Source: Methanofastidiosum sp. (lineage in GTDB: Archaea; Methanobacteriota_B; Thermococci; Methanofastidiosales; Methanofastidiosaceae). From it: a stretch of 57,900 bases of DNA. The position numbers and the translations under genes were made by a program. Position 1 is the first letter of the stretch. The number at the start of each line of letters is the position of its first letter. Positions 1 to 57,900 of the stretch are shown here, piece by piece. The notes under the pieces are model-generated. The model did not search any database. It was not told where the DNA came from and saw only the letters and a list, made by a program, of their open reading frames with translations. The stretch is taken from positions 1 to 57,900 of the forward strand of contig JBAYOH010000003.1 in NCBI GenBank assembly GCA_041678455.1. Direction: 5' to 3'.

Positions 1-102
1 GACCCAAAATTTGGATAAAAAGAGTTAAGAAACACGATGAAGCGCCCCAAGATTTATAAAATTGAAAAGATAGGAAAAAAATAGAGGTTAATCGTAATCC
101 TC
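1..102 (+). mobile_element. Right end of an IS5-type element or MITE (rest lies outside the window)
   Basis: Near-identical to 12137-12236; ends in TTAATCGTAATCCTC, the same terminal motif found at 12236 and 14495. Confidence 0.7.
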
Positions 103-386
103 TTGATATCAAAAATCGATATAAAGCGCTAGATATAATTTTTAATCAAATAAAAATAGACTGTAGAATTAAAACAATGAAAGAGATAAATCCCAAAAAC
201 TATCGAGAATTATGGGGGCCCATCGTACACATTGGCCCAGATGAGGAACTTTTTTTTGGAGGTGGGGGATATCATAGATTTGCAATTGCCCTTATACTTA
301 ATTTAAAACTTCCAGTAATGATTGGCTGTGTTCATAAAAGTTCAATTCCATTATTAAAAGACTTAAGAAAAATAGCAAATAAATAA
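103..386 (+). pseudogene. 5'-truncated hypothetical protein with a ParB/Srx-like GxHR motif
   Basis: Frame of ORF 177..386 stays open back to the IS end (DIKNRYKALDIIFNQIK...); contains FGGGGYHRFAIA. Confidence 0.55.
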
Positions 387-467
387 GATATCTATAATAG
401 AATATAAGGGTGTAAAAGTTTATAAACTTTATAAAAAGATAAGAATGAGTAACTCTGCTATAACCTA

Positions 468-1685
468 ATGTCCATAATTGGGAGCACTAATATGGAAAAA
501 GCTATGGCCTTCATTCAAAAATATCCTAAAGCATATCGAATTATACTTTTCTTTTGGGGATTTTATAGAAGGGGTTTTATTTATAGTAAGTTATTAAAAA
601 TTGCTAGAATTGTAAATGTGGATACTAACACTACCATATTTTATGATTTAGATCTTCTACTTGGAGCTCAATTGCGTGATGGTAACTTTAGTAGAATGGA
701 TATTATCGTTAAGTATTTAGCTTTGGAAGAAGTATATGGCAAAAATAATGGCGGTATAGCCATTTTCGAAAAAATGCAAAAAATAATAAATCCTGGTAAT
801 ACAGAGCCAATACTTGAATTAATTAAAGTGGCAAATTCTTTTGAAAAATATTTTATAACTACTAAATATGCTACAGTTGATAGCAATCTCAAAATAATTG
901 AAGATATGAATATAATACCATGTGCAATTTTCTTTAATACTCATATGATACCTATAAGATTTACATTGAGAAATAAGAACGTTACTTATGGACTAAATTG
1001 GTTTAATAAAAATAATTTTCAAAAAGAGGATATTTCTAGGATAAAAACAAAATCTGATGAAATACTAAAATTACCAAATTTAAAAAAAGAAATATTAAAT
1101 ATTCTGCATAGCCAAAAACAGCAATTTGGAGAAGGAAGATTTTACCAAAGCTTTGAAGATTTAAGGATATCCGGCCAGAGACCCACCTATGAACGTTTTA
1201 AGAAATATGGTATTGAAAAATATTTGAATAAATCCTCTTGGGTATTAGATATTGGCTGCAATGTTGGATTTTTTTCATTGTATGTATCCAAGTATGTTAA
1301 AAGAGTAGATGGGCTGGAGACTAATAGTGAACTCTTTAAAATTGGTACATTAGTAAAAGATTATTTAAAAATTAAAAACTGTTATTTCTTTAATTCAGAT
1401 TTTAAGAAGCATAATTTTTCACACAAATACGACATAATTTTATCATTAGCAGTTCATAATTGGATAGGCTTGCCATTAGATGAATATGCTAGAAAACTTT
1501 ATTTGTTACTTAACTCAAATGGTTTTGTACTATTTGAAAGTCACGATATTAAAGATACCAAATATGACTTTGATAGAGAATTGAATATTTTTAAAAATAT
1601 TGGATTCAAAGTTGAATATATTGGAGATATTTGTGACGATGGATTACTTAAAAGGAGATATGCATTATTAGGGAAAAATAGATAA
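468..1685 (+). CDS. Class I SAM-dependent methyltransferase with uncharacterised N-terminal domain
   Basis: VLDIGCNVGFFS SAM-binding motif I in the C-terminal half; glycan-locus context. Confidence 0.8.
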   Translation: MSIIGSTNMEKAMAFIQKYPKAYRIILFFWGFYRRGFIYSKLLKIARIVNVDTNTTIFYDLDLLLGAQLRDGNFSRMDIIVKYLALEEVYGKNNGGIAIFEKMQKIINPGNTEPILELIKVANSFEKYFITTKYATVDSNLKIIEDMNIIPCAIFFNTHMIPIRFTLRNKNVTYGLNWFNKNNFQKEDISRIKTKSDEILKLPNLKKEILNILHSQKQQFGEGRFYQSFEDLRISGQRPTYERFKKYGIEKYLNKSSWVLDIGCNVGFFSLYVSKYVKRVDGLETNSELFKIGTLVKDYLKIKNCYFFNSDFKKHNFSHKYDIILSLAVHNWIGLPLDEYARKLYLLLNSNGFVLFESHDIKDTKYDFDRELNIFKNIGFKVEYIGDICDDGLLKRRYALLGKNR

Positions 1686-1755
1686 GAAGTAGTGCTATTC
1701 TACTATTTCATTTCTTTATATCATGTAATATGTTTCCTCGTTTCTTATTAATTAA

Positions 1756-2133
1756 TTATTCTTTATAAAAACCATTTACGATCTTTCTAACTTTGTTACT
1801 AACATTCTCTAAAGAATATTCCCGTGGGGATTCCCAATCTTTTGATGATGAAAGTGCAATACTTAAAGATTTAAGTATGCTATCTTTTTCAATACCGCTC
1901 AAAATATTACTTCCACACTCTATAGTTTCAGGTCTCTCTGACATCCCTAATTGTTGCCGTTGGAACTTTAAGAATACAACATTCTTCTTGGACTGTTCCA
2001 CTGTCAGTTAAAACACCAAGCGAATTTTTTTCTAATTGAATAAAATCAAAAAATCCAAAAGGATAGTAATAAAAAATACTGTCAATATTAAATCTAATAC
2101 CAAATTTTTCCATTTTATCTTTGGTATGTGGAT
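1756..2133 (-). pseudogene. wecB: UDP-N-acetylglucosamine 2-epimerase C-terminal remnant, frameshifted and 5'-truncated
   Basis: HPHTK...PFGFFDFIQLEKN...LTDSGTVQEE...TIRDV in one frame and ERPETIECGSN in another. Confidence 0.8.
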
Positions 2134-2929
2134 GCCAAGCTGAAAGTCTCCAATTGATTCGAGAAAAATATTCAAATGTTCGTTTACCAGAATATACAAT
2201 TGGGTTAATTTGTGGTGGCCAGCATAGTAGCTATATGATTGATGATCTAATTGAACAAAGTGGATGTGATGACGAAAATATATCAAGATTCCGATTTAGA
2301 GACAAAGCCGTAGGCTGGCCTGGAGATGTTCACATTTCAACCCGTACTAAAGATTATTGGCTACCAAATGAAAGACGCTTAAGATTAAAACAGATTTATG
2401 AATTACATCGATGCATTGTCTGTTATGACCAGATGAATATATTCTGTGATATTGTATGTGGGGCCCATGGGGTATTTCTCAAAAACAACAACCCGAATGG
2501 CATATTGTTGTCATTGCCAGAACAGAGTCAGGAAAAAAGCTCTTGGAAAATGCTGCAAAAGATGGGGCAATAATACTTGAAGAATTATCTATAGAGGATA
2601 TTTTTCGTGGGCAGACTGTTGACGGAAGACATAAAATTAAATTTTACACTTCACGCGATATTTATAATGAAAATAAATGGATATTTCCATTTTCAAAAGA
2701 TAGTTTTGTAAATATCAATTATGCCCCAGTAAATAAAAAAATTCAGGAACAGCTAAATCAGAGACGGATATACACACATGATGTGTATATGACAAAAGAG
2801 AGTGAAGATTATCTTAGGAAAATCAGCTTGAAAAAGAAAAAAATAGAAGGAAACTTAACACAGAAACTGAAAAAGAAGATAATTCATATTGGGGGATTTA
2901 TTCTAAGAAAAGTATCCATCATAAATTAA
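2131..2929 (+). pseudogene. FrhB/F420-hydrogenase beta C-terminal-domain protein remnant (glycan-locus type)
   Basis: CQ...IGLIC...GWPG...RCIVCYD...DI then frameshift (GGGGCCCATGG where GDPW is expected) to WG...VIARTESGKKLL. Confidence 0.65.
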
Positions 2930-2930
2930 A

Positions 2931-4385
2931 TTATTTAAAAATCATATTCTTAAAAAATAATATTTCATACATACTTATCCCTCTAAGAAGTAAAATAATT
3001 CCAAAATATGTACTAACTCCGAGACCAATCACGAAAAATATATCCTTAATTGTTACAGGACATAAAAATATGATTAGTAATGACATAACTAGAGATGCAG
3101 ATATACTTTTTATTATAAAATCTAGGCTATAATCAAGTTTAATGTACTTAGAAGAGTAAAATAAAATAATAACAAAATTTATTACAAAGGCGATTAATGT
3201 TGTAAACGCTGCCCCATTTATTCCAAATATAGGAATAAATATTAAATTTAAGATTAGATTTAAAATTGCAGCAATAATAGTAGAACTTCCAATAATCTTA
3301 GTTTTATTATTGACAACTAAAATATATATAATAATTGACTTAAGTCCGAGTATAATATAACTTAAAGCAACATAAGGGGTAATTAAATAACCATTTGTCG
3401 CTATTTCATTTGTCGAGAGAATTGTTAAAATTGGGCGAGACAAGAGAGACATACCAAAAAAAGCGGGAATTGCCAATAATAGAAAGTATTTCATTGAATA
3501 TTTAAGAATCTTTTTAATTTGATCAATATCATTCTGATCGTAGTTTTTAGATAATGTTTGGGGCAACATAAATACAATCGGGCCATAAAAAATAGATATT
3601 ATACTTCCTAACGCATAACCAGGAGAATAGTATCCCGCAAAGGATACGCCCAGTAATAATGTAATAATATACCTATCACTTGAATTAGTTATCCAATTTG
3701 AAATTGTTCCAGGGACTAATGGGGCACTATAATTTAGATATTTTTTTGTATTAATAAATCTGGGTAAACAAAAACCAACATTTGAAAAAACGTATGCCAT
3801 ACTGCCTGAGAAAACTATGATTTTTGAAAACAATAGCCCCATGATGGCACCAACTATCCCATAATCTGCAAAGATAAAATAAGAAACAAGCGAAAATGTA
3901 AGAATCATTTCAAGTATTTGAAAAAAAGAGTATAGCCTAATCTTATTAAAAGTTCGAAATATGCCAATTAGAGGTGTTTGTATACACTCAAATAATAAAA
4001 GAATCGAGAGTATATGCACAACCTTAAAATTATTGCCAAACAGAGAATTGGCCAATTGATTAGATAATACAAAAAATAATAAAGAAACAATGCTACCTAC
4101 TAAAAATACTATAATAAAGATGGAGTAAAAATCTTCTTTTATTTTATTTTTATCTTTTACGGATGATAAGAATCTAATAATTCCAGTATTTAATCCTAAG
4201 TTTACAATTGGCGGTATCAATCCTATTGTAACGCCTACCATGGCCCATATGCCATATTGTTCAATGGACAAGTTTTTCGTGATTATGGGAACAAAAAAGA
4301 TTTTTATCATTCTATTTAAGATCTCTATAAATCCAATCAATCCTACTCTTTGTGCAAAAAGTTTGTGCTCACTCATTTGCCTCAT
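2931..4385 (-). CDS. Wzx/MOP-family oligosaccharide flippase
   Basis: About 480 aa, many TM segments; YGIW, DRYII, NLILNLIFIPIFGINGAAFTT motifs. Confidence 0.88.
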   Translation of the reverse strand: MRQMSEHKLFAQRVGLIGFIEILNRMIKIFFVPIITKNLSIEQYGIWAMVGVTIGLIPPIVNLGLNTGIIRFLSSVKDKNKIKEDFYSIFIIVFLVGSIVSLLFFVLSNQLANSLFGNNFKVVHILSILLLFECIQTPLIGIFRTFNKIRLYSFFQILEMILTFSLVSYFIFADYGIVGAIMGLLFSKIIVFSGSMAYVFSNVGFCLPRFINTKKYLNYSAPLVPGTISNWITNSSDRYIITLLLGVSFAGYYSPGYALGSIISIFYGPIVFMLPQTLSKNYDQNDIDQIKKILKYSMKYFLLLAIPAFFGMSLLSRPILTILSTNEIATNGYLITPYVALSYIILGLKSIIIYILVVNNKTKIIGSSTIIAAILNLILNLIFIPIFGINGAAFTTLIAFVINFVIILFYSSKYIKLDYSLDFIIKSISASLVMSLLIIFLCPVTIKDIFFVIGLGVSTYFGIILLLRGISMYEILFFKNMIFK

Positions 4386-4547
4386 ATAATGGAAATATCT
4401 CTATTTTTTAAGATTATAGGTATAGATCAAGAAATTTTTTTATGTTTACTTCCAGATGTTTTGAAAGATATATTTTATATATGATATCAAACTATACGGC
4501 ATTGAAGGCCATATTCAAAACACGTTTTGTTTTATGGGGAAGCTTAA

Positions 4548-4673
4548 ATGTTAGATAATAAAAAAGATTGTGTTGGATGTTATGCTTGTTTCAACGCATG
4601 TCCACAAAAATGCATTACTATGGAAAATGATACCGAAGGTTTTATTTATACTAATTGCAATGAGAAAGAATGA
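4548..4673 (+). pseudogene. 4Fe-4S ferredoxin N-terminal stub of an FrhB-like protein, internally deleted
   Basis: Manual translation MLDNKKDCVGCYACFNACPQKCITMENDTEGFIYTNCNEKE*; CxxCxxCxxxCP motif; ATGA overlap with next gene. Confidence 0.7.
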
Positions 4674-5824
4674 AAAAAATAGCAATAATCACATTAAATG
4701 ATTATAAGAATTTTGGAAATAGGTTGCAGAACTATGCCACCCAAGAAGTTTTAGCATTTTTAGGATTTATTGTAGAAACTATTCCTGTTGATCTTACTGT
4801 TAAAAATTCAAAAATAAATAAAACAAGAGGAATCAAAAAAATAATTGTAATGGGAAGTAAGGTTCGCAGAAGTGGACTAAATCTTAAGACATTTAAAAAA
4901 ATTCTTTTATTTACATCAGCTTATTTAAAAAAGGCGAAGGATGGATCAAATCAAGAAAAAAGGATAAAAACATTTAAAGACTTTACATTAAATTATATAA
5001 GAGAAACAAATTATGTCCTTTCTGAGAGTAATATTCCAGAAAACTTAGGTGATAAATATGATTACTTTATTGCTGGTAGTGATCAAATTTGGAATCCTTT
5101 TTTTACAAACGGATCGTCTATATACTTCTTAGCATTTGCCCCCCAAAATAAAAGAGTAGCATATTCAGCCAGCTTTGGATTATCCGAAATGCCCACAATT
5201 CATATTGAGAATTACAGGTTGGGGCTTTCTGAAATACATAGGATATCCGTTAGGGAAAAAGACGGAGCCGGTATTGTTAAAGAACTAACGGGCAAAGATG
5301 TAATAGTTACACTTGACCCAACAATTATGATTACTAAAAATAAGTGGTTAACAATTGCAAAAGAATCAAAGCACAATCCTAGATGCAATTACCTTTTAAC
5401 ATATTTTCTAGGCGATATAAATAAAGATGCCAAACAAAAAATAAAATATATTGCAAAAAATAACAATCTAAAAATCATTCATCTAAATAATCCTAGGAAC
5501 TCAGAAACTTATATTATTGGGCCAAGTGAATTTATAGATTATATTAATTCAGCAAGTTTAGTTTGCACCGATTCTTATCACGGCAGTATCTTTTCTATTT
5601 TATTAGAAAGGCCTTTTGTTGTGTTTGAGAGGACAGTTAAAGATTTTTCAATGTATTCAAGAATTGAAACCTTATTAGATAAATTTGACTTAAACAATAG
5701 AAAAGATGTTAACATAAAGGATAATCAGGTATTTGATATTGACTTTGAATCAGTTCGTCCAATTATAGATATTGAGAGAGAAAAAGCATTGAATTATTTG
5801 AAAGAAGCCTTGTCTATTGATTAA
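4670..5824 (+). CDS. Polysaccharide pyruvyl transferase family protein
   Basis: NFGNRLQ, AGSDQIWN, ISVRE, LDPT, TDSYHG motifs. Confidence 0.85.
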   Translation: MKKIAIITLNDYKNFGNRLQNYATQEVLAFLGFIVETIPVDLTVKNSKINKTRGIKKIIVMGSKVRRSGLNLKTFKKILLFTSAYLKKAKDGSNQEKRIKTFKDFTLNYIRETNYVLSESNIPENLGDKYDYFIAGSDQIWNPFFTNGSSIYFLAFAPQNKRVAYSASFGLSEMPTIHIENYRLGLSEIHRISVREKDGAGIVKELTGKDVIVTLDPTIMITKNKWLTIAKESKHNPRCNYLLTYFLGDINKDAKQKIKYIAKNNNLKIIHLNNPRNSETYIIGPSEFIDYINSASLVCTDSYHGSIFSILLERPFVVFERTVKDFSMYSRIETLLDKFDLNNRKDVNIKDNQVFDIDFESVRPIIDIEREKALNYLKEALSID

Positions 5825-5924
5825 AATAGTTAATATATTAATACATTCTTTTAATTTTGATTGATAAATTATTCCTAAGATTTTTCTTCAGGAATAATAA
5901 ACTACCTTACTCAAGAAATTGTTA

Positions 5925-6872
5925 TCAATTTATCTCACAAATCTTTTCTCTTAATGTTTTATTTGAAATTCTAGAGTTTGCCCCAATGACAGAATTTATT
6001 ACAGTTGATGATTTGATAGTTGAGTTTGGTAAGATAATCGAGTTATCAATTTTAGAGTCAGTAATCTTGCATTTATTTCCAATAACAACATTGTTTCCTA
6101 TATCACATTCCTCATCTATTTCACAGTTTTCACTTATATGGGAATTACCAGAAAGTGCAATTGAATTTGCCTCTAAGTAGGATTTTCTATCGCCAATATC
6201 GATCCAATTACCGCTCATTACCTTGCCATAAACATCTCTGCCTTTTCCCACAGCATATTCAATAAACTTACCGGGGCTATCAACGTAGCCATTATCAACT
6301 GCACTTCTTAATAAAGAAATAGAATCTCTAGGATAAAAGTAAAGTGCTGTCGATACAAGTGTTGACTTTGGGATTTTTGGTTTTTCTTCAAAATATTTGA
6401 TATAATTGTCCTCAAGCGTTATCTCCGAGTAAAGCTTCACCTTTTCTATGTCCTTAAGGTCGTACAATCCAACGGTCAGTGATTTTGATCTATTGTATGC
6501 GTTTGCTAGCTCTTTTATAGAAAAGTCAAAGTAGTTGTCACCTGCACAAATAAACAAGTCCTCACTTATTCCATTATTATCAATTAGATGCAATATGGCC
6601 CTAAGAGCACCAAACTTTTCCTCTTCTGATCTAGCAGGCTCAATTGAAAGTTTAAATTTCTCATCAATATTAGACTCTTCGAGCCAATTCCTATAATCCT
6701 TCTCAAATAGTTTGGAAGTAGTAATATAAATATTATCTAATTTTTTTATTTCAGATATCTTATCGCAGACATGTTCTATACAGGGTTTGTTACCTAAGGG
6801 TAAAAGAGGCTTACTGTAAGTAAGTGGTCTCATCCTTTTTGCAAATCCACCTGCAAGAACTATGCCCATCAT
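5925..6872 (-). CDS. Sugar-1-phosphate nucleotidyltransferase
   Basis: LAGGFAKRMRPLT-x-KPLLP signature, EEKP, WIDIG, C-terminal hexapeptide repeats. Confidence 0.88.
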   Translation of the reverse strand: MMGIVLAGGFAKRMRPLTYSKPLLPLGNKPCIEHVCDKISEIKKLDNIYITTSKLFEKDYRNWLEESNIDEKFKLSIEPARSEEEKFGALRAILHLIDNNGISEDLFICAGDNYFDFSIKELANAYNRSKSLTVGLYDLKDIEKVKLYSEITLEDNYIKYFEEKPKIPKSTLVSTALYFYPRDSISLLRSAVDNGYVDSPGKFIEYAVGKGRDVYGKVMSGNWIDIGDRKSYLEANSIALSGNSHISENCEIDEECDIGNNVVIGNKCKITDSKIDNSIILPNSTIKSSTVINSVIGANSRISNKTLREKICEIN

Positions 6873-6913
6873 AAAAATCTACACATTCTTAATTTTTATT
6901 TTAGTAAACTATA

Positions 6914-7693
6914 TTAAAATTTCCAGTTTCTTAGTTTTAAGATTCTGTCATAGTCAGGATCACTTGGTTTTAACTTATCTTGTAACAGACCAATATTATA
7001 ATAAAGCTTACAAAGTAATTCAAGTAAACTACCCTCTAAGTGATATGGCTCATTAAGTTCAAAATCAGTATCAACTGTTACTAATCCCTCTTGTCTTGTC
7101 GGATGCAAAAACCAACCATGATAAGCTTCTTCTCTAGTCAAACTCAATGCCATTTTGCCAAATATCTCCCTCACTTTAAGTGCTGCCATTGATGCAATCG
7201 GATGAGTTTTAAGAGAAGCTATGAATATCATAGAGTTGTACTCTAATTCTTTTAAGAGATTCTCATCTTTTTTTGGAAGATTTAGAAAATTTCTTTCAAG
7301 CAAATAAATCATGCCTGCATATGTAGTAACATTATAAAAAGGCGGCTCTTCTTCTGCAGGTATAGTGATAGTTTCTTTTGCATATTTCTTCGAAGCGGCA
7401 TTAGGATTGCAGGTCAATAATACAGCATCACTAAAATGTTTAGCAGCATTAATAGAATCTTTACCGCCTGATGCGGATATTATACAGACTTTTTGATTAG
7501 TTGGCAAACGATTTACCTCTTCAGCTCTAAACACAAATCCATTGTATTTCATTGCATATAGCCTTGCAACGTGGAAGGCATTTCCATTACCTATAAATGC
7601 ACTGCCAGTAAGATTTGGTAAATCAATTCCATTATTATTTATCTCTTTTATTATTTCAGGTATTTTGTTGACATAGTAATGAAGTGGAATCAT
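6914..7693 (-). CDS. Divergent SIS-domain phosphosugar isomerase-like protein
   Basis: IISASGG phosphate loop, KVRE and EEAYHG resemble SIS/GlmS motifs; lies between PMM and nucleotidyltransferase. Confidence 0.55.
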   Translation of the reverse strand: MIPLHYYVNKIPEIIKEINNNGIDLPNLTGSAFIGNGNAFHVARLYAMKYNGFVFRAEEVNRLPTNQKVCIISASGGKDSINAAKHFSDAVLLTCNPNAASKKYAKETITIPAEEEPPFYNVTTYAGMIYLLERNFLNLPKKDENLLKELEYNSMIFIASLKTHPIASMAALKVREIFGKMALSLTREEAYHGWFLHPTRQEGLVTVDTDFELNEPYHLEGSLLELLCKLYYNIGLLQDKLKPSDPDYDRILKLRNWKF

Positions 7694-7712
7694 TGATTTT
7701 CCTCTTAAAGTA

Positions 7713-9008
7713 CTAACTCTTTAGTATTTCTCCAATTTCATCAATCTTTTTTCTTAAAGTTTTTTCATCCTTAGCCTCGATATTTATCCTGAGTAAAGGC
7801 TCAGTATTAGATGGCCTAATATTTGCCCACCAGTTGTCTTGCTCTATTGTTATGCCATCGGTATGGTCTATCCTACTATCTGAATATTCTTTTAACAGTT
7901 TATCTATTGTTTCCTTCTGATCTTTCACCTTAAAATTAATCTCTCCGCTATGGGCGTATTTCATATATTTTTTAGCTACTTCACTTAAAGGAGTATTACC
8001 AATAGCTTTCAGAATATAGTAAAGCGCCAAAAGCGGCGCCTCAAACCCCCCAGCCTCTCTAAAGTAGAAGTGATTTGAAAGCTCTCCGGCAAATATTGCA
8101 TTCTCTTCTTTCATAGTTTTTTTGATAAAGTAGTGGCCAACTCTACTCTTCAAAGGTTTACTGCCTAAAGAAACAATAGTTTCAGGAACTATATGGCTAC
8201 AGCGTAAGTCATAGATTACTCTTTCATTAATTTTTTCTTTTAGAATTTCAGAAAGCATAACACAAGAAAGTATATCGCCACGAACCATATCTCCTTTTTC
8301 ATCAACTACCCCCATCCTATCTCCATCACCATCGAAGATTATCCCAATACTGGAGCCTGTTTCTTTGACCTTATCAATTAGCATTTCAAGGCACTCTTTC
8401 TTCATAGTGTCTGGTGCGTGATTGGGAAAGTTTCCATCAGGCATATCCCCGATAAAATAAATCTTAGAGAATATTTTTTCAATTATCCTTTTCTCATAGA
8501 CCGTTGCACCATTAGAAAAGTCAACTACAATACTATCTTTATAGCCTAAATTCTGAAATTTATCAAAATAATACTTAACATACCCTTCCCCGAAATCTTT
8601 AATATAGTCTCGGGATTTATACATTATATCAGGCATTTCTTGCTCTTTAAATTCTGGCTTGATATCCTTCTCAGGGGACAAAGGTATCCCATCTTTTCCA
8701 CATATCTTAAACCCTGTGAATCCCTTTGGATTATGAGAGGCTGTGGAAATTACCCCAACATCAAATTTATCTTTTGTCAAATAGTAAAGCATGGGCGTTG
8801 AAATAATACCTGCATACTCAACTTCAGCATTACTATCCAAAACACCGGTAATAAAATAATCCTTAACTTTATCTGAGCCTATGCGTGAATCTATTCCAAA
8901 CAAGATCCTTTTGTACTTCCCACCTAAAGCTCTTCCAAGATTATATGAAAAATTCTCATCGATCTCTTGCGGATATTTTCCCCTTATATCATAAGCCTTG
9001 AATACCAT
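7713..9008 (-). CDS. Phosphomannomutase/phosphoglucomutase
   Basis: FKAYDIRG, TASHNP phosphoserine motif, DGDGDR, GELSNH, RPSNTEP; ATG at 9008 preferred. Confidence 0.93.
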   Translation of the reverse strand: MVFKAYDIRGKYPQEIDENFSYNLGRALGGKYKRILFGIDSRIGSDKVKDYFITGVLDSNAEVEYAGIISTPMLYYLTKDKFDVGVISTASHNPKGFTGFKICGKDGIPLSPEKDIKPEFKEQEMPDIMYKSRDYIKDFGEGYVKYYFDKFQNLGYKDSIVVDFSNGATVYEKRIIEKIFSKIYFIGDMPDGNFPNHAPDTMKKECLEMLIDKVKETGSSIGIIFDGDGDRMGVVDEKGDMVRGDILSCVMLSEILKEKINERVIYDLRCSHIVPETIVSLGSKPLKSRVGHYFIKKTMKEENAIFAGELSNHFYFREAGGFEAPLLALYYILKAIGNTPLSEVAKKYMKYAHSGEINFKVKDQKETIDKLLKEYSDSRIDHTDGITIEQDNWWANIRPSNTEPLLRINIEAKDEKTLRKKIDEIGEILKS

Positions 9009-9092
9009 GAAATCTATGATTATAGTAAAAAATCCATTTATTACTATTATGGTTTCTTTAAAATCAAACCAAATCATTTATAAATAGATTCA

Positions 9093-10031
9093 ATGTTGAG
9101 AGAAACCATGAAGCGAGAAGCCCTAGTGTATAACACCGCAATGCTAAATCTTCCTAAAAATACACTGCAATTCCTATTTGGAGTAATTCTATTTGCAATG
9201 GCTGGCGGGGATTACAATATTATAACATGCATAATAGCGGCCTCTGGACTTGGCCTTGGCCTTGGCGCGATATACCTCTTCAATGACCTAACTGATCTAA
9301 AAGAAGACAGACACAATGAAATGAAGATAAGGTGGAAGGCCGTTGCAAACGGCACAATGTCGAGAGATGAATCCATAATATTGATCAAGCTCTCTAGCAT
9401 CACAGGAACGCTACTCGCACTTCTCTCAGGATTAAATTTCTTCTTAATCTATCTATCAGTTATTGCATTAAACATCTGTTATTCCCACCCATCAATCAGA
9501 TGGAAGAATAGCAAGACACTATCAGTAGCCGCAATAGCAACTTTACAGGTATTGAAATTTTCTAGCGGCTGGTTTCTGTTCACACACACAATAGAAGGCT
9601 TTCCAATACTATTTGTTATTGCGCTCGCAATAGGGTATACTTTGCTCTTCATCTACTATAAGAATGACACAGAAAATCTAAAAAAATTAGTTATAGAGGA
9701 CAAGAAACGAGTCTTGCCGTTATCACTTACCTGCATAATTATGCTCTTAACATCATTTTTCATATACACTTTTCCTGCAATTGCTCTATCAGCAATAATA
9801 CTTGGAATACCTACAGTTGGCCTATATTTCCTCACAAAAAATTATATCGGCAAATCTGTAAATGTTGTCTTCATGTACGCTGGGCTTGTCGTGCTGCTTC
9901 TCTCATTTCTACTATTATCAACACCAACGGTCACAGCTATTAATCAGAACATGATCGACCAGAATGCAACTATGAAACAGTACATTTTAGTAACGGCAGA
10001 GCAGATTATCTCAGGGCTTTCTGGAAGGTAA
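9093..10031 (+). CDS. UbiA-superfamily prenyltransferase
   Basis: YLFNDLTDLKED Asp-rich motif; multi-TM. Confidence 0.78.
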   Translation: MLRETMKREALVYNTAMLNLPKNTLQFLFGVILFAMAGGDYNIITCIIAASGLGLGLGAIYLFNDLTDLKEDRHNEMKIRWKAVANGTMSRDESIILIKLSSITGTLLALLSGLNFFLIYLSVIALNICYSHPSIRWKNSKTLSVAAIATLQVLKFSSGWFLFTHTIEGFPILFVIALAIGYTLLFIYYKNDTENLKKLVIEDKKRVLPLSLTCIIMLLTSFFIYTFPAIALSAIILGIPTVGLYFLTKNYIGKSVNVVFMYAGLVVLLLSFLLLSTPTVTAINQNMIDQNATMKQYILVTAEQIISGLSGR

Positions 10032-10047
10032 TCGGATAATCTTTGAC

Positions 10048-10275
10048 TTATAAATATTTTAGAAAATCTTCCTCTTCAATATTGGCCTGTTTTAATATTC
10101 CTTTCAAAGTTCTAATTTTTAATTCATCATGCAATGGAACTACACACCCAACTTTTCCAGTTTGGTCTTCCTTAACTAGAATTACGTGACTTCCAGCTTG
10201 CCTTATTGGTGTAAATCCCATTTTTGTCAATACCTTAATTACTTTAATGCCAGAAAGACAATTAAGTTTTGGCAT
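10048..10275 (-). CDS. hicA: HicA toxin
   Basis: GF...RQAGSHVIL...VVPLH...LKGILKQA. Confidence 0.88.
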   Translation of the reverse strand: MPKLNCLSGIKVIKVLTKMGFTPIRQAGSHVILVKEDQTGKVGCVVPLHDELKIRTLKGILKQANIEEEDFLKYL

Positions 10276-10474
10276 TTAAAGTGACCTCAAAAGTAGTGAG
10301 CAAAGGGTTGGAGTGTTTTTTTAATGGAAATTCATCTAAATATAGTTCAGTTGCTTCCTTTAAATTAGAAAGTGCTTCATCTATGGTATAACCTTGGCTT
10401 ACCGTTCCTATTTCCGGACACTCTGCAACATACATATCCTCTTCCTTAAAAATAACAGCACTAAGCATCATCAA
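10262..10474 (-). CDS. hicB: HicB antitoxin
   Basis: YVAECPEIGTVSQGYTIDEALSNLKEA; overlaps hicA. Confidence 0.88.
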   Translation of the reverse strand: MMMLSAVIFKEEDMYVAECPEIGTVSQGYTIDEALSNLKEATELYLDEFPLKKHSNPLLTTFEVTLNAKT

Positions 10475-10524
10475 CTAAGATTATTTATAAATGTATATAA
10501 CTTTTACTGAAGAGAATTTTTAAA

Positions 10525-10716
10525 TTACTCGCTTATCTTTTCAATCTGCTCTTTTAATTCTAAACTTTAGTTCTCACCTAAATTTCGGATAACTGCATCG
10601 ATTGATTTCTGATCAGAACTAAAATCTTCAAAATCAATATCTTGAATGTAATTTTCAATTTTGTATATTGCTTCTAGAATATCGTCAATATATAGTTTTT
10701 CGTCTCTAAGAGACAT
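10525..10716 (-). pseudogene. DUF86/HepT-like HEPN toxin, internally deleted
   Basis: MSLRDEKLYIDDILEAIYKIENY...DAVIRNLGEN* then a C-terminal tail LELKEQIEKISE*; the central RxxxxH region is absent. Confidence 0.75.
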
Positions 10717-11013
10717 AGGATACTTCCTTTAGGATTCTATTTTTTATTCTGTCCTTTAAAGCCGGTCTTGTTACTATCTCAACATCGATACCAAATTTTT
10801 CTTTTAGGTAGTCTTCCACTTCAAAAGTTTAAAATAGTCTATAGGCACCTCAAAGTCAACAAGTAAGTCAATATCACTATGTTCAGTCTGCTCATTTCTA
10901 GAATAAGAACCAAAGAGTCCTACATTAGAAACGCCATATCTTTGTTTTAAGTATGGTAGCTCGTGCTTTAAGACTTTGATTATCTCTTCCTTTGTTTTCA
11001 TCAATTGATACAT
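10706..11013 (-). pseudogene. Minimal nucleotidyltransferase (MntA-like antitoxin), frameshifted
   Basis: LFGSYSR...SDIDLLV; continues in another frame as FEVEDYLKEKFGIDVEIVT...ILKEVSYVS*. Confidence 0.75.
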
Positions 11014-11100
11014 ACTTCAATATCATATAAAAAATTAACTAAGTATAAAAAGAACTTTCCAGGAAACTTAAACGTAAACTTTTCTGCAGCTGAATTGGTA

Positions 11101-11311
11101 ATATAAAAGAAAAGCTTTCAAGGATTAATCTTGACAAAGTGGAAGCCACAAAATATTCAAGAACGAAGCTGGAACAATAATTACAATACCATATCATTCA
11201 GGAACGAGTCTCCATCCAAAAGTATTGAGAGAGATATTAAATAGTGTAGATATTTCTCTTGAGGATTTCAAAAAATTAATTTGATATGTTCTAGTTTTAG
11301 GATATGATTAA
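11101..11311 (+). pseudogene. hicA: Degenerate duplicate of hicA (11663-11919) with a 46-bp deletion and ATG>ATA
   Basis: Direct alignment; 4 mismatches over about 176 bp in the 3' part, 7 over 41 bp in the 5' part; deletion between CAAAGTG microhomologies. Confidence 0.85.
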
Positions 11312-11440
11312 TACTATAAAGGGGCAGATTATTACGGGGCTATCCGGCAGATAATTTTTCTTTTCTGATAATTCTTTCGATCTTTATCAAATAAAAGAAA
11401 ATATTAAATACTTGATTAGCTATCGAGATACAGAGGCGCT

Positions 11441-11668
11441 ATGATGGGGTCATTAAAATTTCCAATAATAGTTGAAAAAGATTCAGATGGATACTTTGCA
11501 TTCTGCCCAGATATTCAAGGTTGTTATACTCAAGGAGACACTTACGAAGAAGTTTTAGAAAATATAAAAGACGTCATTAAACTACTTTTAGAAGAAATGA
11601 ATGAAGCTGGCACTAAATTGCCTGAAACCCAGAACGTAAGCTTTACTACAGTTGAAGTGACAATATGA
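11441..11668 (+). CDS. hicB: HicB antitoxin
   Basis: YFAFCPDIQGCYTQGDTYEEVLENIKD. Confidence 0.88.
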   Translation: MMGSLKFPIIVEKDSDGYFAFCPDIQGCYTQGDTYEEVLENIKDVIKLLLEEMNEAGTKLPETQNVSFTTVEVTI

Positions 11669-11892
11669 AGGAAAAACTTCCAAGAATTAGTCCTGACAAA
11701 GTGATAAAAGCATTGGAAAAACTTGGATTTTCTCAAGTAAGGCAAAGTGGAAGCCATAAAATATTCAAGAACGAAGCTGGAACAAGGATTACAATACCAT
11801 ATCATTCAGGAACGAGTCTCCATCCAAAAGTATTGAGAGAGATATTAAATAGTGTAGATATTTCTCTTGAGGATTTCAAAAAATTAATTTGA
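11665..11892 (+). CDS. hicA: HicA toxin
   Basis: LGFSQVRQSGSHKIF...ITIPYH; ATGA overlap with hicB. Confidence 0.88.
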   Translation: MKEKLPRISPDKVIKALEKLGFSQVRQSGSHKIFKNEAGTRITIPYHSGTSLHPKVLREILNSVDISLEDFKKLI

Positions 11893-11919
11893 TATGTACT
11901 AGTTTTAGGATATGATTAA

Positions 11920-12236
11920 GAGAATTTTGATTAACTTCGACCCTATTTCCGCTATTAGTTAAATTTACATTCCAATAGCGGGTTTTAGTTGTCATGGGCA
12001 GCTTGATTGATTTTGCCTTGAAAAGAGAGTATGAACGCCTTCAAAAGCTAGGTGACAGATTAAACTATATTATCAGTTTCATACCCCTTCTAAAAGAATG
12101 GCATAGCTTCAGCTATCGGCAAATTTTGGGGAATTGCCCAAAATTTGGATAAAAAGAGTTAAGAAACACGATAAAGCGCTCCAAGATTTATAAAATTGAA
12201 AAGATAAGAAAAAAATAGAGATTAATCGTAGTCCTC
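11920..12236 (+). mobile_element. Internally deleted IS5-type element (MITE-like, 317 bp)
   Basis: Imperfect terminal IRs GAGAATTTTGATTAA / TTAATCGTAGTCCTC; residual transposase N-terminus MGSLIDFALKREYERLQKLGDRL from 11994; 3' 100 bp match 1-102. Confidence 0.7.
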
Positions 12237-12271
12237 TCTACTTTAATTTTTTCTCGTCTTGTTCGTAATCT

Positions 12272-12760
12272 CTAAGGCTTCCAGACTTTTAAGAAATCGA
12301 CCCTTTCAAGGTCGCTGTCATTTGTGGCGATATTCTCTATGCCATTATACTTGCACGTAGCGGCATGGATTGCATCATTAATCAAAAGAATATCTAAAAA
12401 TAAGTAAGAGCTCTCTAAAATTATTTCGTTAATATCCAAAACTTTAATATTTTCTATTTTAGATATCTCAAGAACAGCGTTCATAGGCCCTTTAATTTTC
12501 TTGAGAACATCAGAGTTATTTTTTATTATTTTTATAGAATTATGAATTGGTGTTTCATACTCCCTAGAAACATTTAATATGAGTAGTTTATGATAAACTT
12601 CAGAAATTACAATAGGATTGATATAACCTGTAATCTCACCAGATTTAATTTTGTTTAATAATAAATTACACGATTTAAAGTTACCAGTTGTGGTAATGGA
12701 ATAGATAAAAATATTGCTATCTAAAAATATATTACCTTCAATGAATTCATTAAGTTTCAT
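12272..12760 (-). CDS. vapC: PIN-domain toxin VapC (copy A)
   Basis: FLDSNIFI, SE, NDAIH, TNDSD acidic PIN residues. Confidence 0.9.
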   Translation of the reverse strand: MKLNEFIEGNIFLDSNIFIYSITTTGNFKSCNLLLNKIKSGEITGYINPIVISEVYHKLLILNVSREYETPIHNSIKIIKNNSDVLKKIKGPMNAVLEISKIENIKVLDINEIILESSYLFLDILLINDAIHAATCKYNGIENIATNDSDLERVDFLKVWKP

Positions 12761-12767
12761 GAAATCA

Positions 12768-12956
12768 TCATAAAAGCAAATCTAATTCTTCTTCTAATAT
12801 CTGTTTTACCATTTCGTTTGAAGCTTTTATTTTCGTTTTGAATGGGGGTTTGTCCTCTGGTAATATCTGAACTAAGACTTCCTTGTCCTCTATGTTAATC
12901 TTCTCAAGAGGATAAATAATACCGTCCTTTATCCTTGCATGGATTATTATTCCCAT
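12768..12956 (-). CDS. DUF104/AF2212-like antitoxin (copy A)
   Basis: IHARIKDGIIYPLEKI N-terminal motif, upstream of PIN gene. Confidence 0.78.
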   Translation of the reverse strand: MGIIIHARIKDGIIYPLEKINIEDKEVLVQILPEDKPPFKTKIKASNEMVKQILEEELDLLL

Positions 12957-13091
12957 AAATATTACTACAATTACATGTTTTTAAGTATTGCTGTAAAATT
13001 CCTTGAATGGACTAAAAGGAAACAAAGGCGGACTGTCACCATCATCAATCAAGATAAAAAAAATCTGTTATCTTTTTCTTCTTTTCTTACA

Positions 13092-13592
13092 TTAAGGCTT
13101 CCAGACTTTTAAGAAATCGACCCTTTCAAGGTCGCTGTCATTTGTGGCGATATTCTCTATGCCATTATATTTGCACGTAGCGGCATGGATTGCATCGTTT
13201 GGTAAAAGCCCGTATTCTTTCGATAAATCAAATGAAAGTTTGGATATATCTTCTCCAAGTTGTAAGATTTTTATCCCTTCATACATATATAATTCTTCAA
13301 TCACCTTACTTGATTTTTTAAGTTTAGAAATTATACCTGGATTCTCTTTTAAATAAATTTTTGATTTAGACGGGTCTAATTTCTTTGTTTCTGATATTTC
13401 AATCATTATCAGTTTATAGAATAATTCACTTATAACTAAAGGCGATACAAAACCTAATAATTCACCATATTTTACCCTTGAAATATAATCTCTACAATCA
13501 TTACTAAATTTATTATTTGATTTTACCGTGTAAAGAAAAATGTTGGTATCTATAAAAGCATCTTCATGTAATAGATTAATAGTTACACTCAA
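13092..13592 (-). CDS. vapC: PIN-domain toxin VapC (copy B)
   Basis: FIDTNIFL, SE, LLPNDAIH, TNDSD. Confidence 0.9.
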   Translation of the reverse strand: MSVTINLLHEDAFIDTNIFLYTVKSNNKFSNDCRDYISRVKYGELLGFVSPLVISELFYKLIMIEISETKKLDPSKSKIYLKENPGIISKLKKSSKVIEELYMYEGIKILQLGEDISKLSFDLSKEYGLLPNDAIHAATCKYNGIENIATNDSDLERVDFLKVWKP

Positions 13593-13777
13593 GACATATC
13601 CTCATCTTCTAATATCTCTTGGAATACTTCATCAGAAACGTCAAAACTTACACTAAAAGCAGACCTATCAGGTATTATATCGTCTATTTTAACTAAGACT
13701 TCCTTGTCGCCTAAGTCAATCTTCTCAAGAGGATAAATAATACCGTCCTTTATCCTTGCATGGATTATTATTCCCAT
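13589..13777 (-). CDS. DUF104/AF2212-like antitoxin (copy B)
   Basis: First 20 aa identical to copy A. Confidence 0.78.
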   Translation of the reverse strand: MGIIIHARIKDGIIYPLEKIDLGDKEVLVKIDDIIPDRSAFSVSFDVSDEVFQEILEDEDMS

Positions 13778-13937
13778 AAATATTACTACAATTGCATGTT
13801 TTTAAGTATTGCTATGAACTCCCATCTATCAAATACAAGGAAAAGGATATATAAAATTTAATTTTTAATTTCTTTTTCTATTTCTAATTTTATGAACACA
13901 TAGATATAAATATTATTGTAACGATTATGAAATTATT

Positions 13938-14453
13938 TTGGCCCTTCTAAAAGGAAAGAGCCATATTAGAGAAATATCAAGAAAACTGAAAACAAATCAG
14001 ACTTCAGTTAAAAGAAGGCTTGATGAGCTATACAAACAAAATATAGTTGACTACAGGATAGAGGGAAAGAATTATGTCTATTTCATTAAGAAAAGCTTAG
14101 AGGCAAGAAGCTTTGTGATAATTTCTGAAAGTTATAGTTTTATCTTGTTTTTGAAAAAATATCCTTACTTAAAAGGCATGATTAAAAAGATTACAGAAAA
14201 AGAAAATATCGACATGGCAATAATCTTCGGATCGTATGCCAAAAGCATTGCTAACGAATCAAGTGATATAGATCTTTATATAGAATCAGAAAACCTCGAT
14301 TTAAAAAAAGAAATTGAGTTAATAGATTCAAGACTAAGCGTTAAAATGGGTAGATACGATAAAGAAAACCTATTAATAAAAGAGATTGAATCAAACCATA
14401 TAATCATAAAAGGGATTGAAAAGTTTTATAAAAAAAACAGATTTTTTGATTAA
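13938..14453 (+). CDS. HTH-fused nucleotidyltransferase (MNT antitoxin-like); start uncertain
   Basis: N-terminal wHTH (HIREISRKL), IFGSYAK, SDIDLY. Confidence 0.8.
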   Translation: MALLKGKSHIREISRKLKTNQTSVKRRLDELYKQNIVDYRIEGKNYVYFIKKSLEARSFVIISESYSFILFLKKYPYLKGMIKKITEKENIDMAIIFGSYAKSIANESSDIDLYIESENLDLKKEIELIDSRLSVKMGRYDKENLLIKEIESNHIIIKGIEKFYKKNRFFD

Positions 14454-14469
14454 GCTAATAGATGAGAAG

Positions 14470-14495
14470 AAAAATAGAGGTTAATCGTAGCCCTC
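14470..14495 (+). mobile_element. Isolated IS right-end relic
   Basis: AAAAATAGAGGTTAATCGTAGCCCTC matches ends at 77-102 and 12211-12236. Confidence 0.65.
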
Positions 14496-14563
14496 GTAAT
14501 TATTTATCAGGCATCTCTATTTAATGGGGAAATTTTATAAATAATTAAAAACAGTTGATTATC

Positions 14564-15997
14564 ATGGAAAAAATAAATAAAGAACAATTAATTAAGACGC
14601 TCGATATACATCAGAGCGGGTATGTTAATTTTGATCTACCTAATCCTAAAAATGGAGAATATCTTCTTGCAGTATTTCACTTAGTATCTGGGGGGAAGTT
14701 AAATATTTTACAAGCTGCAGCAGAAGTTGCGGCTGAGTCCTCCACAGGTACAAATTTGAACGTAAAGACTGAAACCCCCTTCTCAAAAGAGATGAATGCC
14801 ATAGTTTACAAAATTGATCAGGATAAAGACCTTGTTTGGCTGGCTTATCCATGGAGGCTTTTTGACAGAGGCGGAAACGTGCAGAACATATTGACATACC
14901 TTGTCGGAAATGTCCTTGGGATGAAGGAAGTAAGCGCATTAAAATTGCTTGATGTCTGGTTTCCGCCTTCAATGCTAGAGCAGTATGATGGCCCAAGCTA
15001 TACACTAGATGATATGAGAAAATATTTAGGTGTCTATGATAGGCCAATTCTTGGGAGTATAATAAAACCCAAAATGGGATTGACTTCAGCAGAGTATGCA
15101 GAAGCTGCTTATGATTTCTGGGTGGGCGGCGGAGACTTTGTTAAAAATGACGAGCCGCAGGCAAATCAGGATTTCTGCCCATATGAAAAGATGGTGACAA
15201 ATGTCAAAGCCGCTATGGATAAAGCGGTCAAGGAAACAGGGGAGAAAAAAATCCACTCATTTAATGTCTCTGCGGCAGATTTTGACACAATGATTGAAAG
15301 ATGTGAACTTATAAGAAACGCTGGATTTGAACCTGGAAGCTACGCATTTTTAATTGATGGGATTATTGCCGGGTGGATGGCTGTGCAAACCTTAAGAAGA
15401 AAATATCCTGACGTTTTTATACACTTTCATAGAGCAGGTCATGGCGCATATACTAGGACAGAAAATCCAATAGGATTTTCAGTATTAGTTTTATCTAAAT
15501 TTGCAAGATTGGCAGGTGCGTCTGGAATTCACACAGGGACTGCAGGTGTTGGAAAAATGCAAGGTAGCCCTGAAGAAGACATTGTTGCAGCACAGAACAT
15601 TTTGCGTTTTAAATCTAAAGGGCATTTCTTTGAGCAGGAATGGTCAAAAATATTTGAGGGTGACAAAGATGCAATAGCTCTTGCTCAAGCAGATACCGCA
15701 CGCCACGTTATTTTAGAGGATGACAGCTGGAGAGGCATGAAAAAATGCTGCCCTATTGTTTCTGGTGGCCTAAATCCAACTTTGCTGAAGCCGTTCATCG
15801 ATGTAATGGGAAATATCGACTTCATTACAACAATGGGTGCAGGCTGCCACGCTCATCCAAAAGGGACAACAGCCGGGGCAAAAGCATTGGCCCAGGCATG
15901 TGAGGCATACCAAAAAGGGATTGACATTAAGGAATATGCCAAGAGCCACAAAGAACTCGAAGAGGCTATTGAGTTTTTCTCTAAAGGAAAGAAGTAG
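14564..15997 (+). CDS. rbcL: RuBisCO, form II/III (Methanococcoides-type)
   Basis: GGDFVKNDE carbamylation motif, HxH (HFHRAGH), loop 6 GVGKM, SGG; C-terminal insertion EWSKI...HVILEDDSWRGMKKCCP typical of form II/III. Confidence 0.92.
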   Translation: MEKINKEQLIKTLDIHQSGYVNFDLPNPKNGEYLLAVFHLVSGGKLNILQAAAEVAAESSTGTNLNVKTETPFSKEMNAIVYKIDQDKDLVWLAYPWRLFDRGGNVQNILTYLVGNVLGMKEVSALKLLDVWFPPSMLEQYDGPSYTLDDMRKYLGVYDRPILGSIIKPKMGLTSAEYAEAAYDFWVGGGDFVKNDEPQANQDFCPYEKMVTNVKAAMDKAVKETGEKKIHSFNVSAADFDTMIERCELIRNAGFEPGSYAFLIDGIIAGWMAVQTLRRKYPDVFIHFHRAGHGAYTRTENPIGFSVLVLSKFARLAGASGIHTGTAGVGKMQGSPEEDIVAAQNILRFKSKGHFFEQEWSKIFEGDKDAIALAQADTARHVILEDDSWRGMKKCCPIVSGGLNPTLLKPFIDVMGNIDFITTMGAGCHAHPKGTTAGAKALAQACEAYQKGIDIKEYAKSHKELEEAIEFFSKGKK

Positions 15998-16127
15998 TTT
16001 TTTGTAAATTTTAATTTTGACCTGGCAAAGGGTAGTTTGAAAGGAAATTATTATGTTAAAATTACAAATTTGGATGAGATATTACCACTTAAGTGATAAC
16101 TTTTATTAATAGTAGAATACATAATAA

Positions 16128-16425
16128 ATAGATAAAGGAAGCTCTTCCTACAAAGGCAATACAATAAGACTAACTGAAGAATGATGGATTCATATTACAT
16201 CAAGCCATCCCGAAATGGCTTTCCTTTTAGAAGGGGTACTAAATACAATTGCTGCGCCAGACATAATATTCAAGGGAGATTTTGGCGAATCTATATCTGT
16301 AAAAAAGATTAATGATAAATATCTAGTAGTTCCATATAAAGAGGAAAAGGATGGATTTATAATAACTGCGTATATCACAAAAAAAATTGAGGAGAAGAGA
16401 AATTATATGGGGAGCCAAAAAATAA
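16128..16425 (+). pseudogene. Toxin of the DUF4258/RelE-like type that pairs with DUF2283, inactivated
   Basis: IRLTEE*WIHI...HPEM motif with TGA at 16182; +1 slip in an A-run before the native end RREIIWGAKK*. Confidence 0.65.
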
Positions 16426-16427
16426 GT

Positions 16428-16631
16428 ATGATTGAAGGTATTAGGAAAATTTATAGCGACGTTGAATTTGATTACGATGAAGAAGTTGACGTTTTATATG
16501 TCAGTTTTGGTAAACCATCAAAGGCGATTAGTGAAGACTTAGGAAATGGAGTAATTCTTAGGTATAATGAAGAAAATGATGATCTTGTTGGAATGACTTT
16601 AATTGGAATTAAGAAGAGAAGCACTCATTAA
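16428..16631 (+). CDS. DUF2283 antitoxin-like protein
   Basis: YDEEVDVLYVSF...GVILRY...LVGMTL; the ORF-track entry 16215..16631 is a frameshift fusion. Confidence 0.75.
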   Translation: MIEGIRKIYSDVEFDYDEEVDVLYVSFGKPSKAISEDLGNGVILRYNEENDDLVGMTLIGIKKRSTH

Positions 16632-16714
16632 GATGTTATTTTTTAAAGTATCGATTCAACTTTTACCATTTCTAGCTTCTTCCATAAATAAAATTTTTAG
16701 CTGATTATAAAAAG

Positions 16715-17233
16715 CTAATACTCAATACCTTCCCTTGCACCAATGCCTTTCTGGTAGGGGTGCTTTATCTCTACTACCTCTGAGACTAGGTCAGCGATAT
16801 CGATTATCTCTTTTGGGGCTAATCTCCCGGTGAGCACAACCTCAACATGTCTAGGTTTATTTTTTAAAATATCAATTACCTTTCCTACCTCCAATAATTT
16901 AAAATGTAATGCGATGTTTATTTCATCGAGGATTACAATATCATATTTTCCGCCATTAATAGTTTTTTTGGAAAACTCAAATGCTTCATTTACAAGGTCG
17001 ATGTCCTCTTTACTTGGATTCTTGAAGTTTACAAATTTGGGTTTCCCAAAGGATACTATATCAATATTCTCTATTTTTTCTATGGCAAAATGCTCACCAT
17101 ATGTATCCCCCTGCTTCATGAACTGTATTATTATGGATTTTAGCCCACGCCCAGAAGCCCTTAAAGTGAGACCAAATGCGGCTGTACTCTTCCCTTTTCC
17201 ATTGCCTGTATAAACTTGGATTAATCCCTTCAT
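16715..17233 (-). CDS. cobO: Cob(I)alamin adenosyltransferase (CobO/BtuR)
   Basis: YTGNGKGKSTAAFG, QFMK, LDEIN, VLTGR, HPYQKG. Confidence 0.95.
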   Translation of the reverse strand: MKGLIQVYTGNGKGKSTAAFGLTLRASGRGLKSIIIQFMKQGDTYGEHFAIEKIENIDIVSFGKPKFVNFKNPSKEDIDLVNEAFEFSKKTINGGKYDIVILDEINIALHFKLLEVGKVIDILKNKPRHVEVVLTGRLAPKEIIDIADLVSEVVEIKHPYQKGIGAREGIEY

Positions 17234-17352
17234 AACACTCTATATATTTTTACACCTACTCATTTAAAAAATAAACTATAACTAAAATTATTGAGAATTT
17301 CTTAATTAAAAGCAAAGACGTTTAAATAGAAACGGTCGCCTATTTTCTCTTA

Positions 17353-18255
17353 ATGATAGAGTTTCTTGATGTTTCCAAGCTTTTTGGTGACCACAAGGCT
17401 TTGGATTGCGCCAGTATCAAAATAGAGGATGGGACGACCATAGGCATAGTTGGCCCAAATGGCGCTGGGAAGACGACTTTAATCAGGCTTCTTTGTGGGA
17501 TTCTAAAGCCATCACATGGACAGATAATAATTGATGGGAAGGACCTTCAAAAACATTCTGCAGAAATTAAGAAAATAATAGGCTACCTCCCTGAAGAGCC
17601 TAATCTTTACGAGCGTCCAACAGCCGGTGAGCTTTTGGAATATTTTGGGCTATTATACGGAGTTCCTAAAGATAAAATTAATCAAAGAATTGATGAGTTA
17701 CTAAATCTAGTCGGACTATCAGATAGAAAGGATTGGAAGGTATCCTCTTTTTCCAAAGGTATGAAACAGAGGCTTGCAATTTCAAGGGCCTTGATCCATG
17801 ACCCCAAAATAATTGTTTTTGATGAACCTACAATGGGCCTAGACCCGCTCACCTCAAGAAAAATAAGGGATTTTATAAAAACTCTAAAGAAGAACAAAAC
17901 AATTATCCTATGCACCCATTATATGTATGAAGCAGAGCAGCTTTGCGATAAAATAGCAATCATTGATAAGGGAAAAATAAAGGCCTACGATACCATTGAA
18001 AATCTTAAGGAGATATATATCAAGGAAAAAACGTTTAAGATTGGCCTAAAGAATATGACGAGTGAAATTCTAGATAGGATCTCTCTCGATAAAAATCTTA
18101 AAGTAGAGGAAAGAGGAGAGAATTATCTTATCATAAAAGCTCTGAGCTATGAAGATCTTAACTATATCCTAAGAGAAGAGACCATCTATTTTGAAGATTT
18201 GACGCCCTCTCTTGAAGAGGTCTTTATTGAGTTGGTCGGTAGTAAAAATGATTGA
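17353..18255 (+). CDS. ABC-2 transporter ATP-binding protein
   Basis: GPNGAGKTT, FSKGMKQR, FDEP, H-loop. Confidence 0.93.
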   Translation: MIEFLDVSKLFGDHKALDCASIKIEDGTTIGIVGPNGAGKTTLIRLLCGILKPSHGQIIIDGKDLQKHSAEIKKIIGYLPEEPNLYERPTAGELLEYFGLLYGVPKDKINQRIDELLNLVGLSDRKDWKVSSFSKGMKQRLAISRALIHDPKIIVFDEPTMGLDPLTSRKIRDFIKTLKKNKTIILCTHYMYEAEQLCDKIAIIDKGKIKAYDTIENLKEIYIKEKTFKIGLKNMTSEILDRISLDKNLKVEERGENYLIIKALSYEDLNYILREETIYFEDLTPSLEEVFIELVGSKND

Positions 18256-20014
18256 GCAGATGGTAAAATGGGAGCTTAGAAGGCTATTTAAAAATAGAAA
18301 ATTCAAAATAGCTTTTACCTTACAACTTCTTGTAATCCTCCTCATAATCCCTCTTTTTGGCAGCTATGTAAAGGCCCTTGAAGAAGGGGGATTTTTCAAT
18401 CTCTCCGTCGGTGGTAAAGGTTACCTCCCGATAGGGATCTCCTCTGAAAAAAACTCATTGACGAATATTATCTCAGAAAACAAAAGATTTGATATTGTAT
18501 GGGTGGAAGAAAAAGAGGGGCTCGAATTATTACGAAGCGGAAGGATTTCGGCCTTTTTAGTTATAGAAAAAGAATTTGAAGATAAAATCAGAAGCTATAG
18601 ATCCTCGACAGTTGAAGTATATATGAACAATCAGAACCCAAAGGGGGTATCTGCCTATTCTGAGCTAAACATCATACTGCTTGGTTTTAGGGATGGGGCT
18701 ATAGAGGCCAGAATCAGAGAGTTATCGATTGCAGAACCCAATATAGAACTTGTTTCTCAATCACCCACAAACAACAACGCATCACCCCAAAATCAAACTA
18801 CTCAAAACACAACGCAACAGCAGACCATAGAAGATGTAACAGATATCCCAGATAGACCTTCTAATTTCCAAGAGCAGATAGAAAGAACAAGGAAATCATT
18901 TGAGGACGAGCAAGGGGGTTACATAGTCCTTCTAGTCCTTCTTATGCCTCTGTTTTTAAGTGGGGGGATGCTAATTGATTTACTTATATCTGAAAAAGAG
19001 AGGAGAACTGGGGAAATGCTTTTGGCGCTCCCCATGAAAAGGGAAGAAATATTCTATTCAAAATTTATCTCTATCCTAGCTATAATATTGTTCCAGCTTT
19101 TATTCTGGGTGATCACCCTCTACTATTTTGGAAGGGTGGCAAATCCCCTAATTATCCTGCCACTTACAATAACGGCAATACTGCTTCTAAGCATAACAGG
19201 ACTGATTGGGGTCTATTCAAAAAACTACAAGGATTCGGCCCTAATTGTCACGGTAACTTTTATCCTGCTATTTTTCTTGCTTTTTGGTACGTCCACTCTG
19301 TATGTTGCAGGCCTAAAGGATGCCGCAGCTATATCTCCACTGTCTCTTGTTATAGCAATTGAAAACGGCACATACTCGTTGAAAGAAGCGGCCATTTCAA
19401 TATTGCCGTCCCTTAGCTTTTCCATTATTCTAATTTATTTGTCCACCGTTCTTTACAAAAAAGATGAATTTTATTTTGGCCCTAGGCCCAGCATATCTGA
19501 CCTTGTCTTTGAATTTGCCGGCAAACTGAGATTAAAGGACATAGTTTTTAGCCCTTACTTAATAGCCCTTATCCTTGGATTTATTGCAATTTTTATATCG
19601 ATAATCTTTGAGATATTCTTCGGGATTATCGCCCTCTATTTCACAGAATCAATATTTGCCATACTTTTTCTCTGGGCAATTATAGAAGAGCTCTCAAAAA
19701 GTATAGGTGTTTTTTCAGCTGAAAGATATTTCCCGCTGAAATGGCATGAAGGGATTCTAGCCGGTATGACATCTGGCCTTGGATTTTCTCTTCTTGAGAA
19801 TATTATCTTCACAGCCTTTACACTTAATCTGTTCCCAGATTATGCGCTTAGGGTGTTTGTCATGAGAACTTTTCTTTCAGGTGGCATTCATATTGTTTCA
19901 ACAGGCGTTATCGGGATAGGGATTAGTGAAAGAAAGTATATGGTGCCTGCATTTCTCGCAGGTATCATGATCCACTTTATCTATAATATTACTGTACTTT
20001 GGGGGGCGCTATGA
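18248..20014 (+). CDS. ABC-2 (NatB-like) permease fused to a PrsW-family intramembrane protease
   Basis: EKERRTGEMLL permease motif; C-terminal EELSK, GFSLLEN, H, HFIYN PrsW motifs. Confidence 0.82.
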   Translation: MIEQMVKWELRRLFKNRKFKIAFTLQLLVILLIIPLFGSYVKALEEGGFFNLSVGGKGYLPIGISSEKNSLTNIISENKRFDIVWVEEKEGLELLRSGRISAFLVIEKEFEDKIRSYRSSTVEVYMNNQNPKGVSAYSELNIILLGFRDGAIEARIRELSIAEPNIELVSQSPTNNNASPQNQTTQNTTQQQTIEDVTDIPDRPSNFQEQIERTRKSFEDEQGGYIVLLVLLMPLFLSGGMLIDLLISEKERRTGEMLLALPMKREEIFYSKFISILAIILFQLLFWVITLYYFGRVANPLIILPLTITAILLLSITGLIGVYSKNYKDSALIVTVTFILLFFLLFGTSTLYVAGLKDAAAISPLSLVIAIENGTYSLKEAAISILPSLSFSIILIYLSTVLYKKDEFYFGPRPSISDLVFEFAGKLRLKDIVFSPYLIALILGFIAIFISIIFEIFFGIIALYFTESIFAILFLWAIIEELSKSIGVFSAERYFPLKWHEGILAGMTSGLGFSLLENIIFTAFTLNLFPDYALRVFVMRTFLSGGIHIVSTGVIGIGISERKYMVPAFLAGIMIHFIYNITVLWGAL

Positions 20015-21090
20015 GAAAAGAAGTAATCTATCTTGCAGAAAAGGAGCTCAAGGACATATTGAGAGAAAAGGTCTACATACTTGCATTTTTACTGCAGCTA
20101 TTCATAGTAATTGGTATAGTCTTGATTGGAACATCCTACGCATATATCCAAACTTATGTTGATGATCCAAATAGCCAAGGTACATTTTTAGTTTACTCTG
20201 AAGTTGAAGGGTTTCCTAATTACTTAAACGATGAATCGATTAAGAGTGTTGTTTTAAGAGATCAAGAGTTTACCGGAGCCCTTCCTATAAATATCGATGG
20301 CGTTATTTGGGCGCAAGGCGATAATTCTATCAAAGTACTACTAAAAAACCCCTTAAACTTTGGAGATCTATCGGAGCCAATTAGAAGGGCATACCTAAAG
20401 GCAAAACTAAAGGGTGAGCTCCCTGATGAGACCTTAAATCCCATCTCGATTAAGATATATCCTAAAAACTATACATATACCCTATCAGACCTATTCTTTG
20501 TTGAGATAATGCAGACGCTTCTAATCCCGCTCATCCTGCTCCTGCCAATATTTCTTTCTATGAACATATTGTCTGATTCTATAGTTGGAGAAAAAGAAAG
20601 AAAGACTTTTGAAATATTGCTTGCTTCGCCGTTAAAAAGAATAGAAATCATCCTCGGTAAGATACTGCCAACTTTTGCAATCTCAATTGTCCAGGTAATA
20701 ATATGGGTGCTAGTCCTAAGCGCCAGAGGGATCTCAATTTTCAATATACCTCTTCTATTAGTCTTCCTCTCAATAATCATGTTGCTCTTATTTTCAATTT
20801 CCATAGTCTTTTCAAATATTTCCTCAAATATTACGGAGTCAAACCTTTTCCTCACACTTTTCATGATGATTGTGACCCTCGTTATGTTCGTACCAATACC
20901 TTTAGAAAATCCAATATTAAAAGAGGTGCTTAGCTACTCCCCAATTATCCCCTTAATCAAGATAGCCTCTAACCCCTCTATTGATTTATTGGAAATTGGG
21001 AAGTACATGGCTATTTATTTGGGGCTTGCTTTGATCTCGCTATTTATTGCCCTAAAAGGGATCGCTAAAGATGAAAATATACGGCTATAA
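20011..21090 (+). CDS. ABC-2 permease
   Basis: SIVGEKERKTFEILLASP, GKILP; ATGA overlap. Confidence 0.85.
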   Translation: MRKEVIYLAEKELKDILREKVYILAFLLQLFIVIGIVLIGTSYAYIQTYVDDPNSQGTFLVYSEVEGFPNYLNDESIKSVVLRDQEFTGALPINIDGVIWAQGDNSIKVLLKNPLNFGDLSEPIRRAYLKAKLKGELPDETLNPISIKIYPKNYTYTLSDLFFVEIMQTLLIPLILLLPIFLSMNILSDSIVGEKERKTFEILLASPLKRIEIILGKILPTFAISIVQVIIWVLVLSARGISIFNIPLLLVFLSIIMLLLFSISIVFSNISSNITESNLFLTLFMMIVTLVMFVPIPLENPILKEVLSYSPIIPLIKIASNPSIDLLEIGKYMAIYLGLALISLFIALKGIAKDENIRL

Positions 21091-21173
21091 AAATTAGTTT
21101 CAAATTACCCGATCCTAAAAAAAGTATAGAATAATTTTATAAACATTAGAAACACTATGGATTTGGTGCTTAT

Positions 21174-21503
21174 TTGAAAGAAGTAAGAGTTGAAGATATT
21201 CAGAAGGAAATAGAAAAAGATATTGAAATGGGAAAAAAGATGGTAGATGAAGGAAAGAGGCTTTTAGAAGAAGGAAAGTACAAGCTCAATGAAAGTAAGT
21301 CGAGGATCATAGAGTTGGGGGATGAGGCAGGGGAAAAACTAAAAGATTTTGAAGAGAAACACAGAGAAGAAGTTGACTACATAGTGAAAGAATCTGAAAA
21401 GGCCCTCCAGGAAACAGAAATATTTATCAGAAAATACCCAATTATGAGCGTATTCGCAGCTTTAGGATTTGGATACCTTCTAGGTAAACTAATGAGAAAG
21501 TAA
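21174..21503 (+). CDS. DUF883/ElaB-YqjD-like tail-anchored protein
   Basis: Charged helix then IRKYPIMSVFAALGFGYLLGKLMRK. Confidence 0.7.
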   Translation: MKEVRVEDIQKEIEKDIEMGKKMVDEGKRLLEEGKYKLNESKSRIIELGDEAGEKLKDFEEKHREEVDYIVKESEKALQETEIFIRKYPIMSVFAALGFGYLLGKLMRK

Positions 21504-21511
21504 GTGGGACA

Positions 21512-21847
21512 ATGATAGAAACAGCACCTCTAAACAAACTCATTGAATTACTGGTAAAGTATATTGGAGTCTACGTAAAACAGGGCGCCTCCGATGCTAT
21601 CGAAGAAGCGATAAAAGAGCCCATGAATAGACTCACGAAAACTATTTTCTTGGTTGCTGGGTCCGCTATACTCGTTTTCTCAGGTGTCATAGCTCTTTTT
21701 ATTTCGCTAGTATTCTTCTTGAAAAATGTTCTTGGTAGTTATTTGATGGCCTTTTTAATTGTCGGGATAATACTAGTCATTGGAGGGGCGATAGTAGGAT
21801 ACGGAGGATATACTTATGGGAGAAAGGATAGAAAGGCAAGACATTGA
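21512..21847 (+). CDS. Two-TM protein, DUF1469/holin-like (YqjE type)
   Basis: Two hydrophobic helices, basic C-tail, position after DUF883. Confidence 0.55.
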   Translation: MIETAPLNKLIELLVKYIGVYVKQGASDAIEEAIKEPMNRLTKTIFLVAGSAILVFSGVIALFISLVFFLKNVLGSYLMAFLIVGIILVIGGAIVGYGGYTYGRKDRKARH

Positions 21848-22076
21848 AAAATTATTAAAAGAAATAAAGATTAGGATGGGCTCTGAAGACGATCTGTTAG
21901 GGATCATTGAAAAGCACCCGATAGCTGTCCTTCTCGTTGCTTTTGGAACTGGTATTATTCTATCACAATTAGATGAATACCTGATTGAAAAAGTAGAAAC
22001 TGGAAAAAGCTGCCCCGCAATTGAAGGAATTATGAAGGTTGGACTTCCTTTAATAATGAAAAAATTTATTAGATAG
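21816..22076 (+). CDS. Small membrane protein (YqjK/DUF883-like)
   Basis: EKHPIAVLLVAFGTGIILS. Confidence 0.55.
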   Translation: MGERIERQDIEKLLKEIKIRMGSEDDLLGIIEKHPIAVLLVAFGTGIILSQLDEYLIEKVETGKSCPAIEGIMKVGLPLIMKKFIR

Positions 22077-22077
22077 A

Positions 22078-22617
22078 TTACCGGTCAAAATAAATGCTCT
22101 TGCTTGAAACAGATAGCGGGATCCCCAGGACTACATCACCTTCAATGAGTTGCATCTCCATCGCTGTTGCACCGATGGAATACATTATCCTGTTATCAAG
22201 ATTTAATATCTGAGCAGTCTTTGATGCGCTGCCAAGTGCTATACCAAGGTCTACCAGAGCAAACGCACAAACAGGTGCAAAATAATCATTAATTTTTTTC
22301 TTTTCCGGGATTGTGGTGCAGTTATACCCACACATACCACAATCTAGACCAAGAGGCGGCTTTGCAATTGCACCGATAAGGACTATTGCATCCGATTCTA
22401 ATACATTCTTTGAATCTCTCTGGAAAAATTTTAGGCCTTTTTTATCCCCATATACTTTCATTTTTTCAACTAGCTCTCTGTGATCCTTACTACCTTTGAA
22501 GATTGTTTTTGTTACTATATCGTCTACCCCTTTGCCTTTGGGCGCTGTAATTGCTGCTATTTCAATAAGGCCAGCGGCCATCTTTATACTTTCATTTATT
22601 TCTGCTGCCACATCCAC
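22078..22617 (-). CDS. DUF2148 ferredoxin-domain protein
   Basis: TAPKGKG, DCGMCG, DLGIALGSA, LDNRIMYSIG. Confidence 0.8.
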   Translation of the reverse strand: MDVAAEINESIKMAAGLIEIAAITAPKGKGVDDIVTKTIFKGSKDHRELVEKMKVYGDKKGLKFFQRDSKNVLESDAIVLIGAIAKPPLGLDCGMCGYNCTTIPEKKKINDYFAPVCAFALVDLGIALGSASKTAQILNLDNRIMYSIGATAMEMQLIEGDVVLGIPLSVSSKSIYFDR

Positions 22618-22620
22618 ACC

Positions 22621-23034
22621 TCAAAAGTTCTCAAGTATGCTTATACTATTAGATTTCAAAACGTCTATCGACTTCTTTAGGTCACTTACTTTTAGGATCA
22701 ATATGGCCTTTTTTTCTATCTTAGTTATAAATGCATAAGCGTATTCGATATTAATTGAAGCCTCGCTTAACAGAGTGGCTATTAGCCCCATGGACCCAGG
22801 CTTATCTTCCATGAGAACCCCTAGAACTTCTCCTTTTCTAAAGGACATCCCTGCGTCTTTTAAGAGCTTAGTCGCTTTTTCATTATTGTCTGTTATCATC
22901 CTTACAAGACCAAATTCTCCAGCCTCAACTAGCTGTAAAGCCCTGATATCAACGCCGTTTTTCCCAATAATATTACAAAGCTCTGCAAGCCTCCCAGGCC
23001 TATTGTCAATAAAAACACTTATCTGCTCTACCAT
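22621..23034 (-). CDS. Double ACT-domain protein
   Basis: QISVFIDNRPGRLA, EDKPG, NIEYAYAF. Confidence 0.88.
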   Translation of the reverse strand: MVEQISVFIDNRPGRLAELCNIIGKNGVDIRALQLVEAGEFGLVRMITDNNEKATKLLKDAGMSFRKGEVLGVLMEDKPGSMGLIATLLSEASINIEYAYAFITKIEKKAILILKVSDLKKSIDVLKSNSISILENF

Positions 23035-23042
23035 TTCAACAC

Positions 23043-24323
23043 CTACATATCCTTTCTTAAATCAATTACTCTTTTTGCTTTACCCTCAGGCCTTGGTATC
23101 TGGCCTGGCTCGACTAGTTCAACATCGACGCTTAAGCTCAGCATCTCAAAGAGCCTTTTCTTGATTTCTTTTTCAAGTGATATAAGTTCTGATATACTAT
23201 CTGAGAAAATTTCGTTTGTAACTTCAACTTTTATCATCAGGCAGTCTAAAATGTCTCTATCGACTATAATCTGATAATGGTCGCCAACGCCTTTTAATGC
23301 CATTAGAACCTCTTCTATCTGACTTGGGAAAATATTGACCCCTCTGACTATTAACATATCATCGCTCCTTCCAGTAATCCTTCCAATTCTAGGATGCAAT
23401 GAGCCACAGGCACATTCTTCCCATGTTATCCAAGATAAATCTTTTGTTCTATACCTCATGACTGGCATTGCCTCTCTCTGTAGTGTTGTGAAAACTAGCT
23501 CGCCTTTTCCCTCGCCATCTACATCTACCTTATTCCCATCTTTATCAATTGTCTCGACAATAAAGTGGTCAGACCATGTGTGAAGCCCGTTATGCTCAGA
23601 GCACTCGATACCGACACCAGGTCCGCAAAGTTCAGTGAGCCCGTATATATCAAAGGCTTCAAGGCCAAGACCTTTTTCTATCCTCTTCCTCATATTTTCC
23701 GACCAGGGCTCTGCACCAAATACCCCCCTCTTTAAAGATAGCTCATCAAGTTTTAGGTCATTAGCTTTGATAACTTCTGAAAGCATCAAAGCATAGGATG
23801 GTGTGCAGGCAAGTGTAGTTGTTTTCATGTCTTTTAGTATCTTAATCTGCTTCATTGTGTTTCCACTGCTTGTTGGGATTACTGCAGCACCCAATCTTTC
23901 TGCGCCGTAATGAAGCCCCAGACCCCCTGTGAATAGCCCGTATCCATAGCTAACTTGAACTAAATCTTTATGGGTTGCACCAACTGTTTCAAGGCATCTC
24001 TTATTTAATTCTGCCCATAATTCTACATCTCTCTTCGTATATGGCACCACCGTTGGAACACCGGTCGTACCTGAAGAGGAATGGAATCTTACAACATTAT
24101 CAATGGGCGTAGCTATCAAGCCATATGGATAGTGATGCCTAAGGTCTGCTTTAGATAGAAAAGGAAGTTTTGATATATCGTCCAATCCTTTGATATCTTC
24201 AGGTTTTACACCTGCTTCTTTCATTTTTTGTTTGTAGTAAGGGAGATTGTCCCATGAATATTTGACATTTTTAACAAGGAGCTTTCCTTGGGATTTTCTT
24301 ATTTCCTCGATCTTTTTTTGCAA
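23043..24323 (-). CDS. paaK: Phenylacetate-CoA ligase family
   Basis: HSSSGTTG, YGLFTGGLG, FGAEPW, YGLTE, RYRTKD, GRSDDM. Confidence 0.9.
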   Translation of the reverse strand: MQKKIEEIRKSQGKLLVKNVKYSWDNLPYYKQKMKEAGVKPEDIKGLDDISKLPFLSKADLRHHYPYGLIATPIDNVVRFHSSSGTTGVPTVVPYTKRDVELWAELNKRCLETVGATHKDLVQVSYGYGLFTGGLGLHYGAERLGAAVIPTSSGNTMKQIKILKDMKTTTLACTPSYALMLSEVIKANDLKLDELSLKRGVFGAEPWSENMRKRIEKGLGLEAFDIYGLTELCGPGVGIECSEHNGLHTWSDHFIVETIDKDGNKVDVDGEGKGELVFTTLQREAMPVMRYRTKDLSWITWEECACGSLHPRIGRITGRSDDMLIVRGVNIFPSQIEEVLMALKGVGDHYQIIVDRDILDCLMIKVEVTNEIFSDSISELISLEKEIKKRLFEMLSLSVDVELVEPGQIPRPEGKAKRVIDLRKDM

Positions 24324-24450
24324 TGAATCCCTCCAAGAAAATTATAACTGAACACGACCTCTTAATTTGAGTATATATTTTTATCGTATCGCTTATGGTT
24401 GATTAGACAAAGCTTTTAAAAAAGCTTGCTGTCAGAAATTAAGAGAACAT

Positions 24451-24942
24451 ATGTCAGAACAAAATCTTATTCCTTTTAAGGTAAAAAAAAACTTTAGTCT
24501 GTCTAGCAAGGCCTACGAAGAAGGAAGGGATTATGAACTTCATTTCTTAGAAGTTGAAGTTTTAATTAATGAAGGGTTAGTGGATATAATACCCTTAAAC
24601 TCAGTAAATTATAGGAAAATGTTAAAGGAAGAGGGCTCCACAGAAAAAATGTTAGAACTAGGTGACAACTTTTATGCATTTGCACGTATATCCCAACGAT
24701 ACCTAAGAGAGCAGAGCAATATATCAGAAATGGATAAAAAGGTGTATAGTGACAGCGCTGCTGCTTTAAGGAACTTCCTTAGATTTAGGGCTGAAAAGAT
24801 CTTAAAGGCGCTGTTAATTGAAAATCAAAAAATTGAAGTTCATGAATCAGAATTAATTTTCAGTTCACTTATTGGTGAAGAGATATCAAATTGGATAAGG
24901 TTTAACGAAGACATCATAAAGGGAGAAAAACATGAAATATAG
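24451..24942 (+). CDS. GINS subunit, Gins23-type (B-A domain order)
   Basis: N-terminal beta B-domain, FY and RxxKI helical motifs; overlaps mcm. Confidence 0.7.
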   Translation: MSEQNLIPFKVKKNFSLSSKAYEEGRDYELHFLEVEVLINEGLVDIIPLNSVNYRKMLKEEGSTEKMLELGDNFYAFARISQRYLREQSNISEMDKKVYSDSAAALRNFLRFRAEKILKALLIENQKIEVHESELIFSSLIGEEISNWIRFNEDIIKGEKHEI

Positions 24943-26989
24943 CTACGAAGAAGTTGTTGATAGATTCAAGGAGTTCTATGAAGCTTATCCTGATGTAAGT
25001 GAGCCAAAGTACAAAAAGCTAATAGACAAAATGAAGATGGAAGGGAAGAGCTCCCTTTATATCCATTTTGATGATATTATTGATTTTGATTTTGATCTCT
25101 CCGAGCAACTTTTGAAGGAACCAGAACATATATTATCGGGGCCAAGTGTAGCTTTAAAGGAAGTCTATGGTGCTGAAACTGATAGAAGGCTAACGGCCAG
25201 ATTTACTAGTTTGCCATCAACTGAGAGGATCGATATCAGGGATATCAGAGCAGTACACATCAATAAATTTATCCAAGTTGAAGGTGTGGTAAGGAGAACT
25301 ACAGAAGTTAAACCTGAAGTAATCGAGGCTATGTTTAGTTGTGAGAGATGTGGAGAATATATTACTATTATGCAAGATTCGCCGACTTTTAAAACTCCTG
25401 TCACTTGTACAAACCCAGCTTGTGGCAGAAATGGCCCTTTCAAGCTGGTAAAGGCTTATTCGAAGTTTGTTGATTGGCAGAATATAAAGATCCAAGAGAA
25501 GCCCGAAAAACTAAAAGGAGGCCGATTGCCCTGGATCATGGACTGCATAATCAAGGACGATATAGTTGATACCGCTCAGGCTGGAAATGTGGTGAATATA
25601 GTCGGTATTTTAAAAACAGTTCAGGAACATTGGCCCAAGGGCGGAGGCAAGAAAACGACCTTCAATAAATCTATAGAAGTGAACAGCATTGAGATAAAGG
25701 AAAAGGATATCCAGGACTTAGAAATATCCGAGGAAGATGAAGAAAAAATATTGGAGCTAGCTTCTGATCCTAAAATTTGTGAAAATATAACAAATTCTAT
25801 TGCCCCTTCAATTTTTGGAAATCAGCATGTGAAGTATGCTGTTGCATTGCAAATGTTCTCAAGTGAGGCAAGAGTCCTCCCTGATAGGACAAGAATAAGA
25901 GGGGATTCACATATACTCCTTGTTGGTGACCCTGGAGTTGCCAAATCACAGATTCTTAAATATATTAATCTTGTTGCGCCAAGATCTATTTATACAAGCG
26001 GTAAAGGAACTTCTGCTGCCGGACTTACTGCTGCCGTAATAAGGGATGAAAACTCAGGTAGCTTTGCCCTTGAAGCAGGAGCCCTTGTTATTGCAGACAA
26101 TGGTATTGCCTGTATAGATGAAATTGATAAAATGTCCAATGAAGACCGTTCATCAATTCACGAGGCTATGGAACAACAAACTATTTCAATTGCTAAAGCA
26201 GGTATTATTGCAACTTTAAACGCAAGGGCTTCCATACTTGCAGCTGCAAATCCAAAGCGAGGAAGATTCGATAACTATAAGCCGCTTGGGGAACAGATAG
26301 ACCTTTTACCCACCCTCCTCTCAAGGTTTGACTTGATTTTCATATTGACAGATAAACCTAAGGAAAGCGATGATAAAAAAATTGCAGAGCACATATTAAA
26401 ACTTCATTCGAATGAAAAATATTCAATAATGCCGTTATTGGAAACTGAGGATATAAGGAAATATGCCATCTATTCAAAGAAGACCATTAAGGAAATAACT
26501 TTAACAGACGAAGCGAAAAACAGGCTTCTAGAGTTTTATATCAGTATTAGGAAAAAGGGTGAAGAAAAAAATACCCCTATCCCGATTACCGCAAGGCAAC
26601 TTGAATCCTTGATAAGGTTATCAGAGGCAAGGGCCAGGATGAGATTATCAAATAAAGTTATGGTAGAAGATGTTGAGGATATTGTTCAGTTGTACATGAA
26701 ATCAATTGAGGAGATAGGCAAAGATCCAGAAACTGGAGAGATAGACATAGACATGATTATGACCGGCAGGCCAAAATCCCAGAGGGATAAAATAACTGTA
26801 ATAATGGAGATTATTTCTAATTTAGATAAGAAGAGTAACAATGAAGGTGCACTTACAAGTGAAGTCTATGAAGAAGCAAGGGTAGAAAACATCAGTGATT
26901 CGTTTACCCGTAAGATAATTGATGAGTTAAAACAGAAGGGAGACGTATATGAGCCAAGGCCAGATAGGCTAAAATTGACTCTGTTATAA
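24932..26989 (+). CDS. mcm: Replicative helicase MCM
   Basis: C4 Zn finger, GDPGVAKS, IDEIDKM, SRFD, ITARQLE; no intein. Confidence 0.97.
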   Translation: MKYSYEEVVDRFKEFYEAYPDVSEPKYKKLIDKMKMEGKSSLYIHFDDIIDFDFDLSEQLLKEPEHILSGPSVALKEVYGAETDRRLTARFTSLPSTERIDIRDIRAVHINKFIQVEGVVRRTTEVKPEVIEAMFSCERCGEYITIMQDSPTFKTPVTCTNPACGRNGPFKLVKAYSKFVDWQNIKIQEKPEKLKGGRLPWIMDCIIKDDIVDTAQAGNVVNIVGILKTVQEHWPKGGGKKTTFNKSIEVNSIEIKEKDIQDLEISEEDEEKILELASDPKICENITNSIAPSIFGNQHVKYAVALQMFSSEARVLPDRTRIRGDSHILLVGDPGVAKSQILKYINLVAPRSIYTSGKGTSAAGLTAAVIRDENSGSFALEAGALVIADNGIACIDEIDKMSNEDRSSIHEAMEQQTISIAKAGIIATLNARASILAAANPKRGRFDNYKPLGEQIDLLPTLLSRFDLIFILTDKPKESDDKKIAEHILKLHSNEKYSIMPLLETEDIRKYAIYSKKTIKEITLTDEAKNRLLEFYISIRKKGEEKNTPIPITARQLESLIRLSEARARMRLSNKVMVEDVEDIVQLYMKSIEEIGKDPETGEIDIDMIMTGRPKSQRDKITVIMEIISNLDKKSNNEGALTSEVYEEARVENISDSFTRKIIDELKQKGDVYEPRPDRLKLTLL

Positions 26990-26999
26990 GGAGGTCTTA

Positions 27000-27383
27000 A
27001 TGTACAACAGAGGGAGAAACTCAGAAGTATCATTGGTAAAGAAATTATGGGAAAACGGATATGCCGCCCTTAGAATGCCTGGTTCTGGGAGGGGGCAGCT
27101 ATACCCTCATCCTGATATTATCGCAGGTAATGGCAAGAAATATCTTGGGATAGAAGTAAAGATAAGGGCTGAGGAAAGATGTTATTTCAAAGATGAAGAT
27201 GTTGAAAAGCTAAAGGAGTTTTGTACTACTTTTGGCGCTGTGCCATATTTTGCAGTGAGATTCGTCAGAAGATGGCGTTTTTATGAAGTAAAAGATTTAG
27301 AAAAAACACCAAGCGGATATAGGGCTTCGTTTGAAAAAGGTCAGGAATTCTCTAAGGTCATAGGAGAAGAAAATGATCGTTAG
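27000..27383 (+). CDS. hjc: Holliday junction resolvase Hjc
   Basis: G..E..L...GYAALRMPGSG, PDIIAG, IEVK. Confidence 0.9.
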   Translation: MYNRGRNSEVSLVKKLWENGYAALRMPGSGRGQLYPHPDIIAGNGKKYLGIEVKIRAEERCYFKDEDVEKLKEFCTTFGAVPYFAVRFVRRWRFYEVKDLEKTPSGYRASFEKGQEFSKVIGEENDR

Positions 27384-27807
27384 GAATGTAGGGCCAGACG
27401 ATATATACACAGTTATAGATTTAGAATACCAAAATTTTGAGTATCCTTACCCGCCCGATGTAATAAACTTTCTATATGAATTCCACAGAGATACTTTTCT
27501 TGTTGTAGAAAATGACAAAGTTGTTATTGGGTTTGTCATTGGTATAGTGCAGAAAAGAGAAGGGCATATACTAGTAATTGCAATAAGAGATGATTACAAA
27601 AAAAAAGGTGTGGGAACATTTCTTATGAAAAAATTGATCGACGTCTACAAGAAAAAAGGTATAACTCGATTAAAACTTGAAGTTAGGGCCAGCAATGTTG
27701 CGGCACTATCAATGTACAGAAATCTTGGATTTAAGATTACTAACAGATTAAAACATTACTATGAAAACGGAGAAGACGGGTTACTTCTAAGAAGAGAAAA
27801 TCTTTAA
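27373..27807 (+). CDS. rimI: RimI/Ard1 N-acetyltransferase
   Basis: HILVIAI...KKGVG, LEVRASN, YYENGEDG. Confidence 0.88.
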   Translation: MIVRNVGPDDIYTVIDLEYQNFEYPYPPDVINFLYEFHRDTFLVVENDKVVIGFVIGIVQKREGHILVIAIRDDYKKKGVGTFLMKKLIDVYKKKGITRLKLEVRASNVAALSMYRNLGFKITNRLKHYYENGEDGLLLRRENL

Positions 27808-28055
27808 GTTTGCTTTTCCTTACCAACGTATTTAATCTTTTTTAGCGGTCCTTCGTAGTAAATCTCAATTTCTTTTTCAAGATATTCGTAAAGGTATCTC
27901 TCTACAGTGCTTCTAGGGATTCTTGTTTCGTTTACAAGTTCTTGGATAAAGTAATCTTTACCTGATTTTGTCCTTTCTTTAAGAAGATTTCTAATAAAAT
28001 CAATTCTCTCGTTTCTCAACTCAAACTGTTTTCTCCAACCCACATTTATCACCAT
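27804..28055 (-). CDS. Small wHTH-like protein
   Basis: ELVNETRIPRSTVERYL HTH pattern. Confidence 0.55.
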   Translation of the reverse strand: MVINVGWRKQFELRNERIDFIRNLLKERTKSGKDYFIQELVNETRIPRSTVERYLYEYLEKEIEIYYEGPLKKIKYVGKEKQT

Positions 28056-28333
28056 CGATTACATATATTGAACGATTAATCTTTAGTTATTAATATTTAG
28101 TTACTCTTACTATATAAAGTTTTCGGTAATTAAAATTAATAATTGAGATTTAATATAGTATTTCATTGGTCAATAAAACTAAGTATAATGAATAACATTA
28201 AAAAATAAATATCAATTTTATTGATAAACAATAGAAAAAATCAAAAACTAATTTAAAATATTCTTTTCAAAAAATTCAGCAGATACCCAAAAGATTTATT
28301 TAGGGCTTGTATATCTGTTCGTTCGAGGATAAC

Positions 28334-29635
28334 ATGTTTAGAAACATTGTCATTGTGGGAACAGGTTATGTTGGGATTCCTGTCGCCGCTATGTTTGCTG
28401 ATAAAGGTTTTAATGTAGTGGGAATCAACAGAACAAAAGCAAAAGTGGACCTTATAAACAGGGGGTTATGCCCTATAGAAGGGGATGAGCCAAACTTACC
28501 AGAGCTCATAGAAAAAGTTGTAAAGAATAAAAAACTTGTCGCAACTACTGACTATTCTGCATGTAAAACTGCTGATGCTATATTAATCTGTGTTGAAACT
28601 CCTTTTGATTCTGATAAATGGGAGCCACAGTATGATTCATTGAAATCTGCACTAAAGAGTGTGGCTGAAAATATGTCAAAAAACTCATTAGTTATTGTAG
28701 AATCAACTATAGCCCCCACAACTATGGAAACTCTAGTGAAACCAATCCTAGAAAATACTTCAAAGATGAAAGCAGGCAAGGACTTCTTACTTGGTAACTG
28801 CCCTGAGAGGGTAATGCCTGGAAAACTTCTCTATAATATCGAAAATCTCTCCAGAGTGTGTGGAGGTATAAACGAAGAGACTAGAGAGAGGATGCTTGTA
28901 CTCTATTCACATATTGTCAAAGGAGAGCTTTATCCAACAGACTGTATTACTGCCGAAGTTGTAAAAACTGCAGAAAACGCATACAGGGATGTTGAGATAG
29001 CCTTTGCTAATGAAGTTGCATTGATCTGTGAAAAACTTGGGATCAACGTCTACGAAGTAAGGGGATTAGTAAATAAAGCACCTTACAGAAATATGCATTT
29101 GCCTGGGGCAGGTGTCGGCGGGCACTGCCTCCCAAAAGACTCACTATTACTTTCTTACGGGGTAAAAGGTATACTAACCCCTGAACTTATGATACTTGCA
29201 AGAAATTTAAACAAAAAGATGCCAACCCATACCGCTGGGCTTTTGATAGATGCCTTAAACGAAAAAGGAATGGATGTTAAAGGCAAAAAGATTACCGTAT
29301 GCGGGTTTGCCTATCTAGAAAATTCTGATGATACCAGGAATACCCCTTCCCTAGAGGTAATTAACAGCCTAAAGGAGAAGGGTGCGATTGTTGAGGTTCA
29401 CGACCCATTTGTCAAGAGCTATGAAGGTCTTGAGATAAAAAAAGATTTTTACAGTTGTGTAAAAGACTCAGATGCACTTGTATTTGTCACAGCACACACT
29501 GAATACAAAAATCTTGACCTACACAAAATCAAGGGATTGATGAAGACCCCAATAATAATTGATGGAAGAAATATCTTTGACAAGGAAGAAATGATAAAAA
29601 GAGGATTCCTTTACAGAGGTGTTGGAAAAGGATAA
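28334..29635 (+). CDS. wbpA: UDP-N-acetylhexosamine 6-dehydrogenase (WbpA/WecC)
   Basis: GTGYVG, CPER, ENAYRDVEIAFANE, GGHCLPKD. Confidence 0.88.
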   Translation: MFRNIVIVGTGYVGIPVAAMFADKGFNVVGINRTKAKVDLINRGLCPIEGDEPNLPELIEKVVKNKKLVATTDYSACKTADAILICVETPFDSDKWEPQYDSLKSALKSVAENMSKNSLVIVESTIAPTTMETLVKPILENTSKMKAGKDFLLGNCPERVMPGKLLYNIENLSRVCGGINEETRERMLVLYSHIVKGELYPTDCITAEVVKTAENAYRDVEIAFANEVALICEKLGINVYEVRGLVNKAPYRNMHLPGAGVGGHCLPKDSLLLSYGVKGILTPELMILARNLNKKMPTHTAGLLIDALNEKGMDVKGKKITVCGFAYLENSDDTRNTPSLEVINSLKEKGAIVEVHDPFVKSYEGLEIKKDFYSCVKDSDALVFVTAHTEYKNLDLHKIKGLMKTPIIIDGRNIFDKEEMIKRGFLYRGVGKG

Positions 29636-30565
29636 TTAAATTTTTATTATTTTATTAGTCATGTAGGAATCAATTGCTGAGATTGCAACTTCAAGTGCAT
29701 GAAGTCCTTCCTCACCTGAAACTGGAGGTGCTGTGTTCTTTTTTAGATAATTGATAAAACATTCAAGCTCTATTGCCAATGGCTCTTTTCTTTCGATTTT
29801 CGCATCCTTTTCCCATTCTTTGTCAAATAAAATAAGCTTCTGCTCAATATAATCAACTTCGGCTATGCCTTTGTCTGCAACAACAGTAAGGCTTCTGACT
29901 TTATGCGGGGTATGCCAATTGGTATCAATTAATCCTGTGCAGGTATTTCCAAAAGTCATTAGAATTGTTGCAAAGTCCTCAAAAGGATGCATTCTTTTAC
30001 CACCTGTTGCGTATACTGTTTTTACTTTTTCTTCCAATAAAAAAGACATTATGTCGATATCATGAACGCCTAAATCAATAATAATACCCACATCCCTTAT
30101 CCTAGGGTTGTAAGGCCCGACCCTCTTTGAAGACATTGTGACAACTTTTCCGAGTGTGTCATTTTTTATTAATTCCTTTAGCTTTTGAATAGCTGGATTA
30201 AATCTTTCGATATGACCAACTGAAAGCTTTACACCTTCTTTCTTAGCGTTGTCAATTATTTCTTTACCGTGTTCAACGGTGTCTGCGATGGGCTTTTCAA
30301 CTAGGATGTCAACACCATTTTCGATAAGATAGTCGCATACGCTCTTATGGAGTTTTGTTGGAACAGCGACAACAGCAGCATCTATCCCTTCTTTTACAAG
30401 CTCTTTGTAATCCAAAAAACCTTTAGTGTTAAAATTACCGGATAATTCTGAGACTCTTTTTTTGTCGATATCAGATATCCCAGTTAGTTCAACATCCATC
30501 GACGCAAGATTTCTTATGTGGTGACCCCCCATAACTCCAGCGCCTATTACCCCAACTTTTATCAT
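29636..30565 (-). CDS. Gfo/Idh/MocA oxidoreductase (WbpB-like 3-dehydrogenase)
   Basis: GAGVMG, VEKP, GHIERFNP, DLGVHDID. Confidence 0.85.
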   Translation of the reverse strand: MIKVGVIGAGVMGGHHIRNLASMDVELTGISDIDKKRVSELSGNFNTKGFLDYKELVKEGIDAAVVAVPTKLHKSVCDYLIENGVDILVEKPIADTVEHGKEIIDNAKKEGVKLSVGHIERFNPAIQKLKELIKNDTLGKVVTMSSKRVGPYNPRIRDVGIIIDLGVHDIDIMSFLLEEKVKTVYATGGKRMHPFEDFATILMTFGNTCTGLIDTNWHTPHKVRSLTVVADKGIAEVDYIEQKLILFDKEWEKDAKIERKEPLAIELECFINYLKKNTAPPVSGEEGLHALEVAISAIDSYMTNKIIKI

Positions 30566-31647
30566 TCGAATTCCTCAAAGAACGAAACAATATGTTCAAT
30601 TTCTTCTTTATTTAGTAATGGGTGGACAGGGATCGATATTACTTCTTCTGCAGCTTTTTCTGTTTCTTTTAGTTTATCCTTGTACCCAAGTTCAATGTAC
30701 AATGGCTGCTTGTGCAGGGGCATTGGGTAGTAAATGCCATAGCCTATGCTAGCTTTTTCAAGACCTTGAATTACTTCATTCCTTCTGCCATCTTTTATTC
30801 TCAAAGTATACTGGTGAAAAACATGCTCATTATTTGGATTAATTTTTGGGCATTGCAAGTAGCCTAGCCCAGATAGTTTTTTTGAATAATATTCGGCATT
30901 TTTTTGTCTAGTTTTATTAAATCCATCGAGTTTGTTCAGCTGGCAAATGCCGATAGCCGCACAAATATCAGTCATCCTAAAGTTAAATCCCAGTGTATCA
31001 TAATAGTACCTTTTCTCCTGGCCATGATTTCGGAATTTTCTTGCTTTTTCATAAACTGATTTGTTGTTAGTTGTGATCATTCCGCCTTCCGAAGTTGTCA
31101 TGTTTTTTGTTGGATAGAATGAAAAGCATCCGGTACCAAATGAACCCGCCCTTTTCATGTCAAATTTTGCACCGTGTGCTTGGGCGGCATCTTCAATTAA
31201 AATAAGATTATGATCCTCGCATATCTCATTTATTACTTTTAGATCTGCCATTTGCCCATATAGGTGGGCAGGCATTATAGCCCTTGTCTTCTTAGTAATT
31301 TTATCTTCTATCAAAGATGGGTCTAAATTAAATGAATTTGGATCTATATCGACAAAAACTGGCTTTGCACCTGTGAAAAGGACAGAGTTGGCTGTTGCAA
31401 CAAATGTAAATGATGTGGTTATGACCTCATGTCCCTTCCCTATGCCATTTGAAAGAAGGGCGACATGCAAAGCTGTTGTTCCATTAGAGGTAGCTATTGC
31501 ATATTCTGTTCCAATATAATTTGCAAATTGTTTTTCAAATTCATCGACTTTTTTTGATTGAGCCATATTTCCGCTCATTAATACAGATTTGACAGCTTCT
31601 ATTTCTTCTTCTGTAATAGATGGTTTTGCAATTGGTATCATTTTCAT
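30562..31647 (-). CDS. DegT/DnrJ aminotransferase (WbpE-like)
   Basis: [20 protein letters not shown] lysine. Confidence 0.9.
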
Positions 31648-32231
31648 TCCTCTAATAGTTCATAGTTTTCTTTATTCAAATAAAAGGTAGTCTTGCATAC
31701 TGTGCATTCCATTAAAACTTTATCCTTTTCTTCACCGACTTTGACTGCTTTCCTGCCGCATTTACAGACAAAACCTTTGATCTTTGCGGGATTTCCGAAA
31801 ACAAGCCCATATGCTGGAACATCCTTTGTAACTACTGCACCTGACCCCACCATAGCGTATTCGCCGATAGTCGTTCCACATATTATAGTGGCATTGGCGC
31901 CTATGGAGGCCCCTTTCTTAACGAGGGTCGTAACAAACTCCCAGTTGCTGTTGAAAGCTCTTGGATACAAATCGTTTGTAAATGCCATGTGAGGGCCCAA
32001 AAAAACATCATCTTCGACTTCGACACCGTGATAGACAGAAACACCATTCTGGATCTTAACATTGTTTCCAATTTTCACATCAAAGTCGATGTAAACGCAC
32101 TTGCTAATAATGCAGTTCTCACCTATTTTTGCCCCTTCCCTAATCTGTGATTGATGCCAAACTTTAGTATTTTTACCAATTATGGCACCTTTAGAAATTT
32201 CTGCAGTTTCATGAACAAAGTAATCTGCCAT
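31644..32231 (-). CDS. Hexapeptide N-acetyltransferase (WbpD-like)
   Basis: FTND-x-[18 protein letters not shown]-terminal CxC...CxxC. Confidence 0.88.
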
Positions 32232-32273
32232 AGAAAAATAGTATAATAAAAAGAATTTAAAATTATCTGATGA

Positions 32274-33227
32274 TTATCTTGGTAAAACGTACAATACTCC
32301 GGCTATGCCAGACAGAACAGAAAACAAGTAGCATAGTATTATGGCTTTTTTTTCAGTCATGGGAAAATAGTAAGGTAAAAACCATTTCACGGTAAGATTA
32401 TTTGGGACATGAAGTATCCCATTCTCGTCTACTTCCCCGAATTTAATATGGGGATATCCCCTTATTTTCCAATAGACAAACATTAAGAAGTTGATGATAT
32501 GAGGTATTAGTATTATTACTCCAAATATCTCCATGTTTTGGAATATTATAAATCCTCCAAGTGCCCCCCCAATCATGAGAGTACCGATATTGCCTAAGAA
32601 TATCCTTGAAGGGTATTTATTGAAGTACATGAAAGCTATCATTGCCCCCAGTATAGGTGCGACATAAACAAGACCGATATACCCATATTTTATGAAAGAT
32701 GCGATGGCTGAAAATGTCAATAGTATCGTGGTAACGCCCCCTGAAATCCCGTTGAATCCTGAATGCATATTTACTAAGTTTGAAACAACCATGACATAGA
32801 GAGGAGCGATAATATAGGAGAATAATATCCCAAGTTCTATCTCGATGAATATAAGTGAGAGATTTGTATCAAGATTTAGGAGTGCTATAGGGAATGCTAA
32901 AAAGAAAGGGGCAATGAGTTTTATTTTCCTCCCCACATCCACAAGGTCATCCACCAATCCAAAAATAGCATAAATAAAGATCACAAAATAGAATATCAAA
33001 AGCTCCTCAATCTGCAGGAAAAAAATCTGGATTATGATCAAAGAGGATAGAACTCCCATTAGTATAGGAAGGCCCCCCATTGTCGGGACTAGAGTTTTTT
33101 TAGTTTTATAGTAATCTTTTACTACATGACCTTCTTCTACAAATTTCTGGATGAATTTAGGTATCAAAAAAAAAGTAACTAAAAAACTGACAATTATGGA
33201 AATAAAAAAAATTAAGTAGGTTTGCAT
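32274..33227 (-). CDS. aglH: Polyprenol-P HexNAc-1-P transferase (GT4, AglH/Alg7-like)
   Basis: PTMGG, GLVDD, NMHSGFNG, FLGNIG. Confidence 0.75.
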   Translation of the reverse strand: MQTYLIFFISIIVSFLVTFFLIPKFIQKFVEEGHVVKDYYKTKKTLVPTMGGLPILMGVLSSLIIIQIFFLQIEELLIFYFVIFIYAIFGLVDDLVDVGRKIKLIAPFFLAFPIALLNLDTNLSLIFIEIELGILFSYIIAPLYVMVVSNLVNMHSGFNGISGGVTTILLTFSAIASFIKYGYIGLVYVAPILGAMIAFMYFNKYPSRIFLGNIGTLMIGGALGGFIIFQNMEIFGVIILIPHIINFLMFVYWKIRGYPHIKFGEVDENGILHVPNNLTVKWFLPYYFPMTEKKAIILCYLFSVLSGIAGVLYVLPR

Positions 33228-33238
33228 GGCATCAGCTG

Positions 33239-35392
33239 TTATCTTAATATTCTATAAATCTTTACATAACCGTTATCGTACACAAGATTATAGTTTTGAA
33301 GACCGCTCTCGTAAACAATAAGTCTTGCAAACAAAGTATCTTTAATAGTTTCAGGCATCATTATTGCGTTTTGTGGTGTGATGTAAATTATCTGAGGTAT
33401 CGATTGAAAAGTATACTGGACATTCTCATATACAAAGTTCTCGTCATTTGGATTTTCAATAACAAAGTTTGAAACACCGTAACGCTGATTGTTCTGTTCT
33501 ATGTAGCAGTAAGTATTTGTATCGCCAGTAACTAGGAAAAGCCTAGTTGCACCGCTTTCATATACATATGTAGTTACATTGTTCAATCTAGATGTGCCTT
33601 TGAAATAGAAATAAGCGGTCCTGAACGCATCCCTCCCTATCACGCTGTTAAGTACGCTAGTTTTAACTAAAAGGCTCTGGTCTACAAGTACATAATTCAT
33701 CCTAAAATTATTCCCAGTTGCCCTGTATGCTTCTTGCTCCATTGCTGTTATCTTCTGAATACCGGTAGAATCAGTAGCTCCAAGGAACTCTCCGAAACCA
33801 CTTATCCACGGACCCATTCCGCTTCGCATACCATCAGAGATTGTTCGTCTTCCACCAACTGTCTGTATCCAGTACCCATAATCCCACCAGTTGCAGACAA
33901 TTTCTTCCTGAGGGGTATTCTCGTTTAACCATAGAAGTGCAGAGAGCCAGTTGTCATCGAGGTGAGGGGATTGAGAAGTTCTATAAGGGATTGAACCTCC
34001 GTATCTCTGATCCAAAGGATTGTAGAGAGACAGAGAACTGAATATAATAAGAGCAATGACTGTAATTGTAAGTGCCTTTTCTTTTGAAAACTTATTTGTT
34101 AAGAAGTCATAAATTCCCATAAATCCGAATGCAGCCATTATGGCAAATGTAATGCCACCAAAAAATGAGTTTCTTAGCATCTGGTAAGACATGAAAGTAT
34201 TAAATGCAAAAGCGGACAAAATAAAGAGGGTTTGTTTGGCATTTTTATTACTAAGTATCTGGGATACCCCATATACCACACCTATTATCGCCATTATCGG
34301 GAATAAGTAAAATTTGTCTAAAAAGTCAGAGAATGTACTTGACTGGCCCTGACCAGATATCCCGCTGATATCGATGCTCCTAAATAGATATCCTAATATA
34401 TTGTAGTTTAGCACAAACTCAGCTATTGCGATAAGAATGACAGAAAGCACAGCCATAAAAGCAATGTAATACCTCCTGTCTTTTGCAAAATATCCAGAGA
34501 AATTAATGATGGATGCAAATCCCAGTCCTAATAGAGCAAGATAGATCCTAAGTGATTCCAATTTATATGTTGGTATCAAGAAATTGGCGTAAATCAAAGA
34601 AACAAAGCAAACTCCCGCCAATACCCACATATCAAGATCCTTTAGGATTTTATCTTTGAGTGTAAGATTTTTGATTTTTTTAGTTTCTTTAATGAAAGGT
34701 TTAAACAGCACGTATGTCGCAACTATTAGAGGTATAAAGAAGAAATTGCCAAATGTGTTTGCATACAAGATCAACACAACAAGAGAGAGCACCCCATATA
34801 ATATAATTTTGTTTCTTTCCTTTTCTTTCATTATATACATGGCTAACAGCATAAAAAGGATAAAGAAAAATGAACCGAGTGTATCCTTCCACAATCCTCC
34901 TCCTGAAGTCCTGTAGATAAACGCAGGCATTATTGCAAGGAAGAAAGAGGATATAACTGCAACATACTTATTTCCCCATGCTTTTAATGCAACAAAGTAT
35001 ATTAAAATTACACCTATTATTCCTACGAATATCGGAAGGTACATATGGACTTTTAGGAGATTAGCACCAGTTACTTTTGATATCATTGAGGTCAATATAG
35101 GGAGACCTTGCAAATCTTCGGCCACAAATGATCTGACAACTGTTGGCGCCATTGGGTCTACTCCAGGAAGCCCACCAAGAAGATAGTAAGTTGCCTCCCT
35201 TAGGAAGAAATACGGGTCATACCCCAAAAGCCTATTAAATCTCAGGGGCCAAGATCTCATAAAATATCCAATAACTATAGATAATACGAGACCTATAACG
35301 ATAAGATAATTATCAAGATTATTAATCCCTTTAAAAGAAAATTTTTCTTTACTATTGGTTTTTTTATTTTTTTTCCCTTTAGCCTTAGCCAT
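33239..35392 (-). CDS. aglB: Oligosaccharyltransferase AglB
   Basis: GYDPYF, WWDYG, DGM; multi-TM N-terminal region. Confidence 0.93.
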   Translation of the reverse strand: MAKAKGKKNKKTNSKEKFSFKGINNLDNYLIVIGLVLSIVIGYFMRSWPLRFNRLLGYDPYFFLREATYYLLGGLPGVDPMAPTVVRSFVAEDLQGLPILTSMISKVTGANLLKVHMYLPIFVGIIGVILIYFVALKAWGNKYVAVISSFFLAIMPAFIYRTSGGGLWKDTLGSFFFILFMLLAMYIMKEKERNKIILYGVLSLVVLILYANTFGNFFFIPLIVATYVLFKPFIKETKKIKNLTLKDKILKDLDMWVLAGVCFVSLIYANFLIPTYKLESLRIYLALLGLGFASIINFSGYFAKDRRYYIAFMAVLSVILIAIAEFVLNYNILGYLFRSIDISGISGQGQSSTFSDFLDKFYLFPIMAIIGVVYGVSQILSNKNAKQTLFILSAFAFNTFMSYQMLRNSFFGGITFAIMAAFGFMGIYDFLTNKFSKEKALTITVIALIIFSSLSLYNPLDQRYGGSIPYRTSQSPHLDDNWLSALLWLNENTPQEEIVCNWWDYGYWIQTVGGRRTISDGMRSGMGPWISGFGEFLGATDSTGIQKITAMEQEAYRATGNNFRMNYVLVDQSLLVKTSVLNSVIGRDAFRTAYFYFKGTSRLNNVTTYVYESGATRLFLVTGDTNTYCYIEQNNQRYGVSNFVIENPNDENFVYENVQYTFQSIPQIIYITPQNAIMMPETIKDTLFARLIVYESGLQNYNLVYDNGYVKIYRILR

Positions 35393-35469
35393 AAAAATCT
35401 CCCTACTTAATGGGCTTAAAAATAATTTAAATACTTAACTGAAAAAAAGAATATAAAAATAAAAAAGAA

Positions 35470-37053
35470 TTAATTCTTTCGTCTTCTGAAGTAGTAATAG
35501 ACTAATGCTGCAGCGCCCAATACCCCAGGGATCTCAAATCCAGGTACACCTTTGATAGGCGAGGTTGATTCTTGTTCAACTGTGACATATATTACATCCC
35601 TGTCTGTTTCTCCGTTGTTGTCTGTTACAACTAGGGTCACTTTGTAAACACCTGGTGTTGCATATGAGTGCAAAGGCTCCTTTTCATCTGAACCCCTGTC
35701 GTCTCCAAAATCCCAATCATATTTTGTTATTGTCCCGTCAGGATCTGTAGATTTTGAAGCGTCAAAATGAACTGCTTCGCCAACTTTTACTTTGACATCA
35801 CTTCCAGCATCTGCTTTTGGAGGTTTATTTGTAGTAGGCGGTGGTATAGTTGAATCTTCTGTGATTATGGCAATTGCTGTATCGGTATTTGTGGCCCCGT
35901 TATTATCTGTGACCGTTAGTGAAACTGTATATGTGCCTGGAGAAGAGTATACATGGCTTACTATTGACCCAGATGAGCTACCCCCATCCCCAAAGTCCCA
36001 TGCATAGCTAATTATAGTGCCATCTGAATCTGTAGAGCTAGAGCCATTAAAACTAACAGATTGCCCAACTTTAGAAGTTTTGTTGGCGCCTGCATTTGCC
36101 TGGGGAGGATTATTTGAAGGTGTTGGTGTAGGTGTTACAGACACAGTTAAGGTTTGAGTACGCTCATTATTTGCTTCGTTTTCCTCTGAAACAGTGTTAG
36201 ATGGATCTATTCCAACTTTTACAGTAGTAGAACCTTCAGGTAGTATTAAGGTTGGAACATTAATTGTAGCGGTTGATCCTGAGGGCATACTAACGTTTCC
36301 AGTGCCATCAAATTTAGTAACTCCGTTAAACCATATCTTTAGTCCAACTTCTCCACTGTAATCTCCTGCACCGCTGTTTGCAATAGTCACTACAACCATA
36401 TTGGAAGCACCTTTTTCGATATTGGTAATTTTAAAATCAGGTTTGCTTGATGGGGAGCTGTAGAAGTATAATAAAGTGGGTTTGTTGAAAGTAATCCTAT
36501 CAACTTGACCATCGTTGTCAGTTGTAGTTGCATATTCTATTCTAAACTGTAAATTTTTCTTGCCGGATGCAACTGCATTTGCAAGTTCAGACTTAACGTC
36601 CATCACATCACTTGGAGCCGAGCCACCAGACCATACTGTGGATAACTTTGGCCCATTAAAATCTGATACAGTTAAACTAGTCCCATAATCTACATTGTAC
36701 ACCCTTAGATTACCTAAAGTGGCAAAAGGATTGCCTAAAGTTATGGTATTGTCTGTGAGCCCAAGAGTTGCAGAAGTAATAGTAGAGCCTGCGGGGATAG
36801 AAGATATATCAAAACTCAAGAAACATCTGATCTGCAAATTTCCAGCTTGATCTCCTGCCGTATATGTTCCACTACTATAAGTTGATCCTGCACTTGTCAT
36901 GCTTCCGCTTAAGCCAGCATCAGGCGCATGAAGTAGAAGGGTGACTAATGGTATAGGCTCTATAATAAATGGTATACTCGTTGTAGTTGTTAAAAGGCCG
37001 AGGAACAAAGTTGTTGCTAAAATTAAAGATATTATTTTTGTTTTGTTTTTCAT
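35470..37053 (-). CDS. Surface protein: signal peptide, DNRLRE-like, CARDB, two PKD domains, PGF-CTERM
   Basis: FLSFDISSIPAG; DPSNTVSEENEANN; WDFGDG twice; VPGFE-TM-RRRKN. Confidence 0.88.
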   Translation of the reverse strand: MKNKTKIISLILATTLFLGLLTTTTSIPFIIEPIPLVTLLLHAPDAGLSGSMTSAGSTYSSGTYTAGDQAGNLQIRCFLSFDISSIPAGSTITSATLGLTDNTITLGNPFATLGNLRVYNVDYGTSLTVSDFNGPKLSTVWSGGSAPSDVMDVKSELANAVASGKKNLQFRIEYATTTDNDGQVDRITFNKPTLLYFYSSPSSKPDFKITNIEKGASNMVVVTIANSGAGDYSGEVGLKIWFNGVTKFDGTGNVSMPSGSTATINVPTLILPEGSTTVKVGIDPSNTVSEENEANNERTQTLTVSVTPTPTPSNNPPQANAGANKTSKVGQSVSFNGSSSTDSDGTIISYAWDFGDGGSSSGSIVSHVYSSPGTYTVSLTVTDNNGATNTDTAIAIITEDSTIPPPTTNKPPKADAGSDVKVKVGEAVHFDASKSTDPDGTITKYDWDFGDDRGSDEKEPLHSYATPGVYKVTLVVTDNNGETDRDVIYVTVEQESTSPIKGVPGFEIPGVLGAAALVYYYFRRRKN

Positions 37054-37119
37054 AACTTCACCTATATTGTCCCATTATTATTAGAAAAGAAAGATATTTA
37101 AATCTTATTATAGGTTTAA

Positions 37120-37644
37120 TCATGATTTTAATTTCTTAGCTGCAGTCTTTAGTGCAACTAAAATACTTTTTTGAGGCATTATTGTCACAACAGGTATTGC
37201 AACAACTTTTTCTACGATGGAGCTTACTATTGGGGCGCATACCAATGCACTAGCACCGTCTCTTTCTGCCCTAATAGACTGAATGAATACTTCTTCAATA
37301 TTTGTAACAGAATACTCTTTAATCAAATATTTATTATCGCCCTCAAATATATAATTCTCATCAAGCATGTTTAGTGCCGATCTTGAAGCTACTAGTGCAA
37401 TGAACTTATCATCATTTTCTTCCTCCTCTTTTAGTACTTCATGAATCTTTCTTAGTGTTTTGAGGTTTGGTTCCCTATCTCCAGAAAAAATCTTATAAAT
37501 AGTTGGAAGTGGTATCCCCGAAATATCAGAAAAATTTTTGATGGTTCCAAAGCTTTTTATTAAAAGTGATTCCAATTCAACTTTAAATTTATCATTAGTA
37601 AAAAATATGATCTCTTTTAATCTTTCTGTTTCTGTGTGCCCCAA
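37120..37644 (-). CDS. XRE-HTH transcriptional regulator (methanogen type)
   Basis: ISGIPLPTIYKI...REPNLKTL; AERDGASALVCAPI. Confidence 0.8.
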   Translation of the reverse strand: MGHTETERLKEIIFFTNDKFKVELESLLIKSFGTIKNFSDISGIPLPTIYKIFSGDREPNLKTLRKIHEVLKEEEENDDKFIALVASRSALNMLDENYIFEGDNKYLIKEYSVTNIEEVFIQSIRAERDGASALVCAPIVSSIVEKVVAIPVVTIMPQKSILVALKTAAKKLKS

Positions 37645-37758
37645 CTTATCACTTAATGTATATTTATAGATCGTATATTTATACTTTTGGGTAATAATTT
37701 TATACTATAATAGTAAAATTTATAAATCAGAATAATGATTATTATACAGGTGAATTAA

Positions 37759-38751
37759 ATGAAAAAAATATTTGGTATACTTGCTTCTATCTTGATTGCT
37801 TCGACACTTCTTCTAGGATGTGTAGGGCAAGGAACAGATGATGCAAAAAAAATGACCGAACTTAGGATAGGTTACCAGCCAAGCACCCACCAGATTGCAG
37901 AAATGATTGCAATGGAAAAGGGATGGTGGCTAAACGATCTTAGGAAGTACGGAATTGAAAAAGTAACAGATTATGAATTTCCTTCTGGGCCTCCAGAGAT
38001 GCAGGCAATGCTTGGTGGGCAGATTGATATAGCCTATGTAGGTGCAACACCACCTATACCTGCAATTGACCAAGGCCTAGACGCTAAAATAGTTGCTGCC
38101 GCCCAGACGCAGGGTTCCGATATATCCATATGGCCAGAAAGTAACTATACCGGTCCATCGTTCTTTATTGGAAAAAAGATAGGCACATTCCCCCCAGGAT
38201 CAATACAGGATATGGTATTGAAGAAATGGTTAATGGACAACGGGATAGATGTTTCGAAAGTTGACATAAAAGCCATGGGGCCAGGAGATGCTACTACAGC
38301 TTTAACAGCCAAACAAATTGATGCGACGTTCTTACCTCACCCTTCACCTGCTCTTCTAGAGATAGATGGTAATGGAAAGAGCGTAGTTGAGTCCGGAGAA
38401 ATGTGGCCAGGGCACGCCTGTTGCGTTCTTTTAGTTAGTGGAAAACTAATGAGGGAAAATCCAGAGCTTGTAAAGGAAATTATAAACATCCACATCAAAT
38501 CCACCGAATATATCAATGAAAATCCAGAAGAGTCTGCGGAGATAGCTTCAAGAAAACTGGGATTAAGTAGAGAGGTTGTAGAGTATTCTATGAAAAACTC
38601 TGACACAACATTCATTCACGATCCAAATGCTATAATTTCATACATGGAAGCATATGCAAAAGAACACTACGATCTTGGGTATACAAAAAAGCTCCTTACA
38701 GCAAAAGATCTCATAGATACAAAGCTTTATGACGAAGTTACTAAAAAATAA
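37759..38751 (+). CDS. NitT/TauT ABC substrate-binding lipoprotein
   Basis: LLGC lipobox, IGYQPSTH, GPPEM, HACC. Confidence 0.88.
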   Translation: MKKIFGILASILIASTLLLGCVGQGTDDAKKMTELRIGYQPSTHQIAEMIAMEKGWWLNDLRKYGIEKVTDYEFPSGPPEMQAMLGGQIDIAYVGATPPIPAIDQGLDAKIVAAAQTQGSDISIWPESNYTGPSFFIGKKIGTFPPGSIQDMVLKKWLMDNGIDVSKVDIKAMGPGDATTALTAKQIDATFLPHPSPALLEIDGNGKSVVESGEMWPGHACCVLLVSGKLMRENPELVKEIINIHIKSTEYINENPEESAEIASRKLGLSREVVEYSMKNSDTTFIHDPNAIISYMEAYAKEHYDLGYTKKLLTAKDLIDTKLYDEVTKK

Positions 38752-38790
38752 AGGATAAATATTTAAATTAATTTTTTATTTATTGTCCAA

Positions 38791-39579
38791 ATGAATGGAT
38801 ACGACAATTTTCTAAAAAAGTATAAGATTTATACTATAATATCATTTGGAATAGCAGTTGTTATATGGCAATTTATTGCAGTTTTTATAGTTAATAACTC
38901 ATTTATTCTACCAAGTTTCACCGAGACAATCACATCTTTATACGATTTGATAGTGAGGATGGAGATATTCACTGATTTATTAATAAGTTTGTACCATTTT
39001 GCCATAGGGATGTTCTTTGCGATTATTTTTGGGATACCTATGGGGATTGCTATGGGATGGTTTAAGAAAATAGATAATCTGATGGACCCCTTAATTGAAT
39101 TATTAAGGCCTGTGCCACCTTTAGCTTGGATACCTTTTGCAATAGTCTGGTTTGGATTAACTCATCAGTCTGCAGGTTTTATTATTTTTATCGGGGCATT
39201 TTTCCCAATACTTACCAACACATACTCAGGATTTAGCAGTGTTCCAAAAACTTTAGTTGAAGCGGCGAAGGTTTTAGGGTGTACCAAAAATAAAGACTTG
39301 CTCAAATCAGTAGGTCTCCCCTCCTCGTTTCCAGATATAGCTGTTGGGCTAAGAGTTGCAATGGGAATAGGGTGGATGTGTCTTGTCGCTGCAGAACTTT
39401 TTGGGGTAAGTAAAGAAGGTCTTGGGTATAAGATCTGGTGGTATTATTATCTTCACAGAATGGATAATGTTCTCTCTTATATGATAGCCTTAGGCCTTAT
39501 AGGATTAGGGATAAATTGGGTATTCAGATACGTTGTGGAGAAAAAACTTCTCAAGTGGATGGAGGGGACTGTATATTAA
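38791..39579 (+). CDS. NitT/TauT ABC permease
   Basis: LRPVPPLAWIP, EAA loop, LVAAE. Confidence 0.9.
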   Translation: MNGYDNFLKKYKIYTIISFGIAVVIWQFIAVFIVNNSFILPSFTETITSLYDLIVRMEIFTDLLISLYHFAIGMFFAIIFGIPMGIAMGWFKKIDNLMDPLIELLRPVPPLAWIPFAIVWFGLTHQSAGFIIFIGAFFPILTNTYSGFSSVPKTLVEAAKVLGCTKNKDLLKSVGLPSSFPDIAVGLRVAMGIGWMCLVAAELFGVSKEGLGYKIWWYYYLHRMDNVLSYMIALGLIGLGINWVFRYVVEKKLLKWMEGTVY

Positions 39580-40342
39580 TCTCTTCCATAAGTTCTTCCA
39601 AAATGTCCTTCCTTAACATTACGAATTCCGTATTGGTCCTACTTCTCTTTCTAGAAAGAGCTATCTTAAATTCTTTTTTTATTTTTGCAGGTCTTTTAGT
39701 TAGAACTAAAACCCTATCTCCAAGGTAAACTGCCTCGTCAACATTGTGTGTGATAAATATAATGGTTTTTTTTGTTTCAGTCCAGATTCGTAAGAGCTCG
39801 TCTTGAAGACTATTTCTTGTCTGTGCATCTAGAGCTCCAAATGGCTCATCCATAAGTAAAACATCAGGGTCATTGACTAAGGCCCTTGCAATCGCCACTC
39901 TTTGCTTCATCCCCCCCGATAATTGGTGGGGATAACTGTTCTCATATCCACTCAAGCCTACCATTGAAATAAATTTATTGGATAGCATTTTTCTTTTTTC
40001 AGGGGGTATGCCCTTGTACTCAAGACCAAATTCAACGTTTTTCTGGACCGTCCTCCATGGAAACAGTGCAAATTCTTGAAAGACCATCCCTTTTTTTGAG
40101 GAAGGGGATTCTACTTTTTCCCCATCGAGCAGAACTTCACCTGTGTCGGCTTGCTGCAAGCCTGCTATAATCCTTAAAATTGTTGTTTTGCCGCAACCTG
40201 AAGATCCAACTATGGAAAGAAATTCTCCCTCGTAAACATCAAAACTAAGATCTTCGATTACAGGCAGAGGTTTCCCATCGTCAGAATTAATAAAACTCTT
40301 TGATATGTTATTTACCTCAACCTTTATTTTATTCATATACAT
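39551..40342 (-). CDS. NitT/TauT ABC ATP-binding protein
   Basis: GSSGCGKT, LSGGMKQR, MDEPFGALD. Confidence 0.92.
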   Translation of the reverse strand: MYMNKIKVEVNNISKSFINSDDGKPLPVIEDLSFDVYEGEFLSIVGSSGCGKTTILRIIAGLQQADTGEVLLDGEKVESPSSKKGMVFQEFALFPWRTVQKNVEFGLEYKGIPPEKRKMLSNKFISMVGLSGYENSYPHQLSGGMKQRVAIARALVNDPDVLLMDEPFGALDAQTRNSLQDELLRIWTETKKTIIFITHNVDEAVYLGDRVLVLTKRPAKIKKEFKIALSRKRSRTNTEFVMLRKDILEELMEEINIQSPPST

Positions 40343-40410
40343 TGTCTTGTAAAACTACTTTTAAATTTTGCCATGATTCAATTTATAAAGAAAGGACTTT
40401 TTTTATCTTT

Positions 40411-40884
40411 ATGAAAATAATTGGGGTGTATGGCTTTAAAAAATCCGGAAAGACGACAATTGTAACTTCAATTATCAATGCCCTGGTCAAAGAAGGATAT
40501 TCTGTTTCATCCGCCAAAAGTATCCACATCGATAGCTTCTCTTTGGAGACTGAAGGAACTGACACATTCAAACATCACTCTTCTGGTGCAAAAAGTGTTG
40601 GTTTAGCTTATCCAGAGGGTAAAGCAATCTTATACTATGATCTAAAGACAGAAGATTTCCTAAATAAGTTTGATTCGGATTACCTTATCCTTGAAGGTTT
40701 TAGGGATTATAAATGCCCAAAAATTCTCTGTGCAAGGAATGAAGATGACGTATTAAAAGATCTGAGGGAAGAAGTTTTCTGCATATCGGGTTTAATCTCT
40801 AATAAGATTCAAGATTATAAAGGAATACCAGTAATTAATTATGGCCAAATAAATAAAATTATAGAAATAATAGAAAAGTTATAG
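40411..40884 (+). CDS. mobB: Molybdopterin-guanine dinucleotide biosynthesis protein B
   Basis: GFKKSGKTT, GTDT, LILEGF. Confidence 0.8.
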   Translation: MKIIGVYGFKKSGKTTIVTSIINALVKEGYSVSSAKSIHIDSFSLETEGTDTFKHHSSGAKSVGLAYPEGKAILYYDLKTEDFLNKFDSDYLILEGFRDYKCPKILCARNEDDVLKDLREEVFCISGLISNKIQDYKGIPVINYGQINKIIEIIEKL

Positions 40885-41211
40885 GTTTTTGATGCATTTC
40901 TCAAGAAACTCTTTTGTTTGGGTATACTCGGATAGTATCTTTTCACCAAATGGTGTCAACTCTGAATGGCCTCCGCCTTTCCCACCCCTAGTTTTAGAAA
41001 TAATTTCCTGACCAGAACTCTTTTCAATCGCCCTTATCTTCCTCCATGCGTGGGCATAGGATATATTATAAAAGTTTGCTGCTTCAGAGATGGATTTCAA
41101 CTCCTTAATTTTAAGCAAAAGATCAGCAGTTCCCTTTCCCAAAATATATCTTTTTTCTTTGTCTTCAAGCCACATTTTGAATTTAGGTATATGTTCCATA
41201 GTATCAATCAC
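40879..41211 (-). CDS. ModE N-terminal-type wHTH regulator
   Basis: SISEAA...ISYAHAW...RGGKGGGHSELT. Confidence 0.85.
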   Translation of the reverse strand: MIDTMEHIPKFKMWLEDKEKRYILGKGTADLLLKIKELKSISEAANFYNISYAHAWRKIRAIEKSSGQEIISKTRGGKGGGHSELTPFGEKILSEYTQTKEFLEKCIKNL

Positions 41212-41333
41212 ACGAAGAGTATATATGCCACAAACATGAAAATTATTAAGACTATTGCGAGTATTATACTATCTCTATTGTTGAGTCTTGCCTTTGGAAC
41301 TCCATCAATATCCCTATCAATTTCTTCTTCCAT
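41208..41333 (-). CDS. 41-aa single-TM microprotein (absent from ORF track)
   Basis: MEEEIDRDIDGVPKARLNNRDSIILAIVLIIFMFVAYILFV*; GTGA overlap with the ModE-like gene. Confidence 0.6.
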   Translation of the reverse strand: MEEEIDRDIDGVPKARLNNRDSIILAIVLIIFMFVAYILFV

Positions 41334-41393
41334 ATCATTACCATTCTTATTAGGAGTTAAAAGTATATAAATCAATGGTTTATCGAAATGAAA

Positions 41394-42065
41394 TTAATAT
41401 TTATTGTAAATGAACTTTACAATATACAAAAAAGGTGTATCAAGAACAGCTATAATCCATTTTACTATATACTGCCCTATAACTAATGACAGTAGAATAT
41501 CTATAGGGGCAGTTCCATAAAATGCAATTGTGATGAAAATAACTGTGTCTGCAAGCTGACTTATCATAGTTCCTGCGTTATTCCTAAGCCAGAGATGCTT
41601 TGGATACTTATTCTTAAAAAACATGAAGATCTTTACATCAAGATTTTGAGAAACTAAATATGCAATCATTGACCCAAGAACAATTCTTGGAACTATCCCG
41701 AATATAGTTTCAAACGCTGCCTGGCCCTGCCAAAATGGGGCCGCCTGCCATTGAATTGCAACCCAGACTGAAATAACAAGTACTATGTTTGATATAAATC
41801 CGATAAAGACCGCTTTGATTGCTTCCTTCTCGGAGTATAATTCTGAAAGAAAATCAGTCAACAAAAATGTAGTCGAATAAACTAAGACGGCCGCAGGAAC
41901 TGTAAACGGTCCAAAAACTACTATTTTGGATGCAATGATGTTAGCAACTACTGTAAAGCATGCAAACATCCCAATAATATATTCTACCCCATACCTTTTG
42001 GCAATAACTGCAGAAATTGATCCTATTGCCAATGTCAAAAGAATCCAGACGATAACTTCAATCAT
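41394..42065 (-). CDS. yhhQ: YhhQ/VUT queuosine-precursor transporter
   Basis: ANIIASK, SQNLDV, LRNNAGTMISQLADT, LDTPF. Confidence 0.88.
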   Translation of the reverse strand: MIEVIVWILLTLAIGSISAVIAKRYGVEYIIGMFACFTVVANIIASKIVVFGPFTVPAAVLVYSTTFLLTDFLSELYSEKEAIKAVFIGFISNIVLVISVWVAIQWQAAPFWQGQAAFETIFGIVPRIVLGSMIAYLVSQNLDVKIFMFFKNKYPKHLWLRNNAGTMISQLADTVIFITIAFYGTAPIDILLSLVIGQYIVKWIIAVLDTPFLYIVKFIYNKY

Positions 42066-42097
42066 GCGTTAACCCTTCTATTTTTTTTATTGTTGAT

Positions 42098-42718
42098 TCA
42101 TTTTGGATAATTTTTCATGTTGGTAGTTTTATTAAGGAGCCCATACGGAAGTAAGAATGGTACTCTCTTTGTGTAATCGACGTAACGCTCCCCAAACAAA
42201 GCAATCATAACTTTTTCTTCTTCTTTGGACATGTGGACAACAAAAATTGTAATTAGGATTGCAAATTCAAGGTATAGGAGGTAAGGGCTTGCAATTATAA
42301 ACCCCCATACTGCCAATAACCATGAAAAATACAGAGGGTGCCTACAAATAGAATATGCGCCTTCATAGAAGAATACCTTCGGAGTGTCCATTACCCCAAA
42401 ATATTGAGGCAGCCTATCTGCTTTAGATATTTGGAGTGTTACATAGGAAGATAGCCACATCGCAATTAGAGGTGGAACTATTCTGATTAGACCTTTTATG
42501 GGGGTAAAAAGCTCAGGTGTTGTTTTCCTATATAAAAATACAAAGTACAAAGTAAGGCCCAATAATAAGAGTGAAACGGGTATTCTTATCAATGTATACG
42601 AAGAAAGACTTAAACTAAACTTTGATGTAAATATTCTCTTAAATGAGTCTTTTGAAGTGGCTAAATGCCATATGCCAAAAATCATGAAAACAAATAATAC
42701 TAACAGGTATTCAATCAT
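42098..42718 (-). CDS. ICMT/PEMT-family membrane methyltransferase
   Basis: GAYSICRHPLY, EEKVM...FGERYVDYTKRVP. Confidence 0.8.
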   Translation of the reverse strand: MIEYLLVLFVFMIFGIWHLATSKDSFKRIFTSKFSLSLSSYTLIRIPVSLLLLGLTLYFVFLYRKTTPELFTPIKGLIRIVPPLIAMWLSSYVTLQISKADRLPQYFGVMDTPKVFFYEGAYSICRHPLYFSWLLAVWGFIIASPYLLYLEFAILITIFVVHMSKEEEKVMIALFGERYVDYTKRVPFLLPYGLLNKTTNMKNYPK

Positions 42719-42796
42719 AAAACCACATAAAATCTTAAATCCAATTATATTAAAAAGATTTCTTAAAATTAAAGAGAAATTAAAAATTAAATTTTT

Positions 42797-44443
42797 TTAT
42801 TTTGGTATAGGGCTAAAGTCCTTTGCATACCATGCGGGGTATAGAACGTAGTAGAGTATCAAGGAAACAAATAATCCTATGAACCATGTCCACATCCCTG
42901 TTGCTGGTGCTATTAAGGGTAATCCCATTGAAACTACTATTCCAAGGAATAGAGAAACTGCACCGATCATGTTGACCCCGTGTGTTTTAGAGTATCCAAG
43001 GTATATTGAACCCAACACACCAAGTACTAATACTGCTGTTGTAATCCATGAAGGCCATCCTGTTCCAAGTATTAATCCCTTAGTTGAGAAGTACACAATC
43101 AATATAGCGCATATTCCTAACAATACGGTCATTACGGGGTTTGCATTCTTCTTGAAATCGTAGTATCCGTTATTCTTGTATATGTCATCTAACTTAATAG
43201 TTTGTTTCCTAACAAGCCAAAAGTCTGCTATAACGACACCTGCAATAGGCCCAAGGAATGCCCCATATCCCAATAGCCATGTCCAGATGTATGCATTTGG
43301 ATCTGCCAAGAATCTCCAAGGCTGCATTAGTATACCTATCAAGCTTATGATAATAGTTGTAACTTCCCAGTTTAGTTTCTTTGGATATACATGCATTACA
43401 TCGTTAATTGGAGCAACCATGTTTGCAGCAATATTTGTTGTAAGTGTTGCTAGAATGACAAATATTAATCCAACGTAAATGAAGAATACGCTTCCAGTTT
43501 TAATCATCAAAGTTACAGGATCCCAGATTGCACTTCCGAAAATAACAACTGATGCAGATGTGACTGCAACTCCTATGAAGGAGTATAAGGTCATTGTTGT
43601 TGGCATTCCAAGTGTCTGGCCTATATACTGAACTTTCTGATTTTTAGCAAACCTAGTCAAGTCAGATATATTAATCGCTAGAGTTGCCCAGTATGCCACC
43701 ATTGCAGTCAAGAATGCTGGCCATATCGCCCAAGATGCGGTTGTTGGCTGGCTTAAAATTGGCCCCCATCCACCTGCTTCTTTGTATCCCCACCAGAGTA
43801 AACCTATTCCAATCAAGAGTAATAACGGTGCTGAAAGATCATTTAACCATTTTACACCAGGTGCAGATTTCTTAGGTGAAGAGTAGTAACAGATTACAAC
43901 GGTCATTAACCAAGACAAAAGGAACGATATGACTGTGTGTGCATTTAAGTTGAAAAAGGGTATAGTTCCAGTCAATGCACCGTATCCAGTTGGGCTTAAT
44001 TCAACTAAAATACCGTCAACTGCGAAGGCCATAACCATTGTCTGAATTCCAAACCATCCTATGGCTACGACTGCTCTTAGCAACGCCGGGATATTAGCCC
44101 CATAAATACCAAATGCGCTTCTCAAGAAAACAGGGAATGGTATACCGTACTTTGTTCCTGCAAAGGAGTTTAGAACCATTGGGATCAATACAATAATTTG
44201 ACCGAGAGCTATGGTACCAATGACGATTGCCCAATTGAATCCAGCGTCAACCATACTTGCACCTAACATCCATGTTGGAACACATACGGACATCCCTATC
44301 CATATAGCAATGTACTCGTAGTATCCCCATGTCCTTTTTGCAAAGGGCACAGGCGCTAAGTCTGAGTTGTAAAACTGAGAATCAGGCAATGTTTCGGTAA
44401 GTTCGAACCTACCGTCAATTTCTTTTACAATAGACTTTGCCAT
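42797..44443 (-). CDS. NCS1 nucleobase:cation symporter
   Basis: WIGMSV, GIPFPVFLRSAFG, WFGIQT, ISDLTRFA, NIAAN; GGAGGT RBS before 44443. Confidence 0.9.
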   Translation of the reverse strand: MAKSIVKEIDGRFELTETLPDSQFYNSDLAPVPFAKRTWGYYEYIAIWIGMSVCVPTWMLGASMVDAGFNWAIVIGTIALGQIIVLIPMVLNSFAGTKYGIPFPVFLRSAFGIYGANIPALLRAVVAIGWFGIQTMVMAFAVDGILVELSPTGYGALTGTIPFFNLNAHTVISFLLSWLMTVVICYYSSPKKSAPGVKWLNDLSAPLLLLIGIGLLWWGYKEAGGWGPILSQPTTASWAIWPAFLTAMVAYWATLAINISDLTRFAKNQKVQYIGQTLGMPTTMTLYSFIGVAVTSASVVIFGSAIWDPVTLMIKTGSVFFIYVGLIFVILATLTTNIAANMVAPINDVMHVYPKKLNWEVTTIIISLIGILMQPWRFLADPNAYIWTWLLGYGAFLGPIAGVVIADFWLVRKQTIKLDDIYKNNGYYDFKKNANPVMTVLLGICAILIVYFSTKGLILGTGWPSWITTAVLVLGVLGSIYLGYSKTHGVNMIGAVSLFLGIVVSMGLPLIAPATGMWTWFIGLFVSLILYYVLYPAWYAKDFSPIPK

Positions 44444-44554
44444 CGTTTTTACCTCCATTTTTTTGCCGAACTTATTATCGACGTATTGTTATGTAATTGA
44501 ATATTTAAAAATGTTTTGGTGAGTTATTAGCCGAAATAAGATTTTATTGGATAA

Positions 44555-44917
44555 GTGGCTAATAATATGGACAATAATCGAAAATTTTTTATATTTGCAA
44601 TGAAAAAATGTTATTTTATAAAAAATCCTGAAATACTCACTAGAAATATTTATAAAACAGGATTAAAATCAATTATTGTGGCGTCGACAATATTAATCAA
44701 TCTGATATTTACTGCAATAATATCTATAATGGCTTACTTAAAGTATCTAAGCGCAAAGAAGGATATTTACAAATACTTTGCAATCGGTTTCTCACTCTTT
44801 TCAATTCCATTTATTATGAGTGTGCTGAGAATTTTGTTTTATGGAAGAAGTGAAGTTGATCTGATAATCAACATCATAGGTTACATTGCTATTATTTATG
44901 GATTGATGAATAGATAA
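44555..44917 (+). CDS. Hypothetical membrane protein (true start probably about 44678)
   Basis: Three hydrophobic segments. Confidence 0.4.
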   Translation: MANNMDNNRKFFIFAMKKCYFIKNPEILTRNIYKTGLKSIIVASTILINLIFTAIISIMAYLKYLSAKKDIYKYFAIGFSLFSIPFIMSVLRILFYGRSEVDLIINIIGYIAIIYGLMNR

Positions 44918-44936
44918 TTTTTCTCAAAAAAAAATT

Positions 44937-45014
44937 TGGTAGCGGGGAGTGGATTTGAACCACTGGCCTGCGGGTTATGAGCCCGCCGGGCACTCCTAGC
45001 TGCCCTACCCCGCT
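44937..45014 (-). tRNA. tRNA-Met(CAU), initiator
   Basis: AGCGGGG start, three G-C pairs in anticodon stem, CAT anticodon, encoded CCA. Confidence 0.95.
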
Positions 45015-45028
45015 AGAATAAACATAAG

Positions 45029-45101
45029 CGGACCCGGAGGGATTCGAACCCTCGATCTACGGCTTAGAAGGCCGTCGCCTTATCCGCTGGGCTACGGGTC
45101 C
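45029..45101 (-). tRNA. tRNA-Arg(UCU)
   Basis: GGACCCG/CGGGTCC acceptor stem, ACGGC-CTTCTAA-GCCGT, GTTCGAATC. Confidence 0.95.
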
Positions 45102-45297
45102 TGATGCCTTAGATTATAATTTAATCTTTGCTGGCTACTTATAAATGTTTCTCTCAAAAATGAAGTTTAAAATTAATGAAGATTAAAGATAATCCTCAAT
45201 TTTTTATCATTTATAGAAATTTTAAAAGAATAATCTTGAATATTCTAAAAATAAATTAATAAGAAAAGCATATAAATTTAAGGTCAAAATACTAAAT

Positions 45298-46161
45298 ATG
45301 TATCGACCCCCTTATGTTGCCGGGAGTTTTTATCCTAAAGATAAATCAACGCTTCAAAAAATGATTGGAAAATTTATGGAAGAAGCAAAAAGGAATATTG
45401 ATTTTATCGACGAAGGGAAATACGCTGGGGTGCTGTGCCCTCACGCGGGGTATGTTTTTTCTGGTAAAACTCAAGCTTATTCCTACTCCTACTTATCAGA
45501 TTCTCCACCAGAAACTTTTGTCATTCTTGGACCAAATCATACCGGTTTAGGTCTTCCTGTATCATTGATGGATAAAGGCTCTTGGGAAACACCATTTGGC
45601 GAAATAAAAATAAATGAAGAGCTTGCATCAAAGATAGTTGAAAAATCAGGATTTATAGGGGTCGATTCTTCTGCCCATAAATATGAGCATTCGATAGAGG
45701 TACAGTTACCATTTTTACAGTACATCAAAGAAGATGCAACTTTTGTCCCGATATGTATGGGGATTCAGGATAAAGAAACGGCTCTTGATATAGGAAAGGC
45801 GATTGCTAAATCAAGCAAAGAATCTGTAGGGGTAATAGCTTCAAGTGACCTTGTCCACTATGGCAGTCGATTTGGATATAATCCCTTAAAGGGGAACAAG
45901 GAAGATACTCTTTCCTGGATAAAGAACAATGACATGGAGATACTCAAAATGGCCGAGAATTTTGATATAGATGGATTATACAAATTTATAGATACCAAGA
46001 GGTATACTACATGTGGTTATGGCCCACTTTCAGTTATGCTTTCTTCTATGGGGGAGCTAGGCGCAAAAAAAGCAAGAATTTTAGATTATTCAAATTCCTA
46101 TGAAACTTCAGGAGATTGGAGTGCTGTAGTAGGTTATGGCTCGGTGGGGATCAGATGCTAG
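45298..46161 (+). CDS. MEMO1 family (AmmeMemoRadiSam protein B)
   Basis: AGSFYP, PHAGY, GPNH, EHSIEVQLPF, SSDLVHY, CG. Confidence 0.92.
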   Translation: MYRPPYVAGSFYPKDKSTLQKMIGKFMEEAKRNIDFIDEGKYAGVLCPHAGYVFSGKTQAYSYSYLSDSPPETFVILGPNHTGLGLPVSLMDKGSWETPFGEIKINEELASKIVEKSGFIGVDSSAHKYEHSIEVQLPFLQYIKEDATFVPICMGIQDKETALDIGKAIAKSSKESVGVIASSDLVHYGSRFGYNPLKGNKEDTLSWIKNNDMEILKMAENFDIDGLYKFIDTKRYTTCGYGPLSVMLSSMGELGAKKARILDYSNSYETSGDWSAVVGYGSVGIRC

Positions 46162-47132
46162 TATCTGCGCCAGGTAAGATAATCTTGTTCGGAGAGCATT
46201 CTGTTGTTTATGGGAAAGGTGCAATAGCTTCGGCAATTGATTTACGTACGTATACCGATGGAAAGCTATTGAATGAGAAAATAATCAAGATCCATGCAAA
46301 CGATCTTAAAATTCCGGGGCTAAGTATATCATTTTCTGAGGAAGAGATTTTTTTAGGAACTGACTACGGCAAGGCTGGATTTGTGGTATCTTATGTTAAG
46401 TCAGCTATAGAACGGATATTCAATGAATATGGTTCAAGGAAGGGCTTTGAGATATCCATAAAATCTGATATCCCTGTTGGTGCTGGGCTTGGCTCGTCTG
46501 CTGCCGTTGTTGTTCCAACATTAAAACTTCTTTCAGAGCTTCTTGAGATGAAACTTAAAAACGAGGAAATAGCAAGAATGGGAAAAGAAGTTGAGTTTGA
46601 AGTCCAAGGGGGTTCAAGCGGGATTGACCCTGCCGTTTCAGCTCTTGGTGGCGGACTTTATTTTAAGAAAGAAAAGATTGAAAGATTCTCCGCGCCAAAT
46701 CTCCCCCTAATAGTTGGATACACCGGAGAAAAGGGAAGCACAAAGATTCTTCTTGAAAAAGTAAAGGCATTGAAGGAGGAGTATCCTGGAATCGTTAATG
46801 ACATTATGGATGCCATGGGGGAGATAGCAGACAAGGGAAAGAAAATATTAAGCGATAACGGCGACCTAAAAGAACTGGGTGCTTTGATGAACATTAATAA
46901 CGGCCTCCTTGAAGCTATAGGCGTTTCAACAAAAGAATTATCAGAACTTGTATTTGCATCAAGGATTTCTGGAGCGCTTGGTGCAAAAATAACTGGTGCA
47001 GGTGGCGGCGGGTGCATGTATGCGCTAGCACCAAACAAACAGAGAGAAGTTGAGACTGCCATCAGAATTGCCGGAGGTATACCCATCAGAACTAAAACAA
47101 CTGATGAAGGGGTAAGAATTGAGCATGAGTGA
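46155..47132 (+). CDS. mvk: Mevalonate kinase
   Basis: SAPGKIILFGEHSVVYG, PVGAGLGSSAA, KITGAGGGG. Confidence 0.93.
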   Translation: MLVSAPGKIILFGEHSVVYGKGAIASAIDLRTYTDGKLLNEKIIKIHANDLKIPGLSISFSEEEIFLGTDYGKAGFVVSYVKSAIERIFNEYGSRKGFEISIKSDIPVGAGLGSSAAVVVPTLKLLSELLEMKLKNEEIARMGKEVEFEVQGGSSGIDPAVSALGGGLYFKKEKIERFSAPNLPLIVGYTGEKGSTKILLEKVKALKEEYPGIVNDIMDAMGEIADKGKKILSDNGDLKELGALMNINNGLLEAIGVSTKELSELVFASRISGALGAKITGAGGGGCMYALAPNKQREVETAIRIAGGIPIRTKTTDEGVRIEHE

Positions 47133-48280
47133 ATACTTATCATACATAATTAATGACAGGGCGCGTGATCACTCTATTGAGAAAACTTCAACTGATTTTG
47201 TTTCTATTGACGTGGCAAAAAAGATAAGGTCAATCTATTCTGGTATGTCAGAATATCGTAGGACGCCCTTGGTATCTTTGGAAAAACTTGGCGTTGGAAA
47301 GATATGGGTGAAGGATGAATCCTATAGATTTGGCCTAAATTCATTTAAGTCGCTTGGCGGAATCTATGCAATTTATAAGCCATTAGAAAAAAATGGCCGG
47401 CAGGAGTATTTCCATGTCCGAAATATTTTCTCCCTCTTTTAAGGAAGGGTTGGTGAATTGACATTTTCTGCTGCAACTGACAGAAATCATGGGTTGATGT
47501 TGTATGGGCTTTCATGAAGCTTGGACAGAAGGCCGTTATTTATTTACCAAAAGGTACAGTTCCTCAGAGAATTGAAGCAATAAAAAAGACTGGAGCTAAA
47601 GCTGTTGTAATAGAAGGGAACTATGACGATGCTGTAGAAAAGATGGCAAGAGACGGTGAAAATGAAAGTTGGCAGATAATATCTGATACTGTTTGGAAAG
47701 GGTATCAAGACATACCAAGATGGATCATGCAAGGCTATACTGTGCTATTTGATGAAGCAATAGAAGAGATAAAAGAAAATGGTGGCGTTATGCCAACTCA
47801 TATAATTCTCCAAGCAGGTGTTGGCTATTTCGACTCAATCTATGGGAAGAAAAGGCCGGTGTCCATTATTGTTGAACCGGATAATGCGGCTTGTTTTTAT
47901 GAATCAATTCAAATAAATGATGGAAGTCCTCACAGGGCAAAAGGGGATCTTTCAACCATAATGGCAGGATTGTCATGTGGTATCCCAAATCCAATAGCAT
48001 GGGATATTCACTTGACTATTCAGATGTCTTTGTTTCGTGTAAGGATGAGCTATCTGCACTTTCAATAAGGGTGTTGGGGAACCCTTTGAAAGGCGAAAAA
48101 AAGATAATTTCTGGGGAAAGTGGTGCAATTAGTCTTGGAGTCCTAATGTATATAAAGAAAGATCTAGAAATTGGGAAGGATTCAGAAATTTTATTAATCA
48201 GCACCGAAGGTGACACCGACCCGAAAGGCTATCTTGATGTTGTGTGGGGAGGAAAACTTTCTTCTCGACTTCTTATATAG
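47125..48280 (+). pseudogene. dpaL: Diaminopropionate ammonia-lyase, multiply frameshifted
   Basis: KDESYRFGLNSFKSLGG, ATDRNHG, TIMAGLSCG, SGESGA, STEGDTDP spread over at least three frames. Confidence 0.85.
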
Positions 48281-48866
48281 TCAATATTATAATAACGCCG
48301 ATCGCCATAAGTGCAATCCACCACATCTTCTCATGACGGAATATCTTTGTCCCATCTAGAGGTCCGAATGGTAAAAGGTTGAATACCCCGATAAACGCAC
48401 TGACATATGCAACTTGCGCAAGTAAAGGGATGAATGTGAACCTATACAGCCCAAGAGTAGAGACTGCAACTATCATATTTGCAAGAGGTCCCGAAAGAGA
48501 AATCTTTGCATCCTTCTTCTCATCTGTCAAGCCATATATGTAAACTGCGCCGGGTGCTGCAAACACTACCCCCAGGGCAAAGGACATCACTAAAGCAAGC
48601 AATAGCCCCATCTGCCAAAGATGAAACTGGGCAGGATATCCATATTTAATAGCAGTAAATTTATGAGAGAGCTCATGAAGCAAAAAAGCAGCGCCCACTA
48701 TCACAAAATATTTCGGGAGAGATGAGATAAAAAATATCATTTTGTTGACACTACTCAATGCAAATGCACCACCGCTGAATGCAAATCCAAATGCAATTGA
48801 CAATGCTGCCCAGGCAACTAATAGCTCAATGACTTCTTTTTTAGTAAAATTATACATACGCTTCAC
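48273..48866 (-). CDS. M50 site-2 metalloprotease
   Basis: HELSH, FNLLPFGPLDG. Confidence 0.9.
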   Translation of the reverse strand: MKRMYNFTKKEVIELLVAWAALSIAFGFAFSGGAFALSSVNKMIFFISSLPKYFVIVGAAFLLHELSHKFTAIKYGYPAQFHLWQMGLLLALVMSFALGVVFAAPGAVYIYGLTDEKKDAKISLSGPLANMIVAVSTLGLYRFTFIPLLAQVAYVSAFIGVFNLLPFGPLDGTKIFRHEKMWWIALMAIGVIIILTI

Positions 48867-49503
48867 CTAAGTACCTTATTATCCCAGAAACATGACCTGC
48901 TCCCACGATAGCTAAAACCTTTTCCTTCTGTATTCTTTTTAAGTTTTCTGCCATGAATCTGTCACGCTCATCCACAAGCACTTCATATATGAAGGGGTAC
49001 CTATCCTTGATTTCATCGATTAACTCTACTGGATTTTCATAGACATAATCAATTGAATACTCTTTGTCAGGTAAAATTGCATCTTTTAAAATCATGGCTT
49101 TTTCTTTGAATCCAACTTTCTCTAAGAGTTTCTGTATTGTTATTCTAAGGTCTCTATCGATTAATGCTACAGGTATACCTAAAGATCTAGCTTCTACAGC
49201 GGCCTCAATCATTTCCCTTCCCGCCATAATCCCTGTATCGCTTGATATCCTCTTCTGGAGATACGACATAAACAATAGCAAAAGTGCATTTTTAAAACCA
49301 AAATCTTTCATCTCACGAAGCGTTGGCTTTCTATCGTCATTGTGAAGTAGTGCATCAAGCCTCGCAGGGTCTAGCTCAAGAGCAACTATATCAGGTTTTT
49401 CTTCCCTTATGGTTTCCCTGACTTCAATGACACTCTTCTCATAGACATGGGCAGTACCAAGAATTATGTAGTTAGTATCCCCTACTTTGAGAAATTCCTT
49501 CAT
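48850..49503 (-). CDS. TraB/PrgY family protein
   Basis: LGTAHV, VALELD, EM, ERD, VGAGH. Confidence 0.88.
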   Translation of the reverse strand: MKEFLKVGDTNYIILGTAHVYEKSVIEVRETIREEKPDIVALELDPARLDALLHNDDRKPTLREMKDFGFKNALLLLFMSYLQKRISSDTGIMAGREMIEAAVEARSLGIPVALIDRDLRITIQKLLEKVGFKEKAMILKDAILPDKEYSIDYVYENPVELIDEIKDRYPFIYEVLVDERDRFMAENLKRIQKEKVLAIVGAGHVSGIIRYLGEAYV

Positions 49504-50553
49504 TTACATCCTCTTTAGCATAAGTATTTCGGAAAATCTGAGTATATCTGTTTTTGATATGAATCCGATAAGCTTATCGTTCTCAAGGACTGGGGCCCTC
49601 CCAAGATTTTTTGCTGTAAGCTTTGTATGGAGTTCAAATACTTCCATATCGGGGATTGCAATGATTATATCCTTCATCATGGCATCTTGAACTTTAGTAT
49701 CGATCCATTTAATCCTTGGAACAGATAGAAGCTCATTTATTGTTATGATCCCTAAAAGATTGCCATCAAAAACAACAGGATAACCTTTGTACCTTTTTTC
49801 AATCAGGAGCTTTTCAAAGTCTTCCAAGGTATCGTTTGGCGAGACAGTAACTACATCTTTCACCATTAGGTCTTTTACCTTTATCCCTTTGAGTGCCGAT
49901 GACATCTGGGTAGACTGATATTCCCCCATGCCCCCCATGTATATGAAAAAAGCAATTATGATAAGCCATGGATTATACAAAACACCGACAAATGCGAAGA
50001 CTATTGCAAGGCCTTGGCCTATCCTAACAGAAATCTCAGTTGCTTTTAGGTAGTCCATCTTTGTAGCCAAGAATGCCCTTAATACTCTGCCCCCGTCCAT
50101 CGGAAATGCAGGTATTATGTTGAATAAACCAAGCAAGAAATTTAGGGACATCACAATTCTAACTATATCTTTTAATGAAGTTAACTCGACCCAGTTGAGG
50201 TCAAAATGCATGTTGAGCCCAAAAAGAGATCCAAATAAGAATAATACTGCGCCCAGAGCTATGCTCGTAAGAGGGCCGATGACTGCAATTGCAAACTCAT
50301 GCCTCTTTGGTATTGCCTCCATCTGAGACACCCCCCCTATCGGCAGAAGGGTAATCTTTTTAATCTTAGCGCCATAATGCCTTCCAACTAGAGAATGTGC
50401 CAGCTCATGCACTAAAACTGAAGCAAATAACAGGACAATTACTAGCAAAGGTATGAATCCAAAAATCGAAAAAATCAAAAGAAGCAGCAAAAACGTGATG
50501 TGAAGCTCTATCGGGATACCTAGTATACTTCCAAACTTTAAACTCCAAGGCAT
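49504..50553 (-). CDS. M50 protease with CBS pair
   Basis: HELAH, NIIPAFPMDGGR, two CBS domains. Confidence 0.92.
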   Translation of the reverse strand: MPWSLKFGSILGIPIELHITFLLLLLIFSIFGFIPLLVIVLLFASVLVHELAHSLVGRHYGAKIKKITLLPIGGVSQMEAIPKRHEFAIAVIGPLTSIALGAVLFLFGSLFGLNMHFDLNWVELTSLKDIVRIVMSLNFLLGLFNIIPAFPMDGGRVLRAFLATKMDYLKATEISVRIGQGLAIVFAFVGVLYNPWLIIIAFFIYMGGMGEYQSTQMSSALKGIKVKDLMVKDVVTVSPNDTLEDFEKLLIEKRYKGYPVVFDGNLLGIITINELLSVPRIKWIDTKVQDAMMKDIIIAIPDMEVFELHTKLTAKNLGRAPVLENDKLIGFISKTDILRFSEILMLKRM

Positions 50554-50570
50554 ATATTGTCCTTAGAAGT

Positions 50571-50588
50571 TAATACTTATAAGTATTA
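50571..50588. promoter_or_regulatory. Perfect 18-bp palindrome overlapping the putative TATA box of the M50-CBS operon
   Basis: TAATACTTATAAGTATTA, about 25 bp upstream of ATG 50553. Confidence 0.45.
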
Positions 50589-50870
50589 GTTTTTGGGGGA
50601 GCCAAAAAATTTTTTTGTACCCTTCGAGAAATTATACTGCATTGGCTCCCAAGCTAAAGAAATTGGGTACATTTATATAATTTTGGTTGATTCGAATTGA
50701 ACACTAATTCTAATAAAAGATTTTATGTTACCGCTAACAAAAACTAAGGTGAAAAGATTAATATATTTGAAAATTAAGCTAAAGGGGCTTAAAATGAATG
50801 ATGTAGATAGACGTATTTTAAAGGAATTAGACAAAATATAGAAAGATTTAGATAACGGCGAATTATCTAT

Positions 50871-51080
50871 ATGAATAAGGAAGAATTTCTAAAAGAAATT
50901 CAGGATTGTGGGTATATTCCTCCAATATTTAAAACAAAAATAAAAGATTTGACTGTTGAAGAGTTTCGTTCACTTTTATCGAATATTATAAAAGAGGCCA
51001 CGGATGATTTGAAGGAAGACATGTTGGCTCTTACAAGTCAGACATATATCTATTCAATTGAAGAATCAAGAAAAGATTAG
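50871..51080 (+). pseudogene. Antitoxin-like ORF, probably truncated
   Basis: Ends SIEESRKD* with EEGNFF continuing in frame; preceded by a stop-interrupted mini-ORF 50794-50874. Confidence 0.4.
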
Positions 51081-51260
51081 GAAGAAGGAAATTTTTTCAT
51101 TTTAGGAAATGGAGAGCGATATTATTTTAATAGATTAAAAAAATAAGAGACGAACTTTCAGTTTATTATGCCTCCAGAATGAAATTGTAATCAAATATAT
51201 AATGGCGCAGCTTCCAATAATTTTATATACCTAAGTATACCAAAGTATACAGGTGTTGTT

Positions 51261-51497
51261 ATGGCCACTACTATCAAAATCCATGAAGAAACTAAGCAGG
51301 AAATAGATTTATTTAGAGAATATAAAAATGAAAGCTATGACGAAGTTATAAAAAAAATTTTGTATATTGTAAAGAACTGTAAGGATAATAAAGAACTAAG
51401 CCTAGAAACTATCGAAGCGATTGAAAAGGCAAGAGAAAGGATAAAAAAAGGCTATTTTTTAACAGAAGAAGAAGCAAGATTAAGGCTTGGATTATAA
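51261..51497 (+). CDS. RelB-like archaeal antitoxin
   Basis: MATTIKI...ESYDEVI...IKKGYFLTEEEAR. Confidence 0.75.
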   Translation: MATTIKIHEETKQEIDLFREYKNESYDEVIKKILYIVKNCKDNKELSLETIEAIEKARERIKKGYFLTEEEARLRLGL

Positions 51498-51546
51498 TAT
51501 TCGAACGTCAGGAAACTTTTTTAACTTTGAAATATTTTCAAAGTAG

Positions 51547-51797
51547 ATATATCTAATTAAATTTGATTATGATGCTATTGATTTTCTTAATAGTTTATCA
51601 GAAAATATAAGCAGAATTTACTGTAAAATTATCCTGCAAAAGATAATCCACATCACTATTTTGAAAAATTAGCAAGTAGAGAAGATTATAAGCTTCGAGT
51701 TGGAGACTATAGAGTTATAGCGGATATTAATGATCAAAGTAAAGTTATTAATATAACTCATATAGGTCATAGAAAAAATATTTACAAAAATATATAA
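51547..51797 (+). pseudogene. relE: RelE toxin, frameshifted, ATA at expected start
   Basis: YLIKFDYDAIDFL... then YKLRVGDYRVIA...IGHRKNIY* in another frame. Confidence 0.8.
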
Positions 51798-51808
51798 TTA
51801 AAAATCAA

Positions 51809-51881
51809 CGGACCAGGGGGGATTCGAACCCCCGACCTATAGCTTAGGAGGCTATCGCCATATCCACTAGGCCACTGGTCC
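51809..51881 (-). tRNA. tRNA-Arg(CCU)
   Basis: GGACCAG/CTGGTCC stem, ATAGC-CTCCTAA-GCTAT, GTTCGAATC. Confidence 0.95.
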
Positions 51882-51892
51882 CAAATCGGATT

Positions 51893-53713
51893 TTATAGTA
51901 TTATATATAAGTTTTTACCATTTAAAATTCCATCTTCGATCTGCTCGGCGATTGGATTTTTGTTTGATATCTTGATTTTTCCAGATTTTGGAACATTAAT
52001 CTCTTCAAGATACTCATCTTCTAAGAATATCTTGATGTTTTTACGGGCAAACTTTTTTTCAACATTTATGAGAACATATTTTTCCCTGAAGTCTACATCT
52101 ACCGGGATTCTGCCCTTTTTCCCCTTCTCTTGAGTCTTTTCCATTGGCCTTACATCAATTGAAAATCCTATTGCGTTTTCAAGTGCCCTTATGTTCTTGC
52201 CTTCCTTGCCGATTATTGAAGGGATGTCGTCATTTTTTAAGTATAGTGCAATCCTGGAATCTGAAACTGCCTCTAGATCAAATTGTATCCCAAGCTCGGC
52301 GTTTAATTTTTCCTTTAGCTTGGATAAGGCCAATTTTTTCATGGGAGAAGTTTCTTTTCTCCTGGCCTTAAGCGGCATGACTACGACCTGCTCCCCATAT
52401 GTGTAAATCTCATAGAGAGGCGTCTTTGTGTAGAAGTCCTTTATTTCAACTATTGGCCTTGCAAGGTCAGCTTCGCTCATGCCGTGGGGCACCTTCACAA
52501 GAAATTCTAATTCTAAAACAGAATTTACCTCTCCGTTTTTTATGAAGATAATGGTATCTATAAGCTGTGGGATGATACCTAGCTCAATTCTTCCTATGAA
52601 ACGTTGTATAGCATCAACAGGCTTTGTCGCATGGACAACACCGACCATGCCAACACCTGCTAATCTCATATCAGCATAAATCTTGAAATCATTTGTGACC
52701 CGCATCTCATCGAAGATTGTGAAGTCTGGCCTTACCAAAAGCAGGATATCCCCAGTTTTTGCCATATTGCCTTCTAAAGCGGTATACTGAGTTATCTCAG
52801 GCTGGACATTTAGATCCCTTGGCTTTTCCATAGTCTTTACTATTTTTTCTAAAGATGCATAAAATTCTGCTATGGCCTGGGCAAATGTAGACTTGCCCAT
52901 CCCAGGTGCACCTGCAATAAGAATGCCTTCTGCAGTTTCAAGCCTCTTCATTAGCTGCTCAGGCAGATTATACTCTTCAAGTGTGAGTTTTTTTACCGGT
53001 CTTACAGCTGTTATTTCAAATCTATCTGAAAACGGCGGTGAGGTGATGACTATCCTATATTCTTGCAACTGGACAACGCTTGCACCTTTTTCGTCAAGCT
53101 CAATGAAGCTGTCCTTTGTAGTTTTTGCCCGCTCTAAGATATTAAGAGAGATTTCTTTTAGCTCATCTTCGCTGTAAACTCTATCAAACTTTTCTAGGGC
53201 TATTGTGCCAGGCTTTCCTTTTTTTCGTGCAGGTGTTATCCCATCCTTTAGATGAACAGAAAGAGTTTCTAAATCAAAGAAATCTTCGATCTTAAGTTTT
53301 ACTTTTTTATATGGTTTTAGAAAAATAGACTGTACCCCTTTGGCCTCGGCAATATCCTTCTGTATTAAATCCCCTGTGATAAGGGTGCCGCCTAGGTCCA
53401 TTGCGGCTTCCCTGATTACGGCATCAATGTCTCCCTTTTTTGCACCTGCTATCTCATATCTTGTTAGCCTCCTGCCGTAGTATTCTAAAGGTACGAATAT
53501 CTCTCTTGATATATTGAATATAGCCTTTAACTCTGAAATGCCAGATATACCAGAGGATTTTCCCTCGTTTGCCAGATGCTCAATTTCGGCAACTGTAGCT
53601 TCGGCTATAACAATTCTTTCTAATTCTTTAGCAAAATCAGCGTCACGCAAAAGGGCTTTAAATCTACCGTCGACAACAACGGATGTATCTGGTACAGCTA
53701 TCATATGGATCAC
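51893..53713 (-). CDS. PIN-ATPase-KH protein (PINA / PINc-VapC family ATPase)
   Basis: PDTSVVVDG, GAPGMGKS, DEMR, GVVHAT, IIGKEGKNI. Confidence 0.92.
   Translation of the reverse strand: MIHMIAVPDTSVVVDGRFKALLRDADFAKELERIVIAEATVAEIEHLANEGKSSGISGISELKAIFNISREIFVPLEYYGRRLTRYEIAGAKKGDIDAVIREAAMDLGGTLITGDLIQKDIAEAKGVQSIFLKPYKKVKLKIEDFFDLETLSVHLKDGITPARKKGKPGTIALEKFDRVYSEDELKEISLNILERAKTTKDSFIELDEKGASVVQLQEYRIVITSPPFSDRFEITAVRPVKKLTLEEYNLPEQLMKRLETAEGILIAGAPGMGKSTFAQAIAEFYASLEKIVKTMEKPRDLNVQPEITQYTALEGNMAKTGDILLLVRPDFTIFDEMRVTNDFKIYADMRLAGVGMVGVVHATKPVDAIQRFIGRIELGIIPQLIDTIIFIKNGEVNSVLELEFLVKVPHGMSEADLARPIVEIKDFYTKTPLYEIYTYGEQVVVMPLKARRKETSPMKKLALSKLKEKLNAELGIQFDLEAVSDSRIALYLKNDDIPSIIGKEGKNIRALENAIGFSIDVRPMEKTQEKGKKGRIPVDVDFREKYVLINVEKKFARKNIKIFLEDEYLEEINVPKSGKIKISNKNPIAEQIEDGILNGKNLYIIL
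51901..51916 (-). promoter_or_regulatory. BRE-TATA for tRNA-Arg(CCU), embedded in the 3' end of the PINA gene
   Basis: Minus strand AAAAACTTATATATAA about 25 nt upstream of the tRNA. Confidence 0.5.
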
Positions 53714-53718
53714 AAGGA

Positions 53719-54462
53719 CTAGTATATTTCTCCCTGCGGGTAAACGACTATGCCCTCTTTTGATATAGAAAATGGGTACTGTTTTATCTTGTGATTTGTC
53801 TCCCTCATCTTTCTGATGAATATGCTCCTCTTATACTCTGCCATCCTAGGCATGGTCTTCTCACCTTCCACAAGATGCATTGTGATGACCCCTCTTGTTA
53901 TGAACTCCTCATATCCGAATCTAGAATACCCTTTACCATTTATTATCTCAGTTATCAAAATACAAGTTGCATTTGTCTCTGTTAGAACCCTACCCATCAT
54001 GTAGATATCATCACGCATTTTTTCAGGTTCATCTGAAAAGAAAAATGCAGGGAGCGAGTCTATGACAATTCTTTTTGCATCTATGTCCATAGCTATCTCA
54101 TATAATTTTGAAAGAAGAGACTTTATGTCGACATCACTTTTGACGTAAAAATTTTCATCTGTTGGAACTCCAACCCGAAGCGATGCAGCGTCAAGTATGG
54201 CGATCTTTTTCTGATCTTCGTACTTTTTTAAATCCCACCCAAACTGGAGCGCTTCTCTCCTAAGCTCCTCAGGTTTTTCTTCAAACGTTACATAAATGCC
54301 AGCTTCGCCAAAGTCCTTGGCACCGGAGTAGATATACTGCAGGGAAAATATAGTCTTTCCTGTTCCTGCCTCACCAGACAACAATATTGATGAGCTTTTT
54401 GGGAGGCCTCCGCCTATTAGTTCATCAAGACCTTTAATTCCTGTCTTTACCCTATCTTCCAT
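53719..54462 (-). CDS. Single-domain KaiC/RAD55-like ATPase
   Basis: TGIKGLDELIGGG, GEAGTGKT, FEE, VIDS, IRKMR. Confidence 0.9.
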   Translation of the reverse strand: MEDRVKTGIKGLDELIGGGLPKSSSILLSGEAGTGKTIFSLQYIYSGAKDFGEAGIYVTFEEKPEELRREALQFGWDLKKYEDQKKIAILDAASLRVGVPTDENFYVKSDVDIKSLLSKLYEIAMDIDAKRIVIDSLPAFFFSDEPEKMRDDIYMMGRVLTETNATCILITEIINGKGYSRFGYEEFITRGVITMHLVEGEKTMPRMAEYKRSIFIRKMRETNHKIKQYPFSISKEGIVVYPQGEIY

Positions 54463-54472
54463 ATATTCTCAC

Positions 54473-54766
54473 CTATATTCTTAACGTAACTAGGAAAAAT
54501 GCAAGTATCATTATTACAAGCCCTAATATAAATACACTAAAAGATGTGTTAATAAATGCTTCCTTCCTTATATTTTCCTCCCTTAGTTTTGAGGATTTAA
54601 ATGCGGTAATAAATGATCCCATGAAGAGTATGCTTGATATTAATAGGAAAACAGATAACGATTCTTTGTATATATAATTTGATATGAGCGCATACTGTGC
54701 CAAAAATAGGGATACCGCAAACATTATGGTTGATGCATTAAGCATACTCTGTGATGTCTTGCCCAT
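54473..54766 (-). CDS. Three-TM hypothetical protein
   Basis: Hydrophobicity; tight operon spacing. Confidence 0.7.
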   Translation of the reverse strand: MGKTSQSMLNASTIMFAVSLFLAQYALISNYIYKESLSVFLLISSILFMGSFITAFKSSKLREENIRKEAFINTSFSVFILGLVIMILAFFLVTLRI

Positions 54767-55176
54767 TACCTCACCCCCGCCATAAGCCCGTAAAGATAAA
54801 AGACATACCCTAAGACACCAATTATCAGGTAAATCATATATTGATTCTTCTGATCATTTTCTTCAAGGTTGTATTTGAACTGGAGTATGATGTGGATTGT
54901 GTAGAGAAAAATTGAGATTAGAATACTTGATGATCTAGCAATTTCAGGGTATGACGCAGGCGAGAACTTCAAAAGCGCGTTTAGAATATCTGACGAGCTT
55001 AAGATAAATATGAATAGAAGAAGATACCCCATTATGGAAAAAGTTTGTCCCATGATAAAATACATTGTTTTTGACTTGTAGTCGTTTGTTGTGTTAAATA
55101 AAATGAATGTGATAATCTCTACCGTGAAAAATAGTAGTATGGCTGTTCCAATGCCTAAAAATAGTACGTCTACCAT
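54766..55176 (-). CDS. Four-TM hypothetical protein
   Basis: Hydrophobicity; 1-bp overlap with next gene. Confidence 0.7.
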   Translation of the reverse strand: MVDVLFLGIGTAILLFFTVEIITFILFNTTNDYKSKTMYFIMGQTFSIMGYLLLFIFILSSSDILNALLKFSPASYPEIARSSSILISIFLYTIHIILQFKYNLEENDQKNQYMIYLIIGVLGYVFYLYGLMAGVR

Positions 55177-55184
55177 GGAATCCC

Positions 55185-55790
55185 TTATATTGTGAATCTA
55201 TCAAATATTACTTTATTATTATCTATCCGATACTTTATTCTTTTATAGTTTCCGCTATAAAGCTTACCAAAATCGACATAGAATATCTCTTCGCCCATTT
55301 CAACGACCCGCTCTAGAAATAATGTAGCTTCGGCTAGGTGTCTTATTGATATCTCCACTTCGTCCTTGTGCATGCCTTTGTGGAGAAGGATTATTATTCT
55401 AGCGTTTTTTTCTCTCCCGATTGCAAATAATCTCTGGAGAAACCTATATACGGGAACAAGACCCAATGTAACTATCAAAGGCGATATGGAGTCTATGATT
55501 ACTGTCGTGTGTTTCCCAGTCTCCTCCCTTGCCATGAAGATATTTCGTATTATCTCATCTAGATCATATGCATAAGTGATATGGTATTTTTCAGAGCTTT
55601 TGATGCCAAGCCGTTCAGTATAGCAATCTATAATGAATTTAGGCTTGAAGAGTTCTCTAATTTCTATGGGGCTTTTGTCTATACCGACATAGATTAAATC
55701 GCCCTTGATTAATTCTTTGCCAAAATACTCCTTTCCAGTTTCTGGCTCCCCTAGAAGAAGTATGTGGTTCTGTTCTAGCTCTTTGAGCAT
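55185..55790 (-). CDS. Degenerate KaiC/RecA-like ATPase
   Basis: LLGEPETGKE (T>E at the last Walker A position), IIDSIS. Confidence 0.7.
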   Translation of the reverse strand: MLKELEQNHILLLGEPETGKEYFGKELIKGDLIYVGIDKSPIEIRELFKPKFIIDCYTERLGIKSSEKYHITYAYDLDEIIRNIFMAREETGKHTTVIIDSISPLIVTLGLVPVYRFLQRLFAIGREKNARIIILLHKGMHKDEVEISIRHLAEATLFLERVVEMGEEIFYVDFGKLYSGNYKRIKYRIDNNKVIFDRFTI

Positions 55791-56218
55791 AGGGCGATCT
55801 CACCCCAGATTTTATCTATTTCGCTTATTGTTGCAACTTTTATCCCAGGGAGGTCTAGCTTTGGTTTGTCTGTACCTGAGTATATGGCGCAGAACTTTCC
55901 TATCTGCATGAATGAATCCTTGAGTTTTACTGCGAACAATATCCCCTCCATTTTTCTCAATCTTTCGAATAGATCCTCAGCCTTTTTTATTGTGATTGAG
56001 TCGATTGCATAAGTTTCTGGGACTATTTCAATGATGTAGTAAGTTTCACCAAGTTTTTTGTGATTTAGAGTTAATCTGTAATTTAGGACATTTTTCAGCT
56101 TTTTTAAGCGGAAGTGAATAGTGGTATCTGGAATATTTGTGATTTTTGAGATGTCAGTTATTGAGATTCTCGCATTTTCTCTCATGACATCTATAATCTT
56201 TTGATCAATATCTTTCAT
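55775..56218 (-). CDS. Lrp/AsnC-type HTH regulator with atypical C-terminal domain
   Basis: IDQKII...NARISITDISK...TTIHFRLKKL. Confidence 0.8.
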   Translation of the reverse strand: MKDIDQKIIDVMRENARISITDISKITNIPDTTIHFRLKKLKNVLNYRLTLNHKKLGETYYIIEIVPETYAIDSITIKKAEDLFERLRKMEGILFAVKLKDSFMQIGKFCAIYSGTDKPKLDLPGIKVATISEIDKIWGEIALCSKS

Positions 56219-56388
56219 GAAGAGGAATTAAATCTGATACTATTTAAATTTATCGCAATTTAATTTGTTATAATTGGAATTTAATTATTGATATCTATAA
56301 TTATTGCGAATTTAACATAGATTACCGAAACACTTAAAAACAATTCAAAGCAATTTATCATTGTCCATGTATTAATGGAGATGATGAA

Positions 56389-56871
56389 ATGATGAAATTT
56401 TTTAGAAAACACAGGAAGGCTGTATCACCAGTTATTGCGGTCATGTTATTGGTCGCAGTAGCAGTAGCAGCCGTTGGAGCATACTTTATTTGGTTTAGAT
56501 CTTTCCAGACGCAGACTCAGAAGTCAGTCCAAGAACAGAGCAGTGGTGCACTTGGTAGTGGATTACAACTTGTTTCCATGACGGATGATAGAGTAAACTA
56601 CTATGTGGTATTTAAAAACACTAGCGGATCTCCTATCACATTAAAAGAAGGAAATGGAAGTGCAGTTGTAGCTAATCCTGGAGGAAATCTAACAATTGGG
56701 ACTTCTGAAAAAGTAATTGAAAAAGAAAGTGTAGACACAGTTACTGTTACACCTGGTGGTGGATTCACTCCAAACCGAGGTACCACTAGAACCTTTACTA
56801 TTACCTATACTGTGGGTTCTGGAAGCGATGAAAGAACAGAAGTCTTGGTAACAACATACACAGACTCATAA
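56389..56871 (+). CDS. Archaeal type IV pilin
   Basis: Class III signal peptide RKHRKA-VSPVIAVMLLVAVAVAA. Confidence 0.88.
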   Translation: MMKFFRKHRKAVSPVIAVMLLVAVAVAAVGAYFIWFRSFQTQTQKSVQEQSSGALGSGLQLVSMTDDRVNYYVVFKNTSGSPITLKEGNGSAVVANPGGNLTIGTSEKVIEKESVDTVTVTPGGGFTPNRGTTRTFTITYTVGSGSDERTEVLVTTYTDS

Positions 56872-56994
56872 ACTAAAACATTATTTTATTTTTTGCTAAT
56901 TTTCTTTTCTTATTAAATTTTAAAAAGCCCTTATATTATTGTAGTGGGTAATAAAATCAGTAAATTTTAAATATTAGTAGGCACTACATTTATT

Positions 56995-57900
56995 ATGGCT
57001 TTTATCAGAAAAAAGAGTAAAGGCAACAGTTACTATTACGAGTTAGTCGAAAGTAAAAGAAAAGGTAACAAAGTCATGCAAAAAGTCCTGAAATACTTCC
57101 CGTCTCTTAAAGAGGCTGAAGAGTATGCAAAATCAGAGAATATCCTCCTTCAAATCGATTATGGCAAGTGGCTAGATAACGATCTTAAAGAGAGGCTAGA
57201 AAATAAATTCAAGACACTAAACAATCTAAGGCCTCTGTCCGAAGATGTTCTAAATACTATAAGAGATAAGTTTGAAATCGATATGAGTTACCATTCAAAT
57301 GCTATAGAAGGGAATAGGCTTACGCTACGCGAGACATGGCTTGTAATAAGAAAAGGAATTACAATAAGCGGTAAATCTTTAGAAGAGCACCTTGAAGCAA
57401 CAAATCATAGAGAGGCAATCGAACTAATAGAAAAAATTGCAGGTAAAGGTGAAGATATAACAGAAATAGATGTTCTAAATCTTCATGCCTTAATTCTTGA
57501 TAAAATAAATCCACAAAACGCCGGATTTTACAGGCGTTCAAACGTATTTATACAGGGCTCAGAGTTAAAACTTCCAAAGTGGAGAGATGTCCCGGTATTA
57601 ATGGAAAGAGTATATGAAGAGCTAAACAATCAGGACAAAGGGATTGATGCGATCTATTCCTCAGTTAAAATACACTATGATACTGTGAGAATACACCCAT
57701 TTATTGATGGGAATGGGAGGCTGGCACGACTTCTTATGAATTTAAGACTAATGAGAAGTGGATTTCCTCCAGCCATACTAAGAAAAGAAGAAAGAAGGGC
57801 ATATTACTCCGCATTGGAAAAGGCCGATAAAGGAGACTTGAGACCTTTGACGATGATAATTGGGAAAGATATTGAAAGAGCGCTTGATCTGTATATTGAA
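56995..57900 (+). CDS. Fic-domain protein (3'-partial; absent from ORF track)
   Basis: Open frame from ATG 56995; HSNAIEGN and HPFIDGNGRLAR motifs. Confidence 0.92.
   Translation, partial: MAFIRKKSKGNSYYYELVESKRKGNKVMQKVLKYFPSLKEAEEYAKSENILLQIDYGKWLDNDLKERLENKFKTLNNLRPLSEDVLNTIRDKFEIDMSYHSNAIEGNRLTLRETWLVIRKGITISGKSLEEHLEATNHREAIELIEKIAGKGEDITEIDVLNLHALILDKINPQNAGFYRRSNVFIQGSELKLPKWRDVPVLMERVYEELNNQDKGIDAIYSSVKIHYDTVRIHPFIDGNGRLARLLMNLRLMRSGFPPAILRKEERRAYYSALEKADKGDLRPLTMIIGKDIERALDLYIE

Follow-up and report, generated by a model that had tools for sequence, protein, structure and literature searches.

Short-tract gene conversion as the probable origin of near-identical ends in two tandem VapBC-like operons of a Methanofastidiosum genome

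Two neighboring toxin-antitoxin (TA) operons in an archaeal genome have nearly identical ends and highly divergent cores, and we put the probability that short-tract gene conversion between old paralogous operons explains this pattern at about 0.85, judging from sequence comparison. The conversion appears to be recurrent and bidirectional, to be limited to the ends of the operons, and to be still segregating. The operons are located in a window of 57,900 nucleotides, the whole stretch of DNA that was analyzed, which makes up an entire contig of a 79-contig, 1.57-Mb metagenome-assembled genome (MAG). The source genome, labeled G000, belongs to a genus whose MAGs carry the name Methanofastidiosum sp.

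Operons A (12272-12992) and B (13092-13813) are both encoded on the minus strand in head-to-tail orientation and are designated G000_A and G000_B in comparisons with other genomes. A repeat search of the window detected direct repeats spaced 821 and 820 nt apart. Pairwise alignment agreed with the repeats, and the two modules at these offsets, sharing one segment at each end (hereafter the arms), were thus recovered as the preliminary description had reported them. The features of the locus are as follows.

12272..12760, minus strand: toxA, a PIN-domain (VapC-like) toxin of 162 aa (ORF; Pfam PIN 57 bits, cut-off 23.6)
12273..12376, minus strand: 3' arm of A, the last ~34 toxA codons up to the stop (pairwise alignment)
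12768..12956, minus strand: antA, an AF2212-like antitoxin of 62 aa (ORF; Pfam AF2212-like 16.9 bits, under the 21.6 cut-off)
12870..12992, minus strand: 5' arm of A, comprising the promoter and the first 29 antA codons (pairwise alignment)
12957..12992, minus strand: predicted core promoter of operon A (read from the sequence)
12993..13091, minus strand: spacer of about 100 nt, from the toxB stop to the A promoter (sequence)
13092..13592, minus strand: toxB, a PIN-domain toxin of 166 aa with a TTG start (ORF; Pfam PIN 69.8 bits)
13093..13196, minus strand: 3' arm of B, with derived states common to A (pairwise alignment)
13589..13777, minus strand: antB, an AF2212-like antitoxin of 62 aa (ORF; Pfam AF2212-like 19.8 bits, under the cut-off)
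13691..13813, minus strand: 5' arm of B, comprising the promoter and the first 29 antB codons, the main putative conversion hot spot

The same 36 nt precede both operons and include a TATA-like element, CTTAAAAA, located in operon A at 12978-12985, about 26 nt 5' of the antA ATG; this distance suggests that the transcript may be leaderless. Every A, B, C, and X module of the genus retains the promoter segment. Both modules of the window have a full predicted promoter and start codons. The antB and toxB genes overlap by 4 nt, and the antA stop lies 7 nt before toxA. Downstream of toxB, the spacer contains a T8 run (13057-13064, reading A8 on the plus strand) that is likely an archaeal terminator. 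Spacer-like sequence was also found upstream of a B core (in genome G013) and of a C core (in metagenome locus L057). When an operator was sought by eye in the 5' arm, no large inverted repeat was found, only a 6-bp CAATTG palindrome.

Both toxins scored above the cut-off for PF01850 (PIN). The acidic residues D14, E42/E54, D129, and D148/D150 were invariant across seven homologues, and a profile search returned a remote match to VapC 7by2. Both antitoxins fell below the cut-off for PF01954 (AF2212-like), while the antB orthologue in G004 reached 22.4 bits, above the cut-off; the E/F-type antitoxin partners of homologous PIN toxins scored 50-55 bits against the same family. The antitoxin N-terminus matched AF_2212 residues 4-33 (PDB 2NWT) weakly, and NCBIfam gave no match for any of the four proteins. 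The placement of an antitoxin gene upstream of a PIN gene was repeated in 29 distinct related modules. In line with the preliminary description, which named VapBC modules, the sequence evidence supports the assignment of A and B to two VapBC-like type II TA operons; each pairs a PIN toxin with an AF2212-like antitoxin. Like the archaeal VapBC systems with an AF2212-like (UPF0165/DUF104) antitoxin, for example A. fulgidus AF_2212, the window modules have a small antitoxin gene immediately upstream of the PIN toxin gene, which it abuts or overlaps, and keep the PIN acidic residues; they differ in that their antitoxins score just under the Pfam cut-off.

The 5' arms (12870-12992 and 13691-13813), consisting of the 36 nt before the ATG and 29 codons, differ by 6 mismatches in 123 nt. 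The 3' arms (12273-12376 and 13093-13196) have a single mismatch in 104 nt, at 12350/13170, and stop inside the stop codon, the third base of which differs between A and B. The last 35 residues of toxA and toxB (NDAIHAAT...KVWKP) are identical. Nucleotide identity between G000_A and G000_B was 97% in the promoter, 95% in the antitoxin N-terminal part, and 99% in the toxin C-terminal part, and dropped to 52% in the antitoxin C-terminal part and 48% in the toxin N-terminal part. The core proteins matched at 36 of 124 residues in the N-part of the toxin and at 9 of 31 in the C-part of the antitoxin (~29% overall). The alignment therefore bore out what had been described from the sequence before, namely that the shared part comprises the promoter with the antitoxin N-terminus and the toxin C-terminus, and that the core, made up of the antitoxin C-terminus and most of the toxin, is only remotely similar.

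Such a pattern could arise with no recombination at all if, in two old paralogues, the arms were simply the stretches of protein and promoter under the strongest constraint. The protein sequence of the arms is conserved across all module types of the genus, and in the X and D types synonymous identity in the arms is no different from the saturated baseline (0.32-0.66), so constraint suffices there. In the G000 pair, however, codons at positions encoding the same amino acid were identical at 57 of 59 positions in the arms and at 24 of 45 in the core (P=1e-7), indicating that protein constraint alone is insufficient for the arms. Derived substitutions are also common to both copies, the arms are the most rather than the least polymorphic segments among strains, the arms of B resemble those of its orthologues less than its core does, and the arm and core trees are incongruent. 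An Rfam scan of 11800-14600 at E<=0.1 gave zero matches, so a known RNA cannot account for the nucleotide conservation of the arms. Protein constraint alone was thus ruled out for the G000 pair by codons, strain polymorphism, and trees, and is adequate for the X and D types; as an explanation of the window, absence of recombination is extremely unlikely.

The tandem position of the copies and their near-identical arms would also be expected if a tandem duplication had occurred recently and the core had then diverged very fast under positive selection. However, each core has orthologues elsewhere at 87-91% amino acid identity, and synonymous sites are saturated between the two cores (0.53, compared with 0.82-0.90 for orthologues). 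Moreover, if the duplication were recent, near-identity would have to extend into the about-100-nt spacer and the sequence upstream of B, and it does not. The separate core orthologues and the saturated synonymous sites rule out this scenario, which we regard as scarcely credible.

The preliminary description had itself named an assembly artefact as a possible source of the arm identity, and two strain alleles or two distant loci might in principle have been fused through the shared repeats: the genome is a 79-contig MAG, and repeats of ~100 nt can mislead short-k assemblies. Exact-protein look-ups, however, recovered the order B-spacer-A in at least 10 independent assemblies, from different samples and different assemblers (MEGAHIT k141, SPAdes, and JGI pipelines), with one contig of 130 kb among them. 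In addition, the longest identical run between the modules is 77 nt, shorter than the assembler k values. An artefact is accordingly most improbable. Some of the records containing the tandem are named as biogas-fermenter or anaerobic-digester metagenomes.

Related modules were found in other genomes of the genus. Six congeners each have a single B-type module, with toxin identities of 72-89%, and the amino acid identity of the B core to the B modules of G004, G002, and G001 is 87-89%. An A-type module is present in G001, its toxin 91% and its antitoxin 89% identical to those of G000 A; in this genome the A-type module and a B-type pseudogene lie on different contigs. We compared one chromosomal slot, delimited by the RuBisCO gene and the gene at 9063-10039. 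In G000 it contains a nucleotidyltransferase gene, B, A, and then a repeat element and HicBA. The slot of G002 and G007 holds the nucleotidyltransferase gene and B only, and in that of G001 a HEPN/MNT pair comes first, followed by 27 nt left over from the 3' end of a toxin gene and then by A alone. The separate orthologues and the slot contents indicate that A and B go back to old lineages with separate inheritance, within a TA island that has seen much gain and loss. The neighboring genes of the window (RuBisCO, nucleotidyltransferases, HepT-like, HicAB, and UbiA) include no recombinase gene.

Comparison with these orthologues pointed to the arms, rather than the core, as the part that had moved. 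G000_A was 93% identical to its orthologue G001_A in the core and only 88% in the toxin C-terminal part. Against its own orthologues, G000_B was 90-91% identical in the toxin core and just 80-85% identical at the nucleotide level in the coding arms. Codon identity behaved in the same way: with its own orthologues it was 0.64-0.65 in the arms and 0.82-0.86 in the core (P=0.02 and 0.001), whereas with G001_A it was 0.84 in the arms and 0.50 in the core (P=3e-4). In the core tree, the A clade received 100/100 support at more than 2 substitutions per site from B, and forcing G000_A and G000_B together was rejected (p-AU 3e-36). In the arm tree, G000_A and G000_B were sisters (86/86, distance 0.027), and forcing G000_A together with G001_A was rejected (p-AU 0.018). 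Both G000 toxins also have derived states present in no orthologue, DL (GACCTT) in place of DF and NGIEN in place of YDIKN/YDINN. B retains its ancestral neighbor, the nucleotidyltransferase gene found in G002 and G007. By sequence, B thus has an ancestral core in its ancestral context and foreign, A-type ends, which argues that the arms were converted, mostly from A to B, and that the core was not replaced. For the 3' arm the direction of transfer is not clean: the 3' arm of G000 differs from that of G001_A at 12 of 102 sites, so that conversion would have had to draw on a third donor or to spread mutations that arose later.

The population set consisted of 13 conspecific assemblies and the window, giving 14 haplotypes that were 97.7-100% identical over the locus. 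Polymorphic sites were concentrated in the arms (25 of 454, against 8 of 987 in the cores; odds ratio 7.1, P=1.6e-7), and the 5' arm contained 7 in A and 16 in B. At 13747/48, 13717, 13714, and 13709, both alleles occurred at both paralogous sites. A count of 25/25 for alleles matching the paralogue was trivial as computed and was set aside. Metagenome consensus contigs could mix co-occurring strains, yet identical haplotypes recurred across samples.

The haplotypes of the B 5' arm formed a graded series. In B, L116 has MEIIV..KNG..NIED, the ancestral state found in B orthologues; most strains have MGIII..KNG..NIED, L117 has MGIII..KNG..IDLDD, and the window has the A-like MGIII..KDG..IDLGD. 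In A, L106 has ..KDG..IDLDD, the ancestral state as in G001_A, most strains have ..KDG..NIED with a B-like patch, and L116 has ..KNG..NIED. This mixture of A-like and B-like states implies that transfer was bidirectional and occurred in patches of tens of nucleotides. In the window, the B-like patch of A sits exactly where B has its A-like patch. This coincidence calls for a reciprocal exchange, or else for separate events in two strains that later recombined with each other. Among the strains, zero polymorphism was recorded in the 3' arm of B, and in L105, L107, L109, L111, and L115 the A and B 3' arms were identical over all 104 nt, the mismatch at 12350 being missing. From these comparisons, the 3' arm appears to have been homogenized before the sampled strains split, and the 5' arm is still segregating. 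The preliminary description had mentioned a one-off gene conversion between old paralogues as a fallback; conversion itself held, and the patchwork segregating among strains contradicts a single event.

The reading favored in that description was a different one: the arms would be constant handles between which the antitoxin-C/toxin-N core is exchanged, yielding new non-cross-reacting pairs under shared regulation in a recombinational scheme of TA diversification. Such an exchange would proceed by double crossover. Several observations are compatible with such core exchange. At least three core types (A, B, and C) with very similar ends exist across the genus; the third, C, agrees with them in the promoter, in residues 1-14 of the antitoxin, and in the toxin C-terminus and is found in G009, G001, G016, and L057. 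The A-B tree distance is ~0.16 in the arms and >2.4 in the core, compared with ~0.55 and 1.5 for the X type, a ratio about five times smaller. Codon identity between A- and B-type arms of other species is 0.67-0.70, against 0.42 in the core (P ~0.005-0.01, uncorrected). One and the same slot may hold A only (G001), B only (G002 and G007), or both (G000), and a long variant of the upstream spacer precedes A (G000), B (G013 and G009), and C (L057) cores.

In contrast, a search of the 1.57-Mb genome of origin recovered only two copies of each arm and no third core between them, and in the 13 conspecific assemblies the cores were exclusively A and B, with B followed by A on every contig that spanned both; the further cores that the preliminary description expected an arm search to reveal were therefore found neither in the genome nor in these assemblies, where the cores are invariant or near-invariant. 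The genome contig scan gave five already-known loci and one extra short toxin C-terminal fragment, and the metagenome contig scan gave 49 relatives, C- and X-type modules among them, and no new close A/B module. Both modules are, as far as their sequences tell, complete operons of the expressed type rather than silent orphans. Most cross-type, cross-genome arm comparisons were not significantly above the synonymous baseline, and differential loss from an ancestral array covers the A-only and B-only loci, as the 27-nt toxin relic in G001 illustrates. The cores are vertically traceable (A at 91% to G001, B at 87-89%) and it was the arms that moved, so the idea of the core as the exchangeable cassette was not upheld, and we consider it quite unlikely for this locus.

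Known cassette systems differ from the A/B locus in the same respects. In CDI/Rhs orphan toxin/immunity cassettes and pilE/pilS variation, silent promoterless donors supply one expression site, and the variable part moves. These systems resemble the core-exchange model in having variable toxin-immunity cores beside a conserved recombination handle. At the A/B locus, however, each module is a complete operon, and it is the conserved parts that move while the variable ones remain where they are. CDI/Rhs orphans, shufflons, and integron cassettes are characterized by silent donors or by a dedicated recombinase or site; neither of the two modules is silent by its sequence, and no recombinase was found among the neighboring genes. 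A broader version, in which the arms serve as family-wide handles that repeatedly re-associate at least three cores (A, B, and C) with a common regulatory front end and catalytic back end and through which arrays expand and contract, is a minor possibility in our judgment. If true, such a handle scheme would be a natural modular way to keep paralogous TA pairs co-regulated yet insulated. We read the genus-wide likeness of the arms instead as recurrent conversion whenever modules are neighbors.

Gene conversion at the A/B locus could proceed as follows. A and B are anciently diverged paralogues about 100 nt apart; each has a predicted promoter of its own and probably also a separate oligo-T terminator. 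Homologous recombination would repeatedly overwrite the two segments that protein and promoter constraint had kept ~85% alike. One is the core promoter with the N-terminal domain of the antitoxin; the other is the final 35 codons of the toxin, which include two of the four catalytic acidic residues. On the outer side, the tracts would stop at the limits of homology, one of which lies upstream of the promoter and the other at the stop codon; on the inner side, they would end where the cores, at ~50% nucleotide identity, are too divergent to pair. Chimeras with a mismatched toxin/antitoxin interface would probably be selected against. A was the donor in most transfers, and at least one patch went the other way.

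Because A and B have the same promoter/operator and antitoxin N-terminal domain, they are probably co-regulated, and their identical promoters and N-terminal domains would allow cross-regulation, while the divergent cores would keep neutralization insulated. The locus thus offers a clean natural case of segmental concerted evolution within a two-gene operon, in which the promoter, the antitoxin N-terminal domain, and the catalytic C-terminus of the toxin appear to recombine freely and the antitoxin C-terminus and the N-terminal three quarters of the toxin never do so. The boundary between these parts may serve as a testable map of cognate-specificity residues in AF2212-like/PIN pairs, and it predicts one operator common to both operons (cross-regulation) with neutralization kept separate. 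The strain data further show that exchange between paralogues can create local diversity hot spots in metagenome populations.

Gene conversion of this kind has precedents. It has been described between vapBC25 and vapBC31 of M. tuberculosis (PMC13061034), and gene conversion and concerted evolution of prokaryotic paralogues are the subject of a review by Santoyo and Romero (2005), as cited in that paper. As in those cases, short tracts are transferred non-reciprocally between paralogues of one genome, A resembles B within the tracts more than either resembles its orthologues, and the tracts are diversity hot spots. In contrast to vapBC25/vapBC31 and other known conversions, the A/B tracts are split to both ends of a two-gene operon, spare the whole predicted toxin-antitoxin interface, and are segregating in an uncultured archaeon. 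The locus is an ordinary though well-documented case of concerted evolution in a TA island and involves no new mechanism.

Two further gene pairs showed a similar distribution of identity. In G001, 2.5 kb separates the B pseudogene from a C-type module; the two match at 77 of 80 nt in the 3' arm, and their cores are unrelated in DNA. In the window, a HicA fragment (11135-11311) and an intact HicA gene (11743-11919) are 98% identical over 177 nt, with adjoining flanks at 75%. By their sequences, these pairs appear to be two independent parallels of the same process.

Within the toxin-antitoxin (TA) island that holds operons A and B and HicBA, a 3' fragment of HicA (11135-11311) without an intact ORF matched the intact HicA gene (11743-11919), located at a distance of 608 nt, with 98% identity across 177 nt. 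The 89 nt adjoining this match showed just 75% identity. The HicA pair is a second instance of segmental homogenisation in the same island as operons A and B.

Two AF2212-like antitoxin/PIN toxin loci of different core type were compared in locus L036 of the congener G001 (contig C99), where they lie 2.5 kb apart:
700-1560, B-type pseudogene
3290-4150, C-type AF2212-like/PIN module
The two had 77 of 80 nt in common in the toxin 3' arm, the C-terminal segment that is near-identical between operons A and B. Upstream, they also had an intergenic element of ~60-140 nt in common, with 83-91% identity; this element was found again downstream of the C module.

Broken B-type toxins were present in three congeners (L036, L038, and L039 in G001, G009, and G013, respectively): one carried a 17-nt deletion together with a stop, and the remaining two had frameshifts. 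Their 62-aa antitoxin genes were intact in all three cases, indicating that the toxins were the first to decay. In another G001 locus, L042 (contig C7), a relic closely follows a HEPN/MNT pair, precedes the A module by ~300 nt, and suggests that an upstream module was lost from this locus:
2501-2527, 27-nt PIN toxin 3'-end relic (..LLKVWKP*)

An intergenic motif, AAAGATTCTTTTTCTT..TTGATTGATGAG, was repeated both upstream and downstream of AF2212-like/PIN modules in several genomes. It has two forms, the long one exceeding the short one by ~45 nt, and may represent either a repeat or a terminator/promoter region. Its positions were as follows:
13814-13937 and 12993-13091, window
C66:1928, C66:2703, and C39:13069, genome contigs

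The 1.57-Mb genome contains over 20 complete or partial copies of a dispersed repeat of ~330 bp, which looks MITE-like. Because many of these copies are situated at the ends of contigs, the repeat interrupts the assembly. Copies in the window were:
11906-12237, between HicA and the toxA stop, its end separated from toxA by 36 nt; contains the small ORF 11994-12152
1-103
14470-14495, terminal 26 nt

The TA island is directly adjoined by a gene that is syntenic in G001 and G002:
14555-15997, RuBisCO large-subunit gene (Pfam RuBisCO_large_N and RuBisCO_large in the called genes)

Follow-up and report, generated by a model that had tools for sequence, protein, structure and literature searches.

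A predicted KaiC-type regulatory switch divergent from a type IV pilin gene in the Methanofastidiosales

Introduction

Archaeal KaiC-like ATPases have been proposed to act as signalling "hubs" built on a nucleotide-driven switch, as shown for ArlH and CirA. Archaeal KaiC-like signalling modules were reportedly catalogued by Makarova, Galperin and Koonin in 2017, with ArlH/FlaH and Haloferax CirA as the studied cases. Both have a part in regulating archaellum and pilin-dependent motility (PMC5019145, PMC10983859), with an effect of CirA on regulation of the pilin-dependent kind (PMC10983859). PH0186 of Pyrococcus horikoshii (2zts) is a single-domain KaiC-like/aRadC-type ATPase of the RecA superfamily that forms hexameric rings and has no known function (PMC5019145). 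In the Thermococcales, downstream of the PH0186-like gene come a second KaiC-like gene, whose Walker A motif (GKT/GKS) is intact, and then genes for two membrane proteins, one of 383 aa and one TctA-like. PF0864 of Pyrococcus furiosus, an Lrp/AsnC regulator, is distinguished by its C-terminal alpha+beta barrel, and PINA, a universal single-copy archaeal gene (PMC6061704), encodes a branch-migration ATPase in Sulfolobus islandicus.

Here we analyse a locus in a window of 57,900 nucleotides, the whole stretch of DNA examined, from an uncultured methanogen-related archaeon (Candidatus Methanofastidiosum). A sequence-only reading of this window had proposed a membrane-anchored pair of KaiC-like proteins, one of them inactive, linking surface or pilus state to transcription and possibly to DNA repair or uptake. 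That interpretation is partly supported: the block is most likely a lineage-specific regulatory switch of the Methanofastidiosales, as predicted from the evidence below.

Operon organization and conservation

The pilin gene and the six-gene block are real, with open reading frames where they had been read (Table 1): six tightly spaced genes, all on the minus strand, diverge across 170 bp from a type IV pilin gene on the plus strand. Domain scores uphold the proposed gene identities (HTH_AsnC, KaiC, PRK13764 and Pilin_N). From the HTH regulator gene to PINA, the junctions are, in order, a 16-nt overlap, an 8-nt gap, a 1-nt overlap (the TM2 start over the TM1 stop), a 10-nt gap and a 5-nt gap, and Shine-Dalgarno-like motifs lie upstream of dKaiC, KaiC and PINA. 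Predicted from gene spacing, the six packed genes are consistent with one transcription unit. All six are genuine, but the description of a six-gene unit had missed a seventh gene, tRNA-Arg(CCU), which has the same orientation as PINA and starts 11 nt past its stop codon. The last PINA codons contain a TATA-like TTATATATAA, and a T-rich stretch lies past the tRNA. This tRNA gene is retained in all seven Methanofastidiosum loci (7/7) and absent in the sister family.

Table 1. Features of the pilin-KaiC-PINA locus, in window coordinates
Feature	Coordinates	Strand	Description
HTH regulator	55775-56218	-	ORF, 147 aa, first gene
dKaiC (degenerate KaiC)	55185-55790	-	ORF, 201 aa
TM1	54766-55176	-	ORF, 136 aa
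TM2	54473-54766	-	ORF, 97 aa
Active KaiC	53719-54462	-	ORF, 247 aa
PINA	51893-53713	-	ORF, 606 aa from GTG 53713
tRNA-Arg(CCU)	51809-51881	-	Rfam tRNA 70.6 bits and ARAGORN
Shared control region	56219-56388	.	170-bp spacer
Type IV pilin	56389-56871	+	ORF, 160 aa; Pilin_N, TIGR02537

The order pilin<->HTH-dKaiC-TM1-TM2-KaiC-PINA is kept in 8 Methanofastidiosum and 4 sister-family genomes, with protein identity of ~50% between the two blocks, so that gene order, which the sequence-only reading had offered as a check, is conserved across two families. Synteny is lost on both flanks between these families, the flanking genes mapping to other contigs, and retention of the block at this level of identity while its flanks were scrambled points to selection on the block. 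The whole arrangement is restricted to the two families (f1, that of Methanofastidiosum, and its sister f2) of the Methanofastidiosales. In one Methanofastidiosum subclade (G002, G004 and G011), TM1 and TM2 have been deleted together and the rest kept.

PINA scores 777 bits against NCBIfam PRK13764 (cut-off 340) and 472 bits against the Sulfolobus PINA equivalog, under its cut-off of 800. Its start is more likely ATG 53704 (603 aa) than GTG 53713 (606 aa), because 603-aa database entries and the sister-family start imply it; GTGATCC precedes this ATG, with which the KaiC-PINA gap becomes 14 nt rather than 5. Spacing at this junction is 5-14 nt in f1, and in f2 it is a 4-nt overlap in 2/4 genomes and direct abutment in the others. 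One PINA copy is found in 117/121 genomes of the class, and the gene here is, by homology, a single-copy housekeeping homologue. In the class's other four families and in three outside contigs, PINA lies apart from the PH0186-like KaiC and all other module genes.

KaiC-like proteins, membrane proteins and regulator

The active KaiC (Pfam KaiC, 242 bits) has intact motifs, with Walker A GEAGTGKT, catalytic FEE and Walker B VIDS. PH0186 is its best solved relative (230 bits, full length), and the protein falls in the PH0186-like clade with tree support of 98/98, as the sole PH0186-like gene product in the genome; it also matches the aRadC protein Sso2452 at 105 bits. Two features previously singled out as peculiar lose that status: the TRG of EEFITRGVI is a subfamily signature, not an anomaly, because PH0186 reads EEFIARGVI, and the absent Ser/Thr phosphosite belongs to a protein that aligns with the KaiC CI-type domain.

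The second copy, dKaiC, had been called inactive, and its catalytic motifs are indeed degenerate. Its Walker A motif, GEPETGKE, keeps the Lys and has lost the Ser/Thr, and the catalytic Glu-Glu has become Asp-Lys, with the Walker B Asp retained. Its Pfam KaiC score is 25.1 bits, just under the cut-off of 26.6, and many other motifs are invariant, indicating strong constraint despite the lost catalytic residues. In a profile search of 1.84 billion proteins, the dKaiC family comprised only two 50%-identity clusters, and the next matches were ordinary single-domain KaiC-like proteins at no more than 103 bits. Against the ArlH NCBIfam model (cut-off 215 bits), KaiC reached 50 bits and dKaiC gave no match. 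The JGI annotation of dKaiC is FlaH.

Between the two KaiC copies sits the pair of small membrane proteins that had been noticed there, both of them polytopic. By hydropathy TM1 has four helices joined by very short loops, and an AF2 model also shows four (pLDDT 80). Three residues in or near the membrane helices, E20, R81 and S82, never vary, and a fourth, H95, hardly does (alignments A4 and A7). TM2 has three helices by hydropathy, with a Lys/Arg-rich loop between helices 2 and 3. Fold comparison of TM1 returned no match, and searches of both proteins against Pfam and NCBIfam returned none. TM1 homologues are restricted to the Methanofastidiosales, TM2 is found in both families, and dKaiC, TM1 and TM2 are by homology orphans confined to these two families.

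The first gene is, on profile evidence, that of a PF0864-type Lrp/AsnC transcription regulator. The protein scores 37.9 bits against the Pfam HTH_AsnC-type domain and 39.7 bits against HTH_24, and its family profile (A6) matches PF0864 (PDB 2ia0) at E=3.6e-17 over residues 2-121. Its C-terminal domain has diverged beyond the reach of the Pfam models PF22482 and PF01037. Comparison with hhalign relates it, at 97% probability, to the KaiC-adjacent PF0864-type regulator of a third family (f3), in which the PH0186-like KaiC is also paired with such a regulator. In the Thermococcales, the partners of the PH0186-like KaiC are another KaiC-like gene and membrane proteins, and these pairings suggest that KaiC, regulator, partner and membrane protein form a recurring theme.

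The shared intergenic region and the pilin

The 170-bp spacer carries a TATA-like TATTTAAAT on the HTH side (56241-56249) and a BRE/TATA-like ACCGAAAC-ACTTAAAAAC on the pilin side (56324-56341), both putative promoter elements assigned from the archaeal BRE/TATA consensus. Because the former is centred ~27 nt upstream of the regulator ATG, the regulator transcript is probably leaderless. The inverted pair described earlier is present, with TCGCAAT at 56253-56259 and ATTGCGA at 56303-56309; 6-mer inverted pairs of this type within 100 bp number 4 in the whole 1.57-Mb genome. Across 12 aligned spacers from the two families, TTCGCA and ACCGAAA..TTTA show no variation; of the genus members, 8/10 retain the second repeat copy and 2/10 lack it, and f2 spacers hold 3-4 direct TTCGCA/TTCACG copies. 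These conserved promoter-like and repeat elements fit control by the HTH regulator. A palindrome, TCCAT-N6-ATGGA, at 56364-56379 overlaps the pilin Shine-Dalgarno sequence, and the spacer hairpin fold has z = -2.0. The reported AATTTAA repeats do occur as four copies within 72 bp, as AT-rich promoter DNA, but the motif is not enriched window-wide (35 found vs 56 expected). Upstream regions of the second pilin and the pilus cluster, where gene starts are uncertain, showed no copy of the spacer motif. The first TTCGCA copy lies right against the HTH-side TATA box, and may be no more than a part of the BRE.

The pilin (Pilin_N, 29.3 bits; TIGR02537, 23.3 bits) has a class III signal peptide (RKA|VSPVIA...). 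Its first ~80 residues are well conserved, residues 10-40 being almost invariant, and its C-terminal half is hypervariable (alignment A8). Strong orthologues occur only in f1 and f2, always adjoining the module. Described as a lone pilin, it is so locally but not genome-wide: a prepilin peptidase, a Tad-like ATPase with TadB/C-like proteins and a second pilin are encoded elsewhere, the pilus cluster being on a different contig from the KaiC module. The genome has a single T2SSE ATPase, accompanied by two TadB/C-like proteins, and hence no separate archaellum ATPase; it has a complete pilus kit that could serve the module pilin.

Proposed function and alternatives

Our best reading, a tentative one that we place somewhat below an even chance, is that the block is an autoregulated KaiC-switch circuit controlling the pilin, with PINA co-expressed. 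A promoter ~27 nt upstream of the first ATG would drive HTH-dKaiC-TM1-TM2-KaiC-PINA, and the regulator would bind the conserved TTCGCA copies that lie between the BRE/TATA elements and so govern its own operon as well as the pilin gene facing it. The PH0186-type KaiC would be a hexameric ring ATPase and, together with the catalytically dead dKaiC, would form a nucleotide-driven switch setting regulator activity, by analogy with ArlH/CirA. TM1 and TM2, almost loopless and with conserved polar residues, would dock this switch to the membrane, and may report the membrane pool of unassembled pilin via its almost invariant hydrophobic N-terminus, an inventory control resembling that of PilS-PilR. 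Membrane input would be accessory, since a subclade dispenses with both membrane genes while keeping the others, and a membrane-anchored complex as proposed earlier is not essential. PINA, the cell's only branch-migration ATPase, would have taken up its place at the end of the operon in the ancestor of both families; this distal, translationally coupled position suggests co-expression with the switch, and the KaiC ring may contact it as ArlH contacts ArlI.

This circuit is supported by the tight junctions with Shine-Dalgarno-like motifs, by a block kept in two families with its flanks elsewhere, by the invariant spacer elements and repeated TTCGCA-type copies, by the pairing of PH0186-like KaiC with a regulator or KaiC-like partner elsewhere, by the constraint on dKaiC though its catalytic residues are lost, by pilin orthologues restricted to module-bearing families, by a genome with a pilus kit, and by the published roles of ArlH and CirA in motility regulation. 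It is weakened by a first TTCGCA copy that may be BRE and a second missing in 2/10 genomes, by the lack of a matching motif at the second pilin or pilus cluster, by the dispensability of the membrane genes in one subclade, and by giving PINA no necessary role, yet KaiC-PINA is the tightest sister-family junction. Co-occurrence of pilin and module may also merely reflect the shared ancestry of two sister families.

The main alternative, to which we assign a low probability, is an aRadC-PINA recombination/repair pair. KaiC would be an aRadC-type RadA paralogue that, with inactive dKaiC, would form a mediator analogous to eukaryotic Rad51-paralogue pairs and act alongside PINA at Holliday junctions or stalled forks; autoregulation of the operon would be the regulator's only task, and the pilin would merely adjoin. 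KaiC-PINA is the tightest and most conserved junction, a review groups PH0186 with aRadC proteins (PMC4080772), the aRadC match to Sso2452 points the same way, and Hjc is a shared binding partner, since Sulfolobus tokodaii RadC2 binds this resolvase (PMC4080772) and PINA binds Hjc and Hjm (PMC6061704). However, KaiC and PINA are non-adjacent in four other families and three outside contigs, so their pairing is not general; PH0186-like genes elsewhere sit with regulators and membrane proteins, not repair genes; and this reading accounts neither for the pair of membrane proteins nor for the divergent pilin and its conservation. The link to DNA repair or uptake drawn by the sequence-only reading is weakened, its sole basis being adjacency to a single housekeeping PINA that does not have this KaiC beside it outside the two families.

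It is also improbable, in our judgement, that the neighbourhood is a composite lacking a shared function, its KaiC/regulator module having been inserted by chance upstream of PINA and beside a pilin in the forebear of the two sister families and left unbroken since. Restriction to two families, the orphan status of dKaiC, TM1 and TM2, a PINA that stands alone elsewhere and the deletion of the membrane genes without loss of the rest would all fit such a composite, but seven genes keep order, orientation and tight junctions in rearranged surroundings, and spacer elements are conserved at the nucleotide level despite ~50% protein divergence. Very unlikely is an ArlH-like accessory of the Tad-like pilus ATPase, in which the KaiC pair and TM1/TM2 would act not on transcription but on how the pilin encoded next door is assembled or retracted. 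In its favour, ArlH partners a type IV filament ATPase and is itself KaiC-like (PMC5019145), the genome's one T2SSE ATPase has its two TadB/C-like proteins and no counterpart, and dKaiC is labelled FlaH, but neither copy reaches the ArlH model, module and pilus cluster are on different contigs, and a regulator as first gene points to DNA-level control.

Comparison with known systems

Like known KaiC-like modules, the locus sets a single-domain KaiC-like ATPase beside a paralogue that has lost activity, small membrane proteins and a regulator that binds DNA, with a type IV filament gene nearby. Unlike in those modules, the inactive partner and the two membrane proteins are confined, as orphans, to a single order, and the operon ends in PINA; by its model score, the active KaiC is not ArlH. 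The active KaiC shares with PH0186 the Walker A, FEE, Walker B and EEFI[A/T]RGVI motifs and a tree clade, whereas the Thermococcales PH0186-like locus is unlinked to PINA, an Lrp regulator or a pilin. PF0864 homologues of the Thermococcales lie away from any KaiC gene, whereas the regulator here is in the KaiC operon; in f3, likewise, a PF0864-type regulator adjoins the PH0186-like KaiC. PINA has the PIN, P-loop ATPase and KH architecture of the Sulfolobus islandicus protein but is of the euryarchaeal PRK13764 type, ~100 aa longer, for which we know of no biochemistry, and, unlike the Sulfolobus islandicus gene, is predicted to be translationally coupled to a KaiC-like gene. With PilS-PilR of Pseudomonas aeruginosa the analogy is functional only, no component being homologous: a near-periplasm-less membrane sensor, a cytoplasmic nucleotide-driven switch and a DNA-binding regulator would together act on the major pilin gene.

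Organization and conservation of the block

Six minus-strand genes, encoding an Lrp/AsnC protein (the regulator), a degenerate KaiC-like protein (dKaiC), two orphan membrane proteins (TM1 and TM2), a second KaiC and a PINA homologue, face a plus-strand type IV pilin gene across a 170-bp spacer (56219-56388). Our reading of the open reading frames agrees with the sequence-only reading on all six genes and the divergent pilin, and family scans returned the same identities (AsnC-type HTH, KaiC, PRK13764 and Pilin_N), with TM1 and TM2 matching no family. The regulator and dKaiC genes overlap by 16 nt, TM1 starts 8 nt after dKaiC, TM1 and TM2 overlap by 1 nt, and gaps of 10 nt and 5 nt precede KaiC and PINA, respectively. 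The PINA start more likely lies at ATG 53704, which would widen the last gap to 14 nt, since entries in the databases have 603 aa, the proteins of the sister family begin at the equivalent Met, and GTGATCC, an anti-Shine-Dalgarno match, lies just 5' of this ATG. Shine-Dalgarno-like motifs precede dKaiC (GGGGTGA) and KaiC (AGGTGA), and these motifs, the spacing and the kept gene order define a putative operon of six genes.

Features of the pilin-KaiC-PINA block and of the related KaiC row in Thermococcales
Feature	Location	Strand	Length	Remarks
Pilin	56389-56871	+		
Regulator (HTH)	55775-56218	-	147 aa	
dKaiC	55185-55790	-	201 aa	
TM1	54766-55176	-	136 aa	
TM2	54473-54766	-	97 aa	
KaiC	53719-54462	-	247 aa	
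PINA	51893-53713	-	606 aa	
tRNA-Arg(CCU)	51809-51881	-		11 nt 3' of PINA stop
Thermococcales four-gene row	L076 5954-9764			Neighbourhood from Pyrococcus-like genome G035; likewise in neighbourhoods L074 and L077

The tRNA-Arg(CCU) gene, overlooked in the first reading, follows PINA at all seven Methanofastidiosum loci (7/7) and is absent from the sister family. A TATA-like TTATATATAA lies within the final PINA codons (...NLYIIL and stop), and a T-rich stretch lies 3' of the tRNA. Adjoining the tRNA, 1.2 kb of the window (50600-51800) has 26-28% GC, against ~40% in neighbouring genes, and carries small plus-strand open reading frames whose presence varies among genus members, one with a weak DUF7557 match (24.2 bits, slightly below the cut-off of 25); this stretch may be what is left of an element that had inserted beside the tRNA gene.

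The window belongs to a 1.57-Mb metagenome-assembled genome of Candidatus Methanofastidiosum, in a class that also includes Thermococcus and Pyrococcus. Conservation of the neighbourhood, which the sequence-only reading had proposed as a check, was borne out: translated searches of fetched neighbourhoods recovered the full order, from the divergent pilin through to PINA, in eight Methanofastidiosum genomes, and all seven genes are present in the sister family (genomes G017, G023, G031 and G020), with proteins 32-58% identical to those of the window and the KaiC stop either overlapping the PINA start by 4 nt or directly abutting it. The genes that flank the block in the sister family are spread over eight different contigs of the window's genome, and the block is therefore the sole surviving part of the neighbourhood between the two families. 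The block is conserved and lineage-restricted, occurring in only two families within a single uncultured order. In Methanofastidiosum, three genomes (G002, G004 and G011) lack TM1 and TM2 and keep the remaining block genes; the two of these that were placed in the tree fall in one clade, which points to a single deletion event.

KaiC and its degenerate paralogue

Of the putative signalling proteins of archaea that await characterisation, KaiC-like ATPases are among the most abundant. The KaiC of the block matches Pfam PF06745 with 242 bits (cut-off 26.6), and its translation, aligned with PH0186 and the CI domain of KaiC, has an intact Walker A (GEAGTGKT), catalytic VTFEE and Walker B (RIVIDS). 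Its closest solved relative is PH0186 (2zts, 230 bits), representing a family that has a crystal structure and, to our knowledge, no known function; the tree places KaiC in a PH0186-like clade with 98/98 support, and it is the only PH0186-like gene within the window's genome.

A circadian clock KaiC was rejected as an identity, the protein being a single 247-aa domain, compared with two tandem domains with Ser/Thr phosphosites in the second, and scoring only 155 and 187 bits against the clock models TIGR02655 and PRK09302, whose cut-offs are 546 and 408. KaiC aligns best to the CI domain of clock KaiC, so that a lack of the CII phosphosites is expected; the cyanobacterial ST phosphosite is indeed missing, as first noted, but its absence is no peculiarity. 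The "TRG" in place of DG, likewise read as an oddity, is a subfamily trait, since PH0186 has EEFIARGVI at the same position. ArlH/FlaH (NCBIfam NF052589) was also discarded: KaiC reaches 50 bits against a cut-off of 215, dKaiC has no match, and the genome's only T2SSE ATPase sits in a Tad-like cluster. The JGI name FlaH for dKaiC was set aside, with neither an ArlH-model match nor an archaellum context.

dKaiC scores 25.1 bits against Pfam KaiC, slightly below the 26.6 cut-off. A nine-member profile searched against 1.84 billion cluster representatives retrieved no more than two clusters of dKaiC proteins, one for each of the two families; the next matches were ordinary single-domain KaiC-like proteins (hundreds of them, at most 103 bits, best E=1.5e-24). 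By homology dKaiC is a member of the KaiC family, and this distribution argues for a fast-diverged, order-specific offshoot. The earlier view that one KaiC copy is inactive agrees with the degenerate catalytic residues of all nine aligned members, in which Walker A reads GxPxTGK[E/R], with Ser/Thr absent, and the Glu pair has become D[K/I]. The protein is predicted to be hydrolysis-dead; nucleotide binding is possible because the Walker A Lys and Walker B Asp are retained. Many other motifs are invariant (DCY.ER.G, AYDLDEI, ID.[LI].P and VYRF.Q.L), and "inactive but constrained" describes the protein fairly. An AlphaFold model of dKaiC was too poor for use (pLDDT 56).

TM1 and TM2 occur only in Methanofastidiosum's family and its sister family, and Pfam and NCBIfam scans found no family for either. 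TM1 has four helices and TM2 three, joined by loops a few residues long, and neither has an extracellular domain. Conserved residues of TM1, in or near its membrane helices, comprise a Glu that does not vary, an Arg-Ser pair and a His that is almost invariant. Its AlphaFold model has confident helices with uncertain packing (pLDDT 80, pTM 0.42), and a Foldseek search of that model against the PDB returned generic helical bundles only (E>1).

Comparable groupings recur elsewhere in the class. In Thermococcales a PH0186-like KaiC heads a row that continues with another KaiC-like gene, whose Walker A is intact, a membrane protein of 383 aa without a family and a TctA-like membrane protein; a PF0864-KaiC linkage was looked for in Thermococcales and not found. 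In a third family (f3; neighbourhood L078, 5546-6832, from genome G021, likewise G024) a PH0186-like KaiC and an AsnC regulator of PF0864 type (Pfam PF22482, 122 bits) form a divergent pair, a simpler version of the window's regulator-KaiC link. In the sister family a KaiC paralogue has a KaiC-like gene upstream whose Walker A is without Lys. This recurrence reveals an older theme, in which a KaiC is combined with another KaiC that is often degraded, with membrane proteins and with a regulator of PF0864 type; the window's operon is one elaborate version of it.

PINA

PINA is universal in archaea and reportedly essential in Sulfolobus islandicus; we know of no regulator of it. The block's copy matches PRK13764 (NF010335) with 777 bits (cut-off 340) and has the PIN, ATPase and KH architecture, the PIN domain scoring 25.5 bits against 23.6 and KH appearing only sub-threshold (22.2 and 19.8 bits). 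Its 472 bits against the Sulfolobus equivalog NF053733 fall below the cut-off of 800; on these scores it belongs with the euryarchaeal-type homologues, and a function can therefore only be extrapolated to it from Sulfolobus islandicus PINA, the only one for which branch migration and Hjc/Hjm binding are known (PMC6061704).

A PINA homologue is present in one copy in 117 of the 121 genomes of the class. No PH0186-like KaiC or other module gene lies beside it in the four remaining families (f3, f4, f6 and f5, the Thermococcaceae), nor on three contigs sampled beyond the class, of which one is labelled Thermoplasmata. KaiC-PINA as a general archaeal pairing was accordingly rejected, on an outside sampling that is thin, and the junction is best seen as an innovation of the lineage formed by Methanofastidiosum's family and its sister.

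Some homologues in the class lie in longer open frames. In about a dozen Thermococcaceae genomes PINA is a single frame of ~1200 aa (e.g. G086:C1:762099-765644 and G079:C1:1691335-1694883) whose match breaks in two near query residue 275, within the P-loop region, around what looks like an intein-type insert. Frames of 862 aa (G025:C16:1364-3109) and 748 aa (G030:C95:1951-3711) in f4 run 150-250 stop-free codons upstream of the homologous start; this stretch has no KaiC similarity and could be an N-terminal extension or chance.

Regulator, putative control region and pilin

The regulator scores 37.9 bits as HTH_AsnC-type (cut-off 27), and its family profile aligns with PF0864 (2ia0) through residue 121 (E=3.6e-17), the C-terminal domain having no direct Pfam match. 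By these alignments it is an Lrp/AsnC protein of the PF0864 subtype, with an AsnC-type HTH and a C-terminal alpha+beta effector/oligomerisation domain.

Twelve spacers from both families were aligned, and from known archaeal promoter architecture we infer candidate promoter and operator elements. TTCGCA is invariant across both families and adjoins a TATTTAAA box on the regulator side; the box is centred ~27 nt from the regulator ATG, which suggests a leaderless transcript. Invariant in both families is also ACCGAAA..TTTA.A, which lies ~50 nt 5' of the pilin ATG and looks like a BRE and TATA box. Of the two spacer motifs picked out by the sequence-only reading, the TCGCAAT/ATTGCGA inverted pair exists, whereas AATTTAA is no specific repeat, with 35 copies window-wide against 56 expected, fewer than chance. 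Of ten genus members, eight retain the second copy, TTGCGA, in inverted orientation, and the sister-family spacers have TTCGCA/TTCACG three or four times in direct orientation. Inverted TCGCAA/TTGCGA 6-mers within 100 bp of each other occur only four times in the 1.57-Mb genome; as a genome-wide shared operator the pair was found at neither the second pilin nor the pilus cluster.

A palindrome, TCCAT-N6-ATGGA (56364-56379; fold z = -2.0), lies where the pilin mRNA is predicted to begin, overlapping the ribosome-binding site. All ten genus spacers have it invariant, with a 1-nt insertion in genome G011 that still allows pairing, and it could serve as a binding site for a repressor or as a hairpin acting on translation; covariation gives no support either way, since the stem is invariant across the genus.

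The pilin itself scores 29.3 bits against Pilin_N (cut-off 25.2) and 23.3 against TIGR02537 (cut-off 20), and has a class III signal peptide and hydrophobic N-terminal helix with a nearly invariant RKA|VSPVIAVMLLVAVAVAAVG segment in the alignment. Residues ~10-40 are almost invariant across both families, and the C-terminal half is hypervariable. Strong orthologues occur only in these two families, always adjoining the module. Described at first as lone, the pilin is so locally but not genome-wide: a second, paralogous pilin, a prepilin peptidase (Peptidase_A24, C4:23365-23688) and a Tad-like cluster on contig C14 (T2SSE ATPase, two T2SSF proteins and an FG-GAP protein) lie elsewhere.

Just past the module's pilin in genome G017 of the sister family (neighbourhood L066, 4647-7394) are genes for a 590-aa STT3/AglB-like oligosaccharyltransferase and for another pilin-like protein of 157 aa, which hints at an N-glycosylated pilin in that lineage. 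Directly 3' of the window's pilin, a plus-strand gene for a Fic-domain protein (Pfam Fic, 63.7 bits; 56995-57900) runs past the window end; its position is kept in G012 and G016 and not in other genus members.

Discussion

What is newly described here is a conserved coupling of a KaiC module, with three order-specific orphan partners, to PINA and a pilin. Real and conserved, the block also lends itself to experiment, and the functions proposed for it are putative. The evidence is best fitted, tentatively, by an autoregulated switch in which the regulator would act on the shared control region, its state would be set by the PH0186-type ring ATPase together with the dead paralogue, TM1 and TM2 would supply a dispensable membrane input, possibly a membrane pool of pilin, and PINA would be co-expressed as the distal gene.

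The main rival, which we consider unlikely, makes KaiC an aRadC-type RadA paralogue working with PINA. It draws on a review that places PH0186 among aRadC and on the binding of Hjc by Sulfolobus RadC (PMC4080772), a partner that PINA binds too; a member of the PH0186 and aRadC-like clade would be expected to form a hexameric ring and, as an aRadC, to show DNA-stimulated ATPase activity or RadA/Hjc interaction (PMC5019145, PMC4080772). Mere inherited adjacency of the block genes is similarly doubtful, our main argument that they belong together being that the block alone survived while its flanks scattered. Quite improbable is a docking arrangement in which a KaiC ring, held at the membrane by dKaiC and TM1/TM2, would dock on the PINA hexamer as ArlH does on ArlI, gating branch migration by pilus or membrane state; if true, homologous recombination would be coupled to DNA contact or uptake by way of pili, PINA would gain its first regulator, and a function would be assigned to the PH0186 family for the first time. 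A pilus-motor accessory role seems similarly improbable.

The block links a PH0186-type KaiC to three testable partners, namely a regulator and its candidate target region of 170 bp, the dead paralogue together with the two membrane proteins, and PINA. Its proteins are all small and could be produced in a heterologous host, which offers a practical route to the role of single-domain archaeal KaiC. Its reach is limited by an arrangement found in two families of one uncultured order, in which PINA may be a mere passenger. The locus is neither a clock KaiC nor ArlH, as it lacks the defining features of either; its closest known counterparts are PH0186, known by structure only, the proposed archaeal KaiC-like signalling modules, of which ArlH and CirA have been studied, Sulfolobus PINA, and PF0864.
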